A stretch of DNA of 39,868 bases. Origin: Planctomycetota bacterium. GTDB lineage: Bacteria > Planctomycetota > UBA11346. A program made the position numbers and the translations under genes. The DNA is taken from contig JBBRLJ010000046.1 of the NCBI GenBank assembly GCA_038231435.1, positions 1 through 39,868 on the forward strand, read 5' to 3'. The notes below the pieces were generated by a model. It ran no database searches. It was not told where the DNA came from and worked only from the letters and a program-made list of their open reading frames with translations. Below, piece after piece: positions 1 to 39,868 of this stretch. Each line of letters begins with the position of its first letter. Positions within the stretch are counted from its first letter, which is position 1.

Positions 1-290
1 AAACAGCGGGCGCCGAGGGGCGGTGGGCGGATACAATGGCCGCAGGCCATCCGCCCACGATTTCGTAGCGCAGCGGAGAAATCGAGCCCCGACAAAGCCC
101 GTGGGGTAGGCCCGCCACGGGCCGTAGGGGCGGAGCCCCTGACTAAACAGCGGGCGCCGAGGGGCGGTGGGCGGATACAATGGCCGCAGGCCATCCGCCC
201 ACGATTTCGTAGCGCAGCGGAGAAATCGAGCCCCGACAAAGCCCGTGGGGTAGGCCCGCAACGGGCCGTAGGGGCGGAGCCCCTGACTAA
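1..290. repeat. Tandem pair of a 144-bp structured intergenic repeat (REP/MITE-like), copies A (1-144) and B (145-288)
   Basis: The two units are identical except C116/A260. Each has nested inverted repeats (GTGGGCGGAT/ATCCGCCCAC, GATTTC/GAAATC, GGCCCG/CGGGCC, AGGGGC-GGA-GCCCCT). The array may continue upstream of the window. Confidence 0.9.
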
Positions 291-1351
291 CTGGGAAAGT
301 CGAGCTTCACTTCCCGCTTCTCGGCGGCGCTCTGGTAGATGCCATCCAGGATCGCCTGGATCGCCACGCCGTCGTCGCCGGTGCACGAGCAGGTCGCCTC
401 GCCGCGCAGGCACTTGGCGAAATGCTGGAAGCGGCTGTCCCAGATCGAGCGGTCGTAGCCGATCGCGGTGGTGGTGATGGCGTTGTCGAACTCGCCGTAG
501 AGCTCGACCTTGTCGCCGTCCCAGCTCGCGCCGCCCTTGTCGCCCATGATCAGCGACTTGGGATTCTCGTCCGGACGGTTGGCGGCCCAGCTGACCTCGA
601 CCTGCATGGTCGCGCCGTTCTCGAAGCGCACGAAGCCGCAGGCGAAGTCCTCGGTATCGCATGTGCCGCCGAGCTTGCGCGGACCGGCCCACATGCCTTC
701 GCAGACGTACTTCTCGATGTTGCCGAACTTCGCGTACGCGGCTCCGGACACCGCCACCGGCTTCGGGCGACCCATCAGGAACCAGGTGCGGTCGAGGACG
801 TGGATGCCGATGTCGTAGCACGGCCCACCGCCGGCGAGCGCCTTGGTGGTGAACCAGCCGCCCATGCCGGGGATGCCGCGGCGGCGGATCCACGCCGCCT
901 TGGCGTGGTAGATGTCGCCGAACATGCCCTTGTCGCGCAACCGCGCGATCTCCTGCGCGGGCGCGTCGAAACGCTGGTTGAAGCCCATCATCAGCAGCTT
1001 GCCGCTGTCGCGGGCGGCCTTGCGCATCTCGATCGCCGCGGCCAGGCTGGTGGCGGGCGGCTTCTCGCACAGCACGGACAGCCCGGCCTTGAGCGCCTCG
1101 ATCGCGACCGGGGCGTGCAAGCTGTTGGGCGTGCACACGCTGACGGCGTCGAGCTTCTCGGCAGCGCGCATCTCGGCGAAGGTGGCGAAGGTCTTGAGGT
1201 TGAACTTCTCGGCCGCGCGCGTGCGCGCCGGCTCGAACGGATCGGCGAGCGCCACCACCTCGCAGCCGGCACCGCGCATGCCTTCGATGTGCGAGGCCGC
1301 GATAGCGCCTCCGCCGACGATGCCGATGCGCTTGAGAGCGGGAGCTGCCAT
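287..1351 (-). CDS. Gfo/Idh/MocA family NAD(P)-dependent oxidoreductase
   Basis: N-terminal Rossmann motif IGIVGGGAIA, VLCEKPP, GFNQRF and GGG..DIGIH motifs; GGAGG/AGG-type SD upstream. Confidence 0.92.
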   Translation of the reverse strand: MAAPALKRIGIVGGGAIAASHIEGMRGAGCEVVALADPFEPARTRAAEKFNLKTFATFAEMRAAEKLDAVSVCTPNSLHAPVAIEALKAGLSVLCEKPPATSLAAAIEMRKAARDSGKLLMMGFNQRFDAPAQEIARLRDKGMFGDIYHAKAAWIRRRGIPGMGGWFTTKALAGGGPCYDIGIHVLDRTWFLMGRPKPVAVSGAAYAKFGNIEKYVCEGMWAGPRKLGGTCDTEDFACGFVRFENGATMQVEVSWAANRPDENPKSLIMGDKGGASWDGDKVELYGEFDNAITTTAIGYDRSIWDSRFQHFAKCLRGEATCSCTGDDGVAIQAILDGIYQSAAEKREVKLDFPS

Positions 1352-1463
1352 GGAGGACCTCTTAGTGATGGGACAGGTAGTGGGACGTGGTTTGAGAGAG
1401 CGGCGGATTGTTGGACGCGAGTCGTCGATGCAACGGATCTCCGCGAAGCCGCGAAGGAGAATG

Positions 1464-3500
1464 CTAAAAACGCAGGCGCAGGGACTGTTCGCCCTTCTTC
1501 TTCAGCTCGACGCGCAGGCCCGTCGCAGGATCGTAGGCGAACTTCTGCTGCTTGCCGTCGACCAGCACGCTCGTGGGCTCGCGCTTGCACCAGGCGACGA
1601 AGCTGCCGCCGTCGCGCAGCGTGATCGTGTAGTCCTGACCATCCCACCGCTTCGCGATGATCGCGCCCGCGCTGTTGAACTTGTCGGCGAGGCCGATCGC
1701 CGCGATCTCGCCATCGATCGGCACGAAGGTGAAGACCTCGGCGGCGAGCTCGGGCAGCGTCACCGGCAGGCTGGCGTCCGCGCGGATCACGGCGAGCGAG
1801 CGCGCGTGGTGCGCGTACACGGCGAATCGATCGCCCTCGAGGCCCGGCACGTCGCTCGGTGAGACGCTGCCGGCGATCGCCTTGCGCTCCTTCTCATCTG
1901 CGTGGTAGCGGGCGTTGAAGGCCGCGACCACTCCGGACTCGAGGTTGCGGTTGAATATCTTCAGCAGCACGTCTTCCCTGGTCGGATCATGGAAGAAGCA
2001 GTCGAGCGTCGGACGCCCGATGTCCAATGCACGCAGCACGGTGCCGTCGGAGAGCACCAGCTTGCGCAGGAGCGCGGCGTCGTGGCTCCCAGGCTTGTCC
2101 GAGACGTACACCGGGCAGCCGCTCACCGCGCGACCCGCGGCGTGGTAAGCGCCCATCGGATGGCCCGACTGGAACATGTCCCAATCAGGATGGGTGAACT
2201 CGCCGAACCACGCGCTGACCTGGGCATTGGTGTAGAGGTGCCCGCCGTGGGATGCCGGCAGGTTCGGCCAGAAATCGGTCGAGGTGCGGGTCAAGGTCGA
2301 CGACGCCGCGCTGTAGAACATCTCGTTCGCGCACGACATGCAGTTGATGAGGTTGCCGTCGAAGTGCACGTTCACCGAGCCTTCGAGCGCCTCGCGATAG
2401 GCATGCATGAGCGCGACCCGGCCGCCGAGTGCGAAGCCAAGCCCCTCGGTCGCGGCCTGGTTGTCCACCTTCACCCCGTCGACGCCCTGCGCGCGCAGGT
2501 GGCGGTGGTAGTCGTGATAGAAGCGGTGGATCGCCGCGGGCGGCACCAGCCCGACCAGCGGGCCCCACCAATCGACGTTCATGTGCGCGCCGTGGCTCAG
2601 GATGCCCTGGCCGTACGAGCGCGGCTGTTCGCGGACCTCGTAACCGGGCAGCGCCGCGCCGTCGACGCCTCCCCAGTAGCCGTGCACCGCGTGCCAGACC
2701 AGGAAGGTCTCGATGCCGAACTCGTCCTTGGCCATGCGCACCGTCGGCGCGAGATCGCCGGGGAATTTCGCGTTCGCGGGGAAGCCGGTGAGGCGGCGCT
2801 CGCCCGTCGGCATGGTGCGCTCGGTCTGCCAGCCATCGTCGAGGATGAGCAGTCGAGGCACGACACCGATCTTCTCGAAGCTCGCCAGACCCTCGCGCAC
2901 CTTGGCGTGCGAGACCTCCTGGTAGAAGGCGTCCCAGGTGCACCAGCCAAAGGCATCGCTGAATGCCGGCAGCGGCTTGTCGACGCGCAGGCGCCCGCGG
3001 CCGAGCCGTGCAGACACCGCCGGCGCCGAGCGCGCGATCACCTCGTACGGATCGGCGCCCACGGCGATGAAGAGGGAGAGTGCCGACGAACCCGGGGTGA
3101 GCGCATCGCCGCTCTCGACCACCAGCGCAAGCTCGTCGCCCTTCGCCTGCAGCGAGGCGCGGAACGGCGAGTCGATGAGCGGCACCAGCAGCGCCACGCG
3201 CCCGCCACCGAGCTCGAGCACCAGCACCTGGGTCTCGGCCGGCACCTGCGAGATCGCGGTGCCAGCGGCCGGCTTCATCCAGAACGGCTCGTAGCGATGG
3301 CAGCAGGTGAAGCGCTCGAGGCCGGCGGGCTTGCCGAGCGACACCACCCAGCGCGATGTGGAGCCCGATTGGCCCGCGCGCAGGAACACGCCTTCGTCGC
3401 CCACGGCCTGCTTTTCGAGCGTCACACCATCCGCAACACCGCTGAAGAGCCTGGTGCCGGAAACGGTGAGGACGCCCTTGACGATCGACGAAGTAGCCAT
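1464..3500 (-). CDS. Sip1/raffinose-synthase-like glycoside hydrolase family 36 (alpha-galactosidase)
   Basis: Motifs FGWCTWDAFY, LILDDGWQ, WHAVHGYWGG, GVDGVKVDNQ, HPDWDMFQS, GCPVYVSDKPG. Start moved to ATG 3500 (MATSSIV). Confidence 0.9.
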   Translation of the reverse strand: MATSSIVKGVLTVSGTRLFSGVADGVTLEKQAVGDEGVFLRAGQSGSTSRWVVSLGKPAGLERFTCCHRYEPFWMKPAAGTAISQVPAETQVLVLELGGGRVALLVPLIDSPFRASLQAKGDELALVVESGDALTPGSSALSLFIAVGADPYEVIARSAPAVSARLGRGRLRVDKPLPAFSDAFGWCTWDAFYQEVSHAKVREGLASFEKIGVVPRLLILDDGWQTERTMPTGERRLTGFPANAKFPGDLAPTVRMAKDEFGIETFLVWHAVHGYWGGVDGAALPGYEVREQPRSYGQGILSHGAHMNVDWWGPLVGLVPPAAIHRFYHDYHRHLRAQGVDGVKVDNQAATEGLGFALGGRVALMHAYREALEGSVNVHFDGNLINCMSCANEMFYSAASSTLTRTSTDFWPNLPASHGGHLYTNAQVSAWFGEFTHPDWDMFQSGHPMGAYHAAGRAVSGCPVYVSDKPGSHDAALLRKLVLSDGTVLRALDIGRPTLDCFFHDPTREDVLLKIFNRNLESGVVAAFNARYHADEKERKAIAGSVSPSDVPGLEGDRFAVYAHHARSLAVIRADASLPVTLPELAAEVFTFVPIDGEIAAIGLADKFNSAGAIIAKRWDGQDYTITLRDGGSFVAWCKREPTSVLVDGKQQKFAYDPATGLRVELKKKGEQSLRLRF

Positions 3501-3646
3501 GCGCGCATGCTGACACCAGCGACGAGGTGTCCAGGGCGGACGTCCGGTTCGGACCGGCTCCGTGCTGGACGTCCGTAGTGGCCGCCACGGTTTTTCCATG
3601 GCGCGGCGCCGCGTGCGGGTATCGAAGGCGGTCCAAGGGGATCATC

Positions 3647-4090
3647 ATGCCTATACCTACCGTCGGCTCGCCCGCCTCGTGGCCCGAAGGAATCACCAAC
3701 CAGGACGGCAAGCCCGTGAAGCTGAAAGACTTCGCCGGCAAGAACGTGCTGGTCTACTTCTATCCCATGGACGACACGCCCGGTTGCACGATCGAGGCCT
3801 GCAACTTCCGCGATCACCGCGCGAAGTTCCCCAATACCGTCATCTTCGGTGCGAGCGTGGACGACGCGGCGAGCCACAAGGCGTTCATCGCCAAGTTCAA
3901 CCTCCCCTTCGACCTGCTGGTCGACACCAAGGACCGCGCGCTGGCCAAGGCCTTCGGGGCACTGCCTGACGGCGCCTCCAAGACCAGCCGCAGCAGCGTG
4001 CTCATCGGCACCGACGGCAAGATCAAGGCGGTGTGGCCAAAGGTGGACGCGAAGACGCACTACCAGGAGGTCGAGAAGGCGGTTTCCTGA
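3647..4090 (+). CDS. bcp: Peroxiredoxin, BCP/PrxQ subfamily
   Basis: YFYPMDDTPGCTIEACNFRD (PxxxTxxC with a CxxxxC pair); start at ATG 3647 after AAGGGG SD. Confidence 0.92.
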   Translation: MPIPTVGSPASWPEGITNQDGKPVKLKDFAGKNVLVYFYPMDDTPGCTIEACNFRDHRAKFPNTVIFGASVDDAASHKAFIAKFNLPFDLLVDTKDRALAKAFGALPDGASKTSRSSVLIGTDGKIKAVWPKVDAKTHYQEVEKAVS

Positions 4091-4135
4091 GCCCCTTCCA
4101 CGAGAACCTTCCCGCGACCGGCCCCCGTCGGCCTA

Positions 4136-4164
4136 TTGCCCGAGCGGGTGACCATAGATAGCGT
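4136..4164 (+). promoter_or_regulatory. Putative sigma70 promoter of tRNA-Ser
   Basis: TTGCCC-N17-TAGCGT, about 40 bp upstream of the tRNA. Confidence 0.55.
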
Positions 4165-4203
4165 GTCGCTCCGCTCCGACTCGGCGACGAGTCGGGACGA
4201 CAT

Positions 4204-4293
4204 GGAAAGGTGGCAGAGCGGCTGAACGCGTCGGTTTCGAAAACCGATAGTGTCGAAAGGCACTCGGGGGTTCGAATCCCCCCCTTTCCGCCA
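4204..4293 (+). tRNA. tRNA-Ser (anticodon CGA)
   Basis: Acceptor stem GGAAAGG/CCTTTCC, anticodon arm TCGGT-TTCGAAA-ACCGA, long variable arm, GGTTCGAATCC T-loop, discriminator G, encoded CCA. Confidence 0.97.
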
Positions 4294-4310
4294 ACGGATG
4301 TCCGCCAACG

Positions 4311-4348
4311 GACGAGAAGACCCGCCAACCCTGGCGGGTCTTCTCGTT
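4311..4348. terminator. Strong hairpin downstream of tRNA-Ser (probable terminator)
   Basis: ACGAGAAGACCCGCCA-accc-TGGCGGGTCTTCTCGT, a 16-bp perfect stem with a weak U-tract. Confidence 0.6.
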
Positions 4349-4391
4349 GGTGGAGTCGTCGCTGATCGAACACAACCCGCCCACCCTCCCC

Positions 4392-4513
4392 CGGCCGCCG
4401 AGGCCTGGTTTGCGTGAACAATGGCGAAGCCATCACGCAAATGATCTGGCCCGCAGGGACAGATCGAAGGCCGACAAAGGCCGTGGGGGCCCGGGGGCAC
4501 AGCCCCCGACTAA
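4392..4513. repeat. Structured intergenic repeat, copy C (diverged)
   Basis: Same layout as 1-144: CGGCCGCCGAGGCCT...ACAATGGC-GAA-GCCAT...GATCT/AGATC...CCGACAAAGGCCGTGGGG...GGGGC-ACA-GCCCC-CGACTAA. Confidence 0.8.
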
Positions 4514-4872
4514 CCAGCCAAGCTGTTGCGCAGCACCATCAGGCTCTGAGCGACGGCGCGGTTGGCGCAGGCCACCGAGCAGCGTGCCAGCGCATCGGCG
4601 AGGCGTGGCTTGAGATCAGGAGGGCAGTCGGTCAGCGCCTCGAGCAGCGGCCCTTCGAGGCGCGACCAGGCGACGACAATGGCGGCGCTGTCGCCGCGGT
4701 CGGCGAGGGCGACCAGAGCCTGTTCGACGGCCATGCAGCGGAAGGCGCCGTGGGTCGACAGTACGCGATCAACGCGCACCGTCGTCCCGCGGCTGCGCAT
4801 CATCAGCATCAGCATCAGCGCGACTACCGCCGCGACCACGATCATCACCGCGATGCCGACCACCCACACCAT
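4510..4872 (-). CDS. Hypothetical protein with an N-terminal transmembrane anchor
   Basis: 120-aa ORF with a hydrophobic N-terminus (MVWVVGIAVMIVVAAVVALMLMLMM); TAGGCT lies 6 nt before the ATG. Confidence 0.65.
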   Translation of the reverse strand: MVWVVGIAVMIVVAAVVALMLMLMMRSRGTTVRVDRVLSTHGAFRCMAVEQALVALADRGDSAAIVVAWSRLEGPLLEALTDCPPDLKPRLADALARCSVACANRAVAQSLMVLRNSLAG

Positions 4873-4934
4873 GGGACCAGCCTAGCCGTGTCCGTCCGCG
4901 CCACCACGGCTGCCGTCGCCTGGCGATGCGGGCA

Positions 4935-7118
4935 TCATCGTGATGACGGTCGCCGAGCGATAGCGGAGGCCGAGGAGGAGAAGGCGGCCTCGCGACGTGA
5001 CGGCCGCAGCCTGCCCACCTCGCGGGCGAGTTCAGAAATTCCCGCTCGCCGCGACGGCTCGTCGGGCCAAGCGCCGTAGCGGATCCGCGCATAGCCGTCG
5101 GCGATGCGCTCGATGCGCTCGGCGTGGCGCGGCAGCAGCGCGCACGCACGGCGCGAGAAATCCCGCGGCCCCTCGCTGGCGGCGCGTTCGACGCCGACGC
5201 GTGCCAGGCGCGCGCAGAACGCCGCGTACACCGCCACCGCCGGGTCGCGGGCGCGCCGGCGCCGGCGCATCGTCGCCATCACCGCGAGCAGCAGCAGCAG
5301 CACGGATCCGAACAGCAGGCCGATCGCGGCGATCGCGCCCCATCCAGCCAGGCCGAGCCGTCCGAGCAGGGCCAGCAGCGATTCGCTGTCGTACGCCAGC
5401 GCCCACTGGTCCCAACGCGATTCGACGTAGTCGTACCAGTGCGAGAAGGTGCGCATGTGGCGCGCGAACCACCCCTGGTCGAGTCGCGAGGCGTTGAACG
5501 CGGCCGGATCCCCCTGCTGGTCCTGGGGGATGACGTTGCCCTGGTCGTCGAGCGCGGTCGCGTAGCGCGTGGGATCGACGCGGCGCCAGCCTTCTCCGTC
5601 GATCCAGATCTCGCTCCAGGCATGGGCGTTGGATTGGCGCACGGTGAGGAAACCGCCGACCTGGTTGATTTCGCCGCCGTAATAGCCGACGACCACCCGC
5701 GACGGGACCTTCGCCAAGCGCATCAGCAGGCTGAAGGCGGCTGCGTAGTGTTCGCAGAATCCACGCTTCCGCTCGAACAAGAAGGTGAACATGGGATTCG
5801 GGCCCATGGTTCCCGGCGAGAGCGTGTAGATGAAGTTGTTTGCGCTGAACCAGTCGAGCGCCGCGGCGCAGATCTTGGCGTTGTCGAGAATCTCATCGCC
5901 ATGCGCATCGCGTTCATGGGTCAAGCCGGCGGCGTGGAAGGTGTCGGCCAACTGACGGACCTGCTCGTGCACCCCGCCGTTCACCTGGAGGTATTCGGGA
6001 TGGACGAAGCCGTCGCTCTGCTTGTGGTGCGGGAGCCCGCGCAAGTCCTGCGGCACGGCCTGCGGATTGGACCGCCCGCTGTACATGCGCGTGCTGCCGA
6101 TGACTTCGCCCGACTCGAAGACATAGCCGTCCTTCTGATTGTAGCCGTTATTCTGGTTATCGGCTGCGCTCGGACCGACCTGTCCGAGCGGGCAATCGAG
6201 CGAGTAGATCCAGCTCTGGTTCTGCGGCTGCAGCGTGATGGTGTAGGCGACGTCCGCGGGCCCGCTCGCCACCGGCGGCAGCTTCTCCACGCGGTCGGCG
6301 CTCTCCCGACGCTCGCCACGCGATTCACGGCCCCACTTCGCGCCGTCGGTGCGCCACAGGATCACGCCCCGCCAGAAGCAGTCGTTTGGAGCCGGCGGCG
6401 TGCCCTCGGTGAACTCGACGCGGAAAGCCGGCGCGCTGCTCTTCGCCACCGAGGCCATGCTGCCGGGCTCGAGCAGATCGCTCACACCGGTTATCGCCGA
6501 CGAGCGGTCGAGACCCGGACTGATCGGCGGGCGCGGCACGAACAGGAAGAGCACGATCGCGAACGGCAGGGCCTGTCCGGTGATCACCGCCGCGGTGCGC
6601 AAGCTGCGCCAGAACGTGCGCACCGGCCGCGCATCCGAGAATCCGGACCCGATCGGGCCGACGACATGGAACTGGACCAGCACGCCGAGGATGGCGAGCG
6701 TCGACGCCAGTGCGAACAGGCACTGCACCAGCGACTGCGATGCCAGCAGCTGCGCCGATACCAGGAACATCGCGATGAAGCAGGTGCGCAGGAAGTCGCG
6801 CGATGAATGCAGCTCGAGCAGCTTGCACCACAGCAGCACGATGAAGGCCGGCCCGGCGCCATCGATGCCGGCGCCGAGATGCCCCGTCGCCCACAGCGGC
6901 ACCATGAAGGCGATCAGCAGCAGCGTGATCGTGCGCTTGCCGATGCGCGGCGACGCCTGCCCGAGCCACGAACGGCGCAACCGCCACGCGCCGAGCACGG
7001 CGAGCGGCAACGGCAGCCACAGGGGTAACGGATCGTAGAACGCGAGCGTGGCCAGGCTCATGCCGCCCACCAAGGCGAGCAGGGTCGAGAAGCGCAGCTC
7101 GAAGGCGGGCGCGCTCAT
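4935..7118 (-). CDS. tgpA: Transglutaminase-like membrane protein (DUF3488 + transglutaminase + DUF4129; TgpA family)
   Basis: Multi-TM N-terminus, GFCEHYA, NAHAWSEIWIDGEGWRRVDPT; ATG overlaps the DUF58 stop (ATGA). Confidence 0.88.
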   Translation of the reverse strand: MSAPAFELRFSTLLALVGGMSLATLAFYDPLPLWLPLPLAVLGAWRLRRSWLGQASPRIGKRTITLLLIAFMVPLWATGHLGAGIDGAGPAFIVLLWCKLLELHSSRDFLRTCFIAMFLVSAQLLASQSLVQCLFALASTLAILGVLVQFHVVGPIGSGFSDARPVRTFWRSLRTAAVITGQALPFAIVLFLFVPRPPISPGLDRSSAITGVSDLLEPGSMASVAKSSAPAFRVEFTEGTPPAPNDCFWRGVILWRTDGAKWGRESRGERRESADRVEKLPPVASGPADVAYTITLQPQNQSWIYSLDCPLGQVGPSAADNQNNGYNQKDGYVFESGEVIGSTRMYSGRSNPQAVPQDLRGLPHHKQSDGFVHPEYLQVNGGVHEQVRQLADTFHAAGLTHERDAHGDEILDNAKICAAALDWFSANNFIYTLSPGTMGPNPMFTFLFERKRGFCEHYAAAFSLLMRLAKVPSRVVVGYYGGEINQVGGFLTVRQSNAHAWSEIWIDGEGWRRVDPTRYATALDDQGNVIPQDQQGDPAAFNASRLDQGWFARHMRTFSHWYDYVESRWDQWALAYDSESLLALLGRLGLAGWGAIAAIGLLFGSVLLLLLAVMATMRRRRRARDPAVAVYAAFCARLARVGVERAASEGPRDFSRRACALLPRHAERIERIADGYARIRYGAWPDEPSRRAGISELAREVGRLRPSRREAAFSSSASAIARRPSSR

Positions 7119-8206
7119 GCTGGCGCCTCCAAGGATGTGGACTCGCCAGACGCCACCGGCGGTTCGATGATGACCTCGCCGTCCGCCGCGCGCGGATGCA
7201 GGGCCAGTGCGCGCAGGCAGGCGTGGTAGTGCGAGTTGCCCATGGCAGGAGCGATCGCCGAACCAGGAATTCGCAGCCCGTAGCGGAAGCCTGCCCGATG
7301 CGCCTCGACGATCCATCGCGCCAACTGGGCCAGGCGCGACTCGACATCGCCGCTCGCGGCTGACCAGTCGCACCACACCAGGCCGCCGCCAGCGCCGACG
7401 AATTCCTTCACCAGCAGCGATCGCCCACGCGCGTGCGCCTTCCAATCGATGTGGTGCTGCGAATCGCCGGGCTGGTAGCGACGATGGCCGTTGAAGTCGT
7501 CTCCTCCGCGCCGCTGGCCCCCGTCGTCACCACCTTCGCTGCCGGTCTGGACGCGCGCGATGCGTTCGCCGCTCGGGCGGGGATAGACCACCCCATCGGT
7601 CGTCACCGGCAGATCGCGCCACGCCTCGATCAACCCGAGCGGGAAGGAGGTAGCGACGCGCATCCGCGCGTACGACCAGGCGCCGCGCGCACGCGGCGGC
7701 AGCTCGACCGTGATGCTGGCAGAAGCGAGGCCGCCCACGCGCATGGCGTTCACTACGCGTTCGGCACCAATGGCTGGCACCGGTTCGGCGTCGGGCAGCG
7801 TCACCGAGATCCCACAGGCATCGGCGCCTTGGCTGTTCGCGAGCACGATGCCGAAGCGGATGGGCTCGTCGGCGAACACCGGGGCCGCGGGCGACGCCAT
7901 CGCTGAGATGCCGGCAAGGTTGCGCCGCGCGTGCAGGCCCGACAGCGCCGCCGCCGACACGATCGCGAATACCAGGCCCCACGCCGCGTTGCTCTGGTAG
8001 TTGATGGCCGCCACCAGCATCAACATCACCACCACACCCAGGCCCTGGCTGTGGCGGGTGAGGCGCATGTGGATGGCCGACGGCTCTTTTGAGACCATTG
8101 GCAGTGAAGGCTCCGAGGACGATGGACCGTCGCCACGCCCCGGCGCCGCGAGCGCGATTCCCGATCCGTTTGCGGATGCGCTTCCCGATGTGATGGCGGA
8201 CTGCAT
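7115..8206 (-). CDS. DUF58 domain-containing protein
   Basis: FPLGL, DDFNGHRRYQPGDSQHHIDWKAHAR..LLVKEF; sits between moxR and tgpA; AGGAG SD before ATG 8206. Confidence 0.88.
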   Translation of the reverse strand: MQSAITSGSASANGSGIALAAPGRGDGPSSSEPSLPMVSKEPSAIHMRLTRHSQGLGVVVMLMLVAAINYQSNAAWGLVFAIVSAAALSGLHARRNLAGISAMASPAAPVFADEPIRFGIVLANSQGADACGISVTLPDAEPVPAIGAERVVNAMRVGGLASASITVELPPRARGAWSYARMRVATSFPLGLIEAWRDLPVTTDGVVYPRPSGERIARVQTGSEGGDDGGQRRGGDDFNGHRRYQPGDSQHHIDWKAHARGRSLLVKEFVGAGGGLVWCDWSAASGDVESRLAQLARWIVEAHRAGFRYGLRIPGSAIAPAMGNSHYHACLRALALHPRAADGEVIIEPPVASGESTSLEAPA

Positions 8207-8244
8207 GGGATCTCCTGCTCGCGCCGGCGGCGCGAGAAGCCGGA

Positions 8245-9303
8245 TCAGGCCACCGGCACCTTCGAGATCACGGTCTGAGCGCGCGCGCGACCGTCGCCGC
8301 CGTCGATGCCCGCGAGCCGATGGGCCATCACCGACGGGGCCACCGCCTGCACGTCCTCGGGCAGCACCATGACTCGGCCAGCCATCAGCGCCCACGCCTG
8401 GGCGGCGTGCTGCAGCGCCAGGCCCGCGCGCGGGGAGAGGCCGTGTCCGGAACCGTTGCGCGTGGCGCCGAGCAGGTCGAGCAGGTAGTCACGCAGCGCG
8501 TCCGACACGTGCACGCGCTCACACGCCTCCTGCAGCTTGGCCAGCTGCGCCGCATCGACCACCGCCGGCAGCCCATCGAGTACATGCCGCCGGTCCGGCG
8601 CAGCGAGCATCGCGCGCTCGGCGTCACGATCGGGATAGCCGAGGTCGATGCGCATCAGGAAGCGGTCGAGCTGGGACTCGGGCAGCGGGAAGGTGCCGAT
8701 CTGGAAGGTCGGGTTCTGGGTCGCGATGACGAAGAACGGCGTCGGCAGCGGATGGGTGCGCCCGTCCACCGAGACCTGGCGTTCCTCCATCGCCTCGAGC
8801 AGCGCGCTTTGGGTCTTGGGGGTCGCGCGGTTGACCTCGTCGGCGAGCACCACCTGGGCGAACAACGGCCCGTGGTGGAAGACGAACTCGCCCTTGCCGC
8901 CGGCCGCGTCGCGTTCGAACACCGAGGTGCCGAGGATGTCGGCAGGCAGCAGGTCGCTGGTGAACTGGACGCGCTTGAGCGCGAGGCCGAGGGTACGCGC
9001 GAGCGCGTTCGCCAGGGTGGTCTTGCCGACTCCGGGAACGTCCTCGATCAGCAGGTGCCCGCGCGCGAGCAGGCAGCACAGCGCCAGGCGCAGGGGCTGG
9101 TCCTTGCCCAGGATCACCCGCGACAGCTGGGCGAGCGCCCCGGAGAGCAGGCGCGTGGCGTCGAAGGCGGGGGCCGGCGTCGTCGCAGGACTGGACGCCC
9201 CCGCTGCGCTTCCGGCCGGCGATCCACCCATGGATGAGCCCGGGACCGGCGCGCGTGCGGTCGCGTGGTCGCCTGGTCGGCTCTGGTGCAGGCTGTCCGC
9301 CAT
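8245..9303 (-). CDS. moxR: MoxR family AAA+ ATPase
   Basis: HLLIEDVPGVGKT, RVQFTSDLLPAD, LADEVNRATPKTQSALLEAM, ATQNP, LPESQLDRF; exact start uncertain. Confidence 0.93.
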   Translation of the reverse strand: MADSLHQSRPGDHATARAPVPGSSMGGSPAGSAAGASSPATTPAPAFDATRLLSGALAQLSRVILGKDQPLRLALCCLLARGHLLIEDVPGVGKTTLANALARTLGLALKRVQFTSDLLPADILGTSVFERDAAGGKGEFVFHHGPLFAQVVLADEVNRATPKTQSALLEAMEERQVSVDGRTHPLPTPFFVIATQNPTFQIGTFPLPESQLDRFLMRIDLGYPDRDAERAMLAAPDRRHVLDGLPAVVDAAQLAKLQEACERVHVSDALRDYLLDLLGATRNGSGHGLSPRAGLALQHAAQAWALMAGRVMVLPEDVQAVAPSVMAHRLAGIDGGDGRARAQTVISKVPVA

Positions 9304-9767
9304 GGGCTCTTTCGTCCGGGAGGTGGTCGTAGCGTGGTCGGTGATGAGCATTCGCGACTCCTGGCCCAGACAAGGGCGGGGGATGGCCGAGTCCCCGGTG
9401 CGGGGTGTGCGGTGCCGGGCACACAGGAGTATACGTCGAACGCGGGCTCCGTTCGCGGGTTCGCGCAGTGGAAACAGCGCGATCCTTGCAGGCCGCGGCA
9501 ATGTATTGCCGGGTTGCGCTGTCAGTTGGGGGCTACTGCCTGCGGCCGGCGGATGCCCCGAAGGGCATCCGAAGTCGCTGCGCGACTCCCCTAACATCGG
9601 CCTCCGGCCTGTCCCCTGGAAGCAGAGAGCTGAGGAATGAGCGGGGCCAGACATCGGCTTGTCATGAAACTGGGTGATGATTCCGTGCCGGGAGCGCGTT
9701 GCTGTTTCTCTCGGTGCTTCGGCAAGGTCCCTGGCCCCCCGCCCCCTGCCCGATAGCGTGCCCGCCC

Positions 9768-12700
9768 ATGCGCCGGCTGAGGGATTCCTATGTCGACGAT
9801 CCGCGCGTAGCGGCGGCCGCCGCGGCGCTCGCGGCCGACCGCGAGCTGGTGATCGGCGCCTGCCATGGCGGGATCATCCCGGTCCTGGTGGCGGCGTTGT
9901 GCTCGCGCCCGGACGCCGCCGAGCGGCCACGCCTGCTGGTATGCAACGACCCGCAGGCCCTGGCCGAGGATCTCGAAGAGCTCGGCGTGGTGGTCGCGCA
10001 CCTGCCCGAGCTCGACCGCTTCGAGGAAGGCGAGGACGTAGCCTCGCTCTCGGGCGCCGCCACCATGGACCGCACCGGCCACAACCGCCGCATGGCCGCG
10101 CTCGAGGCGTTCTCGGCCGGCGCGCTGCTGGTGGCCAGCCCGCCGGCGGTCGAGCAGCCGGTGCCGGACATCCAGCAGGTGGTGCGCTCGAGCATCATCC
10201 TGAAACCCGGACAGGAGCATTCGCTCCATGGTCTGGTCGAGCGGTTGGTGGAAGCCGGCTACAAGGTGACCGGCGCCGTCGAGGCGCGCGGCGAACTAGC
10301 GGTGCGCGGCGGCATCATCGACATCTATCCGTGGATCGGCCAGGATCCGCTGCGCATCGAGTTCTTCGGCGACCAGGTGGATTCCATACGGCGTTTCGAC
10401 GCCTTCAGCCAGGAGTCGATCGCGCGCGCCGATGAAGCGGTGCTGGCGTCGTCCACCGGCGGGCTCGCCACCAAGGGCCTGTGGGAGCAGCTGCCGCGCA
10501 CGCCGATCGCCGTGCTCGGCGACATCCCGCTGCGCGGCCGCCTGAAGAAGGATCACGGCCGCCGTGAGCTGCGCTTCGCCCGCCAGCTCGAGCAGGGCGC
10601 GCTCGACGGCTCGTCGCTGGGCGTCGAGCGCCTGCGCGGCGACCTCAAGCGCGGCCTCGCCGAACTCAAGCGCCTCGCTGTCGAACTCTCTGGCGGAGAC
10701 GCCGCACGCCGCACGCCGCACGCCGCACCCATTCTGCTCCTGGCGCGAAACGACGAGGCCAAGCGTGAGCTCGAGGCGCACTGTGCCGATCACGATGTCG
10801 TCGCCGAGGTGCGCGTCGGGCGGCTCAGCTCGGGATTCCGCGATCTCGAGCGCGGCCTGGTGGTCGCCCACGACTTCGAGCTCGCCGAGCGCGAGCCGGC
10901 CAAGCGCCGCGGCGCGCGCATCGCAGGCGGCCAGCCGCTGGCCTCGCTCACCGATCTCAAGCGCAACGACCTGGTGGTGCACCTGCGCCATGGCATCGGC
11001 GTGTTCAAGGGCATGGCCACGCTCGAGAAGCGCGGCTTCCTCGAGGACTTCCTGCTGCTCGAATTCGCCGAGGGCACCAAGCTCTATGTCCCCGTCGATG
11101 CGATCGACCTGGTGCAGAAATATGTCGGCGCCACCGGACGCACCCCCGAGCTGTCGAAGATCGGCGGCGCGGCGTGGGCGAAGAAGCGCGAGAAGGCCGA
11201 GAAGGCGGTGCAGGACATGGCCGGCGAGCTGCTGCGCAACGCCGCGCGCCGCGTCGCCGCCGGAGGTCTGGTGTTCAAGGCCGATTCGCCCGAGATCCGC
11301 CGCTTCGAGAGCTCGTTCCCCTACGAGGAGACCGAGGACCAGCTCGCCGCGGTGCGCGAGGTGAAGGCCGACATGGAGCAGCCGATCGCCATGGATCGCC
11401 TGCTCTGCGGCGATGTCGGCTTCGGCAAGACCGAGGTGGCGATGCGCGCGGCCTTCAAGGCCGTCGCCTCGGGCTTCCAGGTGGCGATCCTGGTGCCGAC
11501 CACGCTGCTGGCAGAGCAGCACCTCGAGTCCTTCACCGAACGCTTCGCCGGATTCCCCGCGAAGGTGGCGGGACTGAACCGCTTCCACGAACCCAAGGCG
11601 CGGCGCGAAGTGCTCGAGCGCGCCGCCAAGGGCGAAGTCGACGTGGTGATCGGCACCCATGCCATCCTCACCGAGAAGCTATCGTTCAAGAACCTCGGCC
11701 TGCTGGTGATCGACGAGGAGCACCGCTTCGGCGTGAAGCAGAAGGAGAAGCTCAAGGCGGTGCGCTCCGGCTGCGACGTGCTCACGCTCTCGGCGACGCC
11801 GATCCCGCGCACGCTGCACTTCTCATTGCTGGGCCTGAGGGACATCAGCGTGCTCGCCGAGGCTCCGGCCGAGCGCCTGGCTGTCGAGACGCGGGTCGCG
11901 CCGTGGGACGACCAGCTGGTGCGCCACGCGCTGGAACGGGAACTTGAACGAAAAGGCCAGGCCTTCGTGGTGCACAACCGCGCCCAGGATCTCGATTCGC
12001 TCGCGCACAAGCTGTCGCGCCTCGTGCCGGCGATCAAGCTCGACACCATCCACGGACAGATGGACGAGGACCGCATCGCGCGCGTCATGGAGGCGTTCCG
12101 GCACAAGCAGCTCGATTGCCTGGTCACCACTTCCATCATCGAGTCGGGCATCGACATCCCGAACGCCAACACCTTGTTCGTCAACAACGCGCACTGCTTC
12201 GGCCTGGCTGAATTGCATCAGATCCGCGGGCGCATCGGCCGCTTCACGCGCCAGGCGTTCGCCTACTTCCTGACCCCGCCGAACCGCGAACTGGGCGAAG
12301 AGGCGCGCGAACGGCTGAACGCGATCCAGGAATACGCCGAGCTCGGCGCCGGTTTCAAGCTGGCGATGCGCGACCTCGAGCTGCGCGGCGCCGGCAATCT
12401 GCTCGGCCCGGAGCAGAGCGGCCAGATCGACGCCATCGGCTACGAGCTCTACACCAAGCTGCTCGGCGAGGCGGTGCGGCGCCAGGAAGCGGGCCTGCCG
12501 ACGGCCGCCCCCACGCTCGCGGGCGGCGCGGCGAAGACCGTGCTCAAGGCGACGGATTCCGGCTCGGTCGCCGGCGACAAACTCGCCGCGGCCATGGGTC
12601 ATAGCGACACCGGCGAGACCCTGCTCGGGCTGATGGTCGACGCCTACATCCCCGACACCTGGCTCGAGACGCCGGCGCTGAAGTTCGAGGTGCACAAGCA

Positions 12701-13058
12701 GCTCGACACCTGCCGGCGCATCAGCGATCTCGCCAGCCTCGCCCACGGCGTGCGCGACCGCTACGGCGCGCTGGTGCCGCCGGTGGCCAGGCTGTTCCAG
12801 ATCCGCGCCATCCGCATCCGCGCGCGTGAGCTCGGGGTCAAACGCATCGACGTCCAGGATCGCCACCTGCGCCTGCACCTCAGCGGCGCGCTGCCGAAGG
12901 AGCTGGCCTCGGTGAAGCTTCCCGAACTCGTCCATCTGCAGCTCGATGCCGGCGTGCTGGTGATGTTCCTGCGCGCCAAGCTCGACCAGGACGGAGCCCT
13001 GGGCGTGCTCTGCCGATTGCTCAGCCTCGATCTCGGCTTCCTCGGCAAGGGCTTCTAG
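9768..13058 (+). CDS. mfd: Transcription-repair coupling factor
   Basis: UvrB-like segment (VRGGIIDIYP), RID (VVHLRHGIG), DRLLCGDVGFGKTEVA, DEEHRFG, SATPIPRT, QIRGRIGR, TRG motif RDLELRGAGNLLG, C-terminal TRCF domain. Confidence 0.95.
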   Translation: MRRLRDSYVDDPRVAAAAAALAADRELVIGACHGGIIPVLVAALCSRPDAAERPRLLVCNDPQALAEDLEELGVVVAHLPELDRFEEGEDVASLSGAATMDRTGHNRRMAALEAFSAGALLVASPPAVEQPVPDIQQVVRSSIILKPGQEHSLHGLVERLVEAGYKVTGAVEARGELAVRGGIIDIYPWIGQDPLRIEFFGDQVDSIRRFDAFSQESIARADEAVLASSTGGLATKGLWEQLPRTPIAVLGDIPLRGRLKKDHGRRELRFARQLEQGALDGSSLGVERLRGDLKRGLAELKRLAVELSGGDAARRTPHAAPILLLARNDEAKRELEAHCADHDVVAEVRVGRLSSGFRDLERGLVVAHDFELAEREPAKRRGARIAGGQPLASLTDLKRNDLVVHLRHGIGVFKGMATLEKRGFLEDFLLLEFAEGTKLYVPVDAIDLVQKYVGATGRTPELSKIGGAAWAKKREKAEKAVQDMAGELLRNAARRVAAGGLVFKADSPEIRRFESSFPYEETEDQLAAVREVKADMEQPIAMDRLLCGDVGFGKTEVAMRAAFKAVASGFQVAILVPTTLLAEQHLESFTERFAGFPAKVAGLNRFHEPKARREVLERAAKGEVDVVIGTHAILTEKLSFKNLGLLVIDEEHRFGVKQKEKLKAVRSGCDVLTLSATPIPRTLHFSLLGLRDISVLAEAPAERLAVETRVAPWDDQLVRHALERELERKGQAFVVHNRAQDLDSLAHKLSRLVPAIKLDTIHGQMDEDRIARVMEAFRHKQLDCLVTTSIIESGIDIPNANTLFVNNAHCFGLAELHQIRGRIGRFTRQAFAYFLTPPNRELGEEARERLNAIQEYAELGAGFKLAMRDLELRGAGNLLGPEQSGQIDAIGYELYTKLLGEAVRRQEAGLPTAAPTLAGGAAKTVLKATDSGSVAGDKLAAAMGHSDTGETLLGLMVDAYIPDTWLETPALKFEVHKQLDTCRRISDLASLAHGVRDRYGALVPPVARLFQIRAIRIRARELGVKRIDVQDRHLRLHLSGALPKELASVKLPELVHLQLDAGVLVMFLRAKLDQDGALGVLCRLLSLDLGFLGKGF

Positions 13059-13080
13059 CAGAGCCAGCGCGAGCGACTGC

Positions 13081-13128
13081 GAGCCGCATCGCTGGAGATG
13101 CAGGAGTCGCTGGAGCCGCTGGAGTCGA
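13081..13128. repeat. Degenerate 9-bp tandem repeat (GCTGGAGNC) after mfd
   Basis: gctggagat gcaggagtc gctggagcc gctggagtc. Confidence 0.55.
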
Positions 13129-13258
13129 TTGAAGAAGGACCGAATAGACCCCTGCGGCGCTGTCCAGGGCTTCGCCGTCGAACAACCCTGCCTCACTCCC
13201 GCTGAGCCCCCTGCGGGTAGCGCTTGCTCCGACCCGTCCGCCCGGGCTATGCTTGGGT

Positions 13259-15058
13259 ATGGGTCTCCCTCACCCCGGCCGTTCCCGGATGGCGCTGCGC
13301 TGCGCCTGGCTGCTCGCGATCGTCGCGTCAGCAGGCGCACTCGAGGCGCCGCCCGGCATCGTCGCGATGCCGGCGCCCGAGAGCGTGCAGGAGACCTGGG
13401 GCGGCTCGGCGGTGGTGATCTCCGCCGATGGCACCGCGATCACCCTCGCCGAGGCGCTGCCCGGCGATCCGGCCGCCAAGGGTGGTGAACCCAAGATCGG
13501 CGATCACGTCACGGTGGTGATCGAGGGCGGTCGACGCCGCTCCGCCGAGATCATCCGCCGCGGCGCCGCGACCACCGCAGTGCTGCTGAAGATCGACGCT
13601 TGGCCGGCCGACATCGCCCCGGTGCCGCTCGGCGACAGCCGCGCGCTCGCGATCGGCAGCCGCGCCTGGACGGCCGGAAACGCCTGCGGCGCGATCGAGC
13701 AGGACGGGGCATCTGCCATCTCGCGCGGCGTGGTGAGCGGCCTGTACGACATCCCCACCGACGCTCCGCCGGTGCGCGGGCGCATGGGCCGCGTGCTCAG
13801 CGCCTACCGCGGCCCGGTCCTAGAGATCGACGCCGGCGTCAACGACGGCAGCCAGGGCGGCGCGCTGCTCGACGCGCGCGGACGCTGCATCGCGCTGGTG
13901 AGCCTCGGTCAGGCGCGCGACCGCCGGCTCGGCACCGCCATCCCGATGCATCTCATCGCCGCCGACCTGCAACTCCCCTTCGAGCAGTCCCCTCCGATGA
14001 CTTCCCCCGACGTCCGAGCCGGAGACGACGCCGCGCTCGGTGAGAAGGCCGCTGGCGCGGCGCGCAGCATGGCGCTGGTGTATTTCGAGCGCCCCGAGGG
14101 CCTGGGCAATCCTGAGAATGTCCCGCGTCCGCCGCGCGCGGTCGCCGATGCGCCGCTGTCCGAGCGCGACCGGCTGCAACGCTGGTGGGATCTCTACTAC
14201 AATCAGCAACAGGTATTCTACACCGATCAGCCGGCGCCGGCGATCGTCGTCGACGCCAAGGCCGGGCTGCTGATCACCGCCGCTGGCAATCTCCACGGCG
14301 GCGCCAAGCGGGGACGCGTACTGCTCGGGGCCGATCGCTCGATCACCTGCGAGGTGCTGGCGGTCAACAAGCCCCTCGACATCGCGCTGCTCAAGGCCGC
14401 CTCGGCGCTGCCCTGCGAGGACGCGCCGTTCGCCCCGCGTCCCGAGGTCTCCGACGCGGTCGCGCTGGTCGCGCCGCTGCGCCCCGGCTCCGATCCGCGC
14501 GCGTCGTTCACCATGACCCGCGGCGTCATCTCGGCGACCGGGCGGCATCTCATGCAGAGTGTGCACACCTGGCTGCAGATCGACGCGCGCGCGAATTATG
14601 CGAGCCTGGGCGGAGCCGCGGTCGACGCCTCCGGCCGCATCGTCGGCATGGCGGTGCTGCTCGCTCCTCAGGGCGAATGGCTGATCAATTCGGGCGTGGC
14701 CATGGTGCTCGACGCGGCCGCCATCGCCCACGCGCTCGTGCCGCTCAAGGAAGGCATCGGCACCGCCGAGCTGCCCACTCTGGGCATGGGCGTCAACCTC
14801 AACCCGCGCCCGATCGACGGCCGTCCGCGGCTCGAGGGCGTGATCGCCGGCACCGGCGCCGAGGCCGCCGGGCTGAAGGCCGGCGACGTGCTCCAACGCG
14901 TGGACGGCACCCCCGCCACCAGCGTCGCGGCGGTGGCCCGTGCGCTGCTCAAACACCGCGCCGGCGACAAGGTCACGGTCGAGTACGAGCGCGACGGCAA
15001 GCCGCTCTCCACCGATGTCGAACTCAGCGAGTTCCGCCGCGATCGCGAGAAGCCGTGA
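13259..15058 (+). CDS. Secreted protein with two trypsin-like (HtrA-type) domains lacking catalytic residues, plus a C-terminal PDZ domain
   Basis: Signal peptide; GGSAVVISADG..ITLAEAL...DAGVNDGSQGGAL and LLITAAGNL...DARANYASLGGAA; PDZ GAEAAGLKAGDVL. Start could be 13259 or 13289. Confidence 0.8.
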   Translation: MGLPHPGRSRMALRCAWLLAIVASAGALEAPPGIVAMPAPESVQETWGGSAVVISADGTAITLAEALPGDPAAKGGEPKIGDHVTVVIEGGRRRSAEIIRRGAATTAVLLKIDAWPADIAPVPLGDSRALAIGSRAWTAGNACGAIEQDGASAISRGVVSGLYDIPTDAPPVRGRMGRVLSAYRGPVLEIDAGVNDGSQGGALLDARGRCIALVSLGQARDRRLGTAIPMHLIAADLQLPFEQSPPMTSPDVRAGDDAALGEKAAGAARSMALVYFERPEGLGNPENVPRPPRAVADAPLSERDRLQRWWDLYYNQQQVFYTDQPAPAIVVDAKAGLLITAAGNLHGGAKRGRVLLGADRSITCEVLAVNKPLDIALLKAASALPCEDAPFAPRPEVSDAVALVAPLRPGSDPRASFTMTRGVISATGRHLMQSVHTWLQIDARANYASLGGAAVDASGRIVGMAVLLAPQGEWLINSGVAMVLDAAAIAHALVPLKEGIGTAELPTLGMGVNLNPRPIDGRPRLEGVIAGTGAEAAGLKAGDVLQRVDGTPATSVAAVARALLKHRAGDKVTVEYERDGKPLSTDVELSEFRRDREKP

Positions 15059-16335
15059 GCGCGCATCGCCCGGCTGTGGTGCGCTTGCTCGGAGCGCGCA
15101 TGCTGATGTCGACGGCGCTCGCGCTGTGCCCGATGCTGACCGCCTTGGGCGCCTCCGCGCCGTCGGCAGACGTGGATGCCAACGCCCATTCCGCGGGCTC
15201 GCTGCCCAAGGAGCTCGTCCAGCGCATGCTCGGCGCCTACGTGTTCGTCGGCGGTGGCAGCGGCGTGCTGGTCGGCACCGACGGCCTGATCCTCACCAAC
15301 CACCACGTCATCGATTGGCTCGACGATTTCACCGTGCGCACCGCCGACGGCGCGGCCTGGCCGGCGAAGCTGCTCGGCAGCGATCCGGTCGGCGACATCG
15401 CGCTCTTGCAGATCGATCCCGCCGCGCGCGCCGCGGCCAAGCGCGATTTCGCTGGCGTCGAGCTGGCGCCGGCCTCGGCCCTGCTGCCAGGCGCAGAGGT
15501 GGTGGCGATCGGCAACCCCTTCGCACTGGGCGACTACGACGACGTGCCCACGCTCACCACCGGGATCCTCAGCTCGGGACGCATCGTGCGCGGCGGCTAC
15601 ACCGACGCGGTGCAGGGCGACGCGCCGGTGAATCCCGGCAATTCCGGCGGCCCGCTCTTCGACCACCAGGCGCGTCTGCTGGGCATCAACGGCCAGATCC
15701 GCTCGCTCACCGGTTTCCGCATCAACAGCGGCATCGGCCTGGCGGTCGCCAGCCCCCAGCTCGCCGCGTTCATGCCCCTGCTGCTGGCGGCCGACGGCGG
15801 CTACGTGCGCCACACCGCCGCGCCGAAGGGGCTCGAGCTTTCGCCCGCGCCCGAGGGCGTGATGGTGAAGGCGGCCGGCACCTCGCCGCTGCTGCCCGGC
15901 GATCTGCTGGTCTCGGTCGCGGGCCGCCGGGCCACTTCGGTCGCCTCGGCGCTCGGACTGTTCGCCTCGCTGCCCTGGAAGGAGGGCGCCGCCGCGACCG
16001 TGGCGATCGAGCGCGGCTCAGCACATGAACGCATCGAGATCGAGGTCGCGCTCGCTCGCACCCCGATCCCGGGGCGCCCGTACCACGGACTGACCTTTGC
16101 CGAGACCGAAGCCGGCACGATCATCGACCACGTCGACGCCGACTGTCCGGCCGCGTTCGCCGGTCTCACCGCCGGCAGCACGCTGACCTCGGTCGCCGGC
16201 AAGGCCATCACCACCAAGGTCTCGCTCTTGCGCGCGCTGGTCGCCTGCGAGATCGGCGATCGCGTCGAGTTCACTGTCCGCGACCGAGCGGGCCAGACCA
16301 AGACCGTGACGCTGCTGTTCAAGCAGCATCCCTAG
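15055..16335 (+). CDS. HtrA/DegP-like serine protease with PDZ-like domains
   Basis: GSGVLV, LTNHHVI, DIALL, AIGNPF, DAPVNPGNSGGPL (intact triad); GTG overlaps the upstream TGA. Confidence 0.88.
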   Translation: MSAHRPAVVRLLGARMLMSTALALCPMLTALGASAPSADVDANAHSAGSLPKELVQRMLGAYVFVGGGSGVLVGTDGLILTNHHVIDWLDDFTVRTADGAAWPAKLLGSDPVGDIALLQIDPAARAAAKRDFAGVELAPASALLPGAEVVAIGNPFALGDYDDVPTLTTGILSSGRIVRGGYTDAVQGDAPVNPGNSGGPLFDHQARLLGINGQIRSLTGFRINSGIGLAVASPQLAAFMPLLLAADGGYVRHTAAPKGLELSPAPEGVMVKAAGTSPLLPGDLLVSVAGRRATSVASALGLFASLPWKEGAAATVAIERGSAHERIEIEVALARTPIPGRPYHGLTFAETEAGTIIDHVDADCPAAFAGLTAGSTLTSVAGKAITTKVSLLRALVACEIGDRVEFTVRDRAGQTKTVTLLFKQHP

Positions 16336-16402
16336 TCTCCAGCGTATCGCTCGCACCGCCCTCTGGCGGATGCATGACGGCCGCGGCGGATAGGCTCGCG
16401 CC

Positions 16403-16999
16403 ATGACGCCCCCCCACTGTCTCGCAATCATGGCAGGCGGCGCGAGCACGCGCATGGGGCGCGACAAAAGCGCGCTAGTGATCGCGGGCGAGACCGTGCT
16501 CGCGCGGCTGTGCCGAGCCGGTCGCGCCTGCGGCCTGCGCGTGCTGGTGATCGGTCGCGAGGCCCGCGATCAGCCGGATGCCGACGAGGGCCGCGCGGAT
16601 GCGACCTGGCTCGTGGACCTGGTGCCGGGCCAAGGGCCGCTCGGCGGGCTCGCCACCGCACTGCAGGCGGCGGAATCCGTGCTCATGATCGGCTGCGACA
16701 TGCCCGCGCTGGGCGAACGCGAACTCGGCTGGCTGCGCGACCGCGCCGCTGAGCATGCTGACCGCGACGCGTTGCTGTGCGAGACCCGGGGCGGCATCGA
16801 GCCGCTGTTCTCGTGGTACCACCGGCGGCTGTCACCGGCGATCGTCCAGCGCCTGCGCGACGGCAAGCGCGCGCTGCACGACCTCGCCGAGGAAGCCGGC
16901 GTCGCGCGCCTGGCCGTTCCGGACTGGCTGGCTCCATCACTGGTGAACGTCAACACACCCGCGGAATGGACCGCATTCCTCGCCCGACCACGCGGCTGA
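16403..16999 (+). CDS. mobA: Molybdenum cofactor guanylyltransferase
   Basis: MAGGASTRMGRDKS, GPLGGL, GCDMP, EPLFSWY, NVNTP. Confidence 0.9.
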   Translation: MTPPHCLAIMAGGASTRMGRDKSALVIAGETVLARLCRAGRACGLRVLVIGREARDQPDADEGRADATWLVDLVPGQGPLGGLATALQAAESVLMIGCDMPALGERELGWLRDRAAEHADRDALLCETRGGIEPLFSWYHRRLSPAIVQRLRDGKRALHDLAEEAGVARLAVPDWLAPSLVNVNTPAEWTAFLARPRG

Positions 17000-17008
17000 C
17001 GCGGCGGG

Positions 17009-18052
17009 TCAGACCGTCGGGGCGCCCGGATGGAGTGCCGCGTCCACCGCGTCGGCGAAGCGCGCGAAGCCGATGGCGAACGGGTGCAGCCCGTCGGGCA
17101 GGTAGCGGTGGTCGTGCGGCATCAGGTCACCGATGATTTCGAGACGCGGCGCGAAGCGCGTGAGCGCGGCACGGATGTCCTCACGCACGCGCCCAGCGCG
17201 TGCGCCGGTCTCGCGGTCGAGGATCACGCCGGCGAAATCCGGCGGGCCCTTGCCGTCCTCGCACGGCTTCCACGGCGGCAGCATCCACGCCACGCGTCCG
17301 TGGCCACCTGAGAGCGCCAGCTCGGCCATCGCCGCAGCGCGCTCACCCGCGACCGTCGCGTCGCTCTCCTTCCACGAGTGGTTGCTGCCCAGGGCGATCG
17401 TCACCAGCTCCCACCGGCGTTCACCGAGCGCGTGCGCGAACACCCGGGGCTCGATGCCGATGCCGCCGACGCCGAGGTTGCGCACGGGCATAGCCCAGCG
17501 CCGCGACAGACGGTGCACCCAGTTCTTCAGCGGCGACTGCACCGTGAAGCCCTGGGTCAAGCTGTCGCCGATCGCCAGCCAGCGTAGCGGGGGCGCGGGC
17601 GCCAGCTCGACCCGAGCGCCATCGGCGAGCTCAAGGCCGGCGAATTCGCAGGTCGAGATCAACGGCAGCCACAGCGCCGCAGCGCGCGTCTCGCCCCCAC
17701 GTTCGAGCCCGGTCGGGAAGCGCACCACCACGGCGCTGTCGCGTTCGCGCAGATCGCCGCTGTCCACCGTGACCACGCCAGCGTCCGTCTCCACCTCGAG
17801 CGCCACGCCGACCGGCACTAGCTGGTGATGGCGCAGCCGCTCGAGGCGCAGCCCGATCCACGGGCTATCGGTGGCCAGGCGGATGGCGCAACCGGTCGAG
17901 GAACGCAGGTTCGCCAATGGCCCGATCTGGCCAGCGACGGCGGTGTAGGCCTCGCGCGTGAAGCGTTCGAGCCTGACTGCGCCCGCGCTTCCCGGGATCG
18001 GAGGTTGGGGCGCTACGAAGGACAGGCGCGGGTCGGTGGCGGCGATGAGCAT
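17009..18052 (-). CDS. SGNH/GDSL family hydrolase
   Basis: AIGDSLTQG (block I), NLGVGG, LGSN, DGLHP; start at ATG 18052, just downstream of the pduO stop. Confidence 0.85.
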   Translation of the reverse strand: MLIAATDPRLSFVAPQPPIPGSAGAVRLERFTREAYTAVAGQIGPLANLRSSTGCAIRLATDSPWIGLRLERLRHHQLVPVGVALEVETDAGVVTVDSGDLRERDSAVVVRFPTGLERGGETRAAALWLPLISTCEFAGLELADGARVELAPAPPLRWLAIGDSLTQGFTVQSPLKNWVHRLSRRWAMPVRNLGVGGIGIEPRVFAHALGERRWELVTIALGSNHSWKESDATVAGERAAAMAELALSGGHGRVAWMLPPWKPCEDGKGPPDFAGVILDRETGARAGRVREDIRAALTRFAPRLEIIGDLMPHDHRYLPDGLHPFAIGFARFADAVDAALHPGAPTV

Positions 18053-18057
18053 GGCGG

Positions 18058-18639
18058 TCAGCGCGCGTGGCGACCCGGGGCCCACAGCACGTCGTAGGCG
18101 CCGTCGCCGTTGCACTGGCGCGCCCAGATGAAGCACAGGTCGGACAGACGGTTGAGGTAGCGCAAGATCTCGGGATTGAACGCGCGCGACGGCAGTGCGT
18201 GGGTGGCGGCGACCACCTCGCGCTCGGCGCGGCGCACCGCCACGCGTGCCATGTGCATCCATGCCGCAGGGCGGGCGCCGCCCGGCAGCACGAAGCTGGT
18301 CAGTGGCGCGAGGCCGGCGTTGGCCGCGGCCGCGGCGGCTTCGAGCCGCGCGATCTGGGACGGCGCGATGCGCGGGATCTTGGCTTCGTGCGCGCCGCCG
18401 GGCGGAGTCGCCAGATCCGAGCCGAGATCGAAGAGGTCGTTCTGGATGCGCGGCAGCTCGGCCGCGATCACATCGGGCACCACCTCGAGGCGGACCATGC
18501 CGAGCACGGTATTGGCCTCGTCGACACTGCCGATGGCGACGATCAGCGCGTGATCCTTGGGCAGGCGGGATCCGTCGGACAGGCCGGTGGAGCCGTCGTC
18601 GCCGGTGCGGGTGATGATGGTATTCAACCTGATCGGCAT
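18058..18639 (-). CDS. pduO: ATP:cob(I)alamin adenosyltransferase, PduO type
   Basis: TRTGDDGSTGL, GSVDEAN, QNDLFDLG, FVLPGG, RRAER, YLNRLSD. Confidence 0.93.
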   Translation of the reverse strand: MPIRLNTIITRTGDDGSTGLSDGSRLPKDHALIVAIGSVDEANTVLGMVRLEVVPDVIAAELPRIQNDLFDLGSDLATPPGGAHEAKIPRIAPSQIARLEAAAAAANAGLAPLTSFVLPGGARPAAWMHMARVAVRRAEREVVAATHALPSRAFNPEILRYLNRLSDLCFIWARQCNGDGAYDVLWAPGRHAR

Positions 18640-18651
18640 GCTGGCTCTCTT

Positions 18652-18788
18652 TCAGGGGCTTCGCCCCAACGGCCCAGCGGGCCTACCCCACGGGCGTGGT
18701 CGGGGCGCGGATTAAACGGCGGAGCCGGGTAATCACTCGGCGGATGGGCTGCGCCCATTGCATCCGCCGACCGCCCCTCGGCGCCCGC
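18652..18788. repeat. Structured intergenic repeat, copy D (inverted relative to A-C)
   Basis: Its reverse complement aligns end-to-end with unit 1-144 (GCGGGCGCCGAGGGGCGGT...GGGGTAGGCCC...GGGGC-GAA-GCCCCTGA). Confidence 0.85.
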
Positions 18789-18953
18789 CCCATCGCGGGG
18801 GCGATAGGGCCCCCGGGTAGGGAGTTTCGGGGGGCGGGACCTTCAGAGTTCGGCCTTCGGGTCTGGAGGGTGACGGAGTGTAGATGCGTCGGCGGGGGAC
18901 GCCATCGGGGTGGGGGCATTAACTAATGTGGGCCGGTGCCTATGGTTGGGCGC

Positions 18954-19604
18954 ATGACGACCGGGCGAGTGACGACCACCTACGAGCGATGGCTGCTGCC
19001 CGAGCGTCCGGGGCTGCGCCAGCTCGGCATCGGCATCGTCGCCTTGCTGCTGCCACTCGGCTGTCTGCTCGATGGCGACGGCACCAACGTCTACGCGTTG
19101 GTGCTGTCGATCACCGTCGGCTGCGGGCTCGGGATCGCCTGGGCCTGGCTATGCGGTTGGCAGTGGCTGCGGGTCGCGCCGGTGAGCGCGGTGTTCGTGT
19201 TCGCCACCTGCTTCGCCTCGCTCGCCAACATTGAGCTGATGCCGCGCTGGGACGTGCTGGTGCGCGCCCACCGCGCGATGAGCGACCTGCAGTTCTACGT
19301 CCATGCCCGCCTCGAGGGGCGCGACGCCGAACTGCGCTCCTACAATACCGGCCCGGGCCGCGCGCTGTTCGTCGCGGTCAGCGATCCCGCGAGTGGGCGC
19401 CTGCGCTACGTCTGCACCGGCGAACCGATCCAGCGCTGGACGCCGGTCGGCTACCGGCCGAGCTGCTACGTGCTGGTGCGAGCCGACGGCTCGGGCCAGG
19501 TGTTGAAGAACGCCAGCGAATTCGCCGCAGCGCGCGCGGCGATCGGCGCAGAGACAGCGCCGCCGGTCGCGCCACCACCGACCCCACCCGCGACTCGGCA
19601 GTGA
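18954..19604 (+). CDS. Hypothetical membrane protein
   Basis: Three hydrophobic segments followed by a soluble domain; GC-rich codon usage; 7 bp upstream of the next gene; TATGGT lies 7 nt before ATG 18954. Confidence 0.7.
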   Translation: MTTGRVTTTYERWLLPERPGLRQLGIGIVALLLPLGCLLDGDGTNVYALVLSITVGCGLGIAWAWLCGWQWLRVAPVSAVFVFATCFASLANIELMPRWDVLVRAHRAMSDLQFYVHARLEGRDAELRSYNTGPGRALFVAVSDPASGRLRYVCTGEPIQRWTPVGYRPSCYVLVRADGSGQVLKNASEFAAARAAIGAETAPPVAPPPTPPATRQ

Positions 19605-19611
19605 CAGCGCC

Positions 19612-20094
19612 GTGACGCTCACCGTCGTCTATTACGCCGCACCGCTGTTCACCGACGCAGAGCGCGCCTGGAACGCCGCCAACGCGCGCAGGCTGCGCGA
19701 ACTCGGTCGAGGCGAGATCGAGCTGCTGGTTCCGCAGGAGTTCTGCGCGGCGCTCGACGCGGGAGCATCGCCCGACTTCGCGCGCATCTTCACCGCCTGC
19801 GTCTCGCACCTGGATCGCGCCGCCGCGGTGATCGCCGTGCTCGACGGCGCCGATCCGGATTCGGGCACCTGCTGGGAGGCCGGCTACGCCTACGCCAAGG
19901 GCATCCCGGTGATCGGGCTGCGCACCGATTGGCGTCCGGCCGAGGACGGCCCCGCGAACTGCATGCTCACGCGCAGCTGCGTCGCGGTGGTGGCGACCCT
20001 CGAGGCCGCTTTCTCGGCGGTGGCTGCCACAGTGAAGGCAAGCGTGGTGAAGACGGCGGCGACCAACGCCTCTACCCCCGCGCTCCGCCTCTGA
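19612..20094 (+). CDS. Nucleoside 2-deoxyribosyltransferase family protein
   Basis: YYAAPLF, LDGADPDSGTCWEAGYAYAKGIPV, N..L motifs. Confidence 0.88.
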   Translation: MTLTVVYYAAPLFTDAERAWNAANARRLRELGRGEIELLVPQEFCAALDAGASPDFARIFTACVSHLDRAAAVIAVLDGADPDSGTCWEAGYAYAKGIPVIGLRTDWRPAEDGPANCMLTRSCVAVVATLEAAFSAVAATVKASVVKTAATNASTPALRL

Positions 20095-20128
20095 ACGACT
20101 CGACAGCCGAGCGGCGAACGGGACTGAA

Positions 20129-21892
20129 CTACGGGACGACGCTGACCGCAACCTCATCGAACCAGGCCTTGCCGTCGCCATCGATGCACATGCCGAGGTT
20201 GACGTGCACCGCGCCCGCCGGCACGGCGACGGTCTTGTCGAACTGCGTCCATTCGGATCCGGCTCCCGTGCCCACCGCCTGGATCGTCTCCCACGCCAGC
20301 GATTTCCAATTCGCGTCGAAGGAGCCGAGGCCCACGGTCGTAGCGACCACGCCATCGCTCTTCACCCAGCCGGTGATGCGCACCCGCTTGCCGGCAACGC
20401 CCTCGAGCCCCTGGCTGACATTGCCATTCGCCGTGCCGCCGACCGATTCCACGCGCAGCGCCGCCGGCGCGACCTTGAAGACCTGGGTGTCGCGGACACT
20501 GGCGATCTTGCCGGTGCCGGCCCACACCGCGGTCCACGCGCTCGGGATGGCGTCGCCATCGGTCATGCCGGGATTGACCAGCAGATTGGAGCCCGCGGGG
20601 GCCGGAGGCGTCTCGGCGACGTCGACGGTGACGTCATCGATCCACGCCGCGCCCTCGCCGTCGACCGCGACGGCGATGCGGCAGTTCGGGACGTTGGCCG
20701 GGATCGCGTAGCTGCCGCTGAACGCCGTCCACGCACGGGCCGCGCTGGCGTCGATGACGGTCTGGCTGAAGGCCTGCTTCCATGAGCCATCGAGACCGGA
20801 GACCTCGATCCGGCACCCCGTGAAGCCGGCGTTCTTGGCCTGCGCCTTGACGGTGATGGTCTTGCCAGCGACATCGCGCATGGCCTGGCCCACCGAACCC
20901 TGGGCCGGGCCCCCGACCGAGGCGATGCGCATGGCCGCCGGCGCGGACACCGACGTGGAGGTGTCGCGGGTGATGGCCAGCGTGCCCTTGCCGGTCCAGA
21001 TCCCGTCCCAGGCGAATGGTCGCGATACGCCCTCGTCCATGCCGCCGTTCAGGATCACCTTCCAGCCCGCGTCGCGCGCCAGCATGCGCGCGGTGATGTC
21101 CGCGAGCGTGGGAGCGAAGCGCGTCGCAAGCTCTGGCTCGACCAGGTGTTCGAATTCCATCAGGTAGCGGGCGCCGAGGATCTCGGCCGAGAAGCCCGAG
21201 AAGTGCACCTTATCGCCGAGATCGAGCAGCCCCTCCGTGGTGGCGACGGCGCAGCGCGGGATCTCACGCGGCGCGGCGCCGATGCGGGAGTTGAAGCCGC
21301 TGGTCCACCCCGCATAGCGGCCGAGCTCGCCGCAGATGAACGGCAGCTTCGGCTCGCCGAGGTCGGCGCGCAGATCCGCGACCAGCGCGGCGAGATGCGT
21401 CACATACTCGGCATCGCCCGCATCGGTCTCACCCTGGTGCCAGAGCATGCCCATGAGCGTCCCCTGCTTGGCTGCGGCGAGGATGCGCTTGAGGCTGTCG
21501 TCGTAGTTGGGCGCGCCGTCGCGATCCTTGCCGCCCTTGGCCAGCTCCTTGATGCCGCGCCCGCCGCGCGCGCACTGGATGACCCCGACGGTCACGCCCG
21601 GATGCAGCTCGGCGTAATGGCGCGCAAAACTCTCGCCCGGGCTCATCCCGCTGCCGCGGGCTTGGTCGAGTGGCGTCTTGGCACCGCTCCACGAGAGGTC
21701 CGGCGCCTGGGTCAGGACGCGCGTCGCCGGCTCGCGGTATTCCTCGAGGATCGGCTGCCCCGAACCCGCCATGTTCGATTGCCCCATCAGCACGAAGACG
21801 TGGAACGAGTCCTTGTCGGCGGGTACGGCGTCAGCCGCGGTCGCGACGGAGGCCAAGGCGAGGATCAGCGCGAAGACATGGGCGAAGCGCAT
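20129..21892 (-). CDS. Secreted sialate O-acetylesterase/CE6-like SGNH esterase with two tandem CBM-like domains
   Basis: Signal peptide; GQSNM, WHQGETD, DKVHF; two homologous C-terminal beta-sandwich repeats (NGGM..W.DDV / NPGM..WFDEV); AGGAAGGA SD. Confidence 0.85.
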   Translation of the reverse strand: MRFAHVFALILALASVATAADAVPADKDSFHVFVLMGQSNMAGSGQPILEEYREPATRVLTQAPDLSWSGAKTPLDQARGSGMSPGESFARHYAELHPGVTVGVIQCARGGRGIKELAKGGKDRDGAPNYDDSLKRILAAAKQGTLMGMLWHQGETDAGDAEYVTHLAALVADLRADLGEPKLPFICGELGRYAGWTSGFNSRIGAAPREIPRCAVATTEGLLDLGDKVHFSGFSAEILGARYLMEFEHLVEPELATRFAPTLADITARMLARDAGWKVILNGGMDEGVSRPFAWDGIWTGKGTLAITRDTSTSVSAPAAMRIASVGGPAQGSVGQAMRDVAGKTITVKAQAKNAGFTGCRIEVSGLDGSWKQAFSQTVIDASAARAWTAFSGSYAIPANVPNCRIAVAVDGEGAAWIDDVTVDVAETPPAPAGSNLLVNPGMTDGDAIPSAWTAVWAGTGKIASVRDTQVFKVAPAALRVESVGGTANGNVSQGLEGVAGKRVRITGWVKSDGVVATTVGLGSFDANWKSLAWETIQAVGTGAGSEWTQFDKTVAVPAGAVHVNLGMCIDGDGKAWFDEVAVSVVP

Positions 21893-21979
21893 GGAGTCCT
21901 TCCTGAGTGACGGTAGTGGCATAACGCCAGCACGCGGCGGCCGTGACTCGCCTGTCCACGCTCGGTCGACGGGATCGGT

Positions 21980-22058
21980 CGAGATCGAGCTGGAGCTGGA
22001 GATGGAGACGGGGCACGGCGGGCGCGATGCCCCTCCAACCTCCGCTCCCTCATGCCTC
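21980..22058. repeat. Degenerate hexamer array (GAGNTG/C) with a complementary CTC-rich arm
   Basis: gagatc gagctg gagctg gagatg gagacg ... ctccaa cctccg ctccct catgcc. Confidence 0.45.
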
Positions 22059-22152
22059 TGGCCAGCGTTTCTGGCCGGATGGCTTGGCGATGGCTCGCCT
22101 GCCGCCGCGCTCGTCGCTTGTCGGCCCGATCCGGCGGCGTGTACTCGATGTC

Positions 22153-23439
22153 ATGGCCGCTGGCGCTCCATCCTCAATCCCCACGGCCGTCGCCGAGCAC
22201 GTCGCCGCGCTGTGCGATCGCGCCCGCCCCGCCGCGCGCGTGGCCGCGACCATGTCCGACGCCGCGCGCCGCGCGGCGCTGATGGCAGCGGCAGATGCGC
22301 TCGCGGCCGACGCCGCTGCGATCCACGCAGCGAACGCGCTCGATCTCGCCCAGGCGAAGGCCGACGGCCTGACTCCCGCGCGGATCGACCGGCTGCGCCT
22401 CGACGGCAAGCGCCTCGATGACGTGATCGCCGACCTGCGCAAGGTCGCCGGCCTGCCCGATCCGGTGGGGAAGGTGCTCGAGACCCGCACCATCGCCCAG
22501 GGCATCCGCTGCGAGAAGATCTCGGTACCGATCGGCGTGGTCGCGATCATCTTCGAGAGCCGGCCGAACGTCACCGTCGACACCGCGGCGCTGTGCCTGC
22601 GCAGCGGCAACGCCTGCATCCTGCGCGGTGGCAAGGAGGCGGTGCACAGCAACCGCGCGCTCGCGCGCGCTTTCCGCGCAGGGTTGGCACGCGCCGGCGT
22701 GTCCGAGGATCTCGTGCAGCTGGTGCAGGAGCAGAACCGCCGCCTGGTAGAGGTGCTGCTCGCGCGCGACGACGCCATCGACATCGTCGTGCCCCGCGGC
22801 GGCGAGTCGCTGATCAGCGCGGTGGTGGCGTGCAGCAAGGTGCCGGTGATCAAGCACGACAAGGGCGTGTGCAGCCTCTACGTGCACCGCGAGGCCGATC
22901 TCGCCATGGCACTCGCGCTGACGGTGAACGCCAAGGTGCAGAAACCCGGCGTCTGCAACGCCATCGAGAACCTGCTGGTCGACCGCGCGGTGGCGAAGAC
23001 CTTCCTGCCGCTCCTGGCCACCGAGATGGCGAAGCACGCAGTCGAGCTGCGCGCCGACGCCGAGGCGATCGGCCTGCTGCCCGGCGCCAAGCCCGCGACC
23101 GCCGCGGACTGGACCACCGAGTACCTCGACCTGGTGCTGGCGGTGAAGACCGTCGCCAGTCTCGATGATGCGATCACCTTCACCAACACCCATGGCAGCC
23201 ACCACAGCGACGCCATCGTCACGCGCGACACCGCCGCGGCGGAGCGCTACCTGCGCGAGGTGGATTCGGCGTGCGTCTACCACAACGCGTCGACGCGCTT
23301 CACCGACGGCGGCCAGTTCGGCTTCGGCGCCGAGGTCGGCATCAGCACCAACCGTCTGCACGCGCGCGGGCCGATGGGTCTCGCCGAGCTGTGCACCTAC
23401 AAGTACGTGCTGCGCGGAGATGGACAGGCACGCACCTGA
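22153..23439 (+). CDS. proA: Gamma-glutamyl phosphate reductase
   Basis: VPIGVVAIIFESRPNVT, ILRGGKEA, VPRGG, PGVCNAIE, NASTRFTDGGQFGFGAEVGIST, HARGPMGL. Confidence 0.95.
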   Translation: MAAGAPSSIPTAVAEHVAALCDRARPAARVAATMSDAARRAALMAAADALAADAAAIHAANALDLAQAKADGLTPARIDRLRLDGKRLDDVIADLRKVAGLPDPVGKVLETRTIAQGIRCEKISVPIGVVAIIFESRPNVTVDTAALCLRSGNACILRGGKEAVHSNRALARAFRAGLARAGVSEDLVQLVQEQNRRLVEVLLARDDAIDIVVPRGGESLISAVVACSKVPVIKHDKGVCSLYVHREADLAMALALTVNAKVQKPGVCNAIENLLVDRAVAKTFLPLLATEMAKHAVELRADAEAIGLLPGAKPATAADWTTEYLDLVLAVKTVASLDDAITFTNTHGSHHSDAIVTRDTAAAERYLREVDSACVYHNASTRFTDGGQFGFGAEVGISTNRLHARGPMGLAELCTYKYVLRGDGQART

Positions 23440-23492
23440 CGGCGCGGCGTCGAAGCGCCGCGCCCTCATCCACGACTCGGGCGCCTCAGCCG

Positions 23493-24824
23493 TCAGGCGA
23501 TAAGTGCGATGGCCAGATCCATGACATTGGTTCCAGTGGGTCCGGTCACCAGCAGATCGCCTGAGGAGCGCAATAGCGGATAGGCATCGTGGCGCGCCAG
23601 GTGCGCCGCGGGATCCAGCCCCGCCGCGCGCGCGCGCGCACAGGTTCCGGCATCAACGACGCCCCCTGCGGCATCGGTCGGACCATCGGTACCGTCGGTG
23701 CCGGCGGCGAGCACCGCGAGCGGTGAGCGCGAACGCTCGAGCGCGCACGCCGCGGCGAGAGCGAACTCTTGGTTGCGGCCGCCCATGCCGGGTCGGGCGC
23801 CGAGCGTGACGGTGGTCTCGCCGCCGGCGATCAGGCAGACGCGGCCGGCTCCGGTTCCCGTGGAGATCGAGCCCGCCTCGGCGGTGAATGCCGCCGAGGC
23901 GGCGGCAGCCTCACCGACGAGCCGCGTCGAAGCGATGACCGCCTCGTAGCCCAGCGCGCGCGCCGCCGCCGCCGCTGCCTCGATCGCCTGGCGATTGCTC
24001 GCGAGCATCACGCGCCGCGCGCGCGCGAAGCATGGGTCGGTCGGCTTCAACGCATCGGGCTCCAGGCCCGCCGCCCCGCGCTCGATCAGGCCGGCGACCG
24101 CCGGCGGCAGGCGCGCGAGCAGATCGAAGCGCAGGCACACCGCGAGCGCGTCGGCGAAGGTCGAGCCATCGGCAGTAGTCGGACCCGAGCCGATCACGCC
24201 CCAATCGTCGCCGGCCACGTCGGATATCGCGAGCGTCAGCACGCTCGCCGGCGCGCACGCGCGTGCGAGCCCGCCGCCTTTGAGCCGCGACAGCTTCTTG
24301 CGCACCGTGTTCATCTGCGCGATGTCCGCGCCGCTCGCGAGCAGCAGCGAGGACACCGCCTGCTCGTCGGCGAGCGTCAGCCCCGCGCGCGGAGCTGGCA
24401 TCAGCGCGGATGCGCCGCCAGATAGACACACCACCACCAGATCGCGCTCGGTCAGGCCGGACACCGCGCGCTCGATCTCGGCCGCAGCGTGCTCGCCAGC
24501 AGCGTCAGGCACCGGATGCCCGGCTTCCAACAGCCGCATGCGCGCGAGCGGCACCGCGTGCCCGTGCTTGGTCACGATCACGCCGCCCGAGATGCGCGCG
24601 CCGAGGACCTCCTCGACCCCGCGCGCCATCGCCGCCGAGGCCTTGCCCGCGCCGACCACCACCACCCGCCCACCGAGCGGCATGCGCGCCTCGCCCGCGA
24701 TCAGCGCCTCGCCATCCACGCGGCAGTGCGCCAGCACCGCCGCGCGCGGCTCGACTGCGGCGACCCCCGCCGCGAAAATCGCGCGCGCGTGATCACGCAG
24801 GCTCGAGAGGGACGATGAGGCCAT
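23493..24824 (-). CDS. Glycerate kinase, MOFRL family (TtuD/GckA-like)
   Basis: VVGAGKAS, AGHPVPD, LSGGASAL, LKGGGLA, GGETTV, GGRNQE, GTDGTDGPTDAAG, TGPTGTNVMD. Confidence 0.92.
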   Translation of the reverse strand: MASSSLSSLRDHARAIFAAGVAAVEPRAAVLAHCRVDGEALIAGEARMPLGGRVVVVGAGKASAAMARGVEEVLGARISGGVIVTKHGHAVPLARMRLLEAGHPVPDAAGEHAAAEIERAVSGLTERDLVVVCLSGGASALMPAPRAGLTLADEQAVSSLLLASGADIAQMNTVRKKLSRLKGGGLARACAPASVLTLAISDVAGDDWGVIGSGPTTADGSTFADALAVCLRFDLLARLPPAVAGLIERGAAGLEPDALKPTDPCFARARRVMLASNRQAIEAAAAAARALGYEAVIASTRLVGEAAAASAAFTAEAGSISTGTGAGRVCLIAGGETTVTLGARPGMGGRNQEFALAAACALERSRSPLAVLAAGTDGTDGPTDAAGGVVDAGTCARARAAGLDPAAHLARHDAYPLLRSSGDLLVTGPTGTNVMDLAIALIA

Positions 24825-24876
24825 GGGCCAGCATGATGGCGATCGAGCCGGGGGGACAAGAGGACGCGGACGGCAC

Positions 24877-25111
24877 GTGGAGGCGGAAGACGGAACACAG
24901 AAGATCGAAGCATGAAGATAGAAGAGGGAAGTAGAAGGTAGAAGGTAGAAGCTAGGCAGGTGTCGCCGTGCGGCGGGCACTGATCCGGCACTCACACCTG
25001 CGTCCTTCGCACGTCCGACCGATTCCCTGTCCAGACTCCGAGCCTCCCTCTTCTACCTTCGAACTGCCATCTTCGAACATCTCGCTTCGATCTTCCCGCT
25101 TCCGCATTCTC
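24877..25111. repeat. Inverted pair of degenerate heptamer arrays (NNGAAGN / NCTTCNN)
   Basis: Left arm cggaaga cggaaca cagaaga tcgaagc atgaaga tagaaga...tagaagg tagaagg tagaagc; right arm ccttcga actgcca tcttcga acatctc gcttcga tcttccc gcttccg. Confidence 0.7.
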
Positions 25112-25177
25112 TTATGCGGCTTCCCCCTTCTCCCCTCCGGCTGGCCCGTACCATCCCGGCTCCCCGAAGGAGCGCAG

Positions 25178-26371
25178 ATGTCCCAGGTCGCCATCAATCC
25201 CCGTTTCCGTGGTTTCATCTGCCTTGCGGCGCACCCTGAAGGTTGCGCCACCAACGCCCGTCGCCAAGTCGAGCTCGCGAAGGCGCAGGGCCCCGGCACC
25301 GGCATCGGGCGGGTGCTGGTGGTGGGATCGAGCGCGGGCTACGGCCTGTCCTCGCTGATCACCGCGGTGTTCGGCTACGGCGCGAGTGCCACCAGCGTGT
25401 GCTTCGAGCGACCGGGCTCGGGCGAGAAGACCGCATCGGCGGGCTGGTACAATCTCGCCGAGGTCCATCGCCTGGCGAAGGCGGCGGGCCGATCGATCGA
25501 GACGATCAATGGCGATGCGTTCTCCAATGCGATCAAGGAGCAGACTGTCGCCGTATTGAAGAAGAACGGCGGACCGATCGACCTGCTGGTCTACAGCCTC
25601 GCCAGCCCGAAGCGCACCGATCCCGCGACCGGCACCACCCATGCGAGCGTGCTCAAGCCGATCGGCGCCCCCTACACTGCGAAGACCGTCAACCTCGACA
25701 CCGAGGTGGTCGGCCCGATCAGCATCCAGCCGGCGGTCGAGGTCGACATCGACAACACCGTGAAGGTGATGGGCGGCGACGACTGGGCGATGTGGGTGAA
25801 GGCCCTGAAGGACGCGGGATTGCTCGCGAAGGGATTCCGCACCGTCGCCTACAGCTACATCGGGCCGCAGCTGACCCACGCCATCTACCGCGCTGGCACC
25901 ATCGGCCGCGCCAAGGATCACCTCGAGGCCACCGCGCGTACGCTCGACAAAGAGCTCGCCACGAGCTGCGGCGGCCACGCCTGGGTCAGCGTCAACAAGG
26001 CGCTGGTCACCCAGGCCTCGAGCGCCATCCCGGTGGTGCCGCTCTACATCAGCCTGCTCTACAAGGTGATGAAGGAGAAGAGCACGCACGAGGGCACCAT
26101 CGAGCAGATGCTGCGCCTGTTCAAAGACCACATCGGACCAGGCAAGACTCCGAAGCTCGATGCCGACGGCCGCATCCGCATCGACGACCGCGAGATGGCC
26201 TCCGATGTCCAGGCCGCGGTGGCGAAGCTGTGGGAAACGGTCACCACCGAGAACCTGCAGACGATCAGCGACTATCCTGGCTTCAAACGCGAGTTCCGCA
26301 GCCTCTTCGGGTTCGAGGTCCCCGGCATCGAGTACCAGGTCCCGATCGAGGTCGAAGTCCCGCTCGTCTAG
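25178..26371 (+). CDS. fabV: Enoyl-ACP reductase FabV / trans-2-enoyl-CoA reductase
   Basis: RGFICLAAHPEGC, VVGSSAGYGL, SAGWYN, NGDAFS, YSLASP, VMGGDDW, YSYIGP...Y..GTIG.AK; AAGGAG SD. Confidence 0.95.
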   Translation: MSQVAINPRFRGFICLAAHPEGCATNARRQVELAKAQGPGTGIGRVLVVGSSAGYGLSSLITAVFGYGASATSVCFERPGSGEKTASAGWYNLAEVHRLAKAAGRSIETINGDAFSNAIKEQTVAVLKKNGGPIDLLVYSLASPKRTDPATGTTHASVLKPIGAPYTAKTVNLDTEVVGPISIQPAVEVDIDNTVKVMGGDDWAMWVKALKDAGLLAKGFRTVAYSYIGPQLTHAIYRAGTIGRAKDHLEATARTLDKELATSCGGHAWVSVNKALVTQASSAIPVVPLYISLLYKVMKEKSTHEGTIEQMLRLFKDHIGPGKTPKLDADGRIRIDDREMASDVQAAVAKLWETVTTENLQTISDYPGFKREFRSLFGFEVPGIEYQVPIEVEVPLV

Positions 26372-26401
26372 CAGAGCGGCAATGCCGCAGAGCGACATCC
26401 C

Positions 26402-26608
26402 TCAGCGCGGATCAGCCCAATGATAGATCGGCGTCTCGACGAAGAGGAATCGCGAGTCTGGGGGATCGGTGATGCTGGGGATGCCATAGCGTGGAGCGCC
26501 GGCGGTGGTCTCGCCGCGCGTGCATCCGGCCACGCTGGTCGCGCCGAGCGCGCACGCCAAAAGGATGATCGCCTGGAACATCGCGCGGAGACGGGGGATA
26601 CGGTTCAT
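26402..26608 (-). CDS. Possible small lipoprotein
   Basis: Basic N-terminus, hydrophobic stretch IILLACALGA, lipobox-like VAG-C, about 40-aa mature part; no recognisable family. Confidence 0.4.
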   Translation of the reverse strand: MNRIPRLRAMFQAIILLACALGATSVAGCTRGETTAGAPRYGIPSITDPPDSRFLFVETPIYHWADPR

Positions 26609-26794
26609 GTCGCGTCCGGATGCAGGGCCGTCGGCCGGTTGAATGATCGCCTGCCGCATCTTTCGCCCCCCGACCACCGGCCGACAGCGCCAAGCGGCGA
26701 CCTGGCGACGAGCGAGTCACTTCCTTCGCACACTCGGCGCTCTACGCGCTCTCCGGGATAGCGGCAATCGCCGTGCGCATCCGGGGAATCCGCA

Positions 26795-26829
26795 TTGACA
26801 ATGGTTGTTTAGACGAATATCGTTAAACC
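26795..26829 (+). promoter_or_regulatory. Sigma70 promoter (leaderless) of marR with an overlapping inverted repeat
   Basis: TTGACA-N17-TATCGT-N6-ATG; imperfect palindrome GTTTA-g-ACGA-ata-TCGT-TAAAC spans the -10. Confidence 0.75.
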
Positions 26830-27315
26830 ATGACTGGCCGCCTCGCGCAGGAATTGAAGCAGACCAAGCCGTTCGCGAACCTCGAGGTCGAGGCCTTCCT
26901 GAATCTGGTGCGCACCGCCGATCAGCTCAATCGCGATGCCGCAGCCCTGCTCAAGCCATTCGATCTGACCATGGCGCAGTACAACGTCCTGCGCATCCTG
27001 CGTGGCGCCGGCGATGACGGCCTACCGTGCGGCGAGATCGGCGCCCGCATGGTCACCCACGACCCCGACATCACCAGGCTCCTCGACCGCCTCGAGAAAC
27101 GCGGACTGACCACGCGCGCCCGCGCCAAGGATGACCGGCGGGTGGTGATCGTGCGCATCACCACCGCGGGCACTGCCCTGCTCGCCAGATCCGATCTCGA
27201 CAACGCCATCCTCGGCGTCCATCGCCGCCACTTCGGCCACCTCGACAAGCCCCAGCTCAAGCACCTGATCGACCTGCTCGAATCGGTGCGCGAGCGGCTC
27301 TCTGCGAAAAGCTGA
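26830..27315 (+). CDS. MarR family transcriptional regulator
   Basis: LTMAQYNVLRILRG, PDITRLLDRLEKRGL, DDRRVV..IT..G winged-helix motifs. Confidence 0.93.
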   Translation: MTGRLAQELKQTKPFANLEVEAFLNLVRTADQLNRDAAALLKPFDLTMAQYNVLRILRGAGDDGLPCGEIGARMVTHDPDITRLLDRLEKRGLTTRARAKDDRRVVIVRITTAGTALLARSDLDNAILGVHRRHFGHLDKPQLKHLIDLLESVRERLSAKS

Positions 27316-27392
27316 TCACTCCCATTCCGTCCCGTGACGTCAGTCATCACCCTACGAAACCATTCCAGCCACAGGCACTCAAGGAGCCTTCC

Positions 27393-27962
27393 ATGTCCCC
27401 GATCCGTCATCTCTCGATCGCCACCATCCTGCTCGCCGCCGGAGCCGCAGGAGCCGCCGACACGTACGATGTCGATGGCGACCACTCGGCCGCCATCTTC
27501 AAGATCAACCACATGGGCGTCAGCAACGTCTATGGCCGCTTCGATGCGGTCGCCGGAGCCATCGGCTGGGATGCCGCCGATCCGACCAAGAGCACGTTCA
27601 GCTACACCATCAAGGCCGACAGCATCGACACCAACGCGCCCAAACGCGATCAACACCTCAAGAGCGGCGATTTCTTCGACGCCAAGCAGTTCCCCGAGCT
27701 AACCTTCAAGAGCACCGCGATCAAGAAGGTCGACGACAAGACCTTCGACGTCACCGGCGATCTGTCGATCCACGGCGAGACCAAGCCGGTCACCGTGAAG
27801 GTGGTGAACACCGGCGCCGGCAAGGGCATGGCCGGCGAGAGCCGCATCGGCTTCGAGACCACCTTCACCATCAAGCGCAGCGACTACGGCATGGGCAAGA
27901 TGGTCCCGGCGATCGGCGACGAGGTGCAGATCACCGTCAGCAGCGAAGCGGTGAAGAAGTAG
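27393..27962 (+). CDS. yceI: YceI family periplasmic lipid/polyisoprenoid-binding protein
   Basis: Signal peptide, D..HS...F.I.H, SIDT...RDQHLKS.DFFD, GDLSIHG, IKRSDYG; AAGGAG SD. Confidence 0.92.
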   Translation: MSPIRHLSIATILLAAGAAGAADTYDVDGDHSAAIFKINHMGVSNVYGRFDAVAGAIGWDAADPTKSTFSYTIKADSIDTNAPKRDQHLKSGDFFDAKQFPELTFKSTAIKKVDDKTFDVTGDLSIHGETKPVTVKVVNTGAGKGMAGESRIGFETTFTIKRSDYGMGKMVPAIGDEVQITVSSEAVKK

Positions 27963-28001
27963 CCCTCGGCATTCCAGAGAAATAGAGAGTGCATCGATAA
28001 C

Positions 28002-28030
28002 GGGCGGGCGCCGGATTCCGGCGCCCGCCC
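28002..28030. terminator. GC-rich hairpin after yceI
   Basis: GGGCGGGCGCCGG-att-CCGGCGCCCGCCC, a 13-bp stem with no strong U-tract. Confidence 0.5.
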
Positions 28031-28048
28031 TGTCGCTCAGGAGCCGTC

Positions 28049-28957
28049 ATGGACGCGATCATCAACCCGCACGTCGCCCTGGCCATCCTGGTTGCGATCG
28101 TCGTGTCGCTCCTGCTGAATCTCCTCGTGTCACGGTGGAGTTCGCTCCCCGCGCTCGCCGGTCCCGTGACGTTCCTCGCCTACGCCGCCGGACATGTCGC
28201 GCTCAAGGGCTGGCCGCTGCTGCCGCCGAAGAACGTCATGGAATGGCCGGTATACCTCGCGCTCGGAGGCGCGGTCGTGCTCGGTTTCGCATTCGTGATG
28301 CTCAAGCGCTCGCCCCATCCGTGGGCCACCGCGAGCGCCAACATGGTCGCCATGGGCATCCTGTTGGCCGTCCCCCCGTTCCTCATCCTACGCGGTCTCG
28401 CCGACTACCGGCACGGCGGCCTCTCGCTCGCGGTCGTGGTCTTCATGGTCGGGACCAGCCTCGCCGCCTGGTGGTGGGAGCGCGCCTGCGCGGCCTGGAG
28501 CCCGTTCGTCGGCCGACTGATCCTCACCGCCGTCACCGTGATGTCGGTGGGCGCGCTCCTGCTCGCCGGTTCGTTCGAGATCGCGCAGCGCGGCATGATC
28601 CTGTCCGCCGCAGCGGGCGCGCCGCTGGGAGTCGCGTGGTGGCGCGATCGCGGCACCGGCGCGGCCATGGCCGCGGCACACGGAAGCGCGTGGATCTGGC
28701 TGCTCGCCTACGCGCTGAGCTCGCTCGATCCCGCGCACGGCGATCCATCGCCACGGGCCGCCTTCGCGCCAGCGATGATCCTGCTCGCCCTCGCGCCGCT
28801 CGCCGCCCTCGCAGCGCGGCCACTGGCGGCGACGCGCCCACGCCTGGCGGCGACCGCCGCGGTGCTCGCGACGCTGCTGGTGGCGGGCGGAGCCGTGGCG
28901 TGGGTGTGGGTCCGCGGCCAACCAGCGGCGTACGCCGCGGATGCGTCGGAGTACTAG
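28049..28957 (+). CDS. Hypothetical polytopic membrane protein
   Basis: About 9-10 hydrophobic segments; AGGAG SD; no recognisable family motif. Confidence 0.75.
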   Translation: MDAIINPHVALAILVAIVVSLLLNLLVSRWSSLPALAGPVTFLAYAAGHVALKGWPLLPPKNVMEWPVYLALGGAVVLGFAFVMLKRSPHPWATASANMVAMGILLAVPPFLILRGLADYRHGGLSLAVVVFMVGTSLAAWWWERACAAWSPFVGRLILTAVTVMSVGALLLAGSFEIAQRGMILSAAAGAPLGVAWWRDRGTGAAMAAAHGSAWIWLLAYALSSLDPAHGDPSPRAAFAPAMILLALAPLAALAARPLAATRPRLAATAAVLATLLVAGGAVAWVWVRGQPAAYAADASEY

Positions 28958-29040
28958 CCGGGAGCGCGGTATTACCCGCTATTTCCGCGCGCTGCAGAGC
29001 TGGTCCTTGTCCCCCTCCCCCCCGGGATAAAACCCCTCGC

Positions 29041-29691
29041 ATGCACACCATGTGCCAGATCTGCGCCAAGCGTCCGGCGACGACGCACCTGACCGAGCTG
29101 GCGCCGGCTGGCGGCCGCCGCGAGCTGCACATCTGCGGCCAGTGCGTGCACGCCATGGGCCTGCATCTCGAATCCGGACCGCCCGCGATCGCCACCATCC
29201 TTGAGCAGCAAGGCGCCGACACCGCGATCCAGATCGACATCGACGTCACCACCGCGGCGGGCGGATCCGGCTCGGCCGCAGGCGCGGCGGCCGAGGAAGG
29301 CGCGGATCCGGTCTGCCCGGCCTGCGGCCTGACCATGTCCGAGTACGCGTCGAACAACATCTTCGGCTGCAGCAACGACTACCACGCCTTCGGCGAGAAG
29401 CTCGAGCACCTGCTCAAGCGCTACCACGGCGCAACTCGCCACGTCGGCCGCGGCCCGCTCCGGCCGGCCACCGCCGTCACCGCCGCGGTGGTGCCCGCGA
29501 AGGGAACCTCGCAGCGGCGCAAGCTCGAGAGCGCGCTGAAGGATGCGGTCGCGCGCGAACGCTACGAGGACGCCGCCGCGATCCGCGATCAGCTGCGCAC
29601 GCTCGAGGATCGTCACCGCGCCCAGCCGACCGCCCCCACTCCGGACACGTCAGGTGACAAGCCAACGGACGAGCCGGGCGGCGGTGCATGA
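29041..29691 (+). CDS. mcsA: McsA (protein arginine kinase activator, zinc finger + UVR domain)
   Basis: CQIC, CGQC, CPAC, GCSNDY, HG..RHVG, C-terminal AV.RERYEDAAAIRDQL; stop overlaps the mcsB start. Confidence 0.9.
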   Translation: MHTMCQICAKRPATTHLTELAPAGGRRELHICGQCVHAMGLHLESGPPAIATILEQQGADTAIQIDIDVTTAAGGSGSAAGAAAEEGADPVCPACGLTMSEYASNNIFGCSNDYHAFGEKLEHLLKRYHGATRHVGRGPLRPATAVTAAVVPAKGTSQRRKLESALKDAVARERYEDAAAIRDQLRTLEDRHRAQPTAPTPDTSGDKPTDEPGGGA

Positions 29692-30743
29692 CCACGGTCA
29701 CCGATCTGGTCGGACGGCACTGCAGCTGGCTCAACAGCCCCGGCGACCACGGCGGCATCGTGGTATCGAGCCGCATCCGCTTGGCGCGAAACCTCGCCGG
29801 AGTCGCGTTCCACCGCAAGCTGTCGAAACCGCGCCAACAGGAATTGATCGATCGGCTGATCGCCGCCATCGCCAAGGCCGCGCCCTGGCGCGAGTCGCTG
29901 GTGGCGCACGTGCAGCGCCTGAGCGACGCAGAACGCCTGGCGCTGGTCGAGCGGCAGCTGATCTCGCGCGACATCTCCTCGGGCAAGCGCCCAGCTGGCG
30001 TGTGCGTGAGCAACGACGAGATCTATTCGGTGATGCTCAACGAGGAGGACCACGTCCGCCTGCAGGTCATCCAGTCGGGGCTGTCGCTCAGCGCCAACCT
30101 CGATCTCGCCATCGCGCTCGACCAGGCGCTCGAGCGCGAGGTCGAGTGGTCGTACCACGACGTCTACGGCTACCTCACCGCCTGCCACACCAACGTCGGC
30201 ACCGGCATGCGCGCCTCGATCATGCTCCACCTGCCGGCGCTCACCGAGACCGGCGAGCTCAAGCAGGTGCTGCGCGCGTTGTCGAAGCTGCACATGACGG
30301 TGCGCGGCACCCATGGCGAAGGCAGCGAGGCGGCGGGCCACTATTACCAGGTGAGCAACCAGCGCTCGCTGGGGCTTGAGGAGCGCTCGATCGTCGACGC
30401 CATCACCGAGACCGCCGAGAAGATCGTCGCCGCCGAACAGATGGCGCGCCAGGCGCTGCTCGACAAGGGCCGCGTGCGCCTCGAGGACAAGGTCCACCGT
30501 GCGTGGGGCGTGCTCACCAACGCCCGCAGCCTCAACACCGAGGAGCTCACCGAGAACATCAGCTGGGTGCGCCTGGGCGTCGCGTTGCGCGTCCTGACCC
30601 AGCCGAAGTGGGCGATCCTCGACAAGATCTTCCTGCAGTGCCAGCCGGCCCACCTGCAGCTGCTGCACACCGATGCCGAGGATCCGCAGCGCAGGGATCC
30701 GCTTCGCGCGAACCTGGTGAGGGAGTGGCTGTCGACTAATTAG
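29688..30743 (+). CDS. mcsB: Protein arginine kinase McsB
   Basis: SSRIRLARNL, LVERQLIS, NEEDHVRLQ, GYLTAC.TNVGTGMRAS, VRG..GEGSE, QVSNQ, QPAHLQ. Confidence 0.95.
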   Translation: MTTVTDLVGRHCSWLNSPGDHGGIVVSSRIRLARNLAGVAFHRKLSKPRQQELIDRLIAAIAKAAPWRESLVAHVQRLSDAERLALVERQLISRDISSGKRPAGVCVSNDEIYSVMLNEEDHVRLQVIQSGLSLSANLDLAIALDQALEREVEWSYHDVYGYLTACHTNVGTGMRASIMLHLPALTETGELKQVLRALSKLHMTVRGTHGEGSEAAGHYYQVSNQRSLGLEERSIVDAITETAEKIVAAEQMARQALLDKGRVRLEDKVHRAWGVLTNARSLNTEELTENISWVRLGVALRVLTQPKWAILDKIFLQCQPAHLQLLHTDAEDPQRRDPLRANLVREWLSTN

Positions 30744-30779
30744 TCGGGGGCTCTGCCCCAAACCCCACGAAATTTGTCG
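30740..30779. repeat. Structured intergenic repeat, partial copy E (terminal part only)
   Basis: TTAGTCGGGGGC-TCT-GCCCC..CCCCACG..TTTGTCG matches the reverse complement of the 3' ends of copies A-C. Confidence 0.7.
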
Positions 30780-30863
30780 ATTACGGCGGCTGCCGCCTGG
30801 TGGGCGGACGTTACGCGTTCAGCTCATCGCTTCCCGCGTCGATGCAGATGGTGACCATCAGGC

Positions 30864-31559
30864 ATGTTCACCGCCTTCACCGACTCTGCGCGCAAGACCA
30901 TAACCCGTGCGATGCACGCATCGCAGCGCCTGCGCCACGACCACATAGGCTCCGAGCATCTGCTGCTGGGCCTGCTCGAAGAGCCGGACGATATGCTCGC
31001 AATGGCATTGACGAATCTGGCGCTGGACCGGACAGCAGCGCGCCGACAGATAGAGCTGCTGGCGGGGGTCGGAAAACACCATGAGCAGATGGCTCCCCTA
31101 CCGTTCACGCCACAAGCCAAAGCCGTCCTCGAACGCGCCATGGAAGCGTCTCGCTCTCTCGGACATCATTACATCGAGCATATGCACCTGCTGCTCGGGG
31201 TGATCGGCGACACCGACAGCATCGCGACTGAAGTCCTGACATCTCTAGGTGCCACGCCCGAGCGCGTGCGCTCCGAGATCCTCGAACTTGTCGGTCAGAC
31301 CGCTCAGCCCTCACATACAGAGAGGCCTGGTCTCGTGCTCAGCAGCCCTGGGGTCAGCGAAGCGCTCGTCACCCTCCAGGGCGTGGACAGACCGTTGCCA
31401 GCCACCATCGGCGCGGCTCTGGATGGAGCGTCGTCGGTGGAATTCGGGTTCGCGATCCCTCGTGCGGCGCTCGAACGGATGCTCGCGGTGACGCCGGAGG
31501 GTGGGTCTGCACAGGGACGCCTGACGATCACGAACATCGGAACCAATGGGGAGCGCTGA
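30864..31559 (+). CDS. Stand-alone Clp protease N-terminal (double Clp-repeat) domain protein with an unknown ~85-aa C-terminal region
   Basis: Residues 1-144 align without gaps to the ClpC N-domain downstream (about 70/144 identical by manual count); no Walker motifs. Confidence 0.85.
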   Translation: MFTAFTDSARKTITRAMHASQRLRHDHIGSEHLLLGLLEEPDDMLAMALTNLALDRTAARRQIELLAGVGKHHEQMAPLPFTPQAKAVLERAMEASRSLGHHYIEHMHLLLGVIGDTDSIATEVLTSLGATPERVRSEILELVGQTAQPSHTERPGLVLSSPGVSEALVTLQGVDRPLPATIGAALDGASSVEFGFAIPRAALERMLAVTPEGGSAQGRLTITNIGTNGER

Positions 31560-31576
31560 TGGAGGCCTAACAGAAG

Positions 31577-31592
31577 TGGCACCCCTTGTGCT
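31577..31592 (+). promoter_or_regulatory. Possible sigma54 (-24/-12) promoter upstream of clpC
   Basis: TGGCACCCCTTGTGCT: GG-N10-GC with a TGGCAC -24 element, but the -12 is GTGC rather than TTGC. Confidence 0.35.
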
Positions 31593-31755
31593 TTCTTCGA
31601 CAAACCGGGTCATCCTGGCTCGGGGAATCAGCTTGCAGGGGTGGCCCGCGAACCTGCAATCCGAGCGTGCGGGCCCAATGCGGCGGCCCGTACGTGCAAC
31701 CCTCGTCCGCGAGCGGCTTTCAAACTACGGCGCCGACGGTTTCATGGCCTGGTCA

Positions 31756-31784
31756 GTGACACCTCCCCCCGCGTCCGGTATACT
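31756..31784 (+). promoter_or_regulatory. Putative sigma70 promoter of clpC
   Basis: GTGACA-N17-TATACT. Confidence 0.6.
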
Positions 31785-31917
31785 CTCCTGGTTAGGGCAT
31801 GGTTCGACCTGTAGTTGGACAGAGCATCCCGACTCCGGTTTTCGGTCTTCCCGCATCCTCGGCCGCGCACATCCTCAGCACATCCCCTCGAGCCGCATAG
31901 GCAGGTAGCCAAGCACC

Positions 31918-34491
31918 ATGTTCGACAAGTTCACCGACCGCGCCCGCAAGATCATCGCCCTCGCCCAGAAGGAGGCCGAGCGGTTCCGCCACGACTACAT
32001 CGGCACCGAGCACCTGCTGCTCGGCCTGGTGAAAGAAGGCAGCGGCGTCGCGGTCACCGCGCTCAACAACCTGAGCGTCGATGTAGAGAAGGTTCGCCGC
32101 GAAGTCGAGAAGCTGGTCGTCACCAGCGACAAGTCCGCTCCGTCAGGCCCGCTGCCCTTCACCCCACAGGCGAAGCGCGTGCTCGAACTCGCCTCGGAAG
32201 AGGCCCGCGCCCTCGGCCATCCCTACATCGGCACCGAGCACATCCTGCTCGGCCTCCTGTCCGAGCAGGATTCGGTCGCCGCGCAGGTGCTGATCAACCT
32301 CGACCTCAAGCTCGACGACGTGCGCAACGAGATCCTCGACCTGCTCGGCGCCTCCGACGTCTCGAAGATGCCCGGCTCCGCGCCCGCCTCGTCCGAGAGC
32401 GGCAAGACCGCGGCCGAGAAGCCCACCAAATCCTCGAAGAAGTCCGAGGAGTCCGCGACGCCCGCGCTCGACGCCTTCGGCCGCGACCTCACCCAGGCCG
32501 CCGAGGCCGGCGAGCTGGATCCGGTGATCGGCCGCGCCAAGGAGATCGAACGCCTGTGGCAGATCCTCTGCCGCCGCACCAAGAACAACCCGGTGCTGCT
32601 CGGCGAGCCAGGCGTGGGCAAGACCGCGATCGTCGAGGGCCTGGCCCAGTCGATCGTCAAGCACGAGGTCCCCGACCTGCTCGCCAACAAGCGCATCATC
32701 TCGCTCGATCTCGCCTCGATGGTCGCCGGCACCAAGTACCGCGGCCAGTTCGAGGAGCGCATCAAGGCGGTGATGAAGGAAGTGAAGTCGGCGAAGAACA
32801 TCATCCTGTTCGTCGACGAGCTGCACACCCTGGTCGGCGCTGGCGGCGCAGAAGGCGCCATCGACGCCTCGAACGTGCTCAAGCCCGCGCTGTCGCGTGG
32901 CGAGATGCAGTGCATCGGCGCGACCACGCTCGATGAATACCGCAAATACATCGAGAAAGACGGCGCGCTCGAGCGCCGCTTCCAGTCGATCATCGTCAAT
33001 CCGCCGTCGACCGACGATGCGATCAAGATCCTGATCGGCCTGCGTGACAAGTACGAGGCCCACCACCGCGTGAAGATCACCGATGAGGCAGTGGCCGCCG
33101 CGGTGAAGCTCAGCGACCGCTACATCACCGGCCGCTTCCTGCCCGACAAGGCCATCGACGTCATCGACGAGGCCGGCGCCAAGCTGCGCCTGAAGGCCAC
33201 CTCCAAGGCTCCGGCCTACAAGGATCTCGAAGCCGAGATCAAGGAACTCGACAAGTCCAAGTCCGAGGCGGTGCTGAACCAGGACTATGAGAAGGCCGCC
33301 GAATTCCGCGACCGCGCCGAGAAGAAGAAGAAGGAGCTCGCCGATCTCAAGCGCAAGCACCTCGAACAATCGAAGGAGCTGTGCGGCACCGTCGACGAGC
33401 ACCTGGTCGGCGAGATCGTCGCCTCGATGACCGGCATCCCGCTGCAGCGCCTCGACCAGGGCGAGGCCGCGCGCCTGCTCGAGCTCGAATCGCATCTGCA
33501 CAAGAAGGTCATCAGCCAGGACGAGGCCATCAAGGCCATCGCCCGCGCCATCCGCCGCTCGCGCTCCGGACTCAAGGATCCCAAGCGCCCGGTCGGCGCG
33601 TTCATGCTCGTCGGCCCGACCGGCGTCGGCAAGACGCTGCTGTGCAAGGCGCTCGCCGAATTCATGTTCGGCGGCGAGGAAGCGCTCATCCAGATCGACA
33701 TGTCCGAATACGGCGAGAAGCACAATGCGTCCCGCCTGGTCGGCGCGCCCCCGGGGTATGTCGGCTACGAGGAAGGCGGCCAGCTCACCGAGAAGGTGCG
33801 CCGCCGTCCGTACTCGGTCGTGCTCTTCGACGAGATCGAGAAGGCCCACGGCGACGTCTTCAACATGCTGCTGCAGATCATGGAGGAAGGTCACCTCACC
33901 GACTCGTTCGGGCGCGTGGTCGACTTCCGCAACACCGTGATCATCATGACCTCGAACGTCGGCGCCGCCGCCGCGTCAGAGGCCGGCTCGCTCGGCTTCG
34001 ACACCGGCGCGATGTCCGAGAACTACGCGTACAAGGCCACCAAGAAGGCCTACCAGACCGCGCTCGAGGATCATTTCCGTCCGGAATTCCTCAACCGCCT
34101 CGACGACATCATCGTCTTCCGCCCGCTCGAGCGCGAGGACCTGCGCCAGGTCGTCAATCTCGAGTTCAACAAGATCACCAAGCGCGTGCAGGAGCAGGGC
34201 ATCCACCTCACGCTCATGCCAGCCGCGATCGACTTCCTGCTCAAGGAGGGCTACAACCCGCGCTTCGGCGCGCGCCCGATCCGGCGCACCATCGAGCACC
34301 ACATCGAGGACCACCTCTCCGAGGCGATCCTGCGCGGCGAGTTCACCGCCGGCACCGCCCTGGCGGTGGACGTGGAGATCGACGAGAAGGCGGGGAAGGA
34401 CTCCAAGGAGCACCTGGTGTTCCGCCGCGTCGAGAAGCGCGATGAGTCGAAGATGGTGCCGCCGGTGACGACGACGGATGAGAAGAAGTAG
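31918..34491 (+). CDS. clpC: ATP-dependent Clp protease ATP-binding subunit ClpC
   Basis: Double Clp-N repeat, [14 protein letters not shown], short UVR-type middle domain, [19 protein letters not shown] ClpP-docking loop; follows mcsA-mcsB. Confidence 0.96.
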
Positions 34492-34712
34492 CCTGATATA
34501 CCGCCGGCGGTGATCAGACGTCTGAGGGCCCGACAGCGCAAGCTGCCGGGCTCGTTCGTTGGTATCCACGCGGAAAACGCCAGGACATCTCGGGGGCATA
34601 GCCCCACGAACGAGCAGCCTTCGCCATCCCGCGCGCGAAAGCTCCATTGGACTGCGGCGCGAATGGCGACACTGGTCGTTGCCGCCGCGGCAACCCGGAG
34701 CGACCGACTTCC

Positions 34713-37700
34713 ATGCATGATCACTTCCTGATGAACGAACGCTCGGTGCCGAACCTCAAGCTGATGCCCATGCTGATGCCCATGCTGATGTTGGCGGCGT
34801 GCCTGAGCGAACTCGCCGCGGCGGAGCCAGCCGCGCCGGCGACCGATCCGATCCGCTTCAACCGCGACATCCGTCCGATCATCGCCGAGTCGTGCTTCCA
34901 CTGCCACGGGCCCGATCCGGGTTCGCGCAAGGCGGGGCTGCGCTTCGATCGCGAGGAGAGTTTCTTCGCCGCGCGCGAGGGCGAGGAGCCGACGGTGATT
35001 CGCGGCAAGCCCGAGGCGAGCCCGCTGTACCGACGCATCACCTCGGACGATCCCGACGAGATCATGCCGCCGACCAAGGCGCACAAGCCGCTCAAGCCCG
35101 AGGAGCGCGAGAGCATCCGCCGCTGGATCGCCGAGGGCGCGCACTGGGAACCGCACTGGTCGCTCATCCCACCCGAGCGCCCGGCGCTGCCCAAGGTCGC
35201 GGACAGCGCGTGGGCGAAGACGCCGATCGACCGCTTCGTGCTCGCGAAGCTCGAGGCCGCCGGGCTCGCGCCCGCTCCCGAGGCCGATCGTCGCGCGCTC
35301 GCGCGGCGCGTGTCGCTCGACCTGACCGGCCTGCCGCCCGAGCCCGCTGCCGTCGACGCCTTCGTCGCTGATCGTTTGCCGGGAGCCTATGAAAAGCTGG
35401 TCGACGCATTGCTCGCCTCGCCGCGGTACGGCGAGCATCGCGCGCGCTACTGGCTCGACGCCGCGCGCTACGCCGACACCCACGGCCTGCACTTCGACAA
35501 CTACCGCGAGATGTGGGCATACCGCGACTGGGTGATCGCCGCCTTCAACGCCGACATGCCGTTCGACCGCTTCACCATCGAGCAGATCGCCGGCGACCTG
35601 CTGCCAAACCCGACGCGCGAGAACCGCATCGCCACCGGCTTCCACCGCTGCGGCATGACCACCAACGAGGGCGGGACGATCGAGGCCGAGAACCTCGCGA
35701 TCTACGCCCGTGAACGCGTCGAGACCACGTCGTGGGTATGGCTCGGCCTCACCGCCAACTGCGCGGTATGCCACGACCACAAGTTCGATCCCATCCCGAC
35801 CAAGGATTTCTACGCCTTCAGCGCCTTCTTCCGCAATACCGTGCAGGGCGCGCTCGACGGCAACGTCAAGAACACCGCGCCGGTGGTCGCCCTCCCGGCG
35901 AATCCCGAGGACGAACTGCGGATGTCCACGGTGGAACTGGATATCGCCAAGGCCAATACCGACTTGGCCGAGCGCAAAAAGGCGCTGTCCGTGGATCTCG
36001 ACGCGTGGGTCGCGAGCCTGACCATCGAGAGCTGGTCGGCGCCGATCGCCGCCATTGGCGCGCCGGCCTTGCACCTGCCCCTCGATGCCGCGACCCCAGA
36101 CGGCTCGATCGCGGGCGAAGCGCGCGGCGCTGCGGTGGTGGCGCACGCCACTACTCCGGTCACTGCGTGGGAGGACGGGATCGTCGGCAAGGCGGCGGTG
36201 CTGCACAGCGCCGACGACATCGTGGTCGATGGCGTCGCCGATCTCGGCAAGGACCAGGCGTATTCGTTCGGCTGCTGGGTGAAGATCCCCAAGGACGGCA
36301 GCGGCTACGGCTCCATCTTCTCGCGCATGGACGAAGGCGACGACCACAAGGGCTGGGACCTGTGGATGCAGGGCGACCAGTTCTGCACCCATCTCATCCA
36401 CCACTGGCCAGATGACGCGCTGAAGGTCAGCTCGCGCGGAGGACTCAAGCGCGATACCTGGCAGCACGTGTTCGTGACCTACGATGGATCGGGCAAGTCG
36501 ACGGGCATGAGCATCTTCATCGACGGCGTGCGCAGCGGCACCACCGCCGATACCGAAACGCTGAAGACCCATTCGCTCACCGGCGCGCCGTTCAAGCTGG
36601 CCCGGCGCAAGAATGGCGAGGGGCAGACCGCGATCCTGCTCCAGGACCTGCGCCTGTACACCTGTCGCCTCGAGGACGACGTCGTGCGGCGGCTCGCCTC
36701 GTCAGCGCGCCTCGGCGTGCTGCTCGCCAAGCCTGTGGCCGAGCGCACCCAGCCCGAGCGCGACGAACTGCTGACCATGCGCTGCGCTGACGACGAGGCG
36801 ATGCGCGCCGCAAGCGCGCGCCTGGCTGCTCTTGAAAGCGAACGCGCTGCGCTGACCGCGCGCAGCCCGGTGACCCATGTGATGGAGGAGCGCAAGGACA
36901 CCTCGCCGGTAGCCTTCGTGCTCACCCGCGGGCAATACGATCAACCAGGAGAAAAGGTCGATGCCGGGGTGTTCACCGCGCTGCACGCCATGCCCAAGGA
37001 TGCGCCCCACAACCGCATGGGCCTGGCGCTGTGGCTGGTCGCGCCCGAAAACCCGCTGACCGCGCGCGTCACCGTGAACCGCTTCTGGCAGGAGCTCTTC
37101 GGCACCGGCCTGGTGAAAACCTCAGAGGATTTCGGCATCATGGGCGATCCGCCCTCGCATCCTGAACTCCTCGACCATCTGGCCGTCGAGTTCCGCGCTG
37201 GCGGCTGGAAGATCAAACCGCTGATCCGCTCGATGGTGCTGTCAGCGACGTACCGCCAGGCCGCCGTGGCGACCCCCGAGAAGATCGAGAAGGATCCGGC
37301 GAACCGCCTGCTGTCGCGCGGGCCGCGTTTCCGCATGGATGCCGAGATGGTGCGCGACTTCGCGCTGTGCGCCGCCGGCGCGCTCTCGCCGATGATCGGC
37401 GGGCCGAGCGTGAAGCCGTACCAGCCCGAGGGCGTGTGGGAGTCGATCGGCATGCAGGAATCCGACACCCACCACTACAAGCAAGATGCCGGCGAGGCTC
37501 TGTACCGCCGCAGCATGTACACCTTCTGGAAGCGCCAGGCCCCGCCCGCCTCGCTTGAGGTGCTCAACGCGCCGAGCCGCGAGGTCTCGTGCCTGCGGCG
37601 CGAGCGCACCGATACGCCGCTGCAGGCGCTGGTCACGCTGAATGACGAGCAGTTCATCGAAGCCGCGCGGCTGCTCGCCGCGCGCGTGCTGGCCGCGGGC

Positions 37701-37955
37701 GGCGACGACGCCACGCACATCGACGCGATCGCGCGTCGCGTGCTGGCGCGGCCATTCGACGCCGACGAGCTGCCGGTGGTGGCCCACATCCTCGACCAGG
37801 TGCGCGAGCGCTACCGCAAGACCCCAGACGATGCGAGCGCGCTGATCGCGGTGGGCGAGACGCGCTCGGATCCCACGCTCGACCGCGTCGAGCTCGCGGC
37901 GCTGACCATGGTCTGCAACCAGGTGCTGAATCTCGATGAGGCGTTGTGCAAATGA
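34713..37955 (+). CDS. Planctomycete PSD1/cytochrome c domain protein (DUF1549 + LamG/ConA-like insert + DUF1553)
   Basis: FNRDIRPI..CFHCHGPD, WLDAARYADTHG, CAVCHDHKFDPI, LamG-like WQHVFVTYDG, NPLTARVTVNRFWQ, PLQALVTLN; start 34713 or 34731. Confidence 0.92.
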   Translation: MHDHFLMNERSVPNLKLMPMLMPMLMLAACLSELAAAEPAAPATDPIRFNRDIRPIIAESCFHCHGPDPGSRKAGLRFDREESFFAAREGEEPTVIRGKPEASPLYRRITSDDPDEIMPPTKAHKPLKPEERESIRRWIAEGAHWEPHWSLIPPERPALPKVADSAWAKTPIDRFVLAKLEAAGLAPAPEADRRALARRVSLDLTGLPPEPAAVDAFVADRLPGAYEKLVDALLASPRYGEHRARYWLDAARYADTHGLHFDNYREMWAYRDWVIAAFNADMPFDRFTIEQIAGDLLPNPTRENRIATGFHRCGMTTNEGGTIEAENLAIYARERVETTSWVWLGLTANCAVCHDHKFDPIPTKDFYAFSAFFRNTVQGALDGNVKNTAPVVALPANPEDELRMSTVELDIAKANTDLAERKKALSVDLDAWVASLTIESWSAPIAAIGAPALHLPLDAATPDGSIAGEARGAAVVAHATTPVTAWEDGIVGKAAVLHSADDIVVDGVADLGKDQAYSFGCWVKIPKDGSGYGSIFSRMDEGDDHKGWDLWMQGDQFCTHLIHHWPDDALKVSSRGGLKRDTWQHVFVTYDGSGKSTGMSIFIDGVRSGTTADTETLKTHSLTGAPFKLARRKNGEGQTAILLQDLRLYTCRLEDDVVRRLASSARLGVLLAKPVAERTQPERDELLTMRCADDEAMRAASARLAALESERAALTARSPVTHVMEERKDTSPVAFVLTRGQYDQPGEKVDAGVFTALHAMPKDAPHNRMGLALWLVAPENPLTARVTVNRFWQELFGTGLVKTSEDFGIMGDPPSHPELLDHLAVEFRAGGWKIKPLIRSMVLSATYRQAAVATPEKIEKDPANRLLSRGPRFRMDAEMVRDFALCAAGALSPMIGGPSVKPYQPEGVWESIGMQESDTHHYKQDAGEALYRRSMYTFWKRQAPPASLEVLNAPSREVSCLRRERTDTPLQALVTLNDEQFIEAARLLAARVLAAGGDDATHIDAIARRVLARPFDADELPVVAHILDQVRERYRKTPDDASALIAVGETRSDPTLDRVELAALTMVCNQVLNLDEALCK

Positions 37956-38035
37956 AGGGGCTTTCGGTTGGGGGGCTACTCTTTTTGGTTGGGGGGCTAC
38001 GGCCCCCCAACCTCGCGCTCCGCGCTGCCCCCCGG
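37956..38035. repeat. G-tract direct repeat and hairpin between the DUF1553 and DUF1501 genes
   Basis: GGTTGGGGGGCTAC at 37966 and 37987; complementary arm GCCCCCCAACC at 38002-38012; GCGC-TCC-GCGC hairpin. Confidence 0.6.
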
Positions 38036-38060
38036 GAAGAAACGGATTGGGATTTAGAAC

Positions 38061-39557
38061 ATGGCAAACGGCAACTCGAGGACACATCCGATGACTACTG
38101 ATGGCAACGGTGGCGGGCTCACGCGGCGCGAGCTGCTGTCGCGGGGCGCGGGGGCGGCCAGCACGGCGGCGCTGGCGGGGATGTTCGGCGGGGCGTTCTT
38201 CAATGGGAAGATGTTCGCGGGGGATCCGACGCCGGTGGGCGGGGCGGTGGGGCCGCATTTTCCGGGGAAGGCCAAGCAGGTGATCTATCTGCATATGGTC
38301 GGCGGGCCGTCGCAGATGGATCTGTTCGACCACAAGCCGGGGATGCTGGACTGGTACGACAAGGATCTCCCCGATTCGATCCGCAAGGGCCAGCGCCTCA
38401 CCACCATGAGCTCGGGGCAGGCGCGATTCCCGATCGCGCCCTCGAAATACACCTTCAAGCAGCACGGCGAGAACGGCATGTGGGTCACCGACCTGCTGCC
38501 GAACCTGGCGAAGAAGAGCGATGAGATCTGCTGGATGCGCTCGCTCTACACCGAGGCGATCAATCACGAGCCCGCGATCACGCACATGCAGACCGGCAAT
38601 CAGATTCCAGGACGGCCGTGCCTGGGATCGTGGTGCTCGTACGGGCTCGGCTCGTTGAACAAGAACCTGCCCGTTTTCGTGGTGCTGGTCGCCACGCCGA
38701 GCAACCGCGAGCAGGAGCAGGCGATCTCGGGCCGACTGTGGTCCTCGGGCTACCTGCCGGGTGAGCACGCGGGCGTGTCCTTCCGCAGCCACGGCGATCC
38801 GATCCTGTTCATCAACAATCCCGCGGGCGTGTCGCCCGAGGTGCGCCGCGCCACCCTCGACGGCATCGGCCAGCTCAACGAGCTCGCCTACCGCCGCACC
38901 AACGATCCTGAAACGCGCACGCGCACCAGCCAGTACGAGATGGCCTACCGCATGCAGGAAAGCGTGCCCGAGCTGACCGCGATCGCGAACGAGCCCGAGA
39001 GCGTCTTCCAGCTCTACGGCGCCCAGGCCAAGACGCCCGGCACCTTCGCCAATTCAGCGCTGATGGCGCGCCGCCTGATCGAGCGCGGCGTGCGCTTCGT
39101 GCAGGTCTACCACAACAACTGGGACCACCACGCCAACGTCGGCGGCCGCATGCCCAGCCAGTGCATGGACGTAGACCTGCCCTGCGCCGGCCTGATCGAA
39201 GACCTCAAGCTGCGCGGCCTGCTCGACAGCACCCTGATCATCTGGGGCGGCGAATTCGGTCGCACCATCTATTCGCAAGGCGGCCTGACCAAGGACAACT
39301 ACGGCCGCGACCACCACCCGCGCTGCTTCACCATGTGGATGTGCGGCGGCGGCGCCAAGCCCGGCGTCATCCACGGCGAGACCGACGACTTCAGCTACAA
39401 CATCGTCAAGGACCCTGTCCACATCCGCGACTTCCACGCCACCGTCCTGCACCTGCTCGGCTTCGACCACCAGCGCCTGACCTTCCGCTACCAGGGCCTC
39501 GACGGCCGCCTGACCGGCGTCGAGCCGGCCGCGGTGGTGAAGCAGCTGCTGGCGTAG
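38061..39557 (+). CDS. DUF1501 domain-containing protein (Tat-exported, sulfatase-like fold)
   Basis: TRRELL Tat motif, HFPGKAKQVIYLHMVGGPSQMDLFD, ARRLIERGVRFVQ, WDHH, GEFGRT, GRDHHP; start may be 38091. Confidence 0.92.
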   Translation: MANGNSRTHPMTTDGNGGGLTRRELLSRGAGAASTAALAGMFGGAFFNGKMFAGDPTPVGGAVGPHFPGKAKQVIYLHMVGGPSQMDLFDHKPGMLDWYDKDLPDSIRKGQRLTTMSSGQARFPIAPSKYTFKQHGENGMWVTDLLPNLAKKSDEICWMRSLYTEAINHEPAITHMQTGNQIPGRPCLGSWCSYGLGSLNKNLPVFVVLVATPSNREQEQAISGRLWSSGYLPGEHAGVSFRSHGDPILFINNPAGVSPEVRRATLDGIGQLNELAYRRTNDPETRTRTSQYEMAYRMQESVPELTAIANEPESVFQLYGAQAKTPGTFANSALMARRLIERGVRFVQVYHNNWDHHANVGGRMPSQCMDVDLPCAGLIEDLKLRGLLDSTLIIWGGEFGRTIYSQGGLTKDNYGRDHHPRCFTMWMCGGGAKPGVIHGETDDFSYNIVKDPVHIRDFHATVLHLLGFDHQRLTFRYQGLDGRLTGVEPAAVVKQLLA

Positions 39558-39604
39558 ACTGGCGTAGGGTGGCGTAGACTGGCGTAGCACTGTGGGTGGC
39601 GTAG
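39550..39604 (+). repeat. Five copies of TGGCGTAG (10-bp period) starting at the DUF1501 stop codon
   Basis: Copies at 39550, 39560, 39570, 39580 and 39597. Confidence 0.8.
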
Positions 39605-39751
39605 ATCCCTGGCCCGCCTCGGCCAGGTGGATGTCATCAGCGTGTGGACGAGATGTTTTCGTGGTAAAACGCTGACATCCACGGGTTCACGTCAGGATCA
39701 GGTCGATACGAGGGCCCGAGCTGCGCCCCGGAAACCCCGCCAGCCGCCTCG

Positions 39752-39779
39752 TTGACGAGCGCGGGCCGTGTCGTATCGT
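39752..39779 (+). promoter_or_regulatory. Putative sigma70 promoter of tRNA-Lys
   Basis: TTGACG-N16-TATCGT, 13 bp upstream of the tRNA. Confidence 0.6.
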
Positions 39780-39792
39780 TCGCCTCCCATTT

Positions 39793-39868
39793 GCGCGATT
39801 AGCTCAGTTGGTAGAGCAAGGGATTCTTAATCCCTGGGTCCTAGGTTCGAGTCCTAGATCGCGCACCA
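39793..39868 (+). tRNA. tRNA-Lys (anticodon CTT)
   Basis: Acceptor stem GCGCGAT/ATCGCGC, D-arm AGCTCAGTTGGTAGAGC, anticodon arm AGGGA-TTCTTAA-TCCCT, GGTTCGAGTCC, discriminator A, CCA. Confidence 0.95.

Follow-up and report, generated by a model that had tools for sequence, protein, structure and literature searches.

A stand-alone ClpC N-domain gene between mcsB and clpC in a member of the Planctomycetota

Organization of the locus

The window analysed here is a whole contig of 39,868 nucleotides (JBBRLJ010000046.1, assembly GCA_038231435.1) from a bacterium of the Planctomycetota, and it encodes domains of planctomycete type. Its forward strand carries, in order, mcsA (29041..29691; UVR domain, start inferred from sequence), the arginine kinase gene mcsB (29688..30743; PF00217, E = 3.8e-57), a gene that we call gene X (30864..31559) and an intact clpC (31918..34491). 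The initial annotation had described an open reading frame between mcsB and clpC as an ATPase-less ClpC N-domain protein with a novel C-terminal region, and this was borne out. Gene X encodes 231 amino acids, made up of a Clp repeat domain (residues 1–144; 30864..31295) and a C-terminal tail of 87 rather than about 85 amino acids (residues 145–231; 31296..31556) without a convincing homologue. Residues 1–144 align without gaps to residues 1–144 of the neighbouring ClpC, with 70 of 144 positions identical (48.6%; BLASTP E = 2e-41), and RHD and PLPFTPQAK are common to both proteins. The repeat motifs were also as annotated: repeat 1 has GSEH, EHMH replaces GTEH in repeat 2, and TDS replaces TDR. 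The ATPase is absent. Pfam returned only Clp_N (PF02861; 84.5 bits in two stretches, above the Pfam cut-off), there was no AAA or UVR match to represent AAA+ domains or an M-domain, and the reading frame stops at 231 amino acids.

Gene X differs from its neighbours in composition, as had been noted from its many A/T-ending codons. ATA, CTA, TCT, ACA and GAA together account for 9.1 per 100 codons, compared with 2.2 in clpC and 1.1 in mcsB, and GC3 is 0.72, compared with 0.86–0.93 in the seven neighbouring genes measured. This places X in the bottom 1.5% of 3233 genes called by our own script, which is biased toward typical codon use. The repeat remnant annotated upstream of X was found at about 30740..30780, between mcsB and X. 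It is a short GC-rich palindromic repeat present in multiple copies in the genome (23 BLASTN matches on 19 contigs at E < 0.1), several of which lie close to contig ends.

Two trivial explanations of the locus were rejected. Contigs from sequencing runs X2, X3 and X4 (a single study, to which the possible source run X1 also belongs) contain the whole of gene X or a part of it without a single difference, and X is therefore not an assembly artefact. Nor is it an insertion element that has substituted the 5′ end of clpC, since the ClpC N-domain is intact and 100% identical to that of a genome of the same genus (G002).

A scan of positions 28900–32000 for sigma-70-like promoters found a single site (GTGACA-17-TATACT, 31756..31784, forward strand; 0.3 expected), which lies 3′ of X and is predicted to serve clpC; TATACT also precedes clpC in G002. 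No terminator-like site was found in the same scan. With the lone predicted promoter downstream of X and no terminator found, X is likely to be co-transcribed with mcsA–mcsB, clpC having in addition its own predicted promoter. The stretch between X and clpC (31577–31790) is common to relatives represented in runs X8 and X5, among them the empty-site relative described below. The part examined (31570–31730) forms hairpins, but the fold z-score is only −1.0; it gave no Rfam match, and a search of the 47 other host-family genomes yielded no real match. No leader common to partial clpC copies and their clpC genes was found. The host genome (G000, 88% complete) contains three ClpP matches, one of which (G000:C4:116649-117182, reverse strand) has an internal TAG, and gave no match to CtsR (PF05848) despite the presence of mcsA and mcsB.

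Predicted structure of the N-domain and tail

Modelling and structural comparison, suggested in the initial annotation for the C-terminal region, gave a clear answer for the N-domain and little for the tail. With a 42-row alignment, AF2 predicted the N-domain with pLDDT mostly 85–95; the fold obtained from the single sequence was poor (pLDDT 47). Foldseek matched the N-domain model to the ClpC1 N-domain 3wdc with E = 9.5e-15 and an rmsd of 1.6 Å, and rmsd values against ClpC and ClpC1 N-domains ranged from 1.6 to 2.1 Å. X is thus predicted to fold as a motor-less ClpC N-domain, that is, as a docking domain. The tail was modelled at pLDDT 32–49 as a beta-rich region, tentatively hairpin-helix-strand-helix.

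Homologues of the tail were sought widely. None was found at E < 1e-3 in 60 related genomes (weak matches had E = 0.004–0.1), in a word-indexed search at near or longer lengths, in PHROGs, NCBIfam or viral contigs, or in the ESM Atlas, where a blank is uninformative. A 31-amino-acid match to the tail in genome contigs (L117) was taken as chance, as no fitting open reading frame exists there. A search of 1.84 billion sequences returned X itself and only two repeat proteins, with PKD and PEGA repeats. These were rejected as homologues, their scores being sums over eight and six stretches with single alignments of 22–24 bits. The start of the tail (31311–31400) faintly resembles the first strands of the Ig-like PKD and PEGA repeats, at a level not significant for any one of them, and there is at most a faint hint in the sequence that the tail might be a beta-sandwich.

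Distribution among relatives

We searched 47 other genomes of the host genome's own family. Matches to X at E ≤ 1e-8 were obtained in 39 of them, one in each, and all 18 that were aligned to ClpC proved to be ClpC itself; gene X was not found in any of the 47. The gap between mcsB and clpC was at most 277 bases at all 16 family loci measured; at one further locus the flank lacked mcsB. In G002, two contig ends overlap by 127 bases, which leaves about 90 bases between mcsB and clpC and no X. Synteny is therefore not conserved, and the site is also empty in a close relative. A contig from run X8 (record 24) passes directly from position 30739 to 31577, the interval 30740..31576 being swapped for 113 other bases; its mcsB part has 18 differences in 236 bases (92% identical).

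The same run, which belongs to a different study from runs X2–X4, also yielded a fragment of an X orthologue. This contig (record 26) fully covers positions 31256..31406 on the forward strand, across the junction of domain and tail, and is 89% identical to X (16 differences in 151 bases, with no gaps). A full-length orthologue was found neither among 36 proteins at E ≤ 1e-20, where the best other protein was 49% identical and matched the N-domain only, nor in 50 metagenome loci. The orthologue fragment, the empty site in a close relative and the absence from the family genomes together show that X is an accessory gene among close relatives.

Selection on gene X

Selection was estimated with our own codon-model script, in which X was given a separate branch, under three composition settings and two topologies. 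In the three composition settings dN/dS on the X branch was 0.33, 0.49–0.50 and 0.26. It was below 1 in all six model settings (p = 6e-6 to 0.04) and 20–30 times the ClpC value of 0.015. The initial annotation had named a dN/dS near 1 and frameshifts as signs of a decaying partial duplicate; at 0.26–0.50, and with neither stops nor frameshifts, X does not look like a neutral copy. Of the 58 columns that do not vary across 30 ClpCs, X retains 41, compared with 29 of the 86 other columns (Fisher p = 1.8e-5). Differences between X and ClpC at the three codon positions amount to 0.36, 0.33 and 0.55; in a neutral simulation the three positions changed equally.

The orthologue fragment gave the same picture for more recent changes. 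Ten of the 16 differences between record 26 and X were listed; nine of these are at third positions and eight are synonymous (p = 8e-4), and in the worst case, with all six unlisted differences non-synonymous, p is 0.04. Within the tail, seven of the eight listed differences are synonymous (p = 6e-4 on the listed ones). The codon score of the tail exceeds that of stop-free dinucleotide shuffles (p = 0.003); compared with 'intergenic' windows p was about 0.4, a null that is impure because it contains uncalled genes. Domain and tail are thus both under purifying selection, which is relaxed relative to ClpC, and X very probably functions as a gene now or did so until recently.

Some of these features would also be expected of a relaxed duplicate that is in the course of being lost. 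Such a gene, formerly kept, would now do little, and the residual selection would reflect past function or avoidance of misfolding within a stress operon. The elevated dN/dS and the drift of GC3 to 0.72 point in this direction, as do the empty site of the relative whose mcsB is 92% identical, the family genomes in which X was not found, and a frameshifted copy in another member of the phylum (G059). Against it, X has acquired no stop or indel over a dS of about 1.2 from ClpC, simulated neutral copies stayed stop-free in only 8–20% of runs, with indels not even included, and most of the recent changes relative to the orthologue are synonymous. We consider this explanation unlikely.

Origin of gene X

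In a tree of 33 ClpC N-domains and X, which contained no ClpC2 or ClpC3 rows, X fell on the host-family side of a branch with support of 100/100, on a very long branch of its own. AU tests rejected none of the placements compared (family stem, p = 0.24; own genus, p = 0.098; among other ClpCs, p = 0.258). X carries 8 of 23 residues diagnostic of the host family, compared with 0–5 in 29 copies from other families, together with four non-family states at such positions. By phmmer it is closer to ClpC1 N-domains (E = 1e-29) than to ClpC2 (E = 1e-11); this closeness to ClpC N-domains and the family-diagnostic residues favour an origin separate from ClpC2 and ClpC3. Judged by its sequence, the most likely ancestor of X is a family-type ClpC, and X is likely to have arisen by partial duplication of such a clpC at this spot. 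The initial annotation is supported in so far as X appears to be an independently born, ATPase-less ClpC N-domain gene, which the dN/dS, invariant-column and orthologue-fragment data show to be under selection rather than neutral.

X is no nearer to its own ClpC than to the remaining ClpCs of the family, and the fourfold-site distance between X and ClpC (0.46) is similar to that between the mcsB genes of G000 and G002 (0.42). X may therefore be either a young copy that has evolved fast, or an older one that has been lost or moved among relatives.

Partial clpC copies in other Planctomycetota

A survey of 200 genomes of the phylum, each at least 85% complete, identified 52 with at least two ClpC-N matches (E ≤ 1e-15); positions were obtained for 46 and a further 6. 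Nine of the 200 genomes, from nine families (G038, G039, G054, G059, G161, G170, G173, G220 and G232), have a partial clpC copy on the same strand that starts 0.6–3.3 kb upstream of clpC; G110 and G181 (4.6 kb, 36% identity) were left out of this count. A quick tree of 61 rows was built after removal of 28 that were short, internal, duplicated or highly divergent; the copy of G059, which is frameshifted, was left out as well. In this tree a copy grouped with its own ClpC in six genomes, namely G054 and G170 (99–100), G173 and G232 jointly (99), G039 (91) and G161 (85). No such grouping was seen for the adjacent copies in G038 and G220. Pairwise dN/dS to the parent, a ratio that includes the parent's own synonymous drift, was 0.09–0.68 for all 16 copies tested, X among them. 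The tails of these copies vary: some have extra Clp repeats, others UVR or part of an AAA domain, and others nothing known. No literature on such clpC copies in Planctomycetota was found in sources that exclude most subscription journals.

Several of these loci have features of their own. In G059 the copy between mcsB and clpC (L031:6088-7252) has a front very like its own ClpC, a frameshift after about 50 codons and then extra Clp repeats. In G039 clpC itself is in two frames (L032:4548-6966, reverse strand), with a break near codon 200 that may be genuine or may stem from the assembly. In G044 (L034) and G057 (L036), three and four degenerate ClpC copies respectively, each an N-domain with a partial ATPase, stand in tandem away from the main clpC, and the G044 copies group with their own ClpC. 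Elsewhere a Clp N-domain is fused to a dUTPase (G048, L038:5036-5923, forward strand) or, about 5 kb downstream of the clpC start, to a Fic-domain protein (G141, L102:9625-11652, forward strand). Bare Clp N-domain genes of 145–155 amino acids, or doubled ones, occur away from clpC at L107, L108, L110 and L115.

Phospho-arginine pockets and hydrophobic groove

The ClpC N-domain has two phospho-arginine (pArg) pockets. According to PMC12583610, E106 belongs to pArg1, where T7 and R9 also lie, and E32 to pArg2; pArg1 is the pocket most relevant for activation by pArg, and the N-domain anchors the resting state through K85 and R9. In the numbering of the window pArg1 corresponds to T6, R8, T106 and E107, for which X has T, S, H and M. 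T6 is thus kept, and the changes in this region are R8S, G105E, T106H and E107M. Codon 8 (30885..30887, forward strand) has lost the arginine of pArg1 and of the M-domain contact (R9 in S. aureus numbering), and codons 105–107 (31176..31184, forward strand), GTE to EHM, have lost the threonine and glutamate of pArg1 (T105/E106 in B. subtilis and S. aureus numbering). The putative pArg2 lining is T30, E31, T82 and R84, with T30, T82 and R84 assigned by repeat symmetry; X has S, E, T and Q, and the parent ClpC T, E, T and Q.

The missing arginine of pArg2 therefore appears from the alignment to be inherited, R84 being already Q in the parent. Residue 84 (32167-32169 in the window's clpC; loci L002-L020), the FTPR-motif arginine of repeat 2, has been lost throughout the host family, where it is Q in 18 of 19 ClpCs and P in one; it is R in all 11 non-family ClpCs. 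The second pArg pocket may accordingly be weakened across ClpCs of the family.

The initial annotation had proposed a pArg decoy or adaptor with one pocket, and the decoy reading is weakened by these changes. On that reading X would buffer McsB-marked substrates, or McsB itself, through E31 of pArg2 in the manner of ClpC2, which binds pArg at a single site with an affinity of about 5 µM and contacts it through T100 and T197, in a conserved pocket formed by the start of helix 1 and loop 5-6 (PMC13345244). S30, E31 and T82 are indeed kept, and X lies directly behind mcsA–mcsB. By the offsets F96=F2 and F172=F80, however, T100 and T197 map to T6 and T105–106, so that the pocket kept by ClpC2 would be pArg1, the one that X has lost and the one described as mattering most for activation (PMC12583610). 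In the site that is left, the inherited Q84 takes the place of arginine. We regard a one-pocket decoy as improbable.

The groove residues F2, F81, K86 and E90 of X are all kept; F2, F80 and E89 are the equivalent cyclomarin-contact residues of ClpC1 (PMC10030653), and K86 corresponds to K85. Keeping four of four is unremarkable, since X keeps 73% of invariant columns. At that background the chance of losing three of four pArg1 residues is about 6% by our own arithmetic, and the loss of pArg1 may therefore be drift. Across 35 copies, groove residues were kept in 21/33 to 26/35, compared with 75% for other invariant columns. There was no convergent pattern among them, neither pocket nor groove being kept above the 75% background; the exception was R84, which shows more frequent loss (retained in 14 of 35).

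Comparison with known free N-domains

Free ClpC N-domains (ClpC2 and ClpC3) in actinobacteria blunt ClpC-targeting antibiotics and buffer substrate load, and ClpT1 and ClpT2 are plastid-specific partners of the protease core. We know of no ClpC-targeting peptide for Planctomycetota. Like ClpC and ClpC1 N-domains (PF02861; PDB 5hbn, 3wdc), X consists of two Clp repeats that align without gaps; it differs from the full proteins in having no AAA+ rings, M-domain or ClpP-docking loop and in the replacement of R8, G105, T106 and E107. Plastid ClpT1 and ClpT2 (PDB 4y0c) are likewise stand-alone Clp N-domain proteins (Foldseek E = 7e-9), but they are distant in sequence (E = 5e-5) and of separate origin.

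ClpC2 of mycobacteria and Streptomyces (PDB 8ad9, 8b9o, 9p2p; PMC10030653, PMC13345244) resembles X as a free N-domain homologue with one extra domain. The folds match (Foldseek E = 6e-10 for 8b9o and 2e-8 for 8ad9), and by alignment both appear to keep the equivalents of F2, F80 and E89 (F2, F81 and E90 in X). The extra dimerization domain of ClpC2 is, however, N-terminal (about residues 4–72; PMC10030653), whereas X starts with the Clp repeat at M1 and has its extra part at the C terminus. By the offsets above ClpC2 would retain pArg1, which X has lost. As described in these sources, ClpC2 acts as a repressor of its own promoter and shows phylum-wide conservation.

ClpC3 of Actinomycetota, as described in a review (PMC12678426), would be the nearest pattern to X, in which pArg1 is lost, pArg2 partly kept and the groove residues kept. 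It is an ATPase-less Clp-repeat protein reported to lack a pArg receptor and still to bind groove-type peptide antibiotics of the cyclomarin and ecumicin types. Unlike X, ClpC3 is reported there only in actinobacteria; X is accessory, likely derived from its own family's ClpC, located in an mcsA–mcsB–clpC cluster and equipped with its own tail. X belongs to the already known kind of free ClpC N-domain and carries a tail that matches nothing convincingly, and the pattern of birth is a recurrent one.

Possible function of gene X

The tail might itself do the work. X would then be an adaptor or allosteric modulator whose N-domain docks on ClpC, McsB or another partner, and whose tail recruits a particular substrate or partner or promotes oligomerization. 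This would fit a tail that is coding-like and under purifying selection, and elsewhere in the phylum Clp_N copies are found joined to genuine domains (the dUTPase and Fic proteins above). Of the two residues through which the ClpC N-domain anchors the resting state (PMC12583610), the lysine that contacts AAA1 is kept in X as K86; the other anchor, R8, is lost. Neither a homologue nor a fold was found for the tail, and the absence of X from close relatives is odd for a dedicated adaptor. We consider this alternative rather unlikely.

The explanation that we prefer, tentatively, is that this intact accessory gene, maintained by selection and likely a partial clpC duplicate, would act in a ClpC3-like way, its product competing passively with ClpC for the ligands of the hydrophobic groove rather than for pArg. 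The loss of the main pArg pocket residues, the absence of a motor and the unmatched tail suggest that it would soak up non-pArg ligands of ClpC. Partial duplication of a family-type clpC would have placed X upstream of clpC, where it would be expressed with mcsA–mcsB as a passenger of a stress operon. Its N-domain would compete with ClpC for unfolded stretches or groove-binding peptides, and the tail could serve self-association or partner binding. Such copies would be born repeatedly upstream of clpC in the phylum, kept up for a time under relaxed selection and sometimes broken or lost.

More speculatively, and in our view doubtfully, the slot upstream of clpC in Planctomycetota might be a place where ClpC heads without a motor are generated again and again. 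In one lineage after another the front end would be copied, its pockets retuned and a new domain added. The products would be fast-turning decoys or adaptors that counter ligands, such as peptide antibiotics or phage proteins, by which ClpC is attacked or hijacked. X would then be a decoy of this sort, no longer sensing pArg and with a new small domain gained.

X itself is confined to a few close relatives, and its function is one that we infer. The design of a free ClpC N-domain appears to have been reinvented from the front end of clpC, repeatedly within one phylum, which provides independent cases for comparing how it is born and diverges. As a natural 'pArg1-less' N-domain within an McsA/McsB operon, X may also provide a reagent for separating the functions of the pArg pocket from those of the groove.
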